DNA from: a candidate division WOR-3 bacterium
GTDB lineage: Bacteria > Hydrothermota > Tepidihabitantia > B3-TA06
Assembly: GCA_965649265.1 (NCBI GenBank)
Contig: CBFGKC010000006.1
Coordinates: 122,883-186,882, forward strand
Direction: 5' to 3'
DNA length: 64,000 nt
Positions 1 through 64,000 of the stretch are shown here, piece by piece. Both the position numbers and the translations under genes were made by a program. The notes under the pieces are model-generated. The model made no database searches and was not told the DNA's origin. It worked only from the letters and a program-made list of their open reading frames with translations. Numbering within the stretch: position 1 is the stretch's first letter; each line of letters starts with the position of its first letter.

Positions 1-948
1 GGTGGTAATTGTTGACAGGGTTCTCGCCCCGAGATTATAAACGTCAATTTTCAGAGGGGCAAGAAGAAAGAGGTTTCCTTCTATAAGTCGAGCCTTATCA
101 TAGGTTGTCAGGCGGAGGTTCCCGGCGATGCCGTCGCTCCAGGCGGGCTGAGGACTGGTCGTGGTTCCCCAACGTGAAAATGCCCGAAATACAGTACTTC
201 CGTTTCTCTGAACTAACTGATCTACTCCGTTCGTACCGAAGGCGTAAAGCGAGGTATCCGAACTGAAAAAAGAACTTACATCTACAGCTCCAGGGCTTTG
301 GTATCGTAAGAGCTCGCGCCAGGAGAGCGCGTCAAATACCAGATATCCATACCCCGGTACTGATACGTAGGCCCTGTTCCTGAATTTGAAAACCATGGTG
401 TAGGAGCGCTGCATGAGGGCATCATCGGTAAAAAACCACGGATTTAAATAAGGGTAACTGCGTGGTTTACTCTCAGGGGTATTCGGCCCGAACCAGTGAG
501 TTGTCGAATCAGGTTCAACGTTTTTCTCCTGGCCGGAGAGCTTCTCGACAGGCTGTACAAACGAGCCGTGGTCCAGAAACAGGTATTCGTTCGAGAGTCC
601 AATTTTTGAGACAGGTGAGACTTTTGAAAGAATTATAGAACTTGTAATTCCACTCTGCGGTTGGAAAGTGTAAAGCCTGCCTTCTGTCGTGACGACCCAA
701 AACCCGATAATGCTGCGGTCGTATATCGCCATTGATATGTTTTGAGGCAGCCCCCTCTCTGCTCCAAATGTCTCTCCGGGCAGGTTAGTGGAGGCGTCAA
801 GTGTTAGTATTGACGTCCTGGTTACGGCGTATACGCTGCCGAAGACGTCATCGGCCGTGAAATTTCTTATTTCGTACAGCTTCGGATACTGCTGCCAGTC
901 CGAGGGATTAAAGAAGTATGCCAGAATCGAGAGCAGGATTGCGTTCAT
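1..948 (-). CDS. Partial exported protein, probable beta-propeller (runs off the left edge; absent from the ORF track)
   Basis: Manual translation from ATG at 948 (ATGA overlap with the nnr stop) gives MNAILLSILAYFFNPSDWQQYPKLYEIRNF...GAERGLPQNISMAIYD...FWVVT, open to position 1. Short hydrophobic N-terminus and beta-rich repeats. Confidence 0.7.
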   Translation of the reverse strand, partial: MNAILLSILAYFFNPSDWQQYPKLYEIRNFTADDVFGSVYAVTRTSILTLDASTNLPGETFGAERGLPQNISMAIYDRSIIGFWVVTTEGRLYTFQPQSGITSSIILSKVSPVSKIGLSNEYLFLDHGSFVQPVEKLSGQEKNVEPDSTTHWFGPNTPESKPRSYPYLNPWFFTDDALMQRSYTMVFKFRNRAYVSVPGYGYLVFDALSWRELLRYQSPGAVDVSSFFSSDTSLYAFGTNGVDQLVQRNGSTVFRAFSRWGTTTSPQPAWSDGIAGNLRLTTYDKARLIEGNLFLLAPLKIDVYNLGARTLSTITT

Positions 949-2537
949 TTTTCATCCTTACAATGGCATTCATCACACTCTTCTTCATTATCATCCTCTT
1001 CCAGTGACGCGAAGGCCTGAGGAAGATAGCGAAGCAGGTCGCCGGCAAGCAAGGAGTGTTCGCCGATGTCCTCTATCGCTATATCAGCCGCTTTACCGTG
1101 AAGCCAGACGCCGAGCCGCGCGGCGGGGGAGAGGGGCATTTTTTGTGCAACAAGGCCGGCTATTATCCCTGTCAGAACGTCGCCGGTTCCTCCCGATGCG
1201 AGTCCCGAGTTTCCGGTCGAGTTAACCCAGGTTTCTGAGGGGCATCCGGTAACCGTCGGCGCGCCTTTGAGTGCAAGCACCGTTCCCCATTTTTTTGCAT
1301 ACTCCTCTGAAAGATCAAGTCTTTTCGAATCCACTTGCTTCGCATCCATGTCGGTCAGTCTTCCGAACTCTCCGGGATGCGGTGTCAGAATAAGTGGGGG
1401 CTTCTTTCCTTCGAGTAATCCAGGCTCCGAGGCAATGGCGTTGATTCCGTCAGCATCGATAATCAACGGTTTCTTCCACTGCTTGAAGAGTTTCTTGACA
1501 AGTTCCACCGTTTCAGGATGAGTGCCGAGTCCTGGACCAATTGCCAGAACGTTCACGTCCTCCACCATTGACATTATTTCCTCTAGCGCTTTCGATGAGA
1601 TGTGGCCGTCGCCTGTATCTGCCAATGGTTTTTTGACGACCTCCAGGAGAGAGGAATCGAATACGCCGCTCATGGTTGCCGGGAATCCGAGGTAAACGAT
1701 TCCGGCGCCGGACCTTCCTGCCGCCTCGCAGGCAAGCCGCGCGGCGCCGCTCATGCCCTGGGAACCTGCAACAACGAGAACCTTGCCGAAGGTCGCCTTG
1801 TTTCCCCAGGGGACGCGAGAAGGAACTAGGAGGGAGGCGTCTTCGGACGTCATAAGTCGCAAATGCCCCTCGCCATCAAAGATCGCGCCAGGTATACCGA
1901 TATCTGCAACCCACACCTCGCCGCAGTATTCCATGGTTGGATAAAGCACATGGCAGGGTTTCAGGTAAGCCATTGTGACCGTTACATCCGCTTGAACCGC
2001 AGTCCCTGGTTTTTCAAGCATGCCGTCAGCCTCGATTCCTGACGGCAAGTCGACGCTCACGACGAAACCCTCAGACTCGTTTACGAGTTCTATCGCCTTT
2101 TGAGCGAGTTCATCAGGCTTACCCTTGAATCCTGTGCCGAGAATCGCGTCCACGACCACGTCAAACGAATCGATATCGTCAATCCACGAAGCCAGGCCGT
2201 CCTCATCCAAGACCTCGTCTATGGGCAATCCCATCTTCTCGGCTATTCTCGCATTGGTAAGGGCATCGCCTTTCAGGTCGTCCACCCTGGCAAGCAGAAT
2301 GATTTCGACGAACGCACCCCTGTTGGCCAGGTGGCGGGCCACGACGAATCCGTCGCCGCCGTTGTTACCTTTTCCGCAAACCATAAGAGCCCTTAAGCCG
2401 TCCGTGCCCAGGTACTCCTCGATGGTTTCGGCGACCGCACGGCCCGCGTTTTCCATGAGTAAAATTGTGGGTATCCCGAACTCGCTGGACGCGCGTTCAT
2501 CTATTCCGCGCATCTCGTCGCGTCTCACAATACGCAT
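945..2537 (-). CDS. nnr: Bifunctional NAD(P)H-hydrate epimerase/dehydratase (NnrE-NnrD)
   Basis: YjeF-N motifs LMENAG, GKGNNGGDG, DAILGTG, DLPSG. Carbohydrate-kinase-like motifs GPGLG, DADG, TPHPGEF, GGTGDVLTG. Confidence 0.95.
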   Translation of the reverse strand: MRIVRRDEMRGIDERASSEFGIPTILLMENAGRAVAETIEEYLGTDGLRALMVCGKGNNGGDGFVVARHLANRGAFVEIILLARVDDLKGDALTNARIAEKMGLPIDEVLDEDGLASWIDDIDSFDVVVDAILGTGFKGKPDELAQKAIELVNESEGFVVSVDLPSGIEADGMLEKPGTAVQADVTVTMAYLKPCHVLYPTMEYCGEVWVADIGIPGAIFDGEGHLRLMTSEDASLLVPSRVPWGNKATFGKVLVVAGSQGMSGAARLACEAAGRSGAGIVYLGFPATMSGVFDSSLLEVVKKPLADTGDGHISSKALEEIMSMVEDVNVLAIGPGLGTHPETVELVKKLFKQWKKPLIIDADGINAIASEPGLLEGKKPPLILTPHPGEFGRLTDMDAKQVDSKRLDLSEEYAKKWGTVLALKGAPTVTGCPSETWVNSTGNSGLASGGTGDVLTGIIAGLVAQKMPLSPAARLGVWLHGKAADIAIEDIGEHSLLAGDLLRYLPQAFASLEEDDNEEECDECHCKDEK

Positions 2538-2614
2538 GTTACCTCTCCCTTTGTGTATCTATTTTTTCTTCTTGTCCTGAAAATTCTTGCCTGTGCCGGA
2601 TAGTGCAGAAAGGC

Positions 2615-3691
2615 TCATCCGTAGAAGTACTGGTAAGAGAGCGAGCGTATTACGTCTCCGGAACGATCCTTGCTTATCTCCTCCAGAATATGTCCCTTGT
2701 CATCGTAGCGTAGATCGACGAATCCGTAAGGCTTGTTGCGCTCGTCGTGCCAGATTATCTTTATAGGCTCCTTTCCTTCTTTATCGTACTTGTACTCCCA
2801 TGATTTCGTACGCCTTTTGTTGCTGTCGTGCCATTCCTTTTTAAGAAGGCGGCCTTTGCGGTCGTACTGGAATTCAATCGTATTTAAAATCTCGTTCTGG
2901 GAGTTACGGGTAATTTCCTTGGTAATCTTTCCGTCCTTGCTTACTTCCCTGTCGAAAACCTGCAGGGTGACACCCGAACGATCTATGTGTATTTCCTGAA
3001 CCAGGACCCCGTCCTTGTCGTAAATCATCTGTTGTGTGCGGACAGGCTGTCCTGCGGTGTCGAAGAAAACCATTCTCGTGAGACGATCCCCGTCGTACTC
3101 GTAGCGGCATATCTCGTTTACGCGATCGTTGAGAACCGTGCGGCGTTCGACCAGTCGGTTGCCCGATCCCTTTGGAGGAGGGGGAGGGGGTGCTGAAAAA
3201 GAAGCCTGGCCTTGAGGCTGGGGTTGTGGAGAAGCGGTTCTTGTGTCCTTTGCTTGCGTTTTGGCCTGCGGCTGCAGCTGAGGCTCCGGAGCGCGCTGTT
3301 TGGCGGCAATGGCGGGCGAAAGCGTCGGCATGGCATCCCTGCGCGGATGTTCGTCTCCCTGTTTGAGCGATAAGCGAAGTCTGGATTCCAGATGTGTTTC
3401 AAGATGATCTATGAGCTTTACGGCCTTTTCGAGGTCGTTGGACTCGATAACGGCCAGCGTAATTTCGTTAAGTATCTCGACCTGGAATTCGTGAGCGGCA
3501 ATCTTGATAAGCTCGGGAGAAATGGATTCGCGCGCGGCCGCAAGATGCACTTCCACCCTCTGGCTGAGCTTGCGGTTTTCCTCAAGAAGATCCGCAATGC
3601 GTTTGGCCAGTTCTTCCTGTTCTTTTGCCAGGTCCTGGTACTTTAAATAATCTTTTTCGGGATCGTACTTAGAAGCCATGGATTGTCTCAC
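2615..3691 (-). CDS. Hypothetical protein: N-terminal coiled coil, Pro/Gln linker, C-terminal YD-like beta-hairpin repeats
   Basis: Heptad-rich N-terminus, PPPPPP linker, repeated YEYD/YDKDG/YDRKGR/YDDKG motifs, no signal peptide. Start could be 3679. Confidence 0.7.
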   Translation of the reverse strand: MRQSMASKYDPEKDYLKYQDLAKEQEELAKRIADLLEENRKLSQRVEVHLAAARESISPELIKIAAHEFQVEILNEITLAVIESNDLEKAVKLIDHLETHLESRLRLSLKQGDEHPRRDAMPTLSPAIAAKQRAPEPQLQPQAKTQAKDTRTASPQPQPQGQASFSAPPPPPPKGSGNRLVERRTVLNDRVNEICRYEYDGDRLTRMVFFDTAGQPVRTQQMIYDKDGVLVQEIHIDRSGVTLQVFDREVSKDGKITKEITRNSQNEILNTIEFQYDRKGRLLKKEWHDSNKRRTKSWEYKYDKEGKEPIKIIWHDERNKPYGFVDLRYDDKGHILEEISKDRSGDVIRSLSYQYFYG

Positions 3692-3823
3692 TGGTTGTTG
3701 TCATACGCTAACTATACCAAGCTTAAGTGCCCTTGTCAAGCTAAATAAAATGCCCCCTAAAAGTCGAATGACGACATTTAGGGATCCCGAGAAGTCAGTT
3801 TCGGACTTCTCGGGGTCCCGGAT

Positions 3824-5161
3824 TCATTTCACAATTATAACCTTGCAGATTCGGCAAGGATCTACATCGGGGACTATGAAATACACGCCTGCCTCGTGTC
3901 CTTTACCCCATTTGAAAGTGCCTTGTGTTTGAGATGGTTTTATTTTGTCCACCTTGCGGCCGGATGCGTCGTATACATCGGCTTGAAAACCGCTGGGATG
4001 TCCCGAGTATTGCAGCACTATCTCCTTACCGATGGGGGAGAGGAGTTGCCAGGCTGTTATTTGCTCGACAGCAGGTTTTTCCGCGACTCCTACGTTGCCA
4101 AGGGAATCGGTCTTAATAAGACAGATTTTGTAAATACCGCTTTCCGAGGTCATAACCTCTCCGGTAATAATAAAACCCTTATCCTGGGTTTCCTGGACAC
4201 TGAATCCTCTGTTCCATGAGTTTTCGCCGAATTGTTTTGTCCACTGAAAGTTTCCATTTTTATCTAACTTAAGGAGGAGCAGAAAAGTTCCGTGATCGGT
4301 CCTGAAAATTCCGGTTGCGGCTAAACCGCCGTCATATGTCTCATCACAATCATAGGCCTGCAGAGAATCTCTTGCAAAAGACCAGACTGTATCCCCCAGT
4401 TCATCGAGCTTGAGTATCCATAAAGCCTGCCCGCCGTTTTTCCAGCCTGCAACATAGTACCCACCTTCGGTCTGGTGTATGGAGTAGCCCTTTTCTCCTT
4501 CCGTGGACAAGCCATGGCTTTTTGCCCAAAGGAGATTGCCCTTATCATCGGTCTTGACAACGCCCAGATGAAAGGCTGAATCTCTGCCTGTTACAATAAA
4601 ACCGTTATCTTCAGTTTTTGCGATACACAAACCTTCCAGCCCATACTGGTGCGTCCAGACCGTATCGCCGTTCTTGTCGAACTTCATGATAGTCCAGGGG
4701 GTGCCTGTTGCAGCATATCCGTCTGCCGTTTCGATTACACATTCGCCATAAGAAAAACCACTATTATTGCCAATCGCCTGAGTCCATAAAGTGTCGCCAT
4801 AAGGGTTCGTTTTTATCAACCACAAATGAACCGTCTGCCAGCCACCCGCACAACTACCCACGAGCGTATATCCTTCGTCAGTTGTTTGGATGACAGAAAG
4901 GCCTTTACCGCCGTAAGCTTTTGAATCCTTGTATGTTTTAGACCATTGGATTTCGCCCAAAGGATCGGTTTTCAGGAGGCAGGTTCCGGCTACTATATAT
5001 CCTCCATCCTTTGTTTGCTTGACGGAGTATCCTGAATTGAAATCAGCGTCACCGTAAGTTTTCATCCAGCCGGCAACACTCGACAGAGGGAATATCAGCA
5101 ACCCAAGAACCGTCAAGACTATGTTTGTCAGAGGATTAAACACTAACCTCGATTTTTCCAT
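3824..5161 (-). CDS. Exported beta-propeller repeat protein with C-terminal sorting-like domain
   Basis: Signal peptide; repeats of QTxDGGY..G...LIKTD..G..LW; C-terminal YDASGRKV...GVYF; SD GGAGG upstream. Confidence 0.8.
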   Translation of the reverse strand: MEKSRLVFNPLTNIVLTVLGLLIFPLSSVAGWMKTYGDADFNSGYSVKQTKDGGYIVAGTCLLKTDPLGEIQWSKTYKDSKAYGGKGLSVIQTTDEGYTLVGSCAGGWQTVHLWLIKTNPYGDTLWTQAIGNNSGFSYGECVIETADGYAATGTPWTIMKFDKNGDTVWTHQYGLEGLCIAKTEDNGFIVTGRDSAFHLGVVKTDDKGNLLWAKSHGLSTEGEKGYSIHQTEGGYYVAGWKNGGQALWILKLDELGDTVWSFARDSLQAYDCDETYDGGLAATGIFRTDHGTFLLLLKLDKNGNFQWTKQFGENSWNRGFSVQETQDKGFIITGEVMTSESGIYKICLIKTDSLGNVGVAEKPAVEQITAWQLLSPIGKEIVLQYSGHPSGFQADVYDASGRKVDKIKPSQTQGTFKWGKGHEAGVYFIVPDVDPCRICKVIIVK

Positions 5162-5249
5162 AAAACCTCCTCAAGGTTTTTTTGGCTTACGCCTCCTCAT
5201 TAACGCCCAACAATTAAATTCTGGTCAAAAAACCTGCTTATCAAGCTCT

Positions 5250-6551
5250 CTAGCTCGCGTAAGGGAACAGGAACTTTAGCGATGCGCCGAAGCGGTAGAA
5301 CTTTTCGGTATACAAATCTTCCTCCAGCCCGAACTTCTTGGACCAGGTCGCGTACTCGAAGGAACTGTTGAGGACAACATACGAAGAGATAGGTATGCCT
5401 ATCCCTGCGGTTACACCTTTGAGATACTTTGGTGTGTGCTGGCCTGAGTCGGCCTGCGGGATCGCGTCAAAGTAGAAACCTCCGCGTACTATCACAGGCG
5501 ATACGAATTCGGCACCGAAGCGGAACGTGGAACCGTCGTTCACGCCGAGCCTTGAGCCTAAGGCCTCGACGGCAGTGAAGAAGCGAGTCTGGAATTCACC
5601 TGAAAGATTGAGGAAAGGCAAAATCTTCGACCGCAAACCGACGGTGAAGACGCCGGGCAACATGTAGGCTGTTGAGTCATCTACCTGGTGTTTTATCTGA
5701 ATTCCATTAGTGTCCAATACAAGCGTTGAATCAAACCAAGTAATCTCCGTTCCGGAAAGGCTTTCCTCGCCCCATCTCCAGCCCCAGGCTATAGGTGATC
5801 GATATGAGAAGCTTATACCCAACTGGGGAAAGGGTTCCGCAAACGCGCCTACAGTGAAAAAATTTCCTGTCGAGGAGAAGTTACCTTTGTATCTTATTCG
5901 TGTTTCATCGTATATACCGGAGGTGTCCCCGTCTTCAATCTCAAGATCATCGTAAACGCTTACTTCGTAATAGCTGCTTTTGAGCTTCTCTAGTGCGCTG
6001 AAGCTGAAGGCCAGACCAATGGAGTAATTGTCCAGTATGCTCATTGCGATCGCCGGGGTTATTACCCTTAAACCGCCGGTTGCGGTATCGGTCATCTTAT
6101 AACTTCCGTTTTCGAATTCCCAGTTAATCTCCCTGTTGACGGCATTATCAATATGTAGGTGATAGCCGAAAGCAGGATAGAGCACAGCGTATTCCGCGAT
6201 CTGGATGGGCAAAGCTAAAGAGACGTGTGTGAACTGGGGGATGGTGTTATATTTTGTGTAGTATTGCTCTTCTTGTATCTCTTCCTGGCCGAAACCCCAG
6301 TAAAGCCTTCCGCCGATCTCCATTTCAAGATAATCAGCGTCCAGCAAAAGAGCAGGATTGAAAAAGATGGCGTTCGAACCCTGAGCGCTGACCGATCCGG
6401 TATTGCCCATGCCGCAGGAACGGACATCCACGACGGTGGGATTAATTGCGTCAACCATAAATGCATAAACGGTTGAATTTACGAAAAATAGCGGTAACAA
6501 TACGACCAAAGTCTTAAAGGTCGCTTTTTTTTCAAATCCTGACATGCACAT
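5250..6551 (-). CDS. Outer-membrane beta-barrel, FadL/TodX/PorV-like
   Basis: Hatch motif RSCGMGNT...NAIFFNPA, amphipathic strands, aromatic-rich C-terminus. Start moved to 6551/6545, after SD GGAGGT. Confidence 0.75.
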   Translation of the reverse strand: MCMSGFEKKATFKTLVVLLPLFFVNSTVYAFMVDAINPTVVDVRSCGMGNTGSVSAQGSNAIFFNPALLLDADYLEMEIGGRLYWGFGQEEIQEEQYYTKYNTIPQFTHVSLALPIQIAEYAVLYPAFGYHLHIDNAVNREINWEFENGSYKMTDTATGGLRVITPAIAMSILDNYSIGLAFSFSALEKLKSSYYEVSVYDDLEIEDGDTSGIYDETRIRYKGNFSSTGNFFTVGAFAEPFPQLGISFSYRSPIAWGWRWGEESLSGTEITWFDSTLVLDTNGIQIKHQVDDSTAYMLPGVFTVGLRSKILPFLNLSGEFQTRFFTAVEALGSRLGVNDGSTFRFGAEFVSPVIVRGGFYFDAIPQADSGQHTPKYLKGVTAGIGIPISSYVVLNSSFEYATWSKKFGLEEDLYTEKFYRFGASLKFLFPYAS

Positions 6552-6759
6552 ACCTACCTCCAGGCTTGCCTTTTTTGTATCTATAGTGTATACCGAAACA
6601 TGTGATTTGTCAAGCCCTTCTGTGAGCTTCTGGTCATCTAAGTCAAGCCAAAAAAACATCTGTAACCGTCAGCCCTCTCAGTCATATCCCGGCATTGGTC
6701 TTACAGACTGAGTTAATTGGAATAATATCCAAATCACAAGCAGAGAAAGATGTGTTACT

Positions 6760-6965
6760 GAGTCCTCCTCAGAAACCTCCTCAGAGCTACCCCTCAGTCT
6801 TCCTTACATCCCCGGCGCTCCTCATTGGATCAGTAATAATGAAACAGCAGAAGCCGGAGGGTTCTGCCAATGCGCCTCCGGCGCTCCTCATTGGAGAGTA
6901 GAAGTAAAATGGCGGAAGCGGAGCTTGCGCCCAGCGCCTTCGAGGCGCTCGCTCTCCTCAGAAAT
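6760..6965. repeat. Mosaic REP/BIME-like intergenic repeat, copy 1
   Basis: Contains CCTCCTCAGA units, GCGCCTCCGGCGCT hairpins and AAATGGCGGAAGCG.AGCTTGCGCCCAGCGCCT, all shared with 43921-44265. Confidence 0.8.
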
Positions 6966-7130
6966 ACCCTGACACATGTCTGACACACTGAGCTAATCTT
7001 AGCGGTATGTTTCTATTTATGAGCTATGAGGGAGAAGGGGGGGCAGGAGCCCTCCTCAGAGACCTCTCGGTGTCGATTTTACATAATTTTCTGAGCGGAG
7101 TATCTTTCTATTCACGACCAATGAGGGATG

Positions 7131-7188
7131 GTGTGTTACGGGGGGGGGACGGGTGTTACGGGTGGGTGTTACGGGTGGCGTTACGGGG
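7131..7188 (-). repeat. Short CCCGTAAC(A/G)C tandem units directly after the radical SAM stop
   Basis: Four GTTACGGG units on the + strand. The first unit on the minus strand supplies the TAA stop. Confidence 0.75.
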
Positions 7189-8203
7189 CAGAGAGAATCT
7201 GGGCGACGAATGGTTCGGTACCACCGCATTCATTTGCGGCGGCCCGGCACGATGCCCGGCATGTCTCGATATCCTTGCACCCTCTGCACATCTCCGGTAT
7301 ATCCTCAATGAACTCCTTCCTTTCGGCGGAATCCATCAGCTCCCAGAAACTTTTTTCCCTGATATTCCCGAGAACGAGCGGGGTGTGGTTGCACGGACGC
7401 AGATTGCCTATGGAATCCACCACCGGGTAGCACTCCTCGGTTCCCGCCGAGCAGAAACCGAAGCCGAGATGCGGGTAGTTCTTAATATCCACGAGGCAGC
7501 AGGGGATAGGTATCGATACGCTTATGGGGAACCTCTTTTCTACCGCGAACCGCTCGGCTGTGTCGAGCATGAAGAGCACATCCTGGGGGGAGGGGGAGAG
7601 TTCGTCGAGATTCTCGAGTCCCCTTCCGCCGGGATTGAAGCGGTTGAGCATCACGCCGTGCGTACCGAGGCTCCTTGCGAACTCCAGGGTTTCCCAGAGC
7701 CTTGCGAGGTTGATCTTTGTGACGATCAGGGCGACTACAATCTTCGCCTTTGTCGAAAGCACGGCCTCTATCCCTCGAACTGATTTCTCGAAGCTTCCAC
7801 TGCATCCCTGCAGGTATTCGTGCTCGTCTGGCCTGTCCGATAGAAGCTGGATCTCGAAAAGAGAGATTCCAGCCCTCACAAGCGTCTTTGCGAGTTTCTT
7901 GTCGAGCGCCTGGCCGTTCGTGATGATGTTGAGCTGAGCGCCCGAGAGTGCGGCCTGAAGCGAGATGTCCACGAGATCGGGTCTCAGAGTCGGTTCTCCG
8001 CCGCTTATCGTGAAGAGTGACGGCTTCGTCTCTTTTAAGAGCTTTGCCAGCATCTCGCGGGTTTCCTTTGGGTTCAAGTCCTCATGTACAGTTTCCGGAT
8101 GCTTATGCCAGATGTTGTAGCAGAAGCGGCATTTGAGATTACATCTTTGGGTTACTTCGAAGATGAGGATTTTCTGGCGGCGGTCCCTTAACGAATCGTT
8201 CAT
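7181..8203 (-). CDS. Radical SAM/SPASM-domain enzyme, peptide/protein-maturase type
   Basis: CNLKCRFC (CxxxCxxC), SGGEP, ITNG. SPASM region CSAG...DSIGNLRPC...CRGC.....CRASC. No N-terminal RRE extension. ATG is one base from the stop of the last array gene. Confidence 0.93.
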   Translation of the reverse strand: MNDSLRDRRQKILIFEVTQRCNLKCRFCYNIWHKHPETVHEDLNPKETREMLAKLLKETKPSLFTISGGEPTLRPDLVDISLQAALSGAQLNIITNGQALDKKLAKTLVRAGISLFEIQLLSDRPDEHEYLQGCSGSFEKSVRGIEAVLSTKAKIVVALIVTKINLARLWETLEFARSLGTHGVMLNRFNPGGRGLENLDELSPSPQDVLFMLDTAERFAVEKRFPISVSIPIPCCLVDIKNYPHLGFGFCSAGTEECYPVVDSIGNLRPCNHTPLVLGNIREKSFWELMDSAERKEFIEDIPEMCRGCKDIETCRASCRAAANECGGTEPFVAQILSAP

Positions 8204-8204
8204 G

Positions 8205-8780
8205 CTAATTATCTTCCTTTTTCTCAGTTCCTGACGTATCCGGTTTGCTGACTATTAGTTTTGCCAGGTGAGAGGTTTCAGAATTAAGCGAGGATATTTT
8301 CATGAAGACCCTGACGGTTTCAGGCGGAAGGCCTCGAACATCCAGCCTCGCTTCCAGAAGTTCCGCGGAGCTGTCGAATTTCCCGTCGACCGGGTCGAGC
8401 GATATAATATAAGGTTCAGCATCCGGTCGGCTAACCGCGGCCGTAGCACTGTATATTATGTCACCAGGTATTTCTGTTCTTCCAAGAACCTTTATAGTTA
8501 CGGAATCCGCACCCCTGGTCGGGTTGGGATAGATCAAAAGCGAGTCGACAATCTCATCTGCAGGCGGAGAAAAATGAACATAGTAGCAAGTAATCGCCGG
8601 TTCATAGTGACGGTGTGTCAGACATCCTATGAGCGAAAGTAAGCCTCCTAGAAGAACCAGTTTAAAATGTCTGGTTGTTCTTGAAAATCGGTTCTTGCTC
8701 TCTAAAACCGAAAGAAGATGGAATACTAAACCTCCCGCTCGGCTCAACAACCCTGAGAGCCTATTACGCAACTTGATCAC
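8205..8780 (-). CDS. CY-motif array paralog 12 (lipoprotein type)
   Basis: Conserved leader, lipobox LIGC, AITCYYV, YPNPTRGADSV, DGKFD..AE. Confidence 0.85.
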   Translation of the reverse strand: MIKLRNRLSGLLSRAGGLVFHLLSVLESKNRFSRTTRHFKLVLLGGLLSLIGCLTHRHYEPAITCYYVHFSPPADEIVDSLLIYPNPTRGADSVTIKVLGRTEIPGDIIYSATAAVSRPDAEPYIISLDPVDGKFDSSAELLEARLDVRGLPPETVRVFMKISSLNSETSHLAKLIVSKPDTSGTEKKEDN

Positions 8781-8785
8781 TGGTC

Positions 8786-8813
8786 AATATACGGCTGATA
8801 GGGATGGTGTCAA
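8786..8813 (-). promoter_or_regulatory. Sigma70-like promoter TTGACA-16-TATATT, leaderless start for paralog 12 plus the radical SAM gene
   Basis: The -35 overlaps the upstream stop codon. The -10 ends 5 nt before GTG 8780. No SD. Confidence 0.6.
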
Positions 8814-9370
8814 TCCTTTTCTTCCGTAGAGTCAGGGTCCGTCACGACAAGCATTAGTTGTTGCGTATACATGCCTGCCTGGGAGGTGTAGAAGGTCAGG
8901 TCCACCCATGTTGTTTCGGAGACAAGCCCTCCGATATAGAACCTCCCCTGAACGGCCTCAAGCGTGTCCGAAAAATCTCCGTCAACCGCATCGAGAGGCG
9001 TAAGAAGCGTGTCTGATGCCAGTTTTATCGTCGCGCCGGTAATGATGTTGCCTTCTATTCCCGGATCGTAAACCTTGGCCGTCGCCTTCACCGTTACCGT
9101 ATCCGCGCCTTTTGTAGGATTCGGCGTAATAGCAGCCTCGGTGACTACCACGGGGTCAATTATGGCCATGTCGTAGCAGGTTGCTATGGGTGTCTCCGGC
9201 TGTGCCCTGAGCCAGCCTGCAACAGTCAGAACGAGACCTAAAACGAAGAGCTTGGTCCACCTCGCCGTCTTTTTAATAGTTCCCTCCTCCTCCCAGCTTG
9301 AAAGAACCGGAAGGAGTTTTGCTCCTATCCTCGTTATGAATGATGAAAGCGCGTTTCGAGTCTTAATCAT
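8810..9370 (-). CDS. CY-motif array paralog 11 (SPase I type)
   Basis: Leader ...WEEEGTIKKTARWTK, LRA/Q cleavage, IATCYDM, TPNPTKGADTV, DGDFSDTLE. Confidence 0.88.
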   Translation of the reverse strand: MIKTRNALSSFITRIGAKLLPVLSSWEEEGTIKKTARWTKLFVLGLVLTVAGWLRAQPETPIATCYDMAIIDPVVVTEAAITPNPTKGADTVTVKATAKVYDPGIEGNIITGATIKLASDTLLTPLDAVDGDFSDTLEAVQGRFYIGGLVSETTWVDLTFYTSQAGMYTQQLMLVVTDPDSTEEKD

Positions 9371-9399
9371 GTTTTACTGTACCTCACTTTTCCGGACTG

Positions 9400-9957
9400 T
9401 CAATCTTTTTCTGTCGAATCGGGTTCAGAAATCACAAGCTGCAGCCCTTCAACATTTATGCCTGCCTGCGGGGTGTAGAATGTGATGTAAACCCGGGTGG
9501 TTTCGGGTCCAAGCCCGGTGACGCACAGACGGCCTTCAACTGTCTCGAGCGTGTCCGAAAACTTGCCGTCGACCGCACGGAGAGGGACAATAACCGTATC
9601 GCCGCCAATTCTTGCATCCGCTCCGGAGATTATATTGCCTTCAAGTTTCGAATCGTAGACCCTTGCGGTCGCTCTCACCGTAACCGAGTCGGCGCCATTT
9701 GTGGGGTTAGGCGTAATAGCAGCCTCAGTGATTATTACCGGTTCAATGACGACCGGATCATAACAGGTCGCATACCCCCTGGTCTCTTGGGCCGAGAGCC
9801 AGCCTAGTAAGCCCAGGATGAAACCCAGAATGTAGATTTTTGCAAATCTCGCGAATCCCTTAAGAACCCCTTCCTCCTCCCACCTTGAGAGAAGCGGGAA
9901 GAGTTTTGCTCCAACATTGCTTACAAACGCCGCGAGCGAGCTGCGAGCTTTGGCCAT
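9400..9957 (-). CDS. CY-motif array paralog 10 (SPase I type)
   Basis: Leader, LSA/Q, YATCYDP, TPNPTNGADSV, DGKFSDTLE; SD AAGGAGG. Confidence 0.88.
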   Translation of the reverse strand: MAKARSSLAAFVSNVGAKLFPLLSRWEEEGVLKGFARFAKIYILGFILGLLGWLSAQETRGYATCYDPVVIEPVIITEAAITPNPTNGADSVTVRATARVYDSKLEGNIISGADARIGGDTVIVPLRAVDGKFSDTLETVEGRLCVTGLGPETTRVYITFYTPQAGINVEGLQLVISEPDSTEKD

Positions 9958-10021
9958 AAAATTCCTCCTTGACTGCGACTACTCCTGTTATACAGTTGCA
10001 GGTGCAATAAATTCCCTTAAC

Positions 10022-10561
10022 CTATTCGGTTATCTCGATATCTGAGCTGTCTTCGATTACCTTGTTCTTGCTTGTAGATATTCTGACATGGACTTTTGCG
10101 TTTGCGGTATCGATACCCCTGATGCTTAACTTCGCCGAGATTTCCTCGTATGAACCGTCAAAAGCACTATCCGCAGCCAGCATCTCCACCGTGTCGGAAT
10201 TTGCACCTTTCCCGGTAATGAAACACTGTGCCGATTTTACATAATTGTCCTTGGAGCCTGGGATTATATTGGCTCTGGCTTTGACCATAACCGAGTCGGC
10301 TCCAGCCGTAGGATCAGGCAAAACCTCGATATTATGAATGGGGGGAGGTACAGGCTCGTAGCACGTGACCGGGCAGCAGGCGGTCGAGCCGGCCGCTCCG
10401 GAAAGACCTAATCCTGAAACGAGTGCACTCAGGAATGAAAGCTTCATCCACCTTGCAAGCTTGGGTAGTACCCTGCGTTCCTCGCATCTTGAGTAGAAGT
10501 CAAAAAGCGCAAAACCGGCTTTCCTGAGAATCTCGAAAACAATGTGTCTTGCCTGAGCCAT
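10022..10561 (-). CDS. CY-motif array paralog 9
   Basis: Start moved to MAQARH (10561) by alignment with paralogs. STACCPVTCYEP, PDPTAGADSV. Confidence 0.85.
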   Translation of the reverse strand: MAQARHIVFEILRKAGFALFDFYSRCEERRVLPKLARWMKLSFLSALVSGLGLSGAAGSTACCPVTCYEPVPPPIHNIEVLPDPTAGADSVMVKARANIIPGSKDNYVKSAQCFITGKGANSDTVEMLAADSAFDGSYEEISAKLSIRGIDTANAKVHVRISTSKNKVIEDSSDIEITE

Positions 10562-10568
10562 GATACTG

Positions 10569-11108
10569 CTATTCTGATTCCGTGATGTACAAATCCACTG
10601 TCGTGTAATCTCGCTCCCCTTTATTGGAGGTGGCCTCAATGTTTACACTGCAGGTATCGCCTGCGGCAAGATTGCCTACGTATAATCGAGCTTCTACGTC
10701 TTTCATTCCGTATGGATCGGTTTTCGTGACAATCATCGTTATGGTGTCGTCATTAAGAACACATATCACCTTATCCACATAATCTTCTTCTATGCTTACT
10801 CCATTGGGGACATTTGCGCTCGCTTCAACGGTTACTGAATCTGAGCCTGACGTCGGATTAGGGGTTATTGAGCAGGTTGCGATTTGAGGTTTCGGGTACT
10901 CCATCGGTGCGTAACACGTTATGCAGTTGAGCATGCTGGCCGCACTCAATGCGGTAATTCCTGTCACGAAGGCTCCGAGGAAGGTCGTTTTTACCCACCT
11001 GGAAGCCCTTGGCAGTATCCCGCAATCCTCACAGTGGGAGAAGAAGTTGAAGAGTGATGTTCCCATTCTCCTCAAGGTTTCAAAGAAGAGGTAGCGGCTA
11101 CTGGCCAT
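10569..11108 (-). CDS. CY-motif array paralog 8
   Basis: Leader, SMLNCITCYAP, TPNPTSGSDSV. Confidence 0.87.
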   Translation of the reverse strand: MASSRYLFFETLRRMGTSLFNFFSHCEDCGILPRASRWVKTTFLGAFVTGITALSAASMLNCITCYAPMEYPKPQIATCSITPNPTSGSDSVTVEASANVPNGVSIEEDYVDKVICVLNDDTITMIVTKTDPYGMKDVEARLYVGNLAAGDTCSVNIEATSNKGERDYTTVDLYITESE

Positions 11109-11123
11109 TGTGCCTCCGGTGAT

Positions 11124-11639
11124 TTATTCAGTTATCTCGAGGTCGATTGTTGTATCCGCTCGCTGGTCTTCATTGTCGTATTCTGTGATTTGTATGGTTA
11201 CTGTATCGGGCTCGAGGTCTCCTATATACAACTTCGCGTTCACGGCATATTCATTCGTGTAGTCTCCAGGCTCTATCTTCATGACGGTGGTGTCATTCTC
11301 GAGGATACATATCACCTTTTTCAATTCAATCCCGTTATCGGCAATTGCCTTGGCGGAAACGCTAACAGTGTCGGCCCCTGCCGTAGGATTTGGTGCCACG
11401 GAGGCGTTTTCGATTCGAGGTGATTCAATTGGCAAGTAGCAGCCGGTGGGGATACAGTTGATCATGCTGGCCGCGCTCAACGCGGTAATTCCTGTCACGA
11501 AGGCTCCGAGGAAGGTCGTTTTTACCCACCTGGAAGCCCTTGGCAGTACCCCGCATTCCTCACAGCGAGAGAAGAAGTTAAAGAGTGAGGTGCCTATCCT
11601 CCTCAAGGATTCAAAGAAAAAAAACTTTGTTCTAGCCAT
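11124..11639 (-). CDS. CY-motif array paralog 7
   Basis: Start moved to MARTK (11639, SD AAGGAGG). SMINCIPTGCYLP, APNPTAGADTV. Confidence 0.87.
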   Translation of the reverse strand: MARTKFFFFESLRRIGTSLFNFFSRCEECGVLPRASRWVKTTFLGAFVTGITALSAASMINCIPTGCYLPIESPRIENASVAPNPTAGADTVSVSAKAIADNGIELKKVICILENDTTVMKIEPGDYTNEYAVNAKLYIGDLEPDTVTIQITEYDNEDQRADTTIDLEITE

Positions 11640-11661
11640 GGTTCCTCCTTTCACTGTATTA

Positions 11662-11689
11662 AATATAATCAACTTGCTCGGATTGTCAA
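11662..11689 (-). promoter_or_regulatory. Internal sigma70-like promoter TTGACA-16-TATATT
   Basis: Lies in the 82-bp gap upstream of paralog 7. Same hexamers and spacing as the array head promoter. Confidence 0.6.
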
Positions 11690-11721
11690 TCCATGAAAAT
11701 CACCTGAAATCCTGGCAGGTG

Positions 11722-12249
11722 TTATTTATCAGTAACGCGGAGAACGGTCGAGCCTATGCCCCAGCCTGAGGTTTTTGAATCGACTTTTACAAAGACCTGA
11801 GTGCTGTCCGTTTTGATTTTCTTCACGTATATGCGCCCGATGAGTTCCTCATTATTCTCGTCGAATGCGCCGTCCCTCGCTATCATCCGGATGGTGTCTC
11901 CATCGACTATGCACTGGGCTGAGGCTATTATTTCGAGATCGCTTGCGTTTTCAAGTCTGGCTTTGGCGGTAACGGTCACCGAGTCGGCGCCTTTCGTCGG
12001 GTTAGGCTTGACTACTATCTCCGAAACCCTGGGATATACGGCCACAGGTTCGTAGCAGGTCACGAGCCCCTGATCCAGCGGAGGTTTTTTGGCGCATGCC
12101 GCAATGATGGTCAGCCACGCTCCAGCAAGCGCGAGCTTGAGCCAGCGTGATATCCTTGGCAGAGCGCTTCGTTCCTCACACCCGGTCAGAATGGAGAACA
12201 GTGCCGAGCCTGTTCTCCTCAAAAACCTTGACAGTAACTCTCGCTTCAT
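11722..12249 (-). CDS. CY-motif array paralog 6 (lipoprotein type)
   Basis: Leader, lipobox IAAC, LVTCYEP, KPNPTKGADSV, DGAFDE..E. Confidence 0.88.
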   Translation of the reverse strand: MKRELLSRFLRRTGSALFSILTGCEERSALPRISRWLKLALAGAWLTIIAACAKKPPLDQGLVTCYEPVAVYPRVSEIVVKPNPTKGADSVTVTAKARLENASDLEIIASAQCIVDGDTIRMIARDGAFDENNEELIGRIYVKKIKTDSTQVFVKVDSKTSGWGIGSTVLRVTDK

Positions 12250-12818
12250 AACGAGTCCTTTTCAGTGATAAATAGCGGTAATGAAACCAGTGCTTCTTCA
12301 CCCTTGGAAGTGGCCGCGTGCACGTAGACGAAGGTGGTCCCGGGTTTAAGACCCGCGACGCTGATGCGTGCCTCAATCATCTCGACGGTATCCGAGAAGC
12401 GGCCGTCCACAGGGTACATCCGGATTTTCCTTGACGTATCAATGGCCATTACGAGCCAAGCATCCGACACGTAATTGTTCTCAAGGCCAGGTTCCAGCAC
12501 CCTTGCGGTGCCCGTTATCTTGACAGTGTGCACGCCCCTTGTCGGGTTCGGGCTTGCCTGAACTACTGAGATTTCGGGATCCATCCTTCTCATCATGTAA
12601 CATGTGTGGACAGGACCGTCGCCGTCTCCTCCTGGTCCGGGTCTTGCCTTTTTCCCGCACGAGGCTATCAGGGCGACAACGAGCCCGAGTAGCGAAACCT
12701 TCAAAAAGCGCGCGGTCTTTGAAAATATTGGAGTATCCTGGCATCTCGATAGCGCATTAAACACCAGATTACCTGCATTTCTGAGAACTGCAATCAAGCT
12801 CTTTCTCATCTTTGCCAT
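12246..12818 (-). CDS. CY-motif array paralog 5 (lipoprotein type)
   Basis: Leader, lipobox IASC, Gly/Pro linker, VHTCYMM, SPNPTRG, DGRFSDTVE. Confidence 0.88.
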   Translation of the reverse strand: MAKMRKSLIAVLRNAGNLVFNALSRCQDTPIFSKTARFLKVSLLGLVVALIASCGKKARPGPGGDGDGPVHTCYMMRRMDPEISVVQASPNPTRGVHTVKITGTARVLEPGLENNYVSDAWLVMAIDTSRKIRMYPVDGRFSDTVEMIEARISVAGLKPGTTFVYVHAATSKGEEALVSLPLFITEKDSL

Positions 12819-12837
12819 TCTGCCTCTCCTATCTCGT

Positions 12838-13380
12838 TTAATCTGGTTCAGTAATCACCAGTTCTAAAGATTCAATTTCAATTTGACCGGAAGAATTTTC
12901 TACCTCTAAGTATATCCATGTCGTTTCCGGCTCAAGGTCTCCAACGTAAAGTCGGCCGACTATTCTCTCCGAAGCGGCGTCGAATTTCCCGTCAATCGCC
13001 CGCATGGGGTAATATATTGTATCTCCATCCATTCTCATGCGGGCTGAGCTTATCGTGCTTTCGCCGCTGTAGTGATCGCTAATCTTTGCCGTGGCCTTGA
13101 CGGTTACCGAATCGGCGCCCCTTGTAGGGTTAGGCCTTACGGAAAGTTTGGATAGTTCTATGAGGGGAGGGGGGGCGGGCTTGTAGCACATTATGACGTC
13201 TTCCTTTGCTTCGAGCGAGAGAGCGCTCACGAGTGCCACGAAAAATCCGAGGAATGTGAGCTTCAACCATCTTGCCGCCCCGGGGAGGATGCGGCGTTCC
13301 TCGAATCCGGAAAACGTTCCGAAAAGCCTTCCGCCAATCCTTGCAAAAAAGTCTGCCAGGCGTTTTCTGAGTTCAGGCAT
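12838..13380 (-). CDS. CY-motif array paralog 4 (SPase I type)
   Basis: Leader, LEA/K, VIMCYKP, RPNPTRGADSV, DGKFD...E. Confidence 0.88.
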   Translation of the reverse strand: MPELRKRLADFFARIGGRLFGTFSGFEERRILPGAARWLKLTFLGFFVALVSALSLEAKEDVIMCYKPAPPPLIELSKLSVRPNPTRGADSVTVKATAKISDHYSGESTISSARMRMDGDTIYYPMRAIDGKFDAASERIVGRLYVGDLEPETTWIYLEVENSSGQIEIESLELVITEPD

Positions 13381-13381
13381 A

Positions 13382-13951
13382 TCAATCCTCCTTATTCTCG
13401 TTGCTGTCCGCTTCCGGTGCGGTGATGATTAATTGCCTCCAGGTGCTTTCCGCGTTGCCTGAGTTTGTCCTCACCACTATGTAAATCCAGGTGGTCTCCG
13501 GCTTGTGATCCCCGACGTAGAGACGGCCTTCGACTGTTTCAAGGGTATCGCCGAACTTACCGTCAACCGCTTTCATCGGATATAAAAGGGTATCTCCGGT
13601 AAGCTGCATAATTGCTTCGGAAACAGCGGTGTCACCTGAGCAATAATATGCAGATTCCAATTTTGCGGTTGCCTTGACTGTAACGGTGTCTTTTCCTGCA
13701 GTGGGGTTCGGTGTTGCCGAGACATCGAAGATACTTAAGTGAGGTTCCTCAATAGGCACGTAGCACATGATGATATCGTCGTCCGCCTTGAGCGCTGGCG
13801 CGCCCAGCAGGGTTACCAGCAATCCCAGAACCGAAAGCTTTAGCCATCTTGCCGGTCTGCGTAGGATACCGCGTTCCTCCAATCCGGACAGTATCCCGAA
13901 TAAGGAGCCGCCTATCCGTGAAGAGATGCGGGCCAGTAAGCCTTTTGTCAT
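13382..13951 (-). CDS. CY-motif array paralog 3 (SPase I type)
   Basis: Leader, LKA/D, IIMCYVP, TPNPTAGKDTV, DGKFGDTLE. Confidence 0.88.
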   Translation of the reverse strand: MTKGLLARISSRIGGSLFGILSGLEERGILRRPARWLKLSVLGLLVTLLGAPALKADDDIIMCYVPIEEPHLSIFDVSATPNPTAGKDTVTVKATAKLESAYYCSGDTAVSEAIMQLTGDTLLYPMKAVDGKFGDTLETVEGRLYVGDHKPETTWIYIVVRTNSGNAESTWRQLIITAPEADSNENKED

Positions 13952-14527
13952 CTACTCCTCCCTGGCAGCGCTCGAATCAGCTGCGAGCGAATCAATCCTT
14001 GTTACGGTGTAGGACTGCCAAAGAATCTCTTCATCTTCTCTGGAACTCGTCACGTCTATAAAGAACCAGTGGGTGCCGGTATCCAGGTCGCCTGTGTAAA
14101 ACATGGCCTCAAGAACCTCAAGAGTGTCGTTAAGCTTGCCGTCCACGGCCTTCATGGGAATCCTCAGGGTGTCACGCTGCCTGGAAAGCCAGGCGTTTCG
14201 GATGTAATTGTTCTCAAGGGTCGGGTCCAGAACTTTTGCAGTTACCTTTACTTTTACCGAGTCCGCTCCTCGAGTCGGATTTGGTGTGATGGACACATCC
14301 GAAATCTTTACCTCCGGCATCCTCATGGCTACGTAACAGGTCTTAATTGTTTCTACCTCGGCGGAAAGTGCTCCGATGGCTGCGGTAAGAAATCCAAGCA
14401 GTGAGAGCTTTAACCAGCGCGAAGCGCTGGGCACAATCCCGCGCTCTTCGAATCGCGACAGGAGTGAAAAGAGACCTCCTCCCAGCACTTCAAGAATCCT
14501 TACGACGAACCCTTTCGTTCTCGCCAC
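13952..14527 (-). CDS. CY-motif array paralog 2 (SPase I type)
   Basis: Start moved to GTG 14527 (VARTKG), just after the upstream stop. LSA/E, IKTCYVA, TPNPTRGADSV. Confidence 0.86.
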   Translation of the reverse strand: MARTKGFVVRILEVLGGGLFSLLSRFEERGIVPSASRWLKLSLLGFLTAAIGALSAEVETIKTCYVAMRMPEVKISDVSITPNPTRGADSVKVKVTAKVLDPTLENNYIRNAWLSRQRDTLRIPMKAVDGKLNDTLEVLEAMFYTGDLDTGTHWFFIDVTSSREDEEILWQSYTVTRIDSLAADSSAAREE

Positions 14528-14528
14528 G

Positions 14529-15101
14529 TCACTCCACCTTTGTCGAATCAGTCCTGATAGAATCAGGCTCCGAGACTTCAAAATAAAACCAGCTCGCTTC
14601 CAGTGCATCCTGGGATGTCTGGACGAGCATTGAGATCGAGTACTGGCCCGGTTCAAGATTTCCAACGTAAACCGTACCCTCGAGCACCTCGAGCGTGTCG
14701 TCCATCTTGCCGTCAAGTGCTTTGACCTTGAACCTCGTCGTATCACCGTCCCAGGAGAGCCAGGCGTCCTTTATGAAGTTATCCTTGATATTCGAGTACA
14801 TCACCTTGGCCTGGGCCTTCACTTTCACCGAATCCGCTCCCTTCGTGGTATCAGGGGTTACGGACTTCTCTGTTATGATGACGTCGGGAATCCTCGCGAC
14901 GATGTAGCAGGTGACTTCCGGATCCCTGGCTTGAAGTGAGAGTGTCGCGACTAGCGAGGCTATGATTCCCAGGGTCGAGATCTTTATCCATCTCGCGGCA
15001 CGCGGCATGACGCCTTTTTCTTCTATCATTGTCAGAAAATGGAAAATTGCATCTCCCAGTTTCCCTAACAGCCTGGATAAGAGGTTGCGTGTCTTGGCCA
15101 T
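14529..15101 (-). CDS. CY-motif array paralog 1 (SPase I type)
   Basis: Start moved to MAKTRN (15101, SD AAGGAG). LQA/R, EVTCYIV, TPDTTKGADSV, DGKMDDTLE. Confidence 0.86.
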   Translation of the reverse strand: MAKTRNLLSRLLGKLGDAIFHFLTMIEEKGVMPRAARWIKISTLGIIASLVATLSLQARDPEVTCYIVARIPDVIITEKSVTPDTTKGADSVKVKAQAKVMYSNIKDNFIKDAWLSWDGDTTRFKVKALDGKMDDTLEVLEGTVYVGNLEPGQYSISMLVQTSQDALEASWFYFEVSEPDSIRTDSTKVE

Positions 15102-15151
15102 CGTCGCTCCTTTAATTCTCAATACAAGAAAACATCTCAAATATTCCCCAC

Positions 15152-15179
15152 AATATAAGCCCCAAAAGACAGGTGTCAA
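15152..15179 (-). promoter_or_regulatory. Array head promoter TTGACA-16-TATATT
   Basis: Hexamers read directly about 50 nt upstream of the first array gene. Confidence 0.65.
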
Positions 15180-15203
15180 GCATATCTTACGGGCGGATAC
15201 TCA

Positions 15204-15232
15204 TTGACAAAGATGCAGCATTTCTCTATAAT
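15204..15232 (+). promoter_or_regulatory. Consensus sigma70 promoter TTGACA-17-TATAAT, divergent from the array
   Basis: Perfect hexamers upstream of the 15317 CDS. Confidence 0.75.
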
Positions 15233-15316
15233 AAAACATGGGAAAGAACAGGGAGTTTCCAATGAAAAAAAAAAGGTTTGTGATAGTTCCGAGTCATTTT
15301 ACAGGGAGAGATTGAG

Positions 15317-16639
15317 ATGCATCCATTTCTGGTTTTCTGTTGTTGTTTGATTTCATCTTTGACTTGGAATAGACATTATGATTTTCGGTTTAGTGACCAC
15401 TGTAGCGCGCTTGTGCCGGTAGAGGACGGTTACGTGATTACGGGTAACACTATGCGGTATCTATTCGTGCAGAAGGTCGATACTCTGGGAAATCAAGTCG
15501 GTTACAAAGAGTGGTATAAGGCCGAAGGTTATGACATAGAGAGAATGTCTGATGGTTATATTATTCTTGCGTACAAAGACGAATCTCCCAGGCACGGGAT
15601 TTGGTTGGTAAGAACAGATAGCGATTTTGACACACTTTGGAGTAGAAGCTATGGATATAATAATGGAATTATGGCAAAATCTCACTCATTTGATTTAACA
15701 GATGACAGTGGTTTAGTGATGGTCGGTGAGTGCGGCACGGGTCTTATTGTCTTTAAAACCGATAGTCTTGGTGATAGCTCCTGGGTAAAAAAATATTTTC
15801 AGTCTGTCTCGATGCGCGCTGGGAATTTTATTGAAGAAACATCTGATCAAGGTTTTATTGTTACGGGAGTTTGTGAGGAACGTTTTTTTGCACTGAAATT
15901 GGATGAGAATGGGGATTCCTTATGGTGTAAGAAATATTTTGAGGAAAAAACAGGTGAAGGTCTTTGTATAAGAGAAACCTCCGACAAAGGCTTTATAGTA
16001 TTGGCTAGGATAAGGTATGGTAGTTCGGATTCCTTGCTTCTCATCAAGACGGATTCTTTTGGAAACGCTTTGTGGGTGAGAAAATTCAATTCGATGTCTC
16101 ATTGGACTAGAACATGTTATATTGAGGTTCTGGATGATGGTTATGTTATGATTTCAGGGTCACAAGAAGGTCCATTAGTCAGGAAATTTGACGAGTCTGG
16201 GAATGTCCTTTGGACAAAGACCTACAATCGTAATTTCGGTTATTTTTCCGGATTTGAAGGCACATGTATTCATTACACATCGGATAAAGGTTTTATTATT
16301 GGCACCGCTTTGGATATATCTCCATACGGATCAGACCTCTGGCTGGTGAAAACCGACAGCCTAGGAAACACGGTTCCTCTTGAATCCGTGATAGAGCCAA
16401 CGGAGACTGCCGTTAGCGAAGTTCATCTGAGTGTTTTGAATTCAGCTGTTGCATATTCCTTACCTGCTGGCGAGCGTTGTTTGTTGAAAATCTATGATGT
16501 TAGTGGAGTATTGAAAAAAGGAGAAATTGTTTGTGGCCGCGGAGAGATGCGACTAAAAGAATTCCCTGTAGGGGTTTATTTCGCTGAGTTACAGTTCATG
16601 CGAAGTGCTGAAATCAAAAAGGTATTAGTTTTTCCCTAG
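15317..16639 (+). CDS. Exported beta-propeller repeat protein with C-terminal sorting-like domain (same family as 3824-5161)
   Basis: ETSD.GFI...KTDS.G...W repeats; IYDVSG...GVYF C-terminus; AT-richer than its flanks. Confidence 0.8.
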   Translation: MHPFLVFCCCLISSLTWNRHYDFRFSDHCSALVPVEDGYVITGNTMRYLFVQKVDTLGNQVGYKEWYKAEGYDIERMSDGYIILAYKDESPRHGIWLVRTDSDFDTLWSRSYGYNNGIMAKSHSFDLTDDSGLVMVGECGTGLIVFKTDSLGDSSWVKKYFQSVSMRAGNFIEETSDQGFIVTGVCEERFFALKLDENGDSLWCKKYFEEKTGEGLCIRETSDKGFIVLARIRYGSSDSLLLIKTDSFGNALWVRKFNSMSHWTRTCYIEVLDDGYVMISGSQEGPLVRKFDESGNVLWTKTYNRNFGYFSGFEGTCIHYTSDKGFIIGTALDISPYGSDLWLVKTDSLGNTVPLESVIEPTETAVSEVHLSVLNSAVAYSLPAGERCLLKIYDVSGVLKKGEIVCGRGEMRLKEFPVGVYFAELQFMRSAEIKKVLVFP

Positions 16640-16689
16640 TCGAAAATAGTTTTCGTTGACTAACTCTTTTGTTCAAGTACAATCCCCGC

Positions 16690-17109
16690 GTGAAGCAGCT
16701 CTTATCGGACTGGCGGGTGCTTTCGGCGATCGCGATACTCGGATGGGGGACCTGGGGCATACTCTCAAAGATTGCCCTGAAACAGGTTGACTGGCGGGTC
16801 ATGATGCTGATTACGTCCGTAGCCGCCCTTCCTCTGGCTTTCATACTCGGGATTCCGAATTTCGACTGGAAGTTTAACCGCTACATCCTTCTCGCTTTTT
16901 TTGCAGGAATCGGAGCCGAGGTCGCGACGCTCTCCTTCAACCGCGCGATTCAAAAGGGCGGACCCGCGAACGTCGTGGTCCCACTCACCTCACAGTACGT
17001 GCTCGTCATAGTGCTTTTTTCGACCATTTTCCTAAAAGAGCCTATAACGTGGCAGAGAATCGTCGGCATCGTTGCCGCGCTCATAGCAATTGTGATGCTT
17101 TCGCTGTGA
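16690..17109 (+). CDS. EamA/DMT family small membrane transporter
   Basis: About five hydrophobic segments, WG.WG, VVVPLTS.Y, FLKEPIT...IVG. GTG 16690 follows TTGACT-16-TACAAT. Confidence 0.85.
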   Translation: MKQLLSDWRVLSAIAILGWGTWGILSKIALKQVDWRVMMLITSVAALPLAFILGIPNFDWKFNRYILLAFFAGIGAEVATLSFNRAIQKGGPANVVVPLTSQYVLVIVLFSTIFLKEPITWQRIVGIVAALIAIVMLSL

Positions 17110-17414
17110 TATTTTTCCTTATCGAATGAGTGCAAATCGAACCACCTCTTTCGTACTCTCCTTCTTACCCCCGGGATAGTATTGAGGGCGTCATTGCGTT
17201 GTTCACAGGATTACTGATATGGTTTTGCATGCAGAATTGCAAAGAATACTATATTTAAGAAAACACCCGATTTTCAGGCGAAGTTAAAGATACAAATCGA
17301 AAATCATTACGGCGGCGACAATCATTGCGAATCAACGCTATAATCCCTAATGCACAATTGATGAATTTCCTGTGACTTGATACGGTGGCCTTCGGCAAAA
17401 GCCGAAATCTACTG

Positions 17415-17630
17415 TTATTTCCTTGAAGCTTTGTTCAGTTCTTGCAGAACTTTTTCAGGCTCGGCAATATTGTAGCGGTCCATAAGCTCACCAACGGTTC
17501 CCCAGGCTGGTTCGCCGCAAACAAAGCAAGGCATACCAAACGCTATGAAAACCTCGACCGTTTCAGGATATTTCGAAATCACCTCTTCGATGACGGATTC
17601 CCTCGAAATCTCAAAGTCTCCTTTATTCAT
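17415..17630 (-). CDS. DUF1858-like small protein
   Basis: I.EVI..YPET.EVF..FGM.C..C pattern; SD AAGGAG. Confidence 0.8.
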   Translation of the reverse strand: MNKGDFEISRESVIEEVISKYPETVEVFIAFGMPCFVCGEPAWGTVGELMDRYNIAEPEKVLQELNKASRK

Positions 17631-17722
17631 TATAATCTCCTTAAGTTATGTTAGTTATAATAACAAATACTTGACAATTCGGTGATTCTTTAGCATAATT
17701 ATACGGACTATAGGAGGATGCA

Positions 17723-18097
17723 GTGAATTTATCTCGTGCCGAGCGAATACAAGAATTACTCAACGATATCCGCAGGATTGATCCTGATATAGAAGGTACA
17801 GCCGTTGCGACAAATGAAGGCCTTGTCATTGCTTCTTCCCTTAACGAGAATCTTGACGAAGAAAGACTTTCGGCCGTATGTGCAGCAGTAAACGAGGCCA
17901 TTCGCAGGACGGCGGAGGAACTGGATAAAGGCAGGCCAACAGAGGTTCTCATTCATGCCCCGCAAGGCTACATTTTCATCATGAAGGCAGGAGCGGCTTC
18001 GCTTCTTGTTGCCGTCACACGGCGTACGGCGAATGTCGGACTCATCCTGTTGGACATGCGTAAGATAGCACGCGAAGTAACACCTATCCTCGACTAA
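17723..18097 (+). CDS. Roadblock/LC7 domain protein
   Basis: EGTAVATNEGLVIAS...LSAV...NVGLILLDMR; SD GGAGG. Confidence 0.88.
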   Translation: MNLSRAERIQELLNDIRRIDPDIEGTAVATNEGLVIASSLNENLDEERLSAVCAAVNEAIRRTAEELDKGRPTEVLIHAPQGYIFIMKAGAASLLVAVTRRTANVGLILLDMRKIAREVTPILD

Positions 18098-18098
18098 A

Positions 18099-18722
18099 TC
18101 AATTTCCGCTCGTTCGGAAGTACACCTTGAAATCGCTCCAGTCCTTGGGTGTCTGGAGAGGAGGAAATGTGTCAATTTCTTTTGTATCTGTACTGTCAAC
18201 AGGTAAGTGGGGGAGAAAGATTGTTTCGGCCGCCACGTCTTTCCAATTTGATATATACCAGTAGTTGCCCCGTTTTATAATCTCGAGCTTCATTCCACCT
18301 GCAAGGGTTTCGTAGCCGTCGATGGCTGTAAGAATCAGGTAGTTTGCGTCAAGGTAGGCCATGGTATCGTTTGCGGAGAAAGAAGTAGTGTCCATTTGAA
18401 GCAGAAGGGGGGGGATCTGTCTGGACGTGGCGAGCTGGTTGAACATCTTCTGGGTGAGCCTTGATTCGGCCGAGTCCTCCCACGGGGTATACGCGGTTCC
18501 TCTTGTGGAATCCTCGGGGTTGAACTTGAAGCTGAAGGTATCCAGACACAGAAAGAATTTTTCGAAATCAAGCGTGTTGTAGGAATCCACAAGATTGTGA
18601 ATGACGGCCATGGAATCAATGGGAGTCAATTCCCTTGCATAGTCGCGGGGGTCAAAAAACTCGCAGCCAGCCGCCAGAAGTACTAAAATAAAACCCAAAA
18701 TCACGCAAAAGAACTTTTTCAC
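18099..18722 (-). CDS. Lipoprotein of unknown function
   Basis: MKK plus hydrophobic core plus AAGC lipobox; WYISNWKD C-terminal strand. Confidence 0.75.
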   Translation of the reverse strand: MKKFFCVILGFILVLLAAGCEFFDPRDYARELTPIDSMAVIHNLVDSYNTLDFEKFFLCLDTFSFKFNPEDSTRGTAYTPWEDSAESRLTQKMFNQLATSRQIPPLLLQMDTTSFSANDTMAYLDANYLILTAIDGYETLAGGMKLEIIKRGNYWYISNWKDVAAETIFLPHLPVDSTDTKEIDTFPPLQTPKDWSDFKVYFRTSGN

Positions 18723-18776
18723 GGTAACTCCTTGTTATTCAAATTTCGATTCGTCTGCGGTTCATACGAGGTGAGT

Positions 18777-20552
18777 CTAAAAAGAACCGTAGATCGACAA
18801 AGAAGCTTCGAGTGGTGCCTCATAGTCGCTTCTGATAAACTTGAAACCGCCGCTTATGGTCAGATACGGCCACGGGTAGTAGTTTGCCTCAATGCCTGCA
18901 AAATGGCTGGACTGTGTCAGCGCTTGCCCGTCGGAAGGGAATAGCTTTTGTTTGAGTCCCACGAAACCGGTGATTGTCAACCACTGTCTGGACCACCAAC
19001 CGGGTTGATACCATTTTGGAGCCTCCTCTTTTCTCAGGGATATGTAAGAGAGGCTGTAGCGCTGCTCAATCTCGTCGCGAATAGCGCTTTGTTTGAGGTC
19101 GCCGGAAATCATGCGCCAGTTTTCGTATCTCTTCCAACTCACTCTTGCATCAGGTCTCAAGCACTCTTTCGGAAAAAGAGTCAATTCAAAAATATCGGAC
19201 CAGGTTCTATCGGCGCGGTTGTTGGAAGAGTCTGTATAATATTCGGTCCAGTCAAAAGAAAGACTGGCAGAATTCGCAATGGACGAAAAACTCAGTATAT
19301 TAAGATCGCAGTCCCATGCAGCCTGGCTTGAACGGCGAAGGTTTGAACTTGCAGCATAGGCCGGTCTTACATAGTGCGTGCGAGTAACAGAATGGTTGAG
19401 CTTGAAGTTTGTCGTAAAGTCGGTCCAGAGGTTGAGGGAGGTGGAGAGGTTTGCCTTTTCCGTGAACTTGTCATGGTCCAGATTGTTGAGGGTATCGGGC
19501 GTGTCAAAGCGTTCCAAAGAAATGGTGTGGGAGAAATACATGGATCCGGGAGATAGGGGGCGGGCCTCGCTGCCTGTGCTTCTGGCGTAGGAAGGTCTTC
19601 TCGTGAAATTGTGGTTTATTGTGCTGGTGAATGTGTTAAGTGTTTTGTTGTAATCGTAGTAACTTTCACTTTGGTCGTGCAAGGTGTTGTCAGTAGAGAA
19701 AAGAAGGCGCAGGGAAGTATACCGCAAAACCTGGTAAAGCATGGTTGCGTCAAGATTGCGTTCGGTTTCCTTGTAGCTGGAACTCATGAAGGAATTGTTC
19801 ACGAGCGTATCGATTGAATAGTTCGCGGAAAAATCAAGTTTAATACGCGGAGATAATGAAAGGGTATCTCTGATCCAGGCAAGAGCGCCCAGCTCGTCAT
19901 AATCCGAAAAACCCCTTGCTTCGCGCTTGCCGAATGATGCTCCCGAAAGGAAGCCGCTTTTAAAAAACGGCAGCGATGACAAGGAAATTTCAAAGGTGTC
20001 TCCCTTATCGCTCCAGTTTGAATGAATTTCTCTATTGTGATAAAAACTCAAGGTGCAAGGTGCGGTACGAACCATAAAAAGCGCATAGTCCTGCATAGTC
20101 GTATCGAAAGACCATCCGGCACCCGGTCCGTAAAGAGCGACTCTTTCATTTCCGTAACTGGCTTTGAAGTGTGTATAGAGGAGGTCCTTTGTGGTTACCG
20201 TATTTAAATAAGCGTAGGATGCGTGGCGTTCGTATCCTTCCGTACCGTCGGACTCGGTGGTAAGGGTTTTGGAACCATTAATTCCTGTGGTCAGGGAAAA
20301 CCAGTCAACGGGACGATATGTGAGATCGACGACGCCGTAGTTAATCCTGTTAAGATTCTTGGAAAGCGAGTCCCAGTTGGAGGAACTCCACTGGCTCAGG
20401 GATACTCCTAACTGGCTGGAAAGCATGCGCTCAAAGTATGCACTTTCCCAAAACCCTCTGGTCAAGACGGTATTGTATCCGGAACTTTGAACTATTACCG
20501 TGTCTGCGTTGAAGGCGCTAGGCAATAATATCAATAAGCTTAACATAATCAC
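18777..20552 (-). CDS. Putative outer-membrane beta-barrel protein
   Basis: Short signal peptide, alternating amphipathic strands, C-terminal Phe (LSIYGSF). Confidence 0.6.
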   Translation of the reverse strand: MIMLSLLILLPSAFNADTVIVQSSGYNTVLTRGFWESAYFERMLSSQLGVSLSQWSSSNWDSLSKNLNRINYGVVDLTYRPVDWFSLTTGINGSKTLTTESDGTEGYERHASYAYLNTVTTKDLLYTHFKASYGNERVALYGPGAGWSFDTTMQDYALFMVRTAPCTLSFYHNREIHSNWSDKGDTFEISLSSLPFFKSGFLSGASFGKREARGFSDYDELGALAWIRDTLSLSPRIKLDFSANYSIDTLVNNSFMSSSYKETERNLDATMLYQVLRYTSLRLLFSTDNTLHDQSESYYDYNKTLNTFTSTINHNFTRRPSYARSTGSEARPLSPGSMYFSHTISLERFDTPDTLNNLDHDKFTEKANLSTSLNLWTDFTTNFKLNHSVTRTHYVRPAYAASSNLRRSSQAAWDCDLNILSFSSIANSASLSFDWTEYYTDSSNNRADRTWSDIFELTLFPKECLRPDARVSWKRYENWRMISGDLKQSAIRDEIEQRYSLSYISLRKEEAPKWYQPGWWSRQWLTITGFVGLKQKLFPSDGQALTQSSHFAGIEANYYPWPYLTISGGFKFIRSDYEAPLEASLSIYGSF

Positions 20553-21393
20553 CTGGAGAAAGTTCTTGCGGTCTTACATTTGACAAATGTCCGGTATTTT
20601 CGATAACCATTGCCGGGGAGGGTACACCGATCATTTTCAGGTTATTGGCGAGGGTTTTTCGCCTGTGAGCGAAACACTGCCTGACAAGCCTAGAGAAGGT
20701 TGCGGGGTCGTCGGGCCACAAGGGCTTTTCCAGCGGTTCGACTTTTATCGTTATCGAACGAACCTTGGGCACGGGCGCAAACGCGCGCGGGTCAATCTCA
20801 AAGAGTTTCTGGGTTTTCAGGAAAGCCTGCGCGACCACGGAAAGAGCCGAATAGTCATGAGAACCAAGCTGGGCCGTCAACCGCTCGGCAAACTCCGCCT
20901 GAACCGTAAGCACGGCTTTCTTCCAGAATTTCCTCCTGTCGAGCAGCCAGAAGAGTATCTCCGCCGACAGGTGATACGGAAGATTTCCCAGTACCCCGTC
21001 CACACATCCATAGCGATCAATATCAAGTTCTCTGACATCCGAAAGGAAAAGCTCGAGATTCTTGTGGAGGTCGGCAAGAACCCGGAGAGTCGGGAAGCAT
21101 GTCTCGTCCACTTCCACCGCTACTATTCTCGATACCCTGTCGACAATCAAGCGGGTCAGCTCGCCGGTTCCCGCACCTATCTCGATTACCGTATCTTCTT
21201 TTTTTGCGCCAAGACTGTCAACGATTCTTTCACCCACCTCTTTCCATCGCAAGAAGTGCTGACCCAGGCGCTTCTTGGGGTGAACATGGATAATACCCCC
21301 ATCTAATTTACTGCGTAAATTAGATGGGGACCCGCTATCCACGGGCACGGTTCTGGTACTTGAATCTCCGTGCAAGGTTTTCCTCTTACCCAA
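20518..21393 (-). CDS. rsmA: 16S rRNA m6,2A dimethyltransferase
   Basis: PKKRLGQHFL, EIGAG.G.LT, GNLPY, F.P.PKV.S, F..RRKTL.N. Confidence 0.95.
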   Translation of the reverse strand: MGKRKTLHGDSSTRTVPVDSGSPSNLRSKLDGGIIHVHPKKRLGQHFLRWKEVGERIVDSLGAKKEDTVIEIGAGTGELTRLIVDRVSRIVAVEVDETCFPTLRVLADLHKNLELFLSDVRELDIDRYGCVDGVLGNLPYHLSAEILFWLLDRRKFWKKAVLTVQAEFAERLTAQLGSHDYSALSVVAQAFLKTQKLFEIDPRAFAPVPKVRSITIKVEPLEKPLWPDDPATFSRLVRQCFAHRRKTLANNLKMIGVPSPAMVIENTGHLSNVRPQELSPGDYVKLIDIIA

Positions 21394-22138
21394 GGAACAG
21401 CTCCTTGCCGTTGCGTTCGGTAAGTGCCGCTATATCCTCAGCAGGTTTGACTAGAATTTCGGCCGCCTTCTCCACAACATATCGGACATATGCGGGTTCG
21501 TTACGTTCCCGGCGATGGGGTTCGGGCGTCAGGTAGGGACAATCGGTCTCCACTAGAAGCCGCTCGAGTGGTGCATTGCCTAGCCAGCGTCGGGTTCTCA
21601 GAGCGTCATAAGTTATGGTTCCGTTCAGACCGAGGTAGAAGCCGAGTTCGACTATTCTGTCCACCTGATTCGAATCGGCGGACACCGAATGGAACACACC
21701 CCAGTAGTAGCCGATTTCCTCTACCGTTCGTATGGTATCGTCCATCGCCTCCCTGGTGTGAATAACTATCGGTAGCTTAACGGACTCGGCGAGTTCTATC
21801 TGCTCGGCAAACACCCGGCGCTGGACGTCGCGCGGGGAGAGGTCCCTGTAGAAATCTAACCCTATTTCTCCAATGGCCTTGACCTTCTCGTGTCTTGTCA
21901 ATTCCTCAAGTCTGATTAAATAGTCAGGAGGTGTGTTACGGGAGTCGTGAGGATGATAACCCACGGCAACCCATACCCCGTCGTGTCTTTCCGCGAAGCC
22001 AATGGCATCCTCGCACGATCGCAGGTCCCAGCCCACCTCAAGCATGAGCGTGACACCCTCCCCCCTGGCCCGTTCTAAGACTCTCTCCCTGTCATTAGCG
22101 AAACGTTTGTGGCATATATGGGTGTGGGTATCGAACAT
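21386..22138 (-). CDS. TatD family nuclease
   Basis: DTHTH, GYHPH, GEIGLD, IHTR, ETDCPYL.P..R..RNEP. Confidence 0.95.
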   Translation of the reverse strand: MFDTHTHICHKRFANDRERVLERARGEGVTLMLEVGWDLRSCEDAIGFAERHDGVWVAVGYHPHDSRNTPPDYLIRLEELTRHEKVKAIGEIGLDFYRDLSPRDVQRRVFAEQIELAESVKLPIVIHTREAMDDTIRTVEEIGYYWGVFHSVSADSNQVDRIVELGFYLGLNGTITYDALRTRRWLGNAPLERLLVETDCPYLTPEPHRRERNEPAYVRYVVEKAAEILVKPAEDIAALTERNGKELFLG

Positions 22139-22154
22139 CTTCCCCCTTCATTCC

Positions 22155-22478
22155 TTAAGTCAGTCTTGAACCCGGTTCCGCTTCCTTGTCCATCGTTGCA
22201 AGGATAATCTTTCCCTCGCTTGTCGCTGCAAGAAGCATTCCCTGCGACTCTATTCCTCTGATTACCGCAGGTTCAAGATTGGCGACCACTATAATTTGTT
22301 TGTCAAGGAGTTCCTCAGGCGCATAATGCTGGGCTATACCCGCTACAAGCTGACGTTCTTCGATGCCCACGGTGATTTTCAACTTCAGGAGCTTGTCAGC
22401 GCCTTCAACTCGTTCCGCCGCGAGTACTTTTGCGACTCTCAGATCTACCTTCCTGAAATCATCAATGGAGATGGCCAA
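22155..22478 (-). CDS. Stand-alone tRNA-binding OB-fold protein (MetRS C-terminal/Trbp111/CsaA-like)
   Basis: IDDF.KVDLRV...ADKLLKL...VANLEP..IRGIESQGMLLAA. Confidence 0.9.
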   Translation of the reverse strand: MAISIDDFRKVDLRVAKVLAAERVEGADKLLKLKITVGIEERQLVAGIAQHYAPEELLDKQIIVVANLEPAVIRGIESQGMLLAATSEGKIILATMDKEAEPGSRLT

Positions 22479-22581
22479 TTCTCCTCCTTGAATTAATTTT
22501 TAGTGTAGGATACTCATGAGACTCGTTCTGTCAACGATATGAATTTTTTCGCGTAAAGAAATTGGCAATAATTGGCCGGTT

Positions 22582-24618
22582 TTAATTAACCAGGATAATC
22601 TTTCTTATGGATATTTCGTCGGTAGTTAATGTTCTTAAGAAGTATACGCCGGTTGAAAGGTTTTGAGGCCAGTGTATTTCCATTTCACCGTTAATTACTT
22701 GCAGTGGAAGGATTTCTTCTATCCTTCTGCCGCCAATATCGTAGAGTTCCATTCTGGCGAGCGTCCGGTAGGGCAGATTGAGTTTGAACGGCACGCGGCT
22801 GTCCATTACCACGGGAAGGCTAAGGAGCCTGGAAACGGCACTGTCACGGGGCAGTATTTGTTCCTCGATGCTCAGTCTCAAGACCGGTTTGGCAGCAACA
22901 GGCTTGCACCTGCGGAACATTGCATCGATGGTGTTGCTGTCTGCAGCGTAAGATAAAAGAGTAATCTCATCGACGATTCCCTCTACAGAGTGGAGCTTAT
23001 TGTTCTGACTGCCGACAAAGAAAGGCCAGTCTTGGTTTTGGTCTTTACCGGGGCGGCCGACCCAGATAGAATCCTGCAATACTGAATTTCGGTAGAAACG
23101 AATTATTTCCCCGTCATATGTAGCCGCCAGAAACATCCAATGATCAAGATTCTCCTGCGGATCCCCGGTCAAACGAAAGAAAGACTTCGATCGCGATTCG
23201 GTTGTGGTCCAGAGCGTGTCGTGCAAGAACGCAAGGTCCTCCGGCAGCAAGGGCTCGGAACAGAACGAAACGAATCCGGCTCTGTAATCTTCGAAAGCCG
23301 CGGCTTTTTCGAGATCGAATTTGATGAGACTTGCGTTGCCCGATTCCCAGACGTACTTACCGTCAAAATCCAGACCCTGAGAAGAGCCGGCGTTTCTGTA
23401 TCGTCCTAAAATCTTCGGCTGGCCGGTGGCAAGAGAGGTCTTTTCGTCAACGATGTATGTGTAATGATTGACTCCCCAGGTGGAAATAAGAAGGCGTGAC
23501 GTATCACCAAACGGAGCAAAACAGCATGCGGATAAGCTGTCTTGGTTGATAGAGAACGTACCGATGATGTTCGCGGAATGCGTTTCGTATGATTTATGAT
23601 AATCGATCGCGTAAATCATATTGGATTTGAAATCCGAGGCCCACAAGATATCGGATACCGAATCGTATGCCAGTCCTGACGTATGTTTGGCCTCGGGCGG
23701 CATATCGAACCAGCCGGTGCGTGACAGGTCGGCAGGATTGATCCTCCATACTTGAGAGGGTTGATTCGGATCGAGGTCAACGGCAAGAAAAAGCTCTTCC
23801 CCGACCGATGTAAGCCCCTGGGGAATAAATTTTTCTGAAACAAGGGGGCTTCCTACCCTTTCCCAGCCGAATGGAGGCATCATGCACGTAGAGGTTGTTG
23901 CCGCGTGGGATACCGAAAAGCAGAGATTCCCGCTTTGGAGCCAAATTTTGAAAAAATCGCTCACTTCGGCAATGATTCGCTGCGAAGCGGAGTATGCAAG
24001 GTTGCTCGAAGTGTCAAGCTTGAGCCATAAGGCGACTGTAAATGAATCCCTCAACGAATTCACGGGAATATCTGCCATTGCATAAGTACCTTTAGAAAAA
24101 CACAAAGCCGAGCCCGATGAAAATGTCAAATCTTCCCTGTTTTGCCATCCTCCGCCGTCCCCTTCCTTCCAGGATGTTCCGTTAAGAGTAAGACAACCGT
24201 TATGTTCCTCATAGTATGTCGAGTTCCCCAGGCCTTCGTCGCAGTGGAAAACCCAGCCTTGACCCGGGTCGACGGATATTTTTGTAAATACCGAATCGAA
24301 GTTTGGCCCAGTGTTTTCTTCATTTGCATAATATAAATCAAGGAAATCTTCGCCGGGTAAGAGAGTATCCATCTTGAGCCAGATGCTGGTTGAATTGGTT
24401 TGAATAGTATCCTCAATCCAGTACGGGATAAGATTATTATGGTGATAAAAGCGCAGCGAGTACGCCTCCGGATCGAGCTTTCCCTGGTCAATTAGGTCGC
24501 GGGTATCCAGATTTAAATGAACCTGAACGTCTACAGCCGGGGTATCCGCAGGATTGCTTACTGTAATCTTGCGCTCGTATATATTCGACGCGAAGAGGTA
24601 TAAAATCAAAAGCCCCAC
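22582..24618 (-). CDS. Exported DUF2341 + LamG-like + beta-propeller protein with C-terminal sorting-like domain
   Basis: SLRF...IPYWIE...IWLK...LYY (DUF2341-like); FTVALW, WMFLAATYDG, G.VDE (LamG); QGL/SGLAYD blades; YDIGGR..GVYF. Confidence 0.75.
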   Translation of the reverse strand: MGLLILYLFASNIYERKITVSNPADTPAVDVQVHLNLDTRDLIDQGKLDPEAYSLRFYHHNNLIPYWIEDTIQTNSTSIWLKMDTLLPGEDFLDLYYANEENTGPNFDSVFTKISVDPGQGWVFHCDEGLGNSTYYEEHNGCLTLNGTSWKEGDGGGWQNREDLTFSSGSALCFSKGTYAMADIPVNSLRDSFTVALWLKLDTSSNLAYSASQRIIAEVSDFFKIWLQSGNLCFSVSHAATTSTCMMPPFGWERVGSPLVSEKFIPQGLTSVGEELFLAVDLDPNQPSQVWRINPADLSRTGWFDMPPEAKHTSGLAYDSVSDILWASDFKSNMIYAIDYHKSYETHSANIIGTFSINQDSLSACCFAPFGDTSRLLISTWGVNHYTYIVDEKTSLATGQPKILGRYRNAGSSQGLDFDGKYVWESGNASLIKFDLEKAAAFEDYRAGFVSFCSEPLLPEDLAFLHDTLWTTTESRSKSFFRLTGDPQENLDHWMFLAATYDGEIIRFYRNSVLQDSIWVGRPGKDQNQDWPFFVGSQNNKLHSVEGIVDEITLLSYAADSNTIDAMFRRCKPVAAKPVLRLSIEEQILPRDSAVSRLLSLPVVMDSRVPFKLNLPYRTLARMELYDIGGRRIEEILPLQVINGEMEIHWPQNLSTGVYFLRTLTTDEISIRKIILVN

Positions 24619-24658
24619 GCGCTCCTGCCTTTCTTAGAGTGAGTGGGGCTTTCGAATA

Positions 24659-25021
24659 TCATGAACTCATGAAGTTTTGATAGATAATCCCGTAGCGCGT
24701 CCTGACCGGTTCGTTGGAGCCCATTCTTGCGACCCAGCCGTTCTGAACGACTTGCCAGGTGCCGGGCTTGACGCCCTTTGATTCCACGAACGCGTTCACG
24801 GCCTCGGGGCCCATGATGCTATTCTTGCCCATCAGCGCCGTTATCTCGGCGTACTTATCCAGGGTGATGCCCTCGATAGGCGCCCACATGGGGTCATTGA
24901 AGTCCACCGGCTGCGAAGCCTTCTGCTGATCTTCCGCGGCCTTTGCCTGCATATCCTGGGATTTTTTTATCGCATCGTTGGCGTTCTTCATCATGTTGTC
25001 GAAATCCTTAAACATGCCCAT
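24659..25021 (-). CDS. Hypothetical protein
   Basis: SD AAGGAGG; PIEGITLDKYAEI...W...W..RM helical pattern. Confidence 0.7.
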   Translation of the reverse strand: MGMFKDFDNMMKNANDAIKKSQDMQAKAAEDQQKASQPVDFNDPMWAPIEGITLDKYAEITALMGKNSIMGPEAVNAFVESKGVKPGTWQVVQNGWVARMGSNEPVRTRYGIIYQNFMSS

Positions 25022-25329
25022 GGTTCCTCCTTTGGTTTTGGCATACGTTGGCAGTATAGACAGCCGGTTAAAGTTGTCAATACGGAATTTTCCGGGTGTA
25101 CTTAGGTAGAATAGAGGATGTCCTCCTTATCGAGAGGGGGTACTACCCCTCTTCGTTCTTGGATGAGGCTGCGCTTCAAGGAAGCGCCGGGTGAGGGTTC
25201 CTCACTAACTGGAAGGGGGGAGGGGGAATCACTTTCTTCCTACCTTGGTGGAGGGGGCGGGGCGACCTCGTAGGGGCTTACGTGGATGCTTCTGCATCCG
25301 CTTCGCGTTAGGTGAGCCCGCAAAAAAAC

Positions 25330-25355
25330 GGGCTGACCTGAAGGTCGGCTCCTGC
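25330..25355 (-). repeat. Degenerate GTAG-type REP palindrome
   Basis: GGGCTGACCTGAAGGTCGGCTCCTGC, homologous to 41234-41259. Confidence 0.6.
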
Positions 25356-25465
25356 ACTTTGCGAGGCTGCGCCCGTTAAAGAATTTGATATTGCAGAGTA
25401 AACCTAATTGCTTTGATAATCCTCGATTATCTTCCCATGATCGAAACAAATGTCACCCCAAGTAA

Positions 25466-25885
25466 TTACTTCGTAATTTCTTGGGGACCCCGATTGATGT
25501 AATCACGGATGATTGTTGAGTGATCAAACGTAATCTGTTCCGGTAATGTATCCAGCTTAAAGACGCGGGCGAGCTTCGCGTCGTCGCCTTCGCGTAACAC
25601 ACCCTTGCCGTCGGCGGTGAAGACGACGGATACGGTATGGAAGCGGGGATCGCGCGAGGGTTCGGAGTAGACGTGGAACTGCTCGAGATTGTCCAAATCG
25701 AGTCCGGTCTCCTCCTTCATCTCCCTGCGCACGGCCTGCTCGACCGTCTCGCCTATCTCGACGAACCCGCCCGGCAGCGCCCACCCCGGGGGAGGGTAGC
25801 GTCTCTCGACAAGGATAATCCCGCCTTCGTACCGGATGATGCAGTCAACGGTCAGGTATGGGGTTTTGGGCGGCGACCAGGTCAT
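25466..25885 (-). CDS. NUDIX hydrolase
   Basis: Nudix box GG.VEIGETVEQAVRREMKEETGL; RDPR, GDDA. Confidence 0.93.
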   Translation of the reverse strand: MTWSPPKTPYLTVDCIIRYEGGIILVERRYPPPGWALPGGFVEIGETVEQAVRREMKEETGLDLDNLEQFHVYSEPSRDPRFHTVSVVFTADGKGVLREGDDAKLARVFKLDTLPEQITFDHSTIIRDYINRGPQEITK

Positions 25886-25911
25886 ACGCTGTCAGTAATG
25901 CAACAATCGTT

Positions 25912-26056
25912 TTGTTGCCGCAATGACACGGTCATTGCACTCCACACGGACTTGTTGCCGCAATGACACGGTCATCGCACTCCACACGGACTTGTTGCCG
26001 CAATGACGCGGTTATCGCACTCCACACAGACTTTGTTGCCGCAATGGCGCGGTCAT
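25912..26056. repeat. 40-bp tandem repeat (about 3.6 copies) with internal hairpin
   Basis: Unit TTGTTGCCGCAATGACACGGTCATTGCACTCCACACGGAC; stem GCAATGAC/GTCATTGC. Confidence 0.9.
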
Positions 26057-26090
26057 AATCGATCTGCGTAGTTCTTGAATCAAATAATCC

Positions 26091-28577
26091 CTAATGCGCT
26101 TCGCCCCAGTTATCGCCCGAACCTATCTCGACCTCCAGGGGCACCGAGAGCTTCCACGCCGATTCCATGTCGCGCTTGACTATCTCCATCGCGCGGTCTA
26201 CCTTTTTTTCAGGAACCTCGAACAGAAGCTCGTCGTGTATCTGCAGGAGCATTCCTGGCTCTATGCCTTCGTCCGTAAGACTCTTTTCGACCTTTATCAT
26301 CGCGGCCTTGATGATGTCGGCTGCGGAGCCTTGCACGGGCGCGTTGATGATCGCGCGCTCGGCGACGTCGGCGCGATTGGGAACCTGCGGCACGCGGCGC
26401 ACACGTCCCGCAATCGTGGAGACGTAGCCTTTCTCCACCGCCTCCTGCACAATGCGCTCCCGCCAGGCCGATACGCCCGGGAACGACGCGAGGTAGTGAT
26501 CGATGAAGTGCGCGGCCTCCTCGGTCGAGACGCCCATGCGGCGGGCGAAGCCGTAGGGACCCATGCCGTAGATGATTCCGTAGTTGATGGCCTTCGACAT
26601 GCGGCGGTGGTCCGCCGTGATCTCCGATTCTTTTACCCCGAACACGCGCATGGCGGTCTCGGTGTGCACGTCGCGGTGGGCGTGGAAGATTTCTGTAAGC
26701 GCATCGTCGGCTGCGATATCGGCAAGCACGCGAAGCTCTATCTGGGAGTAGTCCGCCGACAAAAGCTTGTTGCCTGCAGCGGCCACGAAGCCCTTGCGCA
26801 TCGCCGGCCCGCGCTCGCCCCTTATCGGAATATTTTGCAGGTTAGGGTTGGCGGTCGAAAGCCTGCCGGTCGAAGCGCCGGTCTGGTCGAAGGTGGTGTG
26901 AATCCTCGAATCGGAATCCACGAGCGTGACGAGCGGCCTCAGATACGTTGAAAGCAACTTGGAGAACTCCCGCCACTCGAGAATCTTCGGGATGACCGGG
27001 TGCGCGTCCACCATCTCCTCAAGCACGTCCGCCGAGGTCGAATAGCCCGTCTTCGTGCGCCTGCGCGGCCTGATGCCTAAATCCTTGAAGAGAATTTGCT
27101 GCAGCTGCTTAGGCGAGCCTATGGTGAACTTCGTTCCGGCAAGCTCGTAAATATCGGTCTCGAGTTTTGCGAGTTCGTCCTCCCACTCGTCCGTCAACTT
27201 ACCGAAATACTCAGTATCGAGCCTGACTCCGCGCTCTTCCATCTTCGCAAGAACAGGGATGAGGGGCACCTCCATCTCTTCGTAGACCTTGAGTGCGCTC
27301 ACTTCCTTTAGCTCCATCTCGTAATGCTCGCCCGCATCGTGCATGAGGCTTACGGCGTCGGCCGGCGATGCCAGCGGCCTTCCTGCCGCGTGCACGAGAA
27401 CGCGCTCGAGCGTTCTCAGGGAGAGATCGGAGTTTTCCACGAACGCCATAAGATGCAAATCCCAAAGCTTGCCTTTGATCTCAAACCCCAGCTTGATCAG
27501 CGGTTTGGCGTCCCAGAGAATCTTGGGAAAAGCTTTGTTCGAAAGCAACTCCCGAACTTGTTCCTCCTTGACCTCGGCAATCGTGAATCCGTCGGATGCT
27601 AGAACCCTTTCGTAGCATCCTCCGATGCAGCCTTTCTCGTCGGAAAACATGTCGGCCTGACCCGTTTTCTCCTCGAACAGGAAGGAAAGGGGGTCACCCT
27701 TCTTCGGCGCAAACTCAGCCTTCGAAATCTCGAGCGTTCCCTTCTTCTTGTCCTTCGGTTTCATGTGCGAAAGGCGCGAGGTGAAGCCGAGCTCGTTGTA
27801 GACGGCCTGCAGCGCCCCTTCGTCCTCGCTTCCGCAACGCAGGTCCTCATCCTTGATCTTCAAGGGTACGTCCTTGTGAAGCTGAACGAGTTCGTAAGAG
27901 AGCGTTGCTATCTGTCTGTGTTCTGCCAGCTTCTCGTCCTTTTCGAGCGCGGTCGCGAGGTTACCGTACTTCTCGATAAGAGCGAGCGCACGTTTTGGAC
28001 CGATGCCGGGAACGCCCGGTATGCCGTCCGACGAGTCGCCCATGAGTGCGAGGAGGTCCGTTACCTTTTCGGGCGTCACTCCCATCTTCGTCTTCACTCC
28101 CTTTGAGTCGAACTCCTCGTCCTTGTAGGTGTCGTAAACGACTACATTATCTCCCACCAGTTGCGTCAAATCCTTGTCGCCCGAGACAATCACGATCTTC
28201 GTGAACTTTTCCCTGAAACGCTCCGTTATCGTGGCCATGATATCGTCGGCCTCGTAACCCTCGAGTAAAAAGACGGGCAGGCCCTGCATCTTGGCGATTT
28301 CAGCGATCATGGGAACCTGCCAGATAAGCTCGTCTGGCGTCTCGGGTCTGTCCTTCTTGTAGTCTCGGAACTTTTCGTGCCTGAATACTTCTCTTCCTGC
28401 GTCGAACGTGATGACAATGGAATCCGTCGGGTAGCGTTCCCTTATCTTGTCCATGGCCTGAAGGAACCCGTAAATCGCCGAGGTGTTGCGACCTTTTGTG
28501 TCTCTCAGGGGGTTGCGGATAAGGGCGAAGTACGAGCGGTAGGCTATGGAGTGGCCATCAATCAGGACAAGTATCAC
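26091..28577 (-). CDS. polA: DNA polymerase I
   Basis: LIDG.S..YR.YFA, EADD, GDKD, TGRLS..NPNLQNIP, ADYSQIELR, K..NYG..YG, QGSAAD, HDEL. Start moved to GTG 28577. The 3'-5' exonuclease region looks degenerate. Confidence 0.97.
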   Translation of the reverse strand: MILVLIDGHSIAYRSYFALIRNPLRDTKGRNTSAIYGFLQAMDKIRERYPTDSIVITFDAGREVFRHEKFRDYKKDRPETPDELIWQVPMIAEIAKMQGLPVFLLEGYEADDIMATITERFREKFTKIVIVSGDKDLTQLVGDNVVVYDTYKDEEFDSKGVKTKMGVTPEKVTDLLALMGDSSDGIPGVPGIGPKRALALIEKYGNLATALEKDEKLAEHRQIATLSYELVQLHKDVPLKIKDEDLRCGSEDEGALQAVYNELGFTSRLSHMKPKDKKKGTLEISKAEFAPKKGDPLSFLFEEKTGQADMFSDEKGCIGGCYERVLASDGFTIAEVKEEQVRELLSNKAFPKILWDAKPLIKLGFEIKGKLWDLHLMAFVENSDLSLRTLERVLVHAAGRPLASPADAVSLMHDAGEHYEMELKEVSALKVYEEMEVPLIPVLAKMEERGVRLDTEYFGKLTDEWEDELAKLETDIYELAGTKFTIGSPKQLQQILFKDLGIRPRRRTKTGYSTSADVLEEMVDAHPVIPKILEWREFSKLLSTYLRPLVTLVDSDSRIHTTFDQTGASTGRLSTANPNLQNIPIRGERGPAMRKGFVAAAGNKLLSADYSQIELRVLADIAADDALTEIFHAHRDVHTETAMRVFGVKESEITADHRRMSKAINYGIIYGMGPYGFARRMGVSTEEAAHFIDHYLASFPGVSAWRERIVQEAVEKGYVSTIAGRVRRVPQVPNRADVAERAIINAPVQGSAADIIKAAMIKVEKSLTDEGIEPGMLLQIHDELLFEVPEKKVDRAMEIVKRDMESAWKLSVPLEVEIGSGDNWGEAH

Positions 28578-28683
28578 GCCCCCCTCCCAGCCTTCCTCGC
28601 CCTCCTCGCCCTCCTCAGGCACACCCTTCTCAGCCTCATCTGTCTGATTAAAGGACGTTTCAATCGAGGGAGTCTTGCTCGAT

Positions 28684-29442
28684 TCATGGTGTACTCTGCC
28701 GCTTTTCTTTTGCTTGTTGAAGAGACTTTTTCACCAGCTCAGTTGCTCTGTACAGCGATTCGAAGGTGCCCGCATCCGTCCACCAGCCCGAAAGCTTTGC
28801 CCAGCGCATCTGGCCCCAGGAGATATAGGTGTTGTTCACGTCCGTTATCTCGAGTTCATTTCTTCCTGATGGCGAGAGCCCTTTAACGATCTCGAACACA
28901 CGTTTGTCGTACATGTAGATTCCGGTCACAGCCAGGTTGGATTCCGGTTTCTTCGGCTTCTCCACAATCCTGGCGACGTGTGCACCTTCCACGGTCGCAA
29001 CGCCGAAGCGCTGGGCGTCCTTCACTTCCTTCAGAAGAATCATCGCGCCGGTTCCGGCGGCCTCGAACTTCTTGATGTAGGGGAGGAGGGGGGCGGAAAA
29101 AATGTTGTCTCCGAGAATCACCACAACCGGCTGGCCCTCCGAGAAATCCTCGGCGAGCGATAGCGCTTCCGCGATGCCGCCGTGACCGTCCTGGTAGGTG
29201 TAGTGCAGACCCTTGATGCCGAACTTCCTTCCGTTTCCCAAAAGCCTCAAAAAGTCACCCGCGAATTCGCCGCCCGTGACCAAAAGTATCTCCTCGATTC
29301 CGGCCTCGACTAATTTCTCAATAGGATAAAGCACCATCGGTTTGTCGTAGACAGGCAAAAGGTGTTTGTTGGTCACCTCAGTCAGCGGCGCGAGCCTGGT
29401 GCCCATGCCGCCCGCAAGTATCACGCCTTTCTTCAATTTCAT
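28684..29442 (-). CDS. Glucose-1-phosphate thymidylyltransferase-like sugar nucleotidyltransferase (short form)
   Basis: LAGG.GTRL.PLT...NKHLLPVYDKPM, LGDN, EKP, ELEITD, WTDAGT. Confidence 0.92.
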   Translation of the reverse strand: MKLKKGVILAGGMGTRLAPLTEVTNKHLLPVYDKPMVLYPIEKLVEAGIEEILLVTGGEFAGDFLRLLGNGRKFGIKGLHYTYQDGHGGIAEALSLAEDFSEGQPVVVILGDNIFSAPLLPYIKKFEAAGTGAMILLKEVKDAQRFGVATVEGAHVARIVEKPKKPESNLAVTGIYMYDKRVFEIVKGLSPSGRNELEITDVNNTYISWGQMRWAKLSGWWTDAGTFESLYRATELVKKSLQQAKEKRQSTP

Positions 29443-29501
29443 TCGCTATCTTACAGCAGGAGAGGGGAGGAGTCAAGGGAGTAAATGATTACACGCAAAG
29501 T

Positions 29502-29530
29502 TTGACACTATAAGACGGTTTTCTTATAAT
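29502..29530 (+). promoter_or_regulatory. Consensus sigma70 promoter TTGACA-17-TATAAT
   Basis: Perfect hexamers upstream of the SD and ATG 29564. Confidence 0.75.
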
Positions 29531-29563
29531 GCAAACAGAGGATACAAGCCAAAGGAGGAAAAG

Positions 29564-30775
29564 ATGAAGCGTTGCTTTCTCGCAGTTGTGTTCGCAGTGC
29601 TTTTGTTCGTTTATTGCTCTCTGCCGAAGTATCACGGCGAGCCTCTCTGGACTTTTGAGGCCAAAGGGAGGATATGTTCCTCGGCTCTCGGCCAGGATGG
29701 AACTATTTATTTTACCATGAATTACAAAGATACCGCAAGTCTTTATGCGCTGAACCCCGACGGCGACATTAAATGGAAGTACACGTCAATTAGCACAAAG
29801 GATACTTTGAGGAGCTTTGATTTCCTGTCGATAAGAAGCGACGGGACAATCTATGTCGGCGGCGAGAGTGTTCTTTTCGCGCTGAATCCGGACGGAAGTC
29901 TCTTATGGAGTTATGAAGATGTTTGTCAGGTCGGCGGAATGCTAATCGGGACTGAAGGGGCGTTGTACATTCTCGACAGCGGTATTCTCATCGCATTAAA
30001 CGAGAGTGGAGAAAAGCTATGGGAATCTGATTTGGACATTATTCTTCTGGGATGCATTTCAGCCGATGGATCGGTATATGTTTATGAGAGCAGCCTTAGT
30101 TCTCCGATTGAAAATGCTGTTTCCTTGTATCCAGACGGCACTTTAAAGTGGCGGCGTGATTGCACAATTGGATTTCCTTGTCCCTATCCTAGTCCAGCTG
30201 TTGGCGAGGACGGAACAATCTACGATGCACAGATGTATCTCATGGCCATTTCGGACAATGGGGATTGCTTATGGAATTACAAGGATTGTTTTAATCCGTC
30301 AATAGGCTCAGATGAAAGCATATATGCCGTTGGGTATTACAACAATGCCAAAAAGAACAAAGTTATAGCGTTTGACGATTCGGGTAAAGTGGCATGGGAA
30401 TACAAGATTCCGGGGGAAAAAAGAACAGTGGGTTATATTTCGCCTGTGGTTGGTGCAGACGGGACGATCTATGTGGGTGAATGTTTTTACTTCTTTTGGG
30501 GTTGGACTCCTGAAGAAGACTACTATCTTTACGCGCTGGATAATACCGGCAGGCTTTTGTGGACATATAGTATTGACGGGTTTCTCTCGAATCCTCCTCT
30601 GCTTGCCCAGGACGGGACGCTCTACTTATGCACGAATTCTTCACTCGAAAGCGACGGTGCTAATTCAAAAGTAAAAATAACCGCCCTTCAAACCGAGTCA
30701 ATGGGTCTTGCCTCCTCCTCCTGGCCGCGGGCCGGGCACGACAACCAGAACACGGGCCGCGCGAGTGGGCATTAG
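29564..30775 (+). CDS. PQQ-like beta-propeller lipoprotein, paralog 1
   Basis: Signal with Cys; DGTIY...LYALNPDG..KW repeats; C-terminal SSWPR.GHDN.NTG. Confidence 0.85.
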   Translation: MKRCFLAVVFAVLLFVYCSLPKYHGEPLWTFEAKGRICSSALGQDGTIYFTMNYKDTASLYALNPDGDIKWKYTSISTKDTLRSFDFLSIRSDGTIYVGGESVLFALNPDGSLLWSYEDVCQVGGMLIGTEGALYILDSGILIALNESGEKLWESDLDIILLGCISADGSVYVYESSLSSPIENAVSLYPDGTLKWRRDCTIGFPCPYPSPAVGEDGTIYDAQMYLMAISDNGDCLWNYKDCFNPSIGSDESIYAVGYYNNAKKNKVIAFDDSGKVAWEYKIPGEKRTVGYISPVVGADGTIYVGECFYFFWGWTPEEDYYLYALDNTGRLLWTYSIDGFLSNPPLLAQDGTLYLCTNSSLESDGANSKVKITALQTESMGLASSSWPRAGHDNQNTGRASGH

Positions 30776-30858
30776 GAAAGTACTTGACAGTGTAGAATTT
30801 CCTTTTATTATTTATATGTGGTCAAACCCTGCGAGGCGGGAAAATCTAGGAGGATAAC

Positions 30859-32052
30859 ATGAAGCGTGTGTACGTTATCTCCATAGCCGCGGCAGTCGTC
30901 CTTACAACCTGTTCCTTTCCTGAATACAAAGGTGAAGCACTCTGGACTTACGAGGTCTCAGGACACCTGGGTTCCACAGCGCTGGGCAACGACGGTACAA
31001 TCTATTTTACCGTCGACTACGTCTCCGATACTTTTAATGTTGACAGCGCCAGCCTTGTTGCCTTGAATCCTGACGGCTCACTGAAGTGGAGTCGTACCGA
31101 GAAATACGATGCCGGAACCTACAACGGAATGGGGGCCTTATCCATCGGTTCGGACGGCACCCTTTACATCGCAGGCAAGTTACTTTATGCGTTATCTCCC
31201 GAGGACAGCGTTCTATGGATGTATGAGCCGGAACAATACATATACCAGATTCTTGTCGGTGCGGATGGCACCCTTTATATCCTTGTCAATCGCACCCTCT
31301 GTGCTGTAACCGGCGAGGGGCAGCTTTTGTGGAAATCTCCCTTGAACCTGTGGAGACTCTACGGCGTGACTTCCGACGGAACCGTCTACGCCGCGGAAAT
31401 AGATAATACTTTCTCCAATATTGCGGTGAACGCGGACGGGTCTCTCAAGTGGCGCTACGACCGGGGAACGTCGAGCAACTGTCAGTATGCGGCAATCGGC
31501 GAAGACGGCTCAACCTACTGCAGCGGTTTTGCGCTTAAGCCTGACGGAAGCCTGAAGTGGAAGTACGCCGGAATGTACGAGCCTTCTTTAGGAACGGATG
31601 ACAACGTCTGCTCAGGCTCCTACATAGAAGAAAATAAGAGAGGGATCATTACCCTTGATACGAGCGGAAATCTTCTCTGGGAATACGAGATTCCGGGAAA
31701 GAGCTATGTTTCGGGGTTGAACCCGCCTGCTATCGGCGCCGACGGAACAATCTACATCGGTGAGTATTACATATCTATGGGCATAGGAAGCGACCCCGGC
31801 GTGGTCCCTCACGATTATTACCTCTACGCGGTTGACAAGACCGGAAAATCGCTGTGGAAGTATAATACCGACGGCCAGGCTGCAGGCTCTCCGCTTATCG
31901 CACCCGACGGGACGCTTTACCTCTGGTCCGAAACGTATTTGTCTGAGCTCGGCTACAAACTTCACGCGATAAAGACGGAGTCCATGGGGCTTGCCGCCTC
32001 TTCATGGCCCCGCCCTGGTCACGACAACCGGAATACGGGCTGCGTGCAATAA
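30859..32052 (+). CDS. PQQ-like beta-propeller lipoprotein, paralog 2
   Basis: LTTC lipobox-like; same repeats and C-terminal motif as paralog 1. Confidence 0.85.
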   Translation: MKRVYVISIAAAVVLTTCSFPEYKGEALWTYEVSGHLGSTALGNDGTIYFTVDYVSDTFNVDSASLVALNPDGSLKWSRTEKYDAGTYNGMGALSIGSDGTLYIAGKLLYALSPEDSVLWMYEPEQYIYQILVGADGTLYILVNRTLCAVTGEGQLLWKSPLNLWRLYGVTSDGTVYAAEIDNTFSNIAVNADGSLKWRYDRGTSSNCQYAAIGEDGSTYCSGFALKPDGSLKWKYAGMYEPSLGTDDNVCSGSYIEENKRGIITLDTSGNLLWEYEIPGKSYVSGLNPPAIGADGTIYIGEYYISMGIGSDPGVVPHDYYLYAVDKTGKSLWKYNTDGQAAGSPLIAPDGTLYLWSETYLSELGYKLHAIKTESMGLAASSWPRPGHDNRNTGCVQ

Positions 32053-32110
32053 TCTTTTCCGGTCCACTTGGAGGTTTAATACGGTCGCGCGGCAGTACCC
32101 GGTATTTTAG

Positions 32111-32139
32111 TTGACAGATCGCGAAGCGCACCTTATAAT
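32111..32139 (+). promoter_or_regulatory. Consensus promoter TTGACA-17-TATAAT, leaderless start
   Basis: The -10 ends 5 nt before ATG 32145. Confidence 0.75.
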
Positions 32140-32144
32140 GAAGG

Positions 32145-33278
32145 ATGAAGCGTTTGCTTATCCTTCTGGTCGCGGCGGCGTTGCTTGCAGGTTGCGCGTC
32201 CCAGTCGGTAAAAAAAGGTAAAACCGGGCTCGAACTGCTCTATATCGCGGACGTACCGGCCGACGATGCCGGGTGTTCGGCGCTCTACTCTACAATCAAG
32301 GGGTTCGAAAATCCCCTCGTCGTAGTTGATGATCCAACGTTCTCCACTATCTCCGATCTTGCCTGGTGGGAGGGGCAAAGGGAGCTTTTTCTCCTCGACT
32401 CTCTGGGTGTGGGACTTTTTTTCCTTCCTTCCTCCTGGATGCTTCTCGGTGCGGACAAGCTCAAGGAACTCTCGAACGAGGCCGATTTCTTCATGCCAGC
32501 GATGAATCTTGCCGACAACTCGCTGCGCTACATTTTGCCTCGCTACATGATACGCAGGCAGGGTTCGTATCGTCTGGCCTTCTCTGCGGCGGTCAGACCG
32601 GAGAAACAAGCGTTTCTCATTAAAGGAGAGAATCTTCTTAATGTGGATTCGCTTCTGCCCGTGACCGCTACTTACCTGGCCATGCAGTCCGATTTCTTCT
32701 TCTTTTTCAATGATGATTCGACCGGAAAGGTTTCATCGGGGATCAACTCCATTCCGCGTGGTGCCGGTTCTCGTCAGCTTTCCTTAAGCTTCCGCAGCAC
32801 GACGGAATTCAAGCTTAACCAGAAGCCCTTGAGACTTGCGGCCGCGTCTGCGACCAATCCATGCGCGCTGTGGCAGCAGAAGGCTGATTCCATCGACTTG
32901 GAGCTTCTGGGCGCGAGTTCTGAAGGCGTTTCCACGGACTCGCTGCGGCAGCTGGCAGCGAAGGCTCTTGGCTCAAGCGAGAGCGTAATGGTTTATCTCG
33001 GCGATGGGTTCATAAAAGATTCGCTGCCCGCCGGTCAAATAACATTCGGCAAGATGCGCAGAGTTCTCGCCCCCGAGATTTTCGTCGCAGTTCCAAGACA
33101 GGATTTCGTCAACGCTTTCCCGCGAGAGGGGGAGGGGGTATCTCAAAAAATAAAGGAAGTGATTTTACCTTCATCTCTTTTCATCGCCGATGAGGCTTTA
33201 GGAAGCACTCACGCGAAGCCGACAGGATTGACTTCGGCTTCGCTGGTTCGTAAGATGTTTTCAAAGGAGGAGAAGTGA
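32145..33278 (+). CDS. Lipoprotein, possibly a degenerate 5'-nucleotidase/metallophosphoesterase fold
   Basis: LAGC lipobox; weak resemblance (LVVD, F.PAMNL, PRYMI, G.I.D.LPAGQIT) without metal ligands. Confidence 0.55.
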   Translation: MKRLLILLVAAALLAGCASQSVKKGKTGLELLYIADVPADDAGCSALYSTIKGFENPLVVVDDPTFSTISDLAWWEGQRELFLLDSLGVGLFFLPSSWMLLGADKLKELSNEADFFMPAMNLADNSLRYILPRYMIRRQGSYRLAFSAAVRPEKQAFLIKGENLLNVDSLLPVTATYLAMQSDFFFFFNDDSTGKVSSGINSIPRGAGSRQLSLSFRSTTEFKLNQKPLRLAAASATNPCALWQQKADSIDLELLGASSEGVSTDSLRQLAAKALGSSESVMVYLGDGFIKDSLPAGQITFGKMRRVLAPEIFVAVPRQDFVNAFPREGEGVSQKIKEVILPSSLFIADEALGSTHAKPTGLTSASLVRKMFSKEEK

Positions 33279-33958
33279 CAGCTCAAGAAGCAACCATCAA
33301 AAAGGAACAAAAAACACGTGGTATTCGCTGGGGCAGGCTTATCTGGACGCTGTTCGTCGTCCTCTACCTCATAAACTTCGCAAAGAACCTCTTCGGCGAC
33401 GTCGCTCAGAATGAAGCCGCAATACCCATAATCTACTTCATCGTATGGCTTTGCTGGCTCGGAGTGGAGTTTTACCTTGGGGCGCTCTTTTTCCAGTCGA
33501 GCCTTGTGATGAACTTTAATCCATGGCTCAAGGCCGGTTTTGCCCTTTTCTTTTACGCCATGCAGGGGCTTGCTCCATGGGACGCATTCGCAAGCACACA
33601 TATCCGCTTCGCATACCCCGTGTTCAACATCCTCGGGCTTCTCCTGTTCGGTCTCGGGATTTTTATACGCATCTGGTCGCTTATAGTCTTTAAACGCGCT
33701 AAAAACCCGAGGGACGTTCTGAAAACGAGGCCGTGGCTGATGTCGAGGCACCCGCGTTACATCGGCATGCTTCTCGTGATGTTTGCAATACCTCTCGTGT
33801 TCTTTTCGCCGTGGGCCATGCTTGCGACCGTCGTAATCGGGCTGCCCTTGTGGTATCTTGAAACGAGATTCGAGGAGAAAAAACTTGCGGAAGAATGGGG
33901 CGAAACTTACAGGGATTATTGCGCACGCACTCCCCTGGCTCCTCGTCTTAAGCCTTAG
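33275..33958 (+). CDS. Isoprenylcysteine carboxyl methyltransferase (ICMT/PEMT) family membrane protein
   Basis: P...SRHP.Y.G, EE..L...WG..Y.DY...TP. Confidence 0.85.
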   Translation: MTAQEATIKKEQKTRGIRWGRLIWTLFVVLYLINFAKNLFGDVAQNEAAIPIIYFIVWLCWLGVEFYLGALFFQSSLVMNFNPWLKAGFALFFYAMQGLAPWDAFASTHIRFAYPVFNILGLLLFGLGIFIRIWSLIVFKRAKNPRDVLKTRPWLMSRHPRYIGMLLVMFAIPLVFFSPWAMLATVVIGLPLWYLETRFEEKKLAEEWGETYRDYCARTPLAPRLKP

Positions 33959-34742
33959 TTCCTGTTCGCCGGCCGGGCATAAAGAAAAGGTCGTGGGCAC
34001 ACCTCGGAAAGTGGTGTCGCTCGTTCCCAGCATCACCGAGATAGTATACGCGCTTGGGGAGGATTCTAAACTTGTCGGCGTGACTACGTTCTGTGATTAT
34101 CCGCCGCAGGTCAAGGAGAAATCTGTAGTCGGCGATTTTCTTCATCCCGATCCCGAGAAACTCAAGTCGCTGAAACCGGATATCGTTCTTCTGACAACCC
34201 CGACACAGGCTCAGCTGGCATCCGACCTGCGCGCCTCTGGATACAGGGTGGCCGTATTCGAGGACCCGGCGACGCTCGAGGGCGTATTCGCGCAAATCCA
34301 GGCACTCGCCGACACGCTCGGAGTCGGTTCCAAAGGCCGCAAACTCGCCGACAGCCTTCGTGCGAGCGTTACCGCCATCGGCGCAAGGGAAAGCCTTTCC
34401 TGCTACGTTGAAATCTCGGACGCTCCGCTGGTTGCGGCAGGCGCGTCCTACCTATCGGACGCGCTCGCGCACATAGGGCTTTTTAATATCTTTTCCGACC
34501 GCAGAGGATATCCTGCAATAGACCCGGAGGAAGTCGCCAAACGCCAGCCGCAGGTGGTTCTGCTGCTTTATCCCAATGCGTCCGGGGCAAAGGTCTCCTC
34601 GCGCATCGGCTGGGCAAAAGTTCCTGCCGTCCAGAACCGTATGGTTTTTTCGAATCTTCCTCTTGACGAACTCATGCGTCCCGGGCCGAGGCTCATCCAC
34701 GCTCTCATCGAAACCGATTCCGTAATACGTGATGCGCGCTAG
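33885..34742 (+). CDS. Cobalamin/iron-siderophore ABC transporter substrate-binding lipoprotein (BtuF-like)
   Basis: VVSLVPSITEI.YALG...VGVT.FCDYP, PGPR; lipobox LSSC. TTG 33885 follows GAGGAG. Confidence 0.88.
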   Translation: MRKNGAKLTGIIAHALPWLLVLSLSSCSPAGHKEKVVGTPRKVVSLVPSITEIVYALGEDSKLVGVTTFCDYPPQVKEKSVVGDFLHPDPEKLKSLKPDIVLLTTPTQAQLASDLRASGYRVAVFEDPATLEGVFAQIQALADTLGVGSKGRKLADSLRASVTAIGARESLSCYVEISDAPLVAAGASYLSDALAHIGLFNIFSDRRGYPAIDPEEVAKRQPQVVLLLYPNASGAKVSSRIGWAKVPAVQNRMVFSNLPLDELMRPGPRLIHALIETDSVIRDAR

Positions 34743-35676
34743 ACTGGGTTGGGCCCTCCTCCTCATCCTGCTTCTCATACTCGTTTCTCTCTCCCTCCTT
34801 ATCGGTCCGGCGGGGCTTTCCTTCGGCCTGATTCTGTCTCGCCTGCCGAGAACCTTTCTCACACTCTTTGCAGGCGGCATCCTCGCTCTCGTCGGCGCGG
34901 CGCTTCAGGGGCTTTTGGAGAATCCGCTCGTCGATCCCTACATCATAGGCTCCTCATCAGGCGCAGGTGTCGGTGTTGCCCTTGCCTTGCTCACCGGCTG
35001 GACATCGGTGTACGGCAGACCCTTGTTCGCATTCGCAGGCGCAATGGGTGCGCTTCTTCTCGTATACTTCTTTGCCCGCATGAAGGGCCGTATCTCACGT
35101 CTCTCCCTTATCCTATCCGGGGTCGCGGTCGGCTTCGTGGGTTCGAGTCTCGTAATGATTCTTATGGTGCTTTCCCGCTCCGAACTCTCCCAGATCATCT
35201 ACCTCCTTATGGGTTCCACCAACATCATCTTCACCCCTCAGGAGTTCTGGACCTTTGTTATCTCCGCATTTCTCTCCATAGTCCTTTGCACCTGGCTTAT
35301 CACGCGCTGGCGCTCACTCGACATACTTTCCGCAAACATCGAGTCCGCCGAATCGCTCGGGGTCAACACCCAGCGACTGACGACCGAGGTTTTCATCATT
35401 TCAGCCGTGCTCGTGGGCGTTGTGGTCGCGTTTGCGGGCGCCGTCAGCTTCGTGGGTCTGATAGTTCCCCACATCGCCAGATTCATATTCGGTCCAAGGC
35501 ATTTGCGCGTGCTGCCTGCAAGCTTTCTTGCCGGCGCGTCCTTGTTACTTCTTTCAGACATCATCCTCAGGCTTTTTGCCATGCTCACGAACGTCTACCT
35601 GCCTTTGTCCGTCATCACCACTCTCGCAGGCGTGCCGTTCTTTCTTTTCATCATGAGAAGGAAGTCGAATGTTTGA
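34729..35676 (+). CDS. ABC transporter permease, BtuC/FecCD family
   Basis: RLPR, LQGL.ENPL.DP.I.G.SSGA, A.SLGV, FVGLIVPH.AR. Confidence 0.93.
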   Translation: MMRARLGWALLLILLLILVSLSLLIGPAGLSFGLILSRLPRTFLTLFAGGILALVGAALQGLLENPLVDPYIIGSSSGAGVGVALALLTGWTSVYGRPLFAFAGAMGALLLVYFFARMKGRISRLSLILSGVAVGFVGSSLVMILMVLSRSELSQIIYLLMGSTNIIFTPQEFWTFVISAFLSIVLCTWLITRWRSLDILSANIESAESLGVNTQRLTTEVFIISAVLVGVVVAFAGAVSFVGLIVPHIARFIFGPRHLRVLPASFLAGASLLLLSDIILRLFAMLTNVYLPLSVITTLAGVPFFLFIMRRKSNV

Positions 35677-36436
35677 GGTTCGTTCTCTTTCCTTTTCCTA
35701 TCCCAGACGCCCGCTGTTCGAGAACCTTTCCGTCGGCATCGAAAAAAACGAGTTCGTCTCGGTCGTCGGTCCTAATGGGGCGGGCAAGAGCACGTTCGTC
35801 AAGCTTCTGGCTAGGCTTCTTTATCCCTCATCCGGCAAGATACTGTTCGAGAAGCGATCCCTCGCCTCTTATCCCCGCCGCGAACTCGCAAGGCGAGTGG
35901 CGTACGTTCCGCAGGAGAGCCATTTTTCCCTCGACTTCACCGTTCTCGAGACCGTGCTTCAGGGACGCCATCCCTATCTGGGCGCGCTCGAATTGTATCG
36001 CTCTTCCGACTACGCGCTCGCGCGCTCGTCGCTCGAAAGGCTCGGGATACTCCATCTCGCCGGGAAGAACATCAACAATATCTCCTCTGGTGAGCGCCAG
36101 CTTGCCGTCATATGCCGCTCGCTCGTGCAGGAGCCGTCGATCATCCTTCTTGACGAGCCCCTCAATCACCTCGACCTGCACCACCAGCTAGAAGTCCTTG
36201 TCCTTCTCAGGTCCCTTAACCGGGAGGGGATAGGTATCGTTCTCGTCGCCCATGACCTCAATCACGCAGCGCTCTGCTCGAACCGCATGCTCATCTTCGC
36301 CCAGGGCCGTCTTGCGGAGGATAATTCTCCAGACGTTCTTCTCAATCCGGATATCATCGAACGCTACTGGGGCATCAGACCTCTCGAAGGCCGCCACCCT
36401 GAAACCGGCAAGCGCCAGATATTCCTGCCACTGTAG
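35669..36436 (+). CDS. ABC transporter ATP-binding protein (BtuD/FecE-like)
   Basis: GPNGAGKST, SSGERQ, LLDEP.NHLD, HDLN. Confidence 0.93.
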   Translation: MFEVRSLSFSYPRRPLFENLSVGIEKNEFVSVVGPNGAGKSTFVKLLARLLYPSSGKILFEKRSLASYPRRELARRVAYVPQESHFSLDFTVLETVLQGRHPYLGALELYRSSDYALARSSLERLGILHLAGKNINNISSGERQLAVICRSLVQEPSIILLDEPLNHLDLHHQLEVLVLLRSLNREGIGIVLVAHDLNHAALCSNRMLIFAQGRLAEDNSPDVLLNPDIIERYWGIRPLEGRHPETGKRQIFLPL

Positions 36437-36775
36437 ATTACCCCAAAATAATACTCCGTATTCTTTTGGGGACCCCGTAAGACACGAAAGCGCGAATCCC
36501 ACACAAGCCCCTTCAGATTTTCCTCAGCCCTCCTCAGCCCCCCTCACTCTCCCCTCAACTCGCCTCAGTTCCCCTCAGCCTTCCTCGGTTCTTTACGTAT
36601 TGGCATCGCGCGTGATTTGTAAATTTGTCGTCGATCGCGAACAATCAATCTCTTAATTATTTCTAACCCTTTTATTTGTCGCGGCTGATTATTTTTATGA
36701 GGATGTGAATCGCAGGCGTAGTTGTGGAAGAAGGGGTACCCCGCAAAGATGCCGGGTCTCTTTGCGGGGTATTTA

Positions 36776-36796
36776 AAGGGCGGCTTTCGCCGCCCC
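36776..36796 (-). terminator. Probable intrinsic terminator after the 36817 CDS
   Basis: GGGCGGCGAAAGCCGCCC hairpin followed by TTT on the minus strand. Confidence 0.55.
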
Positions 36797-36816
36797 ACAG
36801 TCTGTCCCTGAACGAC

Positions 36817-38451
36817 TTACTTTACGATAGTTACCTTTGCGGTCCTGGTACCCGCGCCGTTGTCGAGCCTGACGAAATAGACTCCTGTTGGAACATGACG
36901 TCCCACATCGTCCGTGCGATTCCAGGAGAGCGTGTGATTGCCAGCGCTCGCCTCGGTGCTCGCAAGCATCCGCACCAGCCTGCCCGACGCGTCGAATACG
37001 GAAAGTGTCATGCTTCCGGCCTTCGGCAATTGGTAGTTGATGCGGACGCTGCCCGATGCCGACATATCGTTCACCGAAAGACTCAGCTCGCGAACCATCT
37101 CCATTGTTTGCGATTGCGGGGTCTCAACCTCGTTGCTTGAGGGGGGGAGGGGTATTGTCGAAAGTCCGAGAAGCTTCTGTGAGGTCTCGAGCTTCCGTAT
37201 CTTTTCCGTGACCGCCTTGTAATCGGTCTTCTGCTCCCTGCCCTTTACACGCGCGATGGCCATCCAGCTGAAGGTCGCGTTGAGGTCGCCTACCTCGGAT
37301 ACCGCGGTGAATCCTCTTGTCGTCACGTCCTTCACGTATATGCCCGAGTAGGATCCCTCGGGTGTCACTATCACTTTGATCGGTATCTGACTCGATATCA
37401 CCTGCGGGTACGGTTCCTCGAACTCTATCCTTGCAATGCCGTTGGAAAGCTTCGTGCGTCCCGATATGGTGTATTCGGGATACGGTGCTTCGGTGGCCGA
37501 CATGGTCACCCAGGTGCCGTCGTCCATCTTGATCACGTTGTCCTTGTCGCCCGTTACGTAAAGGTCACCCTGTATAAGGACGTCTCCTAAAAAGTTGCCT
37601 GCATAGGGGGTGCCGACGATTTCGATTCCGGCATTCGCGGTTCCGATATATACGTAGTTCGATCCAAGTCCTTTGATGTATGCGCCCCAGTTGCTGCCTG
37701 CAAGGGCTGCTTCGGAGCCGTTTACGTGAAGGAATTGTCCCGCCAGAGAGCTTGTAGATGCCGCGTAAGCGTACAACCCCCTGGTCGAACTGCCCAGGTA
37801 TGCGTTGTTGCCGTTATTATTTCGACCGAACACTCCGTAACTTGCGGAACCTATATATCCGTAGTTGCCCGATGAGCTTCTGCCGTATACCCCGTAGGAA
37901 GAATGACCCAGTATCCCGTAATTCGAATTTGAATTCGCTCCGTATGCGCCGTAAGTCGAGGAGCCAAGATAGGCGTAATTCCCGTTGCCGTTCGCGGCAT
38001 AGGCAGCGTAGTCATTCGAACCTATATATCCATAGTTGTTGCTCGAGGAATCCTTGCCATAGACCCCGTAGTCGGTGGAAGCCAGATAACCGTAGTTGCC
38101 CAGGTTATGACTGCCGTATGCCCCATAGCTGAAGGAACCCAGATATCCGAGATTCCCTGATGAGTACTTGCCGTATGCGCCGTAGCCGATTGAAGCGATG
38201 TGCCCCTGGTTTCCCGAATAGTGCTCGCCGTACACGCCGAACAAGGTGTATCCCAGATAACCCAGGTTTCCGTTCGCGTTCTCTCCATACGCGCCGAAGT
38301 AGAAGTGACCCAGATATCCAACAGTCGAGGACAGTGTAGAGGTTCCTTTTACTCCCCAGTAATCACCTGAACCTTCCACCTGTACGGCGAAAAGGTTTAT
38401 GCAGGCGAGCATTACACTCGCGATGACGACGAGTTTTTTTATTGTGGACAT
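36817..38451 (-). CDS. Exported Gly/Tyr-rich repeat protein (fibre/adhesin-like) with FlgD-Ig/sorting-like C-terminal domain
   Basis: Signal peptide; about ten ~19-aa repeats GY(L/I)GS..YG(V/A)YG....GN; FDASGRLVR...W...D..G..V.TGVYF. Confidence 0.75.
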   Translation of the reverse strand: MSTIKKLVVIASVMLACINLFAVQVEGSGDYWGVKGTSTLSSTVGYLGHFYFGAYGENANGNLGYLGYTLFGVYGEHYSGNQGHIASIGYGAYGKYSSGNLGYLGSFSYGAYGSHNLGNYGYLASTDYGVYGKDSSSNNYGYIGSNDYAAYAANGNGNYAYLGSSTYGAYGANSNSNYGILGHSSYGVYGRSSSGNYGYIGSASYGVFGRNNNGNNAYLGSSTRGLYAYAASTSSLAGQFLHVNGSEAALAGSNWGAYIKGLGSNYVYIGTANAGIEIVGTPYAGNFLGDVLIQGDLYVTGDKDNVIKMDDGTWVTMSATEAPYPEYTISGRTKLSNGIARIEFEEPYPQVISSQIPIKVIVTPEGSYSGIYVKDVTTRGFTAVSEVGDLNATFSWMAIARVKGREQKTDYKAVTEKIRKLETSQKLLGLSTIPLPPSSNEVETPQSQTMEMVRELSLSVNDMSASGSVRINYQLPKAGSMTLSVFDASGRLVRMLASTEASAGNHTLSWNRTDDVGRHVPTGVYFVRLDNGAGTRTAKVTIVK

Positions 38452-38830
38452 TGTTGCCTCCTATGGTCGTTTTTTATGGAGACAGGGAAACACCGACATT
38501 GTGCCCCGGAAAATCACGTTGTGTTTTTCCGCTCGTCCCGCCCATACTGCTTGACTCGATGCCAGCAATGGGACCTCCTGCTATCCACAAATCCTCCTGC
38601 GGTCGAACGAAAGCGGCGCACGACGCTGGTTCGACCCGGCGCCATCCGGGCGCGTCCTAAAAATAACGGAAGTAACACTTCCGCCAGGCGCCTTCCGGGC
38701 GCAAGCCCTCCTTGCTGTCTCGCAAGTTTATGGTATACCTGCAATACAGCCGCCGCAGGATTTTATTCCATTTAATTAGACCGGGCCGCACAAGTTGACC
38801 TCGTTTCCAAAGCCCGTATAATCGAGCGTT

Positions 38831-40090
38831 ATGGAGCACATCCCACTCCTTGCGAAGCTCGGAATTATCTTCGGCGTCATCATCGTCGTCATGGTATTCA
38901 GGCTGCCCACGTTCGTGCCAATCCTTTTGGGCGCTGTCGTCACCGGCGTCCTCTTCACCATGCCCGCGCTCGATATCGGAAGAACATTCCTCGACAGCGT
39001 AATAGACTTCTACACCATTGACACCATCCTCATCGTCTGCTTCATCGAGATTCTCGGCAAGATGATGAAGGAGCGCGGCATCCTCTCGCGATTCGCCGGC
39101 GGCGCCGACTACCTTCTGCGGGGCTCTCGCGTGAGCGTGGTCACGATCCCCATGTTCGTCGGCCTCCTGCCAATGCCGGGCGGCGCCTACTTCACCGCAC
39201 CCATGACCGAGGAGCAGATAAAACCCTACGGAATAAAGCCCGGGCTCGCGGTCTACATCAACTACTGGTTCCGGCACGTGTGGGAGTACTTCTGGCCGCT
39301 TTACCCCGGCCTCATCGTGGGCTTCGCCATCCTCAAGGACGTCACCGTCGGCTCCGTCATCATCCACCAGTCGTTCGTGACACTGCTCGCGATTGCGGCG
39401 GGCGCCGTCATCATCTTTGCCTTCGTCAAGCGCAGGGTGGTGCGGCCGGAGCGTCTTGCGGGCAAGGGTCGTTCTTCCACAAAAGACGTGCTCTACGGCG
39501 CGTTCCCTCTACTCATCATCGTCGTCCTCATCGTGGTCACGCAGGCGCTTGGCTCCATAGTCAAGATTCCCGTTTCCTCCGTCATGCTGATCGTGCTGGT
39601 CTCTTCGTGGATATTCTACAAGGTTCCATTGAAAGGTTCAGGCAAGCTCATTCTTTCCGCGCTCGACTGGCGCGTGATCTCGCTCATGGCGTCGGTCATG
39701 TTCTTCAAGTACATGCTCGACCGTTCGTCCGCGCTGACCGGGCTCGGCCCGATGCTTGCAGGGGCCCCCTCCTCCCTCATCATCGCCATGATAATGTTTC
39801 TTCCCTTCGTGGTCGGACTCCTCGTGGGACTCAACCAGGCGTACGTTGCCACGACGTTTCCCCTGCTCGCGCCCTTCATCGGCCATGACCCCGGACTCGT
39901 CATGCTCGCGTACGCGTTCGGGTTCTTCGGCGTGATGCTCTCGCCCTCGCACCTCTGCCTTGCCTTATCGCGCGAGTACTTCAAGGCGAGCTGGGGCTCG
40001 GTGTACAAGTGGTTGGTGCCCTCAGTGATCGCGGTCGCCGTCGTGACGTTCGCCGTGTGGTTCTTCCTGTTCCCGCATCCTAAACTATAG
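38831..40090 (+). CDS. DUF401 family membrane protein
   Basis: GLLPMPGGA.F.AP, NYWFRH.WEY.WPLYP, SP.HLC...EYF. Confidence 0.88.
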   Translation: MEHIPLLAKLGIIFGVIIVVMVFRLPTFVPILLGAVVTGVLFTMPALDIGRTFLDSVIDFYTIDTILIVCFIEILGKMMKERGILSRFAGGADYLLRGSRVSVVTIPMFVGLLPMPGGAYFTAPMTEEQIKPYGIKPGLAVYINYWFRHVWEYFWPLYPGLIVGFAILKDVTVGSVIIHQSFVTLLAIAAGAVIIFAFVKRRVVRPERLAGKGRSSTKDVLYGAFPLLIIVVLIVVTQALGSIVKIPVSSVMLIVLVSSWIFYKVPLKGSGKLILSALDWRVISLMASVMFFKYMLDRSSALTGLGPMLAGAPSSLIIAMIMFLPFVVGLLVGLNQAYVATTFPLLAPFIGHDPGLVMLAYAFGFFGVMLSPSHLCLALSREYFKASWGSVYKWLVPSVIAVAVVTFAVWFFLFPHPKL

Positions 40091-40094
40091 ATAC

Positions 40095-40172
40095 CCCCCG
40101 TAACACCCCCCCCCGTAACACCCCTCCCGTAACACACCCCCGTAACACACCCCGTAACATGCTCCGTAACAC
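40095..40172 (+). repeat. CCGTAACAC short tandem units (6 copies) after the DUF401 stop
   Basis: Read directly; same unit as 7131-7188. Confidence 0.8.
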
Positions 40173-40386
40173 GCCAACGTCATCCTGAGAACCGCAGATG
40201 CGGGGCGAAAGGATCGCCTTCAGAAGGCAGTTTCTTTGAACACATGGGATCATTTATGTCTAAGGCGATGGCTTTGCTTGCTCGAAGCAGCCGTGCAAAG
40301 ACACCCTCGTCCCACTTTCCCAGAGGGCAGGGGGTGTCCCACTTCGATAGGGGGGAGGGGGGGATTAATGTTTTGAGGGGGTCAGG

Positions 40387-41088
40387 CTAGTGAATCACCA
40401 CTAACTTTGAGGTGTAGTCAATGTAGAACGAGCTGTCGGGAACGATGAATCTCGTAAAATAGATGCCAGCAGGCAAGGTCGAGAAGTCTTTCTGTATTGA
40501 GTGTGAACCTGCGCAGTAATTACCACTTAGTATTGTCTCGATTAACGCTCCCCGGAAATCGTAGAGAGCCAGGTGAACTACCATGGGTTTCGGTATCGCG
40601 TAGTTCAAACCGGCAGTTCCTGAGACTATTGAAGGGAAGTGCGGCGGTCTTTCTAACCGCAACTTTCGCGATGCGGTGTCGTTTCTTGCAACGGTATCGT
40701 ATGGATTCGAGACCCGCGCGAAAATCATGAAGGAATCAACGTCTTGAGAAGAGAAAGGCTTGTGAGAGTAGACGACCGTCTTTCCGGGCGCAAGCGCGTT
40801 TACGTACAACGTGTCTGTGTAAACCACCTGGTTTGTGGTAAGAGATGTTATCGTGAAGTAAAAATCGGCATAGGTGTGATGCGAGCTGAAACTCTCTACG
40901 GTGCATCCGATCTTGATCTTACTATCAGGATACAAGTCATAGGCATAAAGACTACCAGCATAATTGATACTTGTTATCCAGAGGTCAAGGCTGTCGCCTG
41001 CCTGCAAACCTCTCTCAGGCGTGTTCGCTGCATTCATCGCGCTTGCTGAGACAAGAAGAAGTGTCGCTGTCAGAATTTTATTTCCCAT
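40387..41088 (-). CDS. Exported Ig-like protein with C-terminal sorting-like domain
   Basis: Signal peptide; D....ND motif; LYD.RG...LPAGIYF...KLVVIH. Confidence 0.7.
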   Translation of the reverse strand: MGNKILTATLLLVSASAMNAANTPERGLQAGDSLDLWITSINYAGSLYAYDLYPDSKIKIGCTVESFSSHHTYADFYFTITSLTTNQVVYTDTLYVNALAPGKTVVYSHKPFSSQDVDSFMIFARVSNPYDTVARNDTASRKLRLERPPHFPSIVSGTAGLNYAIPKPMVVHLALYDFRGALIETILSGNYCAGSHSIQKDFSTLPAGIYFTRFIVPDSSFYIDYTSKLVVIH

Positions 41089-41233
41089 TCGGTTTCATAT
41101 CCTCTCCATTTTGAAGCCGCGGGTATTCCCACTCTGGATAATCAGCATATTCAATAACGCCGTTCAGTCAACCTTGCAGGCTCGACGTTAACGCCTCAAG
41201 CGTTTGCGTGAGTCAGGTCAGCCCGAATGGTGC

Positions 41234-41259
41234 GGGCCGACCTAAAGGTCGGCCCCTAC
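41234..41259 (-). repeat. GTAG-type REP palindrome
   Basis: Minus strand GTAGGGGCCGACCTTTAGGTCGGCCC: a GTAG foot plus a perfect stem. Confidence 0.75.
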
Positions 41260-42190
41260 GTTGTGTTAGTCATAAGGTGCATTTGTACCCTTCGTTCGCC
41301 CTTCGGTGGCTTCGTAGCCACTCGGGGTTGCATGTGCGGAACTACGTTCCACGAAGACTATTTCCAATTAAGGAGTATCGCCAGGGGTGATTTCGTCATC
41401 TTCGATTGCGGAAGGAACTTCCGCCCATGCGGATTCCATCCGCTCGCTCGCCAACGACAATCTAATGAATCCCCCTTGCCTTTCGGGCGTTCCCCCTTAA
41501 TAAGGGGGATGTTACGGCCCCCCTTCGATAAGGGGGGAGCGGGGGGATTCTCCCGGTCTTCGTCTCTCGTTTAATGGGAGGGAAAGTCAACCCCTCCTCT
41601 TAATCCTCTTCGCAAGGGGGAGGAGGTTTTACTTTCAGTCGGTAAATTTCCATAATTTTCCTCCCGAGACCGTCCGTTTTTTGCCCCCAAAATGCCCTCA
41701 AAACCCCGGTTTTGTCCATCTTTTGTCCCACTTTTGACCAGCTTTTTTTTCACGAAAATTGCCCCAAAATGCCCGATTTGTCCATCTTTTGACCATCTTT
41801 TGTCCCACTTTTTTTATGCCCCACAAAATTGCTGCGCAATTTTGCGGGGACCCCATTAGAGAGATATGAATTCTAAAACATAAGTGATTGTAAAAGAATA
41901 TCTTAAACAAATTCAAGTCGCCTTATTGGCGTCTGAGGGATGAAATCCCTGGGCTTAAGTTATTCTATAACTTCAAGATTGAAATAACTTAAACAAGAGG
42001 TGTCACTTATTGTGACTTATGAAACAGAGTTTCATCGGCTTAAGTTGTTACATAACTTTATAATTTGAATAACTTAAGCAAATCGCCGCCACTTATTGTG
42101 GCGGCGATAGCTCGCATATACGCGGAGTCTTTGTGCTCATTGGGCCATCCGCGGGGGCCGACTCCATAACCCCTTGTCGGATGGTAAGTT

Positions 42191-43189
42191 CTATTCGTTG
42201 TATCGGATGTCGTAATCCCTCGATGGCTTCGTCTCCTGCTCTGGGAACAGGTCGGTATGCACCAAAATTCCGTCCGCAAGCAGCGCCGAACCCTGCGAGT
42301 CGTGACCGTCGACTTCGTATAAGTCGCCTGATCCCGGAGTATACGCGTCATCGAGGTCGGCCTTGGTGTACACCGCTAAGAGTTCCTTGGCCTTCTGCCA
42401 CGAAACGGAGCCGTGCTCCTCGCCCTGCATTGCTTCAACTATATAGGATTCCAATAACTTATGCCAATAACTCTTCATCATCGTGTGGGAGCTGAAGAGG
42501 TCGATGCCCACAACCTGGTCGCCCACGCAAACGATTACGCCTTTCATGTTTGTATTGTTTGCCGCAAGGCCTTCGAGCTTTTTCCAGTATTTGTCGCGGT
42601 CACCTTTGTAGGAACTGGAAGTGTAAATATCGTTAAATGCGCCGGTTGATGAAGTCTCGCCCATCACTTTTTCCTGGTTTTCCGCGACCTTGTTCCAGAC
42701 TTCGGACTGGCTCTTGTTCGCGCGCGCGTTGGCCCTGACAGACGGAGAAACGTTGATGTCGGCCTTCGCGAACTCCTTTGAGGAACCCGACCAGCGTCCG
42801 TGCTCGGTGCAGTACACGGAAACCTCCAGCCAGCCTGAACTTGGAGGAAGGATCAGGTCGTTTTCAATCATCCGGTCCTGCTTTGCGCCGAGTATTACCT
42901 CGCCCGCCATCGCGAACACCGGGTTAGAACTTTTGTTCTTTACGAGGACGGTGTTAACCTCGCCCTCGTTTTTTTCCTTGACGACCACAAGACCCTTATC
43001 AAGCGCGTCCTTGAGGATCATAAAGCTTTCCGCGTCGCCGGTGTAAGAGAGGGGGTAGATACGTAAGTTCTCGGCTTCAGCATAGTTAAGAATCGTGACC
43101 TTGCCAGGAATGGCGTTTACCACAGACTCGTCTCCTGAGGTGGACCCCAGGAGAGCGAGCGCTAAAGGTATGAGAAATTTCATTTCCAA
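42191..43189 (-). CDS. Exported ARPP-1/DUF6569-like protein
   Basis: V.E...VN.V...N....VF..AGE...GAKQDR...V.C.EHGRW...QS.VW; N-terminal signal. Confidence 0.7.
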   Translation of the reverse strand: MEMKFLIPLALALLGSTSGDESVVNAIPGKVTILNYAEAENLRIYPLSYTGDAESFMILKDALDKGLVVVKEKNEGEVNTVLVKNKSSNPVFAMAGEVILGAKQDRMIENDLILPPSSGWLEVSVYCTEHGRWSGSSKEFAKADINVSPSVRANARANKSQSEVWNKVAENQEKVMGETSSTGAFNDIYTSSSYKGDRDKYWKKLEGLAANNTNMKGVIVCVGDQVVGIDLFSSHTMMKSYWHKLLESYIVEAMQGEEHGSVSWQKAKELLAVYTKADLDDAYTPGSGDLYEVDGHDSQGSALLADGILVHTDLFPEQETKPSRDYDIRYNE

Positions 43190-43194
43190 CCTCC

Positions 43195-43830
43195 TTAGTT
43201 ATCGGTAAGTTTGAAATTTACGGGAACCGAAATCTTGACGGCCAGCGGTTTTTCGCCCTGCATTGCCGGTGTAAAGCGCGCGTTGCGAACGGCTTCCTCC
43301 GCGGCGTTATCAAGCTCTTCATATCCGGAACTCTTCAATATTTGTGTGTCGAAGACAAGCCCTTGTTCGTCCAGTGCCGCACCGACTATGACCAATCCCT
43401 CAACTTCCAATTTACGCATCCGTTCAGGATACTTGATATCCATTCCCCCGATAAGTTGCGGTTTTTTTGCACTTGCAGGTAAAAAGGGGACATCGTTGAT
43501 GGTTCTGATGATTCTGTCGCCGCCGATGATTCCGGGGTCAATCAAATTTGTATTTCCAGGGAGAATGGAATCAGCGGTCTGGCCAGGTGCAGCTTTCTCA
43601 ATCTGGACCACTTTGTTGTCGATGGGAGGAGGAGTGTTGGGGTAGTTCTCGACGGTGATTCCGCCCCAGTCGATGATATCGCTGCCTGAAACCGGTTTAA
43701 CGTTCAGGGGTTTGATCGTAAAGCTTCCAAGGAACGCGAAAATTAGTATAGACGCTCCCAGCGCTCCAATCACTCCCACTTGCAGTCTTTCGGTTGCATG
43801 TTCGCGGATGGTGGCAATTTTTGCTTGCAT
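43195..43830 (-). CDS. TonB family energy transducer (C-terminal domain)
   Basis: Single TM; YP......VEG.V....SSG...LD.AA..AV....F.PA...G...V.F. Start moved to 43830 (SD GGAGG). Confidence 0.88.
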   Translation of the reverse strand: MQAKIATIREHATERLQVGVIGALGASILIFAFLGSFTIKPLNVKPVSGSDIIDWGGITVENYPNTPPPIDNKVVQIEKAAPGQTADSILPGNTNLIDPGIIGGDRIIRTINDVPFLPASAKKPQLIGGMDIKYPERMRKLEVEGLVIVGAALDEQGLVFDTQILKSSGYEELDNAAEEAVRNARFTPAMQGEKPLAVKISVPVNFKLTDN

Positions 43831-43920
43831 TTCATCCTCCTTTGCATTGTTATACATCTTGTCCCAAGGTTTATTCCGCTCTCCATGATTTGTAATCGTG
43901 AATCGCATAAGCTTATGCAA

Positions 43921-44265
43921 ATGCGCCCCCGGCGCTAGCCCTCCTCAGACCCCCTCAGACCCTCCTCAGACCCTCCTCAGACTATCCTCAGACTATCCTC
44001 AGACTATTGGGGGCTCAACACCTTGCAGAATTCTATTCTGCGCATGCGCCTCCGGCGCTAGCCCTTTGGATAAGTAGAAATGAAATGGCGGAAGCGCAGC
44101 TTGCGCCCAGCGCCTCCGGCGCTCCTCCTTAGATCGGTAATAGTGAAATCGCAGAAACCCCATGGGCTTCTGCGCATGCGCCTCCGGCGCTAGCCCTTTG
44201 GATAAGTAGAAATGAAATGGCGGAAGCGCAGCTTGCGCCCAGCGCCTCCGGCGCTAGCCCTGACT
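43921..44265. repeat. Mosaic REP/BIME-like intergenic repeat, copy 2
   Basis: Six CCTCAGAC units, an 88-bp perfect direct repeat (44036-44123 = 44168-44255), and five GCGCC(T/C)CCGGCGCT hairpins. Confidence 0.88.
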
Positions 44266-44405
44266 CAACACACAGTCGAAACAATCTGAATAGCATCTTC
44301 CTAAGTCATCTATAATATGCGGAGCTTTTTTTGTAAGTATTTATGCCGCATATTGACAAATTACCCTTACATCGTATCATTTTGCAAACGAGAAGGAGGA
44401 GTATT

Positions 44406-45815
44406 ATGAAACCTATGTGTTTTCTTTCAATAACGTTTTCGTGTATATTTTTTTTCCTCTCCACGGTCGTACGCGCCGAGGATGTTCCCGTTAACGTCTG
44501 GAACAAGGTCTATGATTCAGGCAAGAACGACGTACCTTACGCTATTGCGGTGGATGATTCGGGCTACGTTTACGTCGCGGGACTTTATTACAATGGTGAG
44601 AACAGCGATTTCAGAACCATAAAATTCGACCCGGACGGGGAGATTGCATGGAACAAAACATTCGGGCCTGCAACCGAAGATATTGCCTGGGCGGTTGCGG
44701 TCAGCAGTACGGGTTCGGTATACGTTGCAGGTGAATCCAAGGATGCCTACGAACTGGTCAAATATGACTCGAAAGGAACCGAACTCTGGAACAAATCATA
44801 CGAATCCCAGTATAAATATTCGGACGCGGCGTACGGGATAGCCCTGGATGAGGATAACGGTTTTTGTTACCTTACCGGCAAGGTTCACAACACGGCTACC
44901 GGAAACAACGATTACAGGACAATAAAATGCGATACATCCGGCAACAAGAAATGGGACAACAAATACGATTCGGGCGCAGATGACTGCGCATACGGGGTGA
45001 CAGTAGACAAAGACGGTAACGCTTACGTGACAGGCGGCATCAACTCCGACACGAGTGTGATGACCGTCAAGTATGGTCCTACCGGAAATACCGTCTGGAA
45101 AAAAACATACTCCGGAGGCGATAAAAATGTTGGATATTCCATAATAACAGATAATGGCGGTTCTTTTTATGTCGCCGGAATGTCGAAAAGCAGTGCCGGG
45201 AATATGGATTATCGCACCGTCAAATACGATCTTGCCGGAAATATGAAATGGGAGAAGCTATATGGATCGAGTAACAATGAGTTTGCCTGTGATGTTGCGC
45301 TTGATGACAAGGGTTTCTTGTACGTAACAGGTTCATATTACGAGGGGTCATATCCTTTCTCCAGAACCATGAAGTACGATTCTCTTGGAAACATCCAGTG
45401 GGAGTTTGCTTATGATCAAGGCTCGAGGGAAGAAAGCGAGGGCGTAGCCGTGGATGCTGACGGGAACATCTACATCATCTGTAAATCTTACAACGGCAAG
45501 GATAACGATTTCAGGCTTTTAAAATATCGGCAGTCTTCAGGGATAGCGGAAACGTTTTTTAAACCTGAAGATATGAATCTGGAACTTGAAAATAAAGGAT
45601 CCTTTTGGACTGTAGCCTACTCTCTTGTGGATTCCGGCCCAATAGAGCTGTCGATTTTTGATGTCAGAGGTACGAGGGTTGCAACGTTAGATCACGGTTT
45701 TCGAAGCTCAGGCACACACTCTCTTGTCTGGATTCCGGAGGTAAATGGGGTATATTTCCTTAAGCTTTCGAAAGGGGCGAGCGTCGAAAACAGGAAAGTA
45801 GTGGTAATTCGCTAG
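44406..45815 (+). CDS. SBBP-like beta-propeller exported protein with C-terminal sorting-like domain
   Basis: A..IAVD..G..YV.G...D..T.KYD..G...W repeats; FDVRG..GVYF. ATG 44406 follows SD AGGAGG. Confidence 0.85.
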   Translation: MKPMCFLSITFSCIFFFLSTVVRAEDVPVNVWNKVYDSGKNDVPYAIAVDDSGYVYVAGLYYNGENSDFRTIKFDPDGEIAWNKTFGPATEDIAWAVAVSSTGSVYVAGESKDAYELVKYDSKGTELWNKSYESQYKYSDAAYGIALDEDNGFCYLTGKVHNTATGNNDYRTIKCDTSGNKKWDNKYDSGADDCAYGVTVDKDGNAYVTGGINSDTSVMTVKYGPTGNTVWKKTYSGGDKNVGYSIITDNGGSFYVAGMSKSSAGNMDYRTVKYDLAGNMKWEKLYGSSNNEFACDVALDDKGFLYVTGSYYEGSYPFSRTMKYDSLGNIQWEFAYDQGSREESEGVAVDADGNIYIICKSYNGKDNDFRLLKYRQSSGIAETFFKPEDMNLELENKGSFWTVAYSLVDSGPIELSIFDVRGTRVATLDHGFRSSGTHSLVWIPEVNGVYFLKLSKGASVENRKVVVIR

Positions 45816-45979
45816 TTTCCAAACAGGGGCTTTATAATAACTATTAATCGGTGCGAAGCTAAGCCGATTTTTTAGTCACGGAGGCCTTGACTAAATGCTG
45901 AATGTTGGTATATTTTCAAGAGTAATCTAGTCGTGTTGGGAATAAGAGGGCCAGAAAACAATAAAACTTTGGAGGTTAT

Positions 45980-47638
45980 ATGTCAAAAAACAAGTTTTTG
46001 TTACTGTGCATAGTTACCCTCGTGACAATGAGTTCCGGGTATGCTGTTTTGCCTCCGGAGGAGGTTTGGAACGTACCATACAGCTCAGGGGACTTCGTGA
46101 GAGGTTATGATCTCGCAGTTGATGCACAGGGAAATGTATTCGTCGCAGGCGAGTACGATAACGGCATGGATAATGATTTTCTTATCATCAAATATGACCC
46201 TTCAGGTACGGTATTGTGGTACAGGATTTTCGACTCCGGTGGAAATGATGAACCGCAGTCGATAATCCTTGACGCCGGCGGTAACGTTTACGTCTGCGGC
46301 TCTTTCGTGGATACTCTCGTACCCGGAACCGTTCACGCAAGACTTCTTAAGTACAATTCCGCCGGGGACAGCCTTTTAAACGCATCGTACGGTTTTTCGG
46401 CTTTCACCAGGCTGTACGCCGTAACCATTGATAAATCGGGCGGCCTTTATCTGGCCGGCTACACGACGAATCCATCGAACTCGGATTTTCTATTCATGCA
46501 ATGCGATACGATTACCGGCGACACTCTCTGGACAAAAGTTTATGATTCAGGAAGGGAAGAGAGTGTCTACGGTATTGCGGTCGATACGCTCGGTAACATT
46601 TTCGTGACCGGGACTGCAGGAGCAGATGCCGATACCACGGACGTAAGGACCATTAAATACGGTCCTACTCGCACTATTTTGTGGAACGAGCTCTACAACT
46701 CCGGCAGCTACGATGACGCCGGGGATCTTTCGCTTGACGGACAGGGCAACGTTTACGTCGGCCTTTCGAGCTACAACTCGTCAGGGAATGCCGACTATAG
46801 ATTAATCAAGTACGACTCCGGCGGTGGTATTGTCTGGAACAAATATTATGACGCCGGCTCCGAGGACTGGCTGAATGACGTGATTTGCGATGAATCGGGT
46901 AACGCCTACATAACCGGTATGTCACTAAGCGGGCCGACCAACAGTGACATAAGAACCATGAAATATACACCTGACGGGGATATCGAATGGTATAAGGTCT
47001 ACGACTCTGGAACCCGTTTCAACGCCTTGTTAGGAGATGGTGCCAGTGGCATTGTTCTTGACGGACTCGGCTATGTTTATGTTACTGGTTACTACGCGAC
47101 ACCAGGCAGCGTGAGTATCCGCACAATAAAGTACAGGCAGTTTTTTACCATAGCCGGTAAAACAAGTCAGCCCTATGCTACCTTGAATCTTGATGGAGCC
47201 GTTACTGCCCAGACAATGTCCGATTCGAACGGCTACTACCAGTTTCTCGATCTTTCTTGCGGAAAGGATTACACGGTTACACCCAGTCTTGATGGTTATA
47301 CCTTTGAACCGTCATACAGGAAATATTCTCCTCTTATAAGCCACATGTTTCTTGAGGATTACACTGCTACACCGACTGGAATTGAAGACCTTTCGCAAAT
47401 ACGAGCAATTTCGCTCGAGGTATCCGCAAATAATGTAAGATACACTATCGATGAGCCCGGATTCGTAAAGCTTAGCGTTTACGATGCATGCGGCCGCAAT
47501 GTTGCGTCCCTTTTCGAAGGCATCCTTTCACCGGGAGAGTTCAATGCCGACTGGAAACCACAGGCTGCCGGGGTCTACTTCGTCAAGTTGGACGTGTCGA
47601 ACAAATCGGTAACAAAAAAGATAACTTTCATAAAGTAA
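45980..47638 (+). CDS. SBBP-like beta-propeller + Ig-like domain exported protein with sorting-like domain
   Basis: Same repeats; DSNGYY.F..L..G..YTVTP...GY.F.P domain; YD.CGR..AGVYF. Confidence 0.85.
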   Translation: MSKNKFLLLCIVTLVTMSSGYAVLPPEEVWNVPYSSGDFVRGYDLAVDAQGNVFVAGEYDNGMDNDFLIIKYDPSGTVLWYRIFDSGGNDEPQSIILDAGGNVYVCGSFVDTLVPGTVHARLLKYNSAGDSLLNASYGFSAFTRLYAVTIDKSGGLYLAGYTTNPSNSDFLFMQCDTITGDTLWTKVYDSGREESVYGIAVDTLGNIFVTGTAGADADTTDVRTIKYGPTRTILWNELYNSGSYDDAGDLSLDGQGNVYVGLSSYNSSGNADYRLIKYDSGGGIVWNKYYDAGSEDWLNDVICDESGNAYITGMSLSGPTNSDIRTMKYTPDGDIEWYKVYDSGTRFNALLGDGASGIVLDGLGYVYVTGYYATPGSVSIRTIKYRQFFTIAGKTSQPYATLNLDGAVTAQTMSDSNGYYQFLDLSCGKDYTVTPSLDGYTFEPSYRKYSPLISHMFLEDYTATPTGIEDLSQIRAISLEVSANNVRYTIDEPGFVKLSVYDACGRNVASLFEGILSPGEFNADWKPQAAGVYFVKLDVSNKSVTKKITFIK

Positions 47639-47666
47639 CTGTTTTTTCTAAACACAAGGATTTGAG

Positions 47667-47700
47667 CAGGGGCGTTCATGAACCGCCCCTGTCTCTTTTT
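47667..47700 (+). terminator. Probable intrinsic terminator
   Basis: CAGGGGCG...CGCCCCTG hairpin followed by TCTCTTTTT. Confidence 0.6.
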
Positions 47701-47776
47701 GTACTGAAACGGTATCTTCTTGGAATTTCTGCACGACCAGGGACGTAAGGCGCATTTCGTTTTTTAATAGATTCTG

Positions 47777-47804
47777 TTGACACTGCGTATGCAATACATA
47801 TAAT
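47777..47804 (+). promoter_or_regulatory. Promoter TTGACA-16-TATAAT for the V-ATPase C-F-A-B-D operon
   Basis: Perfect hexamers; ATG 9 nt downstream; no SD. Confidence 0.7.
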
Positions 47805-47813
47805 CTTTTTAAG

Positions 47814-48800
47814 ATGGTCGGCTATACCCCCTCTGAAGACCCGCGTTACGCATTTGTCATCGGTCGCGTAAGATCGCGGGAAGCTCGTATGTTGAATCGC
47901 CAGCAGTTCGACAGGCTGCTCGAGGCTCGTACCGAGAGTCAGATGCTTTCAAATCTAGCGGATACACCCTACTCGGAAACTCGCGCCGAAGACATTGAAA
48001 CCATGCTTATGCGTGCCGCGTCAGAGGAGGAGGCGTTCTTCTACCGGTATCTTGAAAATGAAAGGATACTTGACTTTTTTAAGGCACCTGATAGAGCCTC
48101 TAATCTTAAATTTGCGTTGAGACGCAAGTACCGGGGGGAGGTGGAGGATTCACTTTTTATTTCTGACGCTCCTTCCTCAATGGAGGTGTTAGCCAGGTAT
48201 CTTGAAGGAGAGTCCGTTATAGTCCCTGACTGGATGCGCGCTGCGGCCGGGAAAGTGGTCGCGGCGAATATCGAAAAAATCGATCCATCGAGCATAGATG
48301 TGATTGTGGATTCGGCTCTGATTATGCATCAACATACCCTTTCAGAGGGGTCTTCTTTTCTTGAGAAGCTGCTGTCGTTAAGGGTCGATTTTGCCAACCT
48401 TCTTGCTTTTTTACGAATAAAGGTTTCAGGGGAGGAGGGGGATGAATTCTCGAAAACGTTTCTTCCTTACGGTACGATTTCAATCGCTCGTTTCAACTCA
48501 TGGTCGCAGCTGGGTTGGGATTCCTTGCCGCGGGAGGTAAAAAAAACAGAGATTTTCAAAAAACTAGAAGAAGGATTAAAGGAACTGCCGGATAGTTTTC
48601 TTTTACTCGAACGTGAAATCAAGGAGGAGGAACTCTCATACCTTTTGTCGACAAGACGATTGGTTTTTGGATATGAACCCCTGGTGGGTTACAGTCTTCT
48701 CAAGAGAGAAGAGCGCCGCAACATTCAAAGGGTAGCTACAGGTTTGCGGTACGGTCTTGAAAAAGAAACAATAAGGAAGTCCATTGCCTGGTTTGACTGA
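47814..48800 (+). CDS. V/A-type ATP synthase subunit C
   Basis: YA..GRVR.RE..ML...L.DTPY; DFANL...LR; G.EP..GY....E..N; operon context. Confidence 0.85.
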   Translation: MVGYTPSEDPRYAFVIGRVRSREARMLNRQQFDRLLEARTESQMLSNLADTPYSETRAEDIETMLMRAASEEEAFFYRYLENERILDFFKAPDRASNLKFALRRKYRGEVEDSLFISDAPSSMEVLARYLEGESVIVPDWMRAAAGKVVAANIEKIDPSSIDVIVDSALIMHQHTLSEGSSFLEKLLSLRVDFANLLAFLRIKVSGEEGDEFSKTFLPYGTISIARFNSWSQLGWDSLPREVKKTEIFKKLEEGLKELPDSFLLLEREIKEEELSYLLSTRRLVFGYEPLVGYSLLKREERRNIQRVATGLRYGLEKETIRKSIAWFD

Positions 48801-49110
48801 AATTTGTGTCCTTGGCCCGGAGGAGCTTCTGGAACCATTCAGGGCCGTCGGGCTTGCCGGTTCGGTTGCGGACAAGAGCAGCGCCCTCGAACGGGCAAGA
48901 ACGCTCGCACAGAGTGAGTACAAGATAGTTTTTTATGACGAGGAATTCTATCCGCTCCTCAAGGATTTTCTCCTTAAGCGACCTGGCGGGGTTTTCCCAA
49001 CCTACATCCCCGTTCCCTCTCTTTCCGGAGGAGAACGATACGCCATGGAGCGGCTGAGAGAGTTAATAAAAAAGGCCATAGGAGTTGACGTCTACTTGGA
49101 GGCCAAGTGA
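48784..49110 (+). CDS. V/A-type ATP synthase subunit F
   Basis: I.VLG.....F.A.G...P....P...L...I.KAIG.D. Confidence 0.85.
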
Positions 49111-50879
49111 GAAAAGAAGAAACTGGTCGAATAGTAAAGGTATCGGGCCCGCTGGTCATTGCCGAGGGTATGAGTACCTCAAAGATGTACGACGTGGTTA
49201 AAGTGTCGGACAAGCGTCTTGTTGGTGAAATTATTGGATTGTCAGGCACTCGTGCCTCGATACAGGTTTACGAGGAGACAGGCGGTATCGGCCCCGGTGA
49301 ACCCGTATATCCGACATACGAACCCCTTTCCGTGGAGCTTGGTCCGGGTCTTATTGAGGCCATTTACGACGGGATTCAGCGTCCCCTGTCAGATATAGCG
49401 GATAAAACGGGAGCCTTCATATCCCGAGGTGTTGAAGTGCCTGCGCTGCCGCGCGACAAGAAATGGGATTTCGTCCCCTCCCTCAAGAAGGGCGACAAGG
49501 TTGGGCCTGGCGATGTGCTCGGAACGGTCAAGGAAACGATACTCATCGAGCACCGTATACTGGTTCCACCGGGTGTATCCGGCGAAATCGTAGAAATATC
49601 AAAAGGCTCGTTTAACGTGGAGTCGACCGTTGCCGTCATCAAATCACCCGAAGGTAAAAGCATCGAAGTCGCAATGATGCAGCGCTGGCCGGTCAGAAAA
49701 CCCCGTCCGTATATGCGCAAATATTCGCCATTTGAGATTCTATCCACGGGGCAGCGCGTTGTGGACACGTTCTTCCCGCTCGGAAAGGGTGGAACCGCAT
49801 GCGTTCCAGGGCCGTTCGGATCGGGCAAGACCGTCATCCAGCATCAGCTGGCCAAGTGGGCGGATGCCGAAGTGATCGTCTACGTGGGCTGCGGCGAGCG
49901 CGGAAACGAGATGACCGATGTGCTCATAGAGTTCCCGGAACTCAAGGACCCCAAATCGGGCGAGCCCCTTATGAAACGCACGGTGCTCATCGCCAACACA
50001 TCGAACATGCCGGTTGCCGCACGGGAAGCGTCGGTCTACACCGGTATTACGATAGCCGAGTACTTCCGTGACATGGGGTATTCGGTTGCCCTCATGGCCG
50101 ACTCAACCTCGCGCTGGGCCGAGGCCATGCGAGAGATTTCCGGACGCCTCGAGGAGATGCCCGGTGAAGAAGGTTATCCTGCATATCTTTCCGCTCGCAT
50201 CGCCGAGTTCTACGAACGCGCTGGACTTGTCGAATGTCTGGGCTCGACCTCGAAAAGAGGGGCCCTGTCCGTTATCGGCGCCGTGTCCCCTCCGGGCGGC
50301 GACCTTTCGGACCCGGTCGTTCAAGCCACCTTGCGCGTCGTAAAGGTTTTCTGGTCGCTAGAGGACAAACTGGCCTACGCCCGCCATTTTCCTGCAATTT
50401 CCTGGTTGCGCTCTTACTCCTTATATGTCGATTCGATCTCGGCAAAGCTGCGTGAAGAGATAGGAACTAACTTCCTTGAGGATACGAAGGAAGCCATGAG
50501 ACTCTTGCAGGAGGAGGCCGATCTGACCGAGATAGTCCGACTCATCGGCATTGACGCACTTTCACCTAACGAACGCCTCATTATGGAAGCGGCGCGTTCG
50601 ATTCGCGAGGACTTTCTGCACCAGAACGCGTTCCACGAGATTGACACGTACGCCAGCCTTGATAAACAGGCACGTATGCTTTCCCTTGTTCTCTGCTACT
50701 ACAAAGAAACCAAGAAGGCACTCGAACAGGGAGCACTTCTTGAAGATCTCGTCAGCCTCCAGGTTCGTGAAAAGATTGCCCGAGCTCGCTACCTGCCTGA
50801 GAGCGAGCGCGAAACCATCACTAAAACCGAGGAGGAGGTTATCGCTGAAATCGCTTCCTTAAAGAAGGAGGTCTCCTGA
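49107..50879 (+). CDS. V/A-type ATP synthase subunit A
   Basis: [40 protein letters not shown]; no intein. Confidence 0.97.
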
Positions 50880-52387
50880 TGCCCCGTAACACCCGTAACA
50901 CACCCAATCCCTCCCATAACACCTCCCAAACTCTTGAGGAAACCTCTGGTTTAAAGCCTACTGTGGAAGATAAACCCAAGGGTATAATCGATTACCAGAC
51001 GATTACCTCTGTTTCTGGTCCACTCCTTCTCGTTGAGGGAGTCGAAGGAGTCAAGTATGAGGAGCTTGTTGAGATATTCCTTCCCTCAGGCGAACGCCGC
51101 AGGGGAAGGGTGCTTGAGGTTAACCAGGACAAGGCGCTCATACAGATATTTGAGGGTTCCTCGGGAATCGAGATAGGCCAGACAAGGGTACGCTTTCTTG
51201 GCAAGGGCATAACCTTGGGGGTCTCCGAGGAACTTCTCGGCCGCGTATTCGACGGCCTGGGCCGCCCGCGCGACAGCTCACCCGAGCTTATCCCTGAAGA
51301 ATTTCGCGACATCAACGGTCTTCCAATCAATCCCTTCGCTCGCAGCTACCCCAACGAGTTTATCGAGACAGGCATCTCCGCTATAGACGGATTGAACACG
51401 CTAGTACGTGGGCAGAAGCTTCCTATCTTCTCCGGTTCCGGTTTGCCGCACAACCGCATGGCGGCTCAGATAGCGCGTCAGGCAAAAGTACTCGGCGCAG
51501 CGGAGGAGTTTGCGGTGGTGTTCGGCGCAATGGGCATCACGTTCGAGGAAGCCCAGTTCTTTATCGATGATTTCCGCCGTACAGGGGCCCTTGAGCGCGC
51601 GGTACTCTTTCTTAACCTTGCGGACGACCCTGCAATCGAGCGAATCGCGACACCGCGTGTTGCGTTCACCGCAGCGGAGTATCTCGCCTTTACGAAGAAT
51701 TATCACGTCCTCGTTATCCTCACAGACCTGACCAATTACTGCGAGGCCCTTCGTGAGATATCCGCCGCCCGAAAGGAGATTCCCGGTCGGCGCGGTTACC
51801 CCGGCTATCTATACACCGATCTTGCCACCATCTACGAGCGATCAGGCCGCATCAAGGATTCGACCGGTTCCATAACCCTCGTTCCCATTCTCACCATGCC
51901 CGAGGACGACAAGACCCACCCTATTCCAGACCTTACCGGGTATATCACCGAGGGGCAGATCATCCTTTCCCGCGTACTCAATAACAAGAACGTCGCTCCG
52001 CCGGTAGACGTACTCCCCTCCCTCTCCCGTCTCAAGGACAAGGGTATAGGCAAGGGAAAAACTCGCGAGGATCACGCGGATTCGTTTAACCAGCTTTACG
52101 CCGCGTATGCACGAGGCAAGGAAGCCCAGGAACTGGCCGTGATTCTCGGTGAGGCGGCGTTGACCGATATCGACAAGCTTTACATGAAATTTGCCGAGGC
52201 GTTCGAGCGCCGCTACATTTCCCAGGGCGAGTACGAGGCTCGCAGCATCGAGGAGACACTTGATTTGGGTTGGGAGCTTTTGACCAGTCTTCCGCGTTCG
52301 GAGATGAAGCGCGTTCGGGACGAAAACCTTGCAAAGTATTACGATACCGCGTTCGCAAAATTCCAGAAGACCGGGGAGAAATCATAA
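50879..52387 (+). CDS. V/A-type ATP synthase subunit B
   Basis: [44 protein letters not shown]. Confidence 0.97.
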
Positions 52388-52466
52388 TCGCCATCGATTT
52401 CTGTAGTGCTTTGAGGGCGCCTGTCAACCTCGCATATGATTACAGAAAACAACTCGGAGGTAAGCG

Positions 52467-53084
52467 ATGAGGCTTAACGTGAATGCGACCAGAATGGAGC
52501 TTCTTAAGCTTCGTCGCAGGCTTGTCATAGCAGAGCGTGGATACAAGTTGCTGAAGGACAAGCTTGAAGAACTCATGCGTAATGTTTATTCGCTTGTGGA
52601 CGAGATTCAAGCACTCAGAAAAGAAGTAGAGGAATCCCTTCGCAAGGCAGTTGCCCGTTACGCACTTGCAAAGAATCAGAGAGTACCGAACTCGACAAGG
52701 ATAGCCACTTCGCTGCCTTCGGTCAAGCTTTCAGTTGAATCAGGAACAAAACGAATCCTTAACGTGAAGACTCCTACTTTCAAACCCAAGCTCGAGGGGC
52801 GCATTCGTTGTTATGGGTTTCTTGAAACCTCTGGAGAACTTGACCTTTCACTTGCTTCTCTCTATAAGGTTCTCGAAAAGATGGTGCTGCTGGCCGAAAA
52901 GGAAAACACCCTTGAACTCGTCGCTCAAGAAATAGAACGTACTCGCCGCAGGGTCAACGCCCTCGAGTACGTCGTCATTCCGAACATCAAAGAGACCATT
53001 TCTTACATAAACCTGAAGCTGGCCGAAATGGAGAGGGGTAATCTTACACGTCTCATGCGGATTAAGGAAATCATCAGGGGTTAA
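52467..53084 (+). CDS. V/A-type ATP synthase subunit D
   Basis: ATRMEL...A.RG.KLLKDK; EI..TRRRVNALE...IP. Confidence 0.95.
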   Translation: MRLNVNATRMELLKLRRRLVIAERGYKLLKDKLEELMRNVYSLVDEIQALRKEVEESLRKAVARYALAKNQRVPNSTRIATSLPSVKLSVESGTKRILNVKTPTFKPKLEGRIRCYGFLETSGELDLSLASLYKVLEKMVLLAEKENTLELVAQEIERTRRRVNALEYVVIPNIKETISYINLKLAEMERGNLTRLMRIKEIIRG

Positions 53085-53085
53085 G

Positions 53086-53418
53086 TTGAAGCGACAACAC
53101 GTATATCTGATAGTTTGGGGAGTGTTTCTTATCAGTCTTTCGCTGATTCCGGGAAGGATATCGATTGTCAATAAGTTTCCCATGGACAAGGTGCTTCACT
53201 TTTTCGCCTTCAGTTATCTGGGTTTTCTTTCAGGACGTTCTTTGGGTTGGTGGGGTGTTTTAGTCGTTCTGGTTTTCGGTGTGGGAAATGAATTTTTGCA
53301 GTATTTGACTCCGGGGAGGAATGTGGCTTTTTTTGATATAGCGTCAAACGAACTCGGTATAATTGTCGGGTTTATTATCGGATACGCCAGAAGGAAACGT
53401 GCGGTTTCAGAGAGTTAA
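53086..53418 (+). CDS. VanZ family membrane protein
   Basis: DK..HF.AF..LG; E.LQ...PGR....D...N..G. Confidence 0.85.
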   Translation: MKRQHVYLIVWGVFLISLSLIPGRISIVNKFPMDKVLHFFAFSYLGFLSGRSLGWWGVLVVLVFGVGNEFLQYLTPGRNVAFFDIASNELGIIVGFIIGYARRKRAVSES

Positions 53419-54688
53419 GGGCACGCGCGACGTGCTCCCACTGGAGATGATGGCTCGCAAAGAGCTTGAGGAAATCGCTTTCGCGCATTTTTCGAAAGCG
53501 GGTATCCTGCCTGTTCTTACTCCCACATTTGAAGCCTACGAGATGTATGAACGCTCAACGGGCGAATCCTCCGATATAGTTATAAAAGAGATGTACAAGT
53601 TCAGGGATATGGGTGACCGTGAATTGGCCCTGCGACCAGAGGGAACACCATCCATCATCCGCGCGGTCCTCGAGAATAATATCAAATTGCCGGCGCGTCT
53701 CTGGTATATGATGCCCATGTTCAGGCAGGATAAGCCGCAAAAAGGCCGCTATCGTGAGCATACCCAGATCGGCGTCGAAATAATCGGAGAAGCCGAGCCT
53801 GAGACCGATGTCGAACTCATAAAACTCGGTTTCGATCTTTTCACCAATATCGGTATGGATGGTCTCTATCTCGAACTCAACTCGATCGGCTGCAGGGAAT
53901 GCAGAACTTTGTATATGAAAGAATTGAACTCCTTCCTTTCCCTGCATCGCGATAAACTTTGCTCGGATTGTAAGGTTCGCATGGAACGTAACGCCCTGAG
54001 GGTTTTCGACTGCAAGGTGCCGAATTGTCAGGAGATTTTAAAAGATGCGCCTTCTCAATCGTCGTATCTTTGCCCGGAATGCTCCGTCCATTTCTCCAGG
54101 GTCAAGGAAGGACTTGTATACTTCAATATCCCATTCAAGGAGAACCCGAGGCTGGTGCGTGGACTTGACTACTATTCACGAACGGTCATTGAATTCAAAT
54201 CCTCGTCCCTTGGCGCACAGGATACGGTGTGCGGAGGAGGTCGTTATGATTACCTCATGGAAGAGATGGGCGGCCCGCCAACTCCCGGTGTAGGATTCGC
54301 ATTCGGAGTCGAGCGTGCTCTTCTTGCCTCAAAAGGGGAGGAGGTGCTTGAATATTCAGGAGCATCAATTCCGCTTGTTCTGCTTCCTCTCGGAGAGAAA
54401 GCACGGTCTGCCTCTTGCGGGTACGTTTTTAAACTCAGGGAATCAGGTATAACGTCTCTCGTCGAGTACCGGTCAGGGAACCTTTCAAAACAGCTCAAGC
54501 GAGCTTCCTCTCGGAATGCCTTAAGGGTTCTCATTATCGGCGATGACGAGTTGGCCTCGGGCAAACTAATTTTGAGAGACATGAAAACGGGAGAGCAAAG
54601 GGAAGTAACCTTGGAGGAGCTTTGCATGATACAAGAACTTAAGACACCCGCTTTTTTGTTGACAAGCGGTGATAATTCAATAACATAA
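53399..54688 (+). CDS. hisS: Histidine--tRNA ligase
   Basis: KGTRD, KEMY.F.D...LRPEGT, LVRGLDYY, GGGRYD, GF.FG.ER. Start moved to GTG 53399. Confidence 0.96.
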   Translation: MRFQRVKGTRDVLPLEMMARKELEEIAFAHFSKAGILPVLTPTFEAYEMYERSTGESSDIVIKEMYKFRDMGDRELALRPEGTPSIIRAVLENNIKLPARLWYMMPMFRQDKPQKGRYREHTQIGVEIIGEAEPETDVELIKLGFDLFTNIGMDGLYLELNSIGCRECRTLYMKELNSFLSLHRDKLCSDCKVRMERNALRVFDCKVPNCQEILKDAPSQSSYLCPECSVHFSRVKEGLVYFNIPFKENPRLVRGLDYYSRTVIEFKSSSLGAQDTVCGGGRYDYLMEEMGGPPTPGVGFAFGVERALLASKGEEVLEYSGASIPLVLLPLGEKARSASCGYVFKLRESGITSLVEYRSGNLSKQLKRASSRNALRVLIIGDDELASGKLILRDMKTGEQREVTLEELCMIQELKTPAFLLTSGDNSIT

Positions 54689-54691
54689 AGA

Positions 54692-55447
54692 ATGCGAAGG
54701 ATTGCCATAGTCAATCAAAAGGGCGGAGTCGGTAAGACTACCACGGCAATAAACCTTTCGGCGGCCCTGGCAGTAGCGGAGAAGCGGGTATTGCTTATTG
54801 ATGTTGATGCCCAGGCGAACGCCACTTCGGGACTCGGTCTTGAAAATCGCGAATCCAACCACTCCACATACGAGATTTTCATTAATCCTTCCAACATCAA
54901 GGAGACTATCCGCGCGACCTCCGTTAAATATCTGGATGCGGTGCCTGCATCCCTGGATCTTGCAGGTCTTGAGATTGAACTCATCGATACGGAGGGCAGG
55001 GAGTCTAGACTTCGACAGGCAATGTCTTACATTGATTCGTACGATTACGTTATAATGGACGCCCCCCCCTCCCTCGGTCTCCTGACGCTTAACGCTCTTG
55101 TTGCCGCAGACAGTGTTCTCATTCCGGTTCAGTGCGAATACTATTCCCTTGAGGGCATAAGCAAGCTCACTGATACTCTTAACAGGGTAAGGAGCTTTCT
55201 TAATCCGTCCCTCGAAATTTTCGGAGTCCTCCTGACCATGTATGACCCAAGAACGAATCTGGCCGATCAGGTTGCGGAGGAGATTAGAAAACATTTCCCT
55301 GAAAAAGTTTTCAGGGCGATGATTCCGCGAAACGTGCGTCTTGCCGAAGCGCCCAGTTTCGGCCAGACCATTCTTCATTACGACATCAATTCCCGCGGCG
55401 CCCAGGCTTACCTTGAGCTTGCGAGCGAGGTGATGGCTCGTGGCTAG
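54692..55447 (+). CDS. parA: Chromosome partitioning ATPase ParA/Soj
   Basis: NQKGGVGKTT, D.QANAT, D.PPSLG.LT, PVQCEYY, IPRNVRLAEAPSFG. Confidence 0.96.
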   Translation: MRRIAIVNQKGGVGKTTTAINLSAALAVAEKRVLLIDVDAQANATSGLGLENRESNHSTYEIFINPSNIKETIRATSVKYLDAVPASLDLAGLEIELIDTEGRESRLRQAMSYIDSYDYVIMDAPPSLGLLTLNALVAADSVLIPVQCEYYSLEGISKLTDTLNRVRSFLNPSLEIFGVLLTMYDPRTNLADQVAEEIRKHFPEKVFRAMIPRNVRLAEAPSFGQTILHYDINSRGAQAYLELASEVMARG

Positions 55448-56276
55448 GAAAGCGCTGGGCAAAGGTATCGACGCGCTTATTCCGGCGTCAACGGTCGAGG
55501 ATAAAGGTTCCTTCATTACCATACCTGTGACCTTGATAGCCGAGAATCCATATCAGCCGCGAAAGGTCACAGGCCAGGAGGTTCAGGATCTTGCTTCCTC
55601 TATAAAGGAACACGGATTGCTGCAGCCTATAGTGGTCCGTCGACACGGCGCAGGCTACCAGCTTGTCGCAGGTTCGCGTCGTCTCAAGGCTTCCCAGCTG
55701 GCAGGCCTTAAGGAAGTGCCTGTAATCATTCGCGAGGCGGATGATCGCCAGATGTTAGCCCTGGCACTCGTTGAGAATCTCCAGCGTGAGAATCTTAATC
55801 CGATAGAATCTGCACTTGCATACAAAGAACTCAGCGAGGCGTTCGGGATGACCCAGGAAGATATATCAAGGGTCGTTGGAAAGGATCGTTCTACGATCGC
55901 CAACACGCTGCGCCTTCTCTCCCTGCCTCGCAAAGCCAGGCTTTATCTTGAGGAAGAAAAGATATCCGAGGGCCATGCAAGGGCACTGCTCCAGATAGCC
56001 TCACTTTCACTCGTTGAAAAGATATGCGACAGGATATTAAACGAGGGACTTACTGTACGTGCCGTCGAAAAAATGGCCCAGGCATCTAAGAAAATCACTA
56101 TGCCTTCCAGACGTAAACAGCTTGACGGCATACATGCTTCAACCGAGGAGCTTATATCAGAGAGGCTCGGAGTTAAAGTAAAACTCGTACGTACGAGCAA
56201 GGGTGGCAAACTCGAATTACTCTTCTCGAATGAATCCGAGCTTGACCGGATTGTGGACTGGTTCAAGACCAGATGA
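55440..56276 (+). CDS. parB: Chromosome partitioning protein ParB/Spo0J
   Basis: ALGKG.DAL, NP.QPR, LLQPI.VR, ENLQRE.LNPIE, HTH GK.RS.IAN.LRL. Confidence 0.95.
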   Translation: MARKALGKGIDALIPASTVEDKGSFITIPVTLIAENPYQPRKVTGQEVQDLASSIKEHGLLQPIVVRRHGAGYQLVAGSRRLKASQLAGLKEVPVIIREADDRQMLALALVENLQRENLNPIESALAYKELSEAFGMTQEDISRVVGKDRSTIANTLRLLSLPRKARLYLEEEKISEGHARALLQIASLSLVEKICDRILNEGLTVRAVEKMAQASKKITMPSRRKQLDGIHASTEELISERLGVKVKLVRTSKGGKLELLFSNESELDRIVDWFKTR

Positions 56277-57304
56277 GTCAGGAGCTTCTCCTTAATCTTT
56301 TAAAAACACTTTCGCCATCAGGCCGGGAGGAGGGGGTCAAAGAGTTTATCAATGGGTTCCTAAAATCCAGGGGAATTCAAACGAAGGACCTGGGTTCACG
56401 GGGGCTGTCATGGGAAGTCGGAAAGGGAGAGGCATTAAGTATTTTTACCTCTCACATTGATCAGGTCTACATGATAGTCGAGCGAATAGACGATGAGGGA
56501 TACATTTATTTCAGGATGCCGGGTGTAGATCCCCGGATTCTTCCATCTCAGGAGATAAGAGTATTCGGGAGAAGAGAACTACGGGGAGTCATCGGTATGA
56601 GACCTCCGCATTTCGTGTCAGAGGCCGAGCGTCAGGCCGTTATTCCCACAGAAAAGCTCTACATAGACGTCGGATTGCCGGTAAACGAAGTCAAGCAAAA
56701 CGTTGAAGTGGGCGACCCATGTTGCTGGTTCGTTGAGCCCTCTTTACTCTTGAATGGTCGCGTCACAGGTTCAGGGCTCGATAACAAGGCTAGTTTGTAC
56801 CTGGCACTGCTATTGACCGAAAGACTTACATCCCTCAATCTTCCGGGAAGGGTTCGTTTTTATGCGACTACGCAGGAGGAGGCTTCCATGTTCGGTGCGG
56901 CATCGGCAGGTCTGCGCGCGGATAGAGAGGGTGAAAGCGTCTCCTTTGCGGTTGTTGCAGACGTTACATTCGCAACATCAAGCGGTGTTTCAGATTCGGC
57001 ATTTCCGTTAGGTAAAGGGCCGACGCTCGGGGTAGGTCCTATTCTATCCCGCAGGCATCTGGAAGTACTTCGTGGTATCGCTTCAGGGCTTTCAATACCT
57101 TACAGTCTCGAACCCCTTGGTAGGACTACCGGAACCGAGGCTGATGTATTGAGCCTTTGTTCAAAAGGGATACCCTCGATATTAATCTCTATCCCATTGA
57201 GAAACATGCACTCCCCGGTGGAAATAATTGACCTTCTTGATGTCAATCACTCTCTTGAACTTCTTGAAGCGGCATTCCGGAAAGAGGAGCTATGGAAACC
57301 ATAA
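56273..57304 (+). CDS. M42 family aminopeptidase, paralog 1
   Basis: SHIDQ, LDNK, QEE, DVT, RNMHSP.E. Confidence 0.88.
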   Translation: MSQELLLNLLKTLSPSGREEGVKEFINGFLKSRGIQTKDLGSRGLSWEVGKGEALSIFTSHIDQVYMIVERIDDEGYIYFRMPGVDPRILPSQEIRVFGRRELRGVIGMRPPHFVSEAERQAVIPTEKLYIDVGLPVNEVKQNVEVGDPCCWFVEPSLLLNGRVTGSGLDNKASLYLALLLTERLTSLNLPGRVRFYATTQEEASMFGAASAGLRADREGESVSFAVVADVTFATSSGVSDSAFPLGKGPTLGVGPILSRRHLEVLRGIASGLSIPYSLEPLGRTTGTEADVLSLCSKGIPSILISIPLRNMHSPVEIIDLLDVNHSLELLEAAFRKEELWKP

Positions 57305-58323
57305 ACGAGGGATTTCTGAAAAAGCTTTGTGACTTGCCAGGCCTGCCCGGGTTTGAGTCCGGAGTCTCCCGACTCATCAAGAAAACTATAGAGGGGAACG
57401 CAGAATCGGTGCGAATGGATTCTCTCGGCAATCTCTACGCGACTAAAGGATCAGCCAAATCCGGACCGCACGTGATGTTTGCCGCGCACATGGATGAGGT
57501 TGGATTGATGGTTGATCGTATTGACAGCGAAGGATTTATCTCCTTTATGCCTCTTGGAGGCATAGACCCCAGAATTCTTCCTGCAAAAAGAGTGCGGGTA
57601 GGAAAAGAAAACATCCCCGGCATGATTGGTGTAAGACCACCTCATCTTGAAGAGAAGGAAAATCTATCGAAAGTAATCCCGATGTCAGCTTTAACCATAG
57701 ACGTAGGTGCGGGCTCAAAAGATGAAGCCGAAAAGTATGTCGAACCCGGGGATCAAATCGTATTTGATACTTACTTTGAAGGTATGGGTGAACTTGTGAA
57801 GGGCAAGGCTTTTGACGACAGGTTGGGGTGCTATGCTCTGACCGAACTGATTAAAGAGGATTTTGATTTTCCCTGCACCTTTGTCTGGACCGTGCAGGAG
57901 GAAGCCGGATTGCGGGGTGCACATCTGGCATCAAGAGCGGTCCAGCCTGATTTTCTCATTGTTCTCGAAGGAACAGGTGCAGGGGATGTGCCGGTGGATA
58001 AAGATGTGTCTCGAGCGCCTAAGCTAGGGAAAGGCCCGGTGGTTACTCTTCTCGATGCGAGCGCAATCTTTAGTAAGAAATTCGTGGATTTTGTAACGAG
58101 TATTGCAGACCGTTACGAAATACCATGGCAGTACAAACGTCCTCTAGTAGGTGGTACGGACGCGGGTGCGGCGGTACGTGAGAAAGCTTTATATGCCGTA
58201 GTTGTCGCAATACCTTGCAGATACATACATTCACCAGTTGCAATATCCTCCGTCAAGGATATAATTAATACCACAAAGCTGGTTAAAAGTGTTTCAAAAA
58301 ATCTTTATGAGGCAAACCTGTGA
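57292..58323 (+). CDS. M42 family aminopeptidase, paralog 2
   Basis: AHMDEVG, KAFDDR.G, VQEE.G.RGA, GGTDAG, RYIHSP. Confidence 0.92.
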   Translation: METINEGFLKKLCDLPGLPGFESGVSRLIKKTIEGNAESVRMDSLGNLYATKGSAKSGPHVMFAAHMDEVGLMVDRIDSEGFISFMPLGGIDPRILPAKRVRVGKENIPGMIGVRPPHLEEKENLSKVIPMSALTIDVGAGSKDEAEKYVEPGDQIVFDTYFEGMGELVKGKAFDDRLGCYALTELIKEDFDFPCTFVWTVQEEAGLRGAHLASRAVQPDFLIVLEGTGAGDVPVDKDVSRAPKLGKGPVVTLLDASAIFSKKFVDFVTSIADRYEIPWQYKRPLVGGTDAGAAVREKALYAVVVAIPCRYIHSPVAISSVKDIINTTKLVKSVSKNLYEANL

Positions 58324-59219
58324 ATGTTGATTTGTTGAAGACGATGTGTTCAACTTATGGTCCAACGGGGCGAGAAACAAGGATCGCCGACTTGCTGAAC
58401 AAGTCGCTTGTATCCAGTGGTTTCAAAGTTTTTGTGGACTCATTAGAAAACGTATTTGCACTGAAGGGTGAGAGGCCGAGTGATGTTTTTATTACGCATA
58501 TTGACCAACGATCGTGGGTTGTTGAGCACAAGGACAAGGACGGATTTCTTCAATTAAAGTCTATCCCCCAGGGTTCTGAACCGGTTTCCGGATGGGCTTT
58601 GGATGAAAATAAAAATAAATATTATGTTTATTTATGTAAAGAAAGCAAGACTTTCTACGCGGAACCCCTGACTGATGACGGAGGAAAGGTTGGCGATTTT
58701 CTTGTTCCCGATTCCGGGTTCCAATCCTCTGAAAGAAAAATCCTTGCAGGTGCTCTTTCCGATCGCGCAGGAGTATCGATTCTTCTTGAGGCCGCGGAGG
58801 AATTGAGTAAATCTGCTAAGTCGGTTGCTTTGATTTTCTATGTCGGGAGGCATCTTGGTTTTATGGGGCTTACTTCCTCTCTTAGAAGTGTTGATTTTGA
58901 GCGTATATTCGTAATTGAAGCATTTGAAAACAATACTTCCTTTGATGAGGGGGGGGTGCTTCTACCAGTACGCACTCAAAGAAGCATTCCGCCGTCTAAC
59001 ACATCGGGAGTAGTTACACAAATAGCAAACAAGGAAGGAGTTGGCGTTCAAAAGGTTATTATAGCCGAGCAACAAAGTGCAGCGGATATACTTGCACGAA
59101 GCGGTGTCGAAAGTCTTGTTTTGGGTATACCATTAAGATATTACGGTTCAAGTGTTGAGTGTTTGAAAACAGCTGACTACGATGCTTTGTTAAAGCTCGT
59201 AAGGAGGCTCGAAGAATGA
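58320..59219 (+). CDS. M42-like protein, probably catalytically inactive (paralog 3)
   Basis: P.G.E, THID and LSDRAG retained. QEE replaced by GRH; RY.H replaced by RYYG. Confidence 0.7.
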   Translation: MNVDLLKTMCSTYGPTGRETRIADLLNKSLVSSGFKVFVDSLENVFALKGERPSDVFITHIDQRSWVVEHKDKDGFLQLKSIPQGSEPVSGWALDENKNKYYVYLCKESKTFYAEPLTDDGGKVGDFLVPDSGFQSSERKILAGALSDRAGVSILLEAAEELSKSAKSVALIFYVGRHLGFMGLTSSLRSVDFERIFVIEAFENNTSFDEGGVLLPVRTQRSIPPSNTSGVVTQIANKEGVGVQKVIIAEQQSAADILARSGVESLVLGIPLRYYGSSVECLKTADYDALLKLVRRLEE

Positions 59220-60172
59220 AATCAAAAGAGAAACCTGAAGAAAAAAAACAGCAGAAACTGCAACTGACCGGTCAGCCTCAACTGACCGGATCCATAACTT
59301 ATACGAAGATAAGTCCTCAAAAAAAACAAGAAAAGAAGACTTCAAAACCACTGCAGCTTTCCAAAAAGATCTCCTTTAACATCACTCCGAACTTTTCCAA
59401 CAAATACTACAGCAAGACCTATTCAAAAAGAGCGGTGGTCGGAATTCTAACCGGCCTTGGAGTATTTGTTGCAGGTGTTATTTTCATGCTGGTCTATGCT
59501 CTTCAGATTTACGGTCAGATTGCCGAGGTTCAGTATCTCAGGCGGCGCAATTCCGAACTCGAGCAGGGACTCGTAAAACTTCCGGAACTGAAACGTGAGC
59601 TTGCGGTGAGTCAAAAGAAGCTTGATCAGTTGAGGTACATGTTAGGTTTGGCCAAGTCTCCTGAACCTGTCGACTATACCAAGCTTGTATTTCAATATAA
59701 ACCGATCATACCAACTTTGGACAGCCTGGATACAACTCAGGTAGACACTACCCAGATAGAGGAAGACATAGAAGATTTTTACCCTCAGGTGCCTCCTACG
59801 GTGGGGTTTCAGATATCCAGGGGATTTTCTCAAAGCCATCCCGGTATTGATTTTGCAACGTCGGAAGGCAAGCCGGTATTTGCGACTTCCGATGGGATAG
59901 TCAGTGATGTGGGAACGGATACGCTTTACGGAAACTATTTAAAACTACGTCACGGGCCGTACTACGAAACGTTTTACGGACATCTTAAGTCGGTTGCGGT
60001 GAAGAAGGGTGAACAAGTAAGAATAAATCAAATAGTGGGTTTTGTGGGTAACACTGGTCGCTCGAGCGGTCCACATCTTCATTTCGAAGTACGCCACAAG
60101 GGAACCCCTATAGATCCTTCCAAATTGTTTGTCACCAAACGCGAATATAAAGGAGGAGTATACAATGACTAG
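59216..60172 (+). CDS. M23 family peptidase with TM segment and coiled coil
   Basis: HPGIDF, YGN, YGHL, GNTGRSSGPHLHFEV. Confidence 0.92.
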   Translation: MKSKEKPEEKKQQKLQLTGQPQLTGSITYTKISPQKKQEKKTSKPLQLSKKISFNITPNFSNKYYSKTYSKRAVVGILTGLGVFVAGVIFMLVYALQIYGQIAEVQYLRRRNSELEQGLVKLPELKRELAVSQKKLDQLRYMLGLAKSPEPVDYTKLVFQYKPIIPTLDSLDTTQVDTTQIEEDIEDFYPQVPPTVGFQISRGFSQSHPGIDFATSEGKPVFATSDGIVSDVGTDTLYGNYLKLRHGPYYETFYGHLKSVAVKKGEQVRINQIVGFVGNTGRSSGPHLHFEVRHKGTPIDPSKLFVTKREYKGGVYND

Positions 60173-60521
60173 CACTGGCAAAGATGCCAAACTTGATACA
60201 ATAATTGGAAAAGAAACTACGGTGACCGGAAACGTCAAAACAAAAGGGAGCCTTCGTATTGACGGTGAGTTTGAAGGCAACATAACCGTCTCCGATACCT
60301 TCACTGCGGGCTCAAGCGCCCATGTAAAAGGCGACGTCCGCTGCAAGGATGCGTTTGTCGGCGGCAAGATAGACGGCAACGTCTATTCTCACGGCAAGGT
60401 CGAGATGCATTCGGGTGCAAACCTTACGGGTGATATCACTTGCAGGGGGTTGATTATTCAGGACAACGTCTTTTTTGAGGGACGCTGCTCCATGAAGGAG
60501 AAGGAGGAGGTAAAGAAGTAA
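60165..60521 (+). CDS. Bactofilin (polymer-forming cytoskeletal protein)
   Basis: TIIG....V.G.....G.LRIDG.FEG.I...F.G.C.M. ATG 60165 follows SD AGGAGG. Confidence 0.92.
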   Translation: MTSTGKDAKLDTIIGKETTVTGNVKTKGSLRIDGEFEGNITVSDTFTAGSSAHVKGDVRCKDAFVGGKIDGNVYSHGKVEMHSGANLTGDITCRGLIIQDNVFFEGRCSMKEKEEVKK

Positions 60522-60526
60522 GCATT

Positions 60527-62257
60527 ATGAATGCCGCACTTGGTGCGACACTGGCCTTTTTGTGGTTGATGCCCCCTATGGGGGGCACCAAATTGACCGA
60601 TGAGGCATGGCTACGATATAAGGAACTTGGATTAAACCAAAGCAGGGCATCTATGAAAAGCACTGCCGGCCGGCCGGGTATCTTGTCTGTTGAAGGCATA
60701 AGGCGTTTTCCGGTGGTTTTCATGTCTTACTCCGATAAGGCTGCTACTTACGGATCAACTGACTTTCAGATGATGCTGTTTGACGGGCCATGGGTTTCGG
60801 GAAGCGCTCACGAATACTACAATCAGGTCTCTTATGGAAAGGTCGATCTTCAGGGGCAGGTCGTCGGACCTTACACTGCAAAAAACACGTATACTTATTA
60901 TGCAAATGACAACTACGGCATAAGCGATAATTATGACCGTTCGGCCGGTGCTCTCGTTTGGGAAGCTTGTCAGGCCTCAGATGCGACTATCGATTACTCG
61001 CTTTACGACAATGATGGTGACGGATTCGTAGATATATTCACGATAATCCACGTCGGTTATGGAGCAGAAGAGACCGGAGATAAGCAGGATATCTGGTCTC
61101 ACGAGTTTTCCCTATCCGGATGGGCCAGTTATGGAGGTCCTGGGGTATATGTTACGAATGATCCAGACCCCAATCACTCGGGTTCGTATATTAAAATAGA
61201 CGTTTACACCATCAATCCGGAGCAGTCGGATTATTCGGTACAAGGGACAATATCAAGTATAGGTGTTTTTTGCCACGAATGGGGGCACGGTTTCGGTTTA
61301 CCCGATCTGTACATAACGGATGGTTCTAATGCGGGTTCTCCTGGTCTTGGGCATTTCTGCCTCATGGCCTCGGGTTCGTGGGGGGGGGACCCTGCCGGCT
61401 CCTCCCCGGTCCACCCTTGCGCGTGGTGCAAATATCTTCTTGGCTGGGTAAACCCTCAGGCTGTCGAGCGAGGCGGCGTAGAAAAAGTGGACAATGCTTC
61501 CTTTCCGACCGTTGCTGCAAGCTCAACCGCTTACAGGATTTTCGCGAATCCTTCAGGAGCGGACTGGTCATTCGAAAAAAACGGGCTCGGAGAGTACTTT
61601 CTCATTGAGAATCGGAGGCGCATCGGTTTTGACAAAGGACTTCCGGGTGACGGCCTCCTCATTCTTCACGTCGACGAATCCAGGCAGAACAACAACGATC
61701 TTTCCAATCCGCTCGTCGGGATAATGCAGGCCGACGGCGATCCAGGATTTCTCTTTACGTCAGGCGTCGGCGAGGATTCAGACTTATGGAAATCGGACAG
61801 CCAGGGCTTTTCGAACGCATCGATTCCATCCAGCCGTTTTTATGACGGCGCTCCTTCAGGCGCTTCCGTGATCTTAATTTCCGCTTCCGACAGCATAATG
61901 ACTGCCACCCTTGAGATTGCTCCGCTTCTTCTGGGCAGGATTTACTCGTATCCCAACCCGTACAACGTTCACGAACACGATAAAGCGAGCATAATATTCG
62001 AACCTACGGATGAGGACAAAACAAAAAATCAATATCCTGAGTTCAAGGTATACATATACAACATTGCGGGGGAGAGGGTCAGGGTTCTTGACGAGAAGCC
62101 TGCCGAGATCAGCATTTACGGCAGGGCTGCCTACTGGAATGGAAACAATGACAAGCAAAACCCTGTTGCATCGGGACTTTATTTTTATATCATAGAAACT
62201 TACGAGGACGGAGTCGTTAAGGAGCGCAGCAAGGGTTGTCTTACGCTTGTGCGTTAG
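60527..62257 (+). CDS. M6 family (immune inhibitor A-like) metalloprotease with FlgD-Ig/sorting-like C-terminal domain
   Basis: YDNDGDG.VD...H.G.G.E, IWSH, HEWGH.FGLPDLY, LM..GSW, EYFLIENR; YPNP...YNIAGE...W.G......VASGLYF. Confidence 0.9.
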   Translation: MNAALGATLAFLWLMPPMGGTKLTDEAWLRYKELGLNQSRASMKSTAGRPGILSVEGIRRFPVVFMSYSDKAATYGSTDFQMMLFDGPWVSGSAHEYYNQVSYGKVDLQGQVVGPYTAKNTYTYYANDNYGISDNYDRSAGALVWEACQASDATIDYSLYDNDGDGFVDIFTIIHVGYGAEETGDKQDIWSHEFSLSGWASYGGPGVYVTNDPDPNHSGSYIKIDVYTINPEQSDYSVQGTISSIGVFCHEWGHGFGLPDLYITDGSNAGSPGLGHFCLMASGSWGGDPAGSSPVHPCAWCKYLLGWVNPQAVERGGVEKVDNASFPTVAASSTAYRIFANPSGADWSFEKNGLGEYFLIENRRRIGFDKGLPGDGLLILHVDESRQNNNDLSNPLVGIMQADGDPGFLFTSGVGEDSDLWKSDSQGFSNASIPSSRFYDGAPSGASVILISASDSIMTATLEIAPLLLGRIYSYPNPYNVHEHDKASIIFEPTDEDKTKNQYPEFKVYIYNIAGERVRVLDEKPAEISIYGRAAYWNGNNDKQNPVASGLYFYIIETYEDGVVKERSKGCLTLVR

Positions 62258-62284
62258 AATGCGTACACGTTAGGAGGATTTATC

Positions 62285-63019
62285 ATGAATGATTCGAGAA
62301 GAGTACTGATTACGGGTGCGGCGGCAGGCATCGGGAAAGCTATTGCTCTGGAGTTGGCCGGAGAATATCCGCTTGTCCTCCTGGACGTTAATCTGGATGG
62401 CTTAAAGGAGACCGGCAAAGAGGTCGAGGAACTCGGCGGCAAGGCTTCCTTCTACAAGGCAGATGTTACATCCCTTGAGGCAATGAACGAACTTTCAGTC
62501 AAGATAGAGAATGAAGTCGGGCCCGTTACCATCGTCATCAACAATGCAGGTATTACGAGGGATACGCTTCTTATGCGCATGGATGCCGATACTTGGGATC
62601 TTGTTCTAAAAGTTAATCTTACCGGTGCCTTTAACGTATCCAAGGCATTTCTCAAATCCATGATGAAGGAGCGCTGGGGACGCATTATAAATATGACTTC
62701 TGTTGTCGGCCAGATGGGCAACGCAGGTCAGGCAAACTATGCCGCTTCCAAGGCCGGTTTGATAGGCTTTTCCAAATCCCTTGCCCGCGAGCTGGGTTCA
62801 CGCAATATTACGGTCAACTGCGTCGCTCCCGGATTTATAAAGACACCCATGACCGATGTTCTTCCGGAAGAAATAAAAGAAAACTATATGAAGCAGATTC
62901 CTCTGAAACGCCCGGGTACTGCCGAAGATGTCGCAAAGGTAGTCAAGTTTCTTTGCTCGGACGATTCCTCATACATCACAGGCCAGGTGATCCGTGTCGA
63001 CGGCGGTATGTTGATGTGA
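62285..63019 (+). CDS. fabG: 3-oxoacyl-ACP reductase
   Basis: TGA..GIG, NNAGITRD.L.MRM, GNAGQANYAASKAG, PGFI.T.MT, VDGGM. Confidence 0.93.
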   Translation: MNDSRRVLITGAAAGIGKAIALELAGEYPLVLLDVNLDGLKETGKEVEELGGKASFYKADVTSLEAMNELSVKIENEVGPVTIVINNAGITRDTLLMRMDADTWDLVLKVNLTGAFNVSKAFLKSMMKERWGRIINMTSVVGQMGNAGQANYAASKAGLIGFSKSLARELGSRNITVNCVAPGFIKTPMTDVLPEEIKENYMKQIPLKRPGTAEDVAKVVKFLCSDDSSYITGQVIRVDGGMLM

Positions 63020-63029
63020 GAGTGATGTG

Positions 63030-64000
63030 ATGATGGGCGTGCTTCTCCTGCTTCTTTTCTCGACACCCAGAGAGGATTTCGACCAGGCGGTCCAGGCCTA
63101 CAAGAACGGTTTGTACGGGCCTGCCCTTTACGCAATGGAGCAGCTTTTGCTCGAACCAGATTTCGAGGCGGCAGATAGTGCGCTGCTCTTGGCCGGGCAG
63201 TCTGCATTCGCTCTTTCGCGTTTTGACAAGGCATTACGCTATCTCGAACGCCATCTTGCGGAATCTGCAGACCCCGATCCCTTAGCTCTTGAGAAGTCCG
63301 TAATTTCGTCCCTTGAACTCAATCTTGTTCCAAAAGCGTATGAACTTTTTTCCAAATATCCGAGGTTCGAGGTAACTAAAGAGACAAAGTTGAGATTAGC
63401 CTCGAAACTGGAAGAATCCAAGGAGTTCGAAAAGGCCCGAGATGTCTATATGACCATAGACGATCCTGATATTCGACTTATAGGAGCAAAAATGCTTCTT
63501 TCCGCAGGAAGGCAGGATCTTCTGAGGCCATATCTCGCCGATCTTGAAAAAACCTATCCACAAGTGGCCGCGACCGTTGCTTCCTTGCAGATTGAATCAA
63601 CTCTTGCCAGGGCCGACAGTCTTTCCTCGATGGAATCCGGCCTTGCAATGGGGAAGCCCTCAGGCGCTACACCAACTCAGGCTTATGCGCTCGGAAACCT
63701 GTTTGAATCGTTTAATCTTTACGAAGATGCCGTAGATTACTTCGAATCTGCAGTAAACCAGCGTTACTATGATGCCTTGCTGCCGCTCGGTTCCTCTTAC
63801 GCCGCGTTGGGTAACAATGCCAGGGCGCTTAAAGTATATGATGAGGCTCGAAAAAAACTCTCCTTCTCCTCATCCGATAAAACGCTTGAGTCCAGGGTCA
63901 GGCTTCTTTCTGGTCTGGATTTCGACGCGAAGTCGTTAACTGGCGAGAGCTTCAGGACGTGGGACGAGTTCGAGAAGGCGCTTGATATTGTTAAGGAAAA
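63030..64000 (+). CDS. Partial exported TPR-repeat protein (runs off the right edge; absent from the ORF track)
   Basis: Manual translation of the 5' part: MMGVLLLLFSTPREDFDQAVQAYKNGLY..A...ALLLAGQSAFALSRFDKALRYLE, a TPR-like helical pattern. Confidence 0.7.
   Translation, partial: MMGVLLLLLFSTPREDFDQAVQAYKNGLYGPALYAMEQLLLEPDFEAADSALLLAGQSAFALSRFDKALRYLERHLAESADPDPLALEKSVISSLELNLVPKAYELFSKYPRFEVTKETKLRLASKLEESKEFEKARDVYMTIDDPDIRLIGAKMLLSAGRQDLLRPYLADLEKTYPQVAATVASLQIESTLARADSLSSMESGLAMGKPSGATPTQAYALGNLFESFNLYEDAVDYFESAVNQRYYDALLPLGSSYAALGNNARALKVYDEARKKLSFSSSDKTLESRVRLLSGLDFDAKSLTGESFRTWDEFEKALDIVKE

Follow-up and report, generated by a model that had tools for sequence, protein, structure and literature searches.

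Tandem array of exported proteins and its adjacent enzyme

The window, that is, the whole stretch of 64,000 nucleotides that was analysed, contains a tandem array of 12 paralogous genes coding for small exported proteins, all on the minus strand between positions 8205 and 15101. The paralogs share a layout consisting of a leader of ~40 residues, an h-region of 14-16 residues, an invariant Cys-Tyr (CY) near residue 65 and an Ig-like beta-sandwich. Each gene starts at the higher of the two coordinates given. Paralog 1 (14529..15101, 190 aa) carries its leader in residues 1-40 (nt 14982-15101), followed by an SPase I-like c-region (SLQA↓RD) and CY at residue 65. Paralog 2 (13952..14527, 191 aa; leader nt 14408-14527; CY at residue 64) starts with GTG 1 nt past the preceding stop, and in paralog 3 (13382..13951, 189 aa) the leader comprises residues 1-38 (nt 13838-13951), with CY at residue 63. 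Paralog 4 (12838..13380, 180 aa; leader nt 13261-13380), the copy used for modelling, has the CY cysteine at residue 65 as its sole Cys. Lipoboxes are present in paralog 5 (12246..12818, 190 aa; leader nt 12699-12818; IASC, CY at residue 73) and paralog 6 (11722..12249, 175 aa; leader nt 12136-12249; IAAC), the start of the latter overlapping the preceding stop by 4 nt. Paralog 7 (11124..11639, 171 aa; leader nt 11520-11639) is preceded by a promoter-like site of its own and the SD motif AAAGGAGG, and paralog 8 (10569..11108, 179 aa; leader nt 10989-11108) is ~82% identical to it over the first 60 residues. No SD-like motif was found upstream of paralog 9 (10022..10561, 179 aa; leader nt 10442-10561). 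The array ends with paralog 10 (9400..9957, 185 aa; leader nt 9838-9957), paralog 11 (8810..9370, 186 aa; leader nt 9251-9370) and paralog 12 (8205..8780, 191 aa; leader nt 8661-8780), which has a GTG start and the lipobox LIGC. A Pfam search (E<=0.01) matched no family in any of the 12 paralogs. Four of the 12 have no Cys other than the CY cysteine, which is thus not there to form a disulfide.

Directly after paralog 12 lies a radical SAM/SPASM enzyme of 340 aa (7181..8203, minus strand) that combines a CxxxCxxC motif at residues 21-28, a radical SAM domain (PF04055, E 1.5e-20) and the auxiliary-cluster cysteines of a SPASM domain (PF13186, E 4.3e-07), as radical SAM/SPASM maturases do. Across 32 homologs, C21, C25 and C28 are kept, along with eight conserved C-terminal Cys. 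Its fold matches those of SkfB, SuiB, anSME and PqqE, and in size it is closest to anSME and PqqE, both of which are devoid of a leader-binding domain of their own. Comparison with the named NCBIfam equivalogs (PqqE, anSME-like, GeoRSP, NirJ, AhbD, PapB and others) gave a best score of 111.8 bits against a cut-off of 500, and no curated cut-off was reached among the best 25 of the 76 models matched; the curated cut-offs were likewise unreached by four relatives of the enzyme. The original prediction had noted that no RRE is fused to the enzyme or encoded nearby. Our results agree: the enzyme has no N-terminal RRE, its radical SAM core beginning at about residue 10 compared with ~92-135 in CteB, SkfB and SuiB, and PqqD (PF05402), a model that divergent RREs could escape, had no match in the source genome at E<=0.1.

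Translation, conservation and signal type of the leader

The reading of the leader as part of the protein would fail if the true starts lay at the h-region, the leader being untranslated 5′ sequence included by an annotation artefact. Some copies do contain in-frame TTG/GTG codons within the leader, yet paralogs 10 and 11 have no ATG, GTG or TTG after codon 1 until codons 94 and 68, respectively, and hence none before the h-region. SD-like motifs are located 7-13 nt upstream of the leader start in 9 of the 12 paralogs, the distance to the preceding stop is 0-1 nt in three paralogs and a 4-nt overlap in one, and promoter-like sites end 6 nt upstream of the start in paralog 11, before its ATG, and in paralog 12 (TTGACA-16-TATATT). 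In related genomes, a start codon occurs within 6 codons of model position 1 in all 32 copies (ATG in 31); start codons are aligned in these and in the 12 window copies, and conservation is seen at the amino-acid level. Other proteins of the window with an N-terminal hydrophobic stretch mostly have it inside the first 11 residues from the nearest start. The possibility of an artefact is therefore hardly credible, and the starts, SD motifs, gene abutment and promoters all locate the beginning of translation to the leader start.

Three motifs, G..LF, EE.G.L and R[W/F/H].K, are found in register in the leaders of all 12 paralogs, as G..[LIV][FL] at position 14/16, [EQ][EDS] at 25/27 and R[WFH].K at 35/37. 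The 12-paralog alignment has M1, G16, R37, K40, C65 and Y66 as invariant columns, and F20, E27, L44 and G45 are conserved in at least 90%. The h-region begins at residue 39-43 in the window copies and, over 72 family members, at residue 41 on average (range 33-47), so the late h-region behind conserved motifs originally described for all 12 paralogs is a genuine feature of them. In 74 unique members, mean column entropy (in bits) rose from 1.89 in the leader (residues 2-40) to 2.02 in the h-region, 2.24 in the mature domain and 2.89 in the linker. Thus, the leader is conserved at least as strongly as the mature domain, which upholds the earlier view that it is more conserved than a Sec n-region requires.

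The AF2 model of paralog 4 (mean pLDDT 90) contains a helix at residues 2-28, a break at 29-32, a second helix at 33-55, a coil at 56-73 that includes CY and the beta-sandwich at 74-176; according to this model and Foldseek, the cargo is a single beta-sandwich of ~110 residues. Helix 1, 27 residues long and net basic, is amphipathic and not membrane-spanning (mean muH 0.61, KD19 0.67); the leader has a net charge of +5.2. A Gly/Pro hinge (EE-R-G-x-L-P) connects helix 1 to the helix formed by the R-W-x-K n-region and the h-region. The conserved residues of helix 1 (L8, L12, G16, L19/F20, L23/S24, E27) lie on one side.

Downstream of the leader, a basic n-region, an h-region of 14-16 residues (10-16 expected; mean KD14 = 2.26) and a small-x-small or lipobox c-region make up what looks like a cleaved Sec-type signal peptide. 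The c-regions were assigned by regexes in 72 members, of which 49 were SPase I-like, 19 had a lipobox upstream of CY, 2 had a lipobox using the CY Cys and 2 had neither. The Tat consensus S/T-R-R-x-F-L-K is absent beside the h-region, and no window copy has a basic residue directly ahead of the invariant R37. RR does occur in 6 of the 12 paralogs, at four different positions (11, 13, 29 or 31), which bears out the earlier statement that no consistent twin-arginine is present. TatC (PF00902) had no match in the source genome, which is 96% complete, nor in the family's 10 further genomes (completeness 81-96%), while 29 of 61 genomes of the class did have one. A type IV pilin or class III signal peptide, which would have a short basic leader ending in Gly, a hydrophobic helix of at least ~20 residues and, in bacteria, a Glu at +5, was rejected: the hydrophobic run after G45 is only ~11-12 residues long, a conserved Glu is lacking, and at residue 55 the helix gives way to an 18-residue coil. 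Foldseek matches to archaeal pilus/archaellum chains had an rmsd of 16-18 Å.

The leader is confined to one family of the candidate phylum WOR-3/TA06, "Stahlbacteria", and a leader profile search of 272 genomes of the phylum and 1.84 billion representatives matched only these cassettes. Where a related locus continues beyond the last copy (6 loci), an ortholog of the enzyme always comes directly next, as it does at 2 loci of a distant clade, and one relative has lost both genes, keeping only a leader stub. No conserved partner protein, protease, chaperone or transporter was found in the cassette. CY is at residues 63-67 in 64 of 72 members and displaced to residue 72-79 in others, and one variant, P0187, carries a 20-residue acidic insertion in the hinge.

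Site recognition and possible roles of the leader

The enzyme belongs to a family of 526 proteins (E<=1e-40), with 225 loci in species-representative genomes. Enzymes 38-44% identical to it in Chloroflexota, Planctomycetota and Myxococcota adjoin exported proteins that have the local site [V/I/A]-T-C-Y-x-P, with T at -1 and P at +3 of CY as in the window family. Among 77 such partners, 69 contain CY and 54 CYxP, and CY density per 1000 aa is 5.30 compared with 0.36 in background ORFs. These partners have no comparable leader; they carry Tat or plain lipoprotein signals or a different two-helix N-terminus. A Tat-type N-terminus was assigned by regex to 35 of the 77, the Chloroflexota partners having clear Tat signals, and several bear plain lipoprotein signals, of which L051, L052, L066, L094 and L118 are devoid of any extension. 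In some partners the CY site is 120-540 residues into the protein. Neither the enzyme family nor the exported protein is covered by a Pfam or NCBIfam model, and our literature searches found no description of this radical SAM/SPASM family with T-C-Y-x-P partners. Since related enzymes pair with leaderless T-C-Y-x-P partners, the local motif, rather than the leader, is most likely the recognition site.

Our preferred explanation, tentative and given slightly less than an even chance, takes the leader for a lineage-specific addition to a Sec signal peptide, one that holds back the precursor for cytoplasmic modification while the enzyme reads a local motif. The leader would be a translated N-terminal extension, of about 40 residues, of a cleavable signal peptide with an SPase I-like site in about two thirds of the family members and a lipobox in about a quarter. 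The paralogs would be substrates of the adjacent cytoplasmic enzyme, acting on the invariant [V/I]-T-C-Y-x-P ~8-10 residues past the signal peptide, most likely recognised locally, as anSME recognises its sulfatase motif. In this Tat-less lineage, the extension would hold back the precursor, within the cytoplasm or on the inner face of the membrane, for as long as modification before Sec export requires; it could do so by masking the h-region or by slowing translocon engagement, possibly aided by contact with the enzyme. Because the leader is translated and linked to the enzyme, and there is neither an RRE nor a Tat route, the cell faces a genuine difficulty in modifying these proteins ahead of Sec export, to which the leader could be the answer. 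CY as the modified site, modification ahead of export and the timing of export by the leader are inferences. Delayed export is a plausible hypothesis. ESPR extensions slow the Sec export of some autotransporters (PMC8151025); the effects described there are inconsistent from protein to protein, which counts against an export-timing role. A precedent comes from the bufferins, RiPPs whose precursors bear Sec signal peptides and whose export, in the view of the authors, must not take place prematurely (PMC12452194). A hold-back device is not needed everywhere, because some partners of related enzymes carry extension-free lipoprotein signals. In a more specific and rather doubtful version, the Sec signal is latched: the pre-helix would fold onto the h-region, Gly16 against Gly45, echoing the Gly pair of the two-helix N-termini in Planctomycetota partners, and would hide the SRP/SecA target until T-C-Y-x-P is modified.

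The original prediction took the leader as an enzyme docking site and/or a delay to export. What stands is a translated, conserved, family-specific leader that always accompanies the enzyme, in genomes with no RRE and no TatC match; docking is unsupported as stated, given the leaderless partners of enzymes 38-44% identical. A RiPP-style leader, whose helix 1 and R-W-x-K bind the enzyme and are required for CY modification, export delay being a by-product, is given a distinctly lower probability than our preferred reading. It would account for the strict co-occurrence with the enzyme and the absence of other cargo, the one-faced conservation of helix 1, which would fit a protein-binding helix equally well, and the near-constant CY position, which could reflect a ruler-like leader-to-site distance. 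Binding would have to be unconventional in the absence of an RRE, for which QhpD, with its need for the leader of QhpC, is a precedent (PMC7876137), and preliminary results of the bufferin authors make the signal peptide part of the recognition sequence (PMC12452194). Nevertheless, the related substrates have the same site behind Tat or lipoprotein signals or far into the chain, P0187 tolerates its hinge insertion, CY is moved in other members, and the enzymes nearest in size, anSME and PqqE, lack a leader-binding domain.

An uncleaved signal anchor is unlikely. Here the h-region would be a permanent anchor and the leader a cytoplasmic element for oligomerisation, membrane binding or signalling, apart from the radical SAM step; a net-basic, amphipathic leader suits a cytoplasmic membrane-surface helix, the AF2 helix is continuous over residues 33-55 and cleavage is assigned by regexes only. 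Against an anchor stand the hydrophobic stretch of just 14-16 residues, the small-x-small or lipobox motif after it in 68 of 72 members, the constant company of the enzyme cassette and the joint loss of precursor and enzyme in one relative. More improbable still is a relic of a twin-arginine signal, disabled upon loss of Tat and now functionless. Its appeal lies in a distant clade of TatC-bearing genomes with ARRGFLP, ARRGLIP, KRGLMP or RKGVLP where the leader family has EE(R/K)G.LP, in the Tat signals of the Chloroflexota partners and in the 11 family genomes with no TatC match; but a relic should decay, and across 74 members and several genera this leader surpasses the linker in conservation and at least matches the mature domain. 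In a quick tree of the enzymes, both clades of the window phylum fell on long branches, with no clear placement of the origin.

Taken together, it is likely that the extra helix couples modification to export; the fixed Cys-Tyr site is probably the target of the adjacent cytoplasmic iron-sulfur enzyme while the protein has yet to be exported. How an oxygen-sensitive cytoplasmic enzyme could modify Sec substrates before they are exported is a question that also arises in the bufferin field (PMC12452194). The cassette presents it in minimal form, with two genes and neither a chaperone nor a protease or transporter conserved beside them. Its discrete, deletable 40-residue leader makes the obvious candidate for a coupling element, so that the question becomes directly testable. 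It also exposes a large uncurated radical SAM/SPASM family whose exported partners have a common T-C-Y-x-P site. If the signal is indeed latched, a Tat-less lineage would have evolved a Sec-based 'modify first, export after' checkpoint, as part of a widespread, undescribed system for T-C-Y-x-P modification of exported proteins in at least 5 phyla.

Comparison with known systems

The ESPR (PF13018) of type V secreted proteins is a conserved extension of ~25 residues before a canonical Sec signal peptide, has no signal function alone and, for some cargo, reportedly slows translocation across the inner membrane (PMC8151025). The leader resembles it in being a conserved extension (residues 1-40) N-terminal to such a signal, but PF13018 had no match in any of the 12 paralogs (E<=0.01), the cargo is a 110-residue Ig-like domain instead of an autotransporter or TpsA, and the leader is longer (~40 residues), helical, amphipathic and tied to a cytoplasmic modifying enzyme. 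In the case of QhpD, a radical SAM enzyme cross-links Cys of the small protein QhpC in the cytoplasm, the product being destined for the periplasm, and a 28-residue N-terminal leader of QhpC is needed for enzyme binding (PMC7876137). A dedicated protease, QhpE, cuts that leader off, and the product leaves via an equally dedicated ABC transporter, QhpF; neither type is conserved in the window cassette, where the leader stands before a general signal peptide. Bufferin/oxazolin precursors face the same problem of premature export of a Sec substrate: Sec signals, some of them lipoprotein signals, replace classical leaders, Cys are modified in the cytoplasm by an MNIO before export, and the authors suggest that the signal peptide belongs to the recognition element (PMC12452194). 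The bufferin enzyme works with a DUF2063-RRE partner, compared with a lone radical SAM/SPASM enzyme and no conserved partner protein here, and a conserved pre-signal helix is not reported for bufferins in the parts of that paper cited.

The logic of maturing first and exporting afterwards also recalls the Tat pathway, whose use by the Chloroflexota partners was described above, although the window family has no consistent twin arginine and its 11 genomes gave no TatC match. With TorD/DmsD-type Tat chaperones, a long n-region precedes the h-region and export is withheld until cytoplasmic maturation is complete. anSME (4k37) is among the best structural matches of the window enzyme (TM 0.69/0.65; sequence profile E 2.7e-13). 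Its sulfatase motif is (C/S)-x-P-x-R, compared with T-C-Y-x-P in the window family, and to our knowledge sulfatases have no conserved pre-signal helix. What the window cassette has in common with anSME/AtsB is a minimal radical SAM/SPASM enzyme that dispenses with an RRE and a short local motif on a signal-peptide-bearing protein, addressed before export.

Anatomy and translation of the leader

The minus strand of 7181-15101 holds twelve tandem paralogs of 171-191 codons each, followed by a radical SAM/SPASM gene of 340 codons (7181-8203, minus strand). The paralogs, numbered from 1 to 12 in the direction of transcription, encode small exported proteins that are 29-42% identical to paralog 1 across their full length, and M1, G16, R37, K40, C65, Y66, P83, T86, G88, V92 and D130 are invariant in the 12-paralog alignment. 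The original prediction described the sequence correctly: the leader, a segment of about 40 residues before the hydrophobic core of the signal peptide (h-region), carries three motifs in identical register in 12 of 12 paralogs, G..[LIV][FL] at 14/16, [EQ][EDS] at 25/27 and R[WFH].K at 35/37. After these come 14-16 hydrophobic residues, a short polar linker, an invariant Cys-Tyr (CY) and a domain opening PNPT.GAD. Of the other proteins in the window that have a hydrophobic stretch at the N-terminus, most show it within 11 residues of the nearest start. CY is found at position 63-67 in 64 of 72 family members. A disulfide role for its Cys was ruled out, since paralogs 1, 2, 4 and 11 (4 of the 12) have no second Cys.

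Conservation was measured on a pooled set of window copies, related-locus copies and database matches (74 unique sequences). Mean column entropy was 1.89 bits in leader residues 2-40 (11 of 39 columns conserved at 70% or more), 2.02 bits in the h-region, 2.89 bits in the linker and 2.24 bits in the mature domain (23 of 93 columns), with C65 and Y66 at 100%; neighbouring copies such as paralogs 7 and 8 may share recent common ancestry, and the pooled set spans three genera. These two paralogs (window 10893-11639) are ~82% identical over their first 60 residues, with R37-S58 identical, and 30-40% identical elsewhere, a pattern that points to the 5′ module having been recently duplicated or gene-converted.

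An AlphaFold2 model of paralog 4 (76-row alignment, mean pLDDT 90, pTM 0.62) predicts helices at 2-28 and 33-55, the second formed by R-W-x-K and the h-region, separated at 29-32 by a G-x-L-P hinge. An 18-residue coil carrying CY leads into a seven-strand beta-sandwich (74-176), which resembles ML/NPC2, the sulfite-oxidase C-terminal Ig-like domain, SoxZ and RbmA at a TM of about 0.4. Helix 1 scores as amphipathic in the 72 members (mean muH 0.61) and not as a membrane span (KD19 0.67), and the net leader charge is +5.2. P0187, a natural family member from a metagenome, has a Glu/Gly-rich insertion of ~20 residues in its hinge that sets helix 1 apart from ARWLK; this shows the two leader modules to be separable. 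Most members have a c-region that looks cleavable: classification by regex gave 49 of 72 SPase I-like sites (for example LSA|Q and SLEA|K), 19 lipoboxes upstream of CY (IASC, ISAC, LIGC), two lipoboxes using the CY Cys and two members with neither site type. A pilin-like reading of the precursors was considered and rejected, since G45 is followed by about 11-12 hydrophobic residues only, no Glu is conserved there and the helix stops at residue 55; a search of the ESM Atlas with residues 1-72 gave no usable match.

Four lines of evidence show that the leader is translated, and so contradict a start at the h-region. Paralog 10 lacks any ATG, GTG or TTG from codon 1 to codon 94 and paralog 11 lacks any to codon 68, so that making their h-regions requires translation of the leader. 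In six related genomes, the start codon of each of the 32 copies falls no more than 6 codons from profile position 1 (31 ATG, 1 TTG), and most of them open with M-A-K/R-x-R. SD-like motifs lie 7-13 nt 5′ of the leader start codon in nine of the twelve paralogs, and the distance from the previous stop to the start is 0-1 nt for three paralogs, with a 4-nt overlap for one. Promoter-like sites end 6 nt 5′ of the starts of paralog 12 (TTGACA-16-TATATT) and paralog 11 (TTGACA-16-TACAGT), a spacing that fits putative leaderless mRNAs opening at the leader codon. Four strong sigma-70-like sites were found within the array on the minus strand (8786-8813, 9376-9403, 11662-11689 and 15152-15179); given these internal sites, two of which end 6 nt before starts, the array is probably not one transcript.

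Distribution of the cassette, its enzyme and its export route

The paralogs matched no family in Pfam or NCBIfam, apart from one sub-threshold AgrD match (16.2 bits, cut-off 19). These 12 are the only family copies in their own genome (2.74 Mb, 96% complete), and 5.8 billion proteins searched with the profile yielded 43 matches, all of them 'hypothetical' proteins from TA06/WOR-3 bins. In the 272 phylum genomes searched, only the family to which the window belongs gave full-length matches (9, 18, several, 1, 1 and 1 copies); outside it only the beta-sandwich was matched, as tandem repeats in ORFs of 800-2700 residues. Such repeat ORFs (e.g. G022:C26, G224:C1 and G260:C5) lack both leader and CY. 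A leader-only profile found nothing beyond the cassettes in the 272 genomes except three matches at E 0.002-0.004, and among 1.84 billion representatives it recovered only 41, nearly all of 170-200 residues and matching at 1-72.

Linkage to the enzyme is tight. An ortholog (66-89% identical) directly follows the last copy in all six related loci that extend past it, and two loci of a distant clade (L037-L040) with a shorter leader show direct linkage too. No other neighbour is conserved alongside the precursor-enzyme pair. One relative (G093) has lost both precursor and enzyme from between the same flanking genes, and what remains is a 51-codon ORF for the leader helix alone (L041:9906-10061). 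The genes flanking the array (5250-6659, 3824-5161 and 15317-16639) encode SBBP-repeat proteins whose tails look T9SS-like and an outer-membrane barrel with a weak likeness to BamG/PorV; relatives share the synteny of only some of them, and none accompanies the cassette as a conserved neighbour.

The enzyme contains radical SAM (E 1.5e-20) and SPASM (E 4.3e-07) domains; its CxxxCxxC motif spans residues 21-28, and another eight Cys are conserved. None of the best 25 of its 76 NCBIfam matches reached the family cut-off (top score 111.8 bits against 500). By sequence profile its closest solved structures are PqqE (E 2.6e-24), SkfB and anSME. Its AF2 model (pLDDT 92) aligns with SuiB, anSME, SkfB and PqqE at a TM of 0.65-0.70, with the highest target-normalised scores for the RRE-less anSME (0.65) and PqqE (0.71). 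The claim that no RRE is present holds: the radical SAM core begins at about residue 10, compared with about 92-135 in the RRE-bearing CteB, SkfB and SuiB, and PqqD had no match anywhere in the genome at E<=0.1, bearing in mind that divergent RREs can escape a single Pfam model. A complex prediction of the enzyme with three 4Fe-4S clusters, SAM and leader residues 1-45, run without controls, gave an ipSAE of 0.01 in two runs, a value that counts neither for nor against docking.

The reported lack of a consistent twin-arginine consensus was likewise borne out, with RR present in 6 of 12 leaders but spread over four positions. TatC had no match in the window's own genome or in 10 other genomes of the same family, and was matched in 29 of 61 genomes of the class. 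With neither a TatC match in the family nor a consistent RR, the precursors must be exported by Sec.

A shared Cys-Tyr site among partners of related enzymes

Apart from 14 close orthologs, the matches listed are 40-44% identical to the enzyme. The wider radical SAM/SPASM family comprises 526 proteins at E<=1e-40, from Chloroflexota, Planctomycetota, Myxococcota and others. Of 225 confirmed loci in species-representative genomes, 80 were kept; their enzymes are 38-44% identical to the window enzyme, except for L042, a locus of the window's own family (70%). At 77 of the 79 loci outside that family, the enzyme start lies next to the end of a same-strand ORF that is 100 residues or longer. These partners carry CY in 69 of 77 cases and CYxP in 54, and their densities per 1000 residues exceed those of 1250 background ORFs for both CY (5.30 vs 0.36) and CYxP (3.55 vs 0.065). 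The flanks of CY agree between partners and window family, with T at -1 (73%/45%) and P at +3 (66%/58%), as well as A/M/V at +4 and P at +7/+8. Partners upstream of related enzymes (L043-L121) carry sites of the form [V/I/A]-T-C-Y-x-P. Neither the partners nor their enzymes matched a curated family.

The N-termini of the partners are diverse. Tat signals are clear in the Chloroflexota partners (SRR[D/E]FMK...), where one site lies right behind the signal and another ~95 residues later. In Planctomycetota and Myxococcota partners a true hydrophobic helix is followed by GPRWKRRL, another hydrophobic stretch and a lipobox, and the sites are found 70-540 residues in; some partners have plain lipoprotein signals. 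By regex, 35 were classed as Tat, 14 as two-helix and 28 as other, the last class including a few ORFs wrongly picked in high-GC DNA and some Tat calls in the two-helix group being WRRRL artefacts. The leader and the two-helix N-terminus are alike in M-x-x-R, Gly 14/16, P..R-W at 33-38 (with W at position 38 in both), a basic stretch and the h-region; hhalign gave this pair a probability of 1.25%. We treat the likeness as a lead only, one of architecture, and do not claim homology. The distant clade (G052 and G054) has a shorter n-region, in genomes with TatC, and shows ARRGFLP, ARRGLIP, KRGLMP or RKGVLP at the place of the window family's EE(R/K)G.LP. Also as a lead only, the sequences hint that the leader may descend from a Tat-type n-region. 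A quick tree of the enzyme, built on 88 rows with none left out, attaches the window family and the distant clade by long branches, and for this reason no origin was inferred from it.

Role of the leader and known systems

The original prediction saw the leader as an enzyme docking site and/or a means of delaying export. This interpretation is partly supported. Its premises stand, the leader being conserved, translated and unaccompanied by an RRE. A docking helix, as in QhpC/QhpD (PMC7876137), would be well served by the conserved helix face and by the near-fixed distance from leader to CY. What all putative substrates have in common, however, is the local T-C-Y-x-P site and not the N-terminus, which makes local reading of the motif the simplest model and direct docking of the leader on the enzyme less likely.

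Our best explanation, still a tentative one, is an export-coupling extension combined with local site recognition. A Tat signal by nature exports after cytoplasmic maturation, and anSME recognises a sulfatase motif. AtsB depends on the sulfatase signal peptide. The window enzyme would read its local T-C-Y-x-P motif as anSME does its sulfatase motif; the amphipathic, basic pre-helix would guard against premature engagement of the Sec signal, giving the enzyme time to modify the site 8-10 residues behind that signal before the protein is exported. We favour this role because the leader is confined to a Tat-less family and the main alternative among related partners is a Tat signal. The role also fits the problem raised for bufferins (PMC12452194) and the slowing of Sec export that is reported for the ESPR of some autotransporters (PMC8151025). 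It is a preference only: some related systems have plain lipoprotein signals, and the effects of the ESPR are inconsistent between proteins.

The literature searched held no description of the leader or of a T-C-Y-x-P system. The analysis brings to light a large, uncurated radical SAM/SPASM family with [V/I/A]-T-C-Y-x-P sites in nearly every upstream neighbour. In its action the leader would resemble an ESPR or a Tat signal held by a chaperone, although it belongs to neither family. The closest pairing is anSME with its sulfatase, a lone radical SAM/SPASM enzyme acting on signal-peptide-bearing protein substrates. Closest in logic are the bufferins, which pose the same problem of modification before export (PMC12452194). 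CrpC/CrpA illustrates that SPASM enzymes can modify whole proteins; the enzyme of that pair has a predicted RRE (PMC13692751), whereas the window enzyme has no RRE match.
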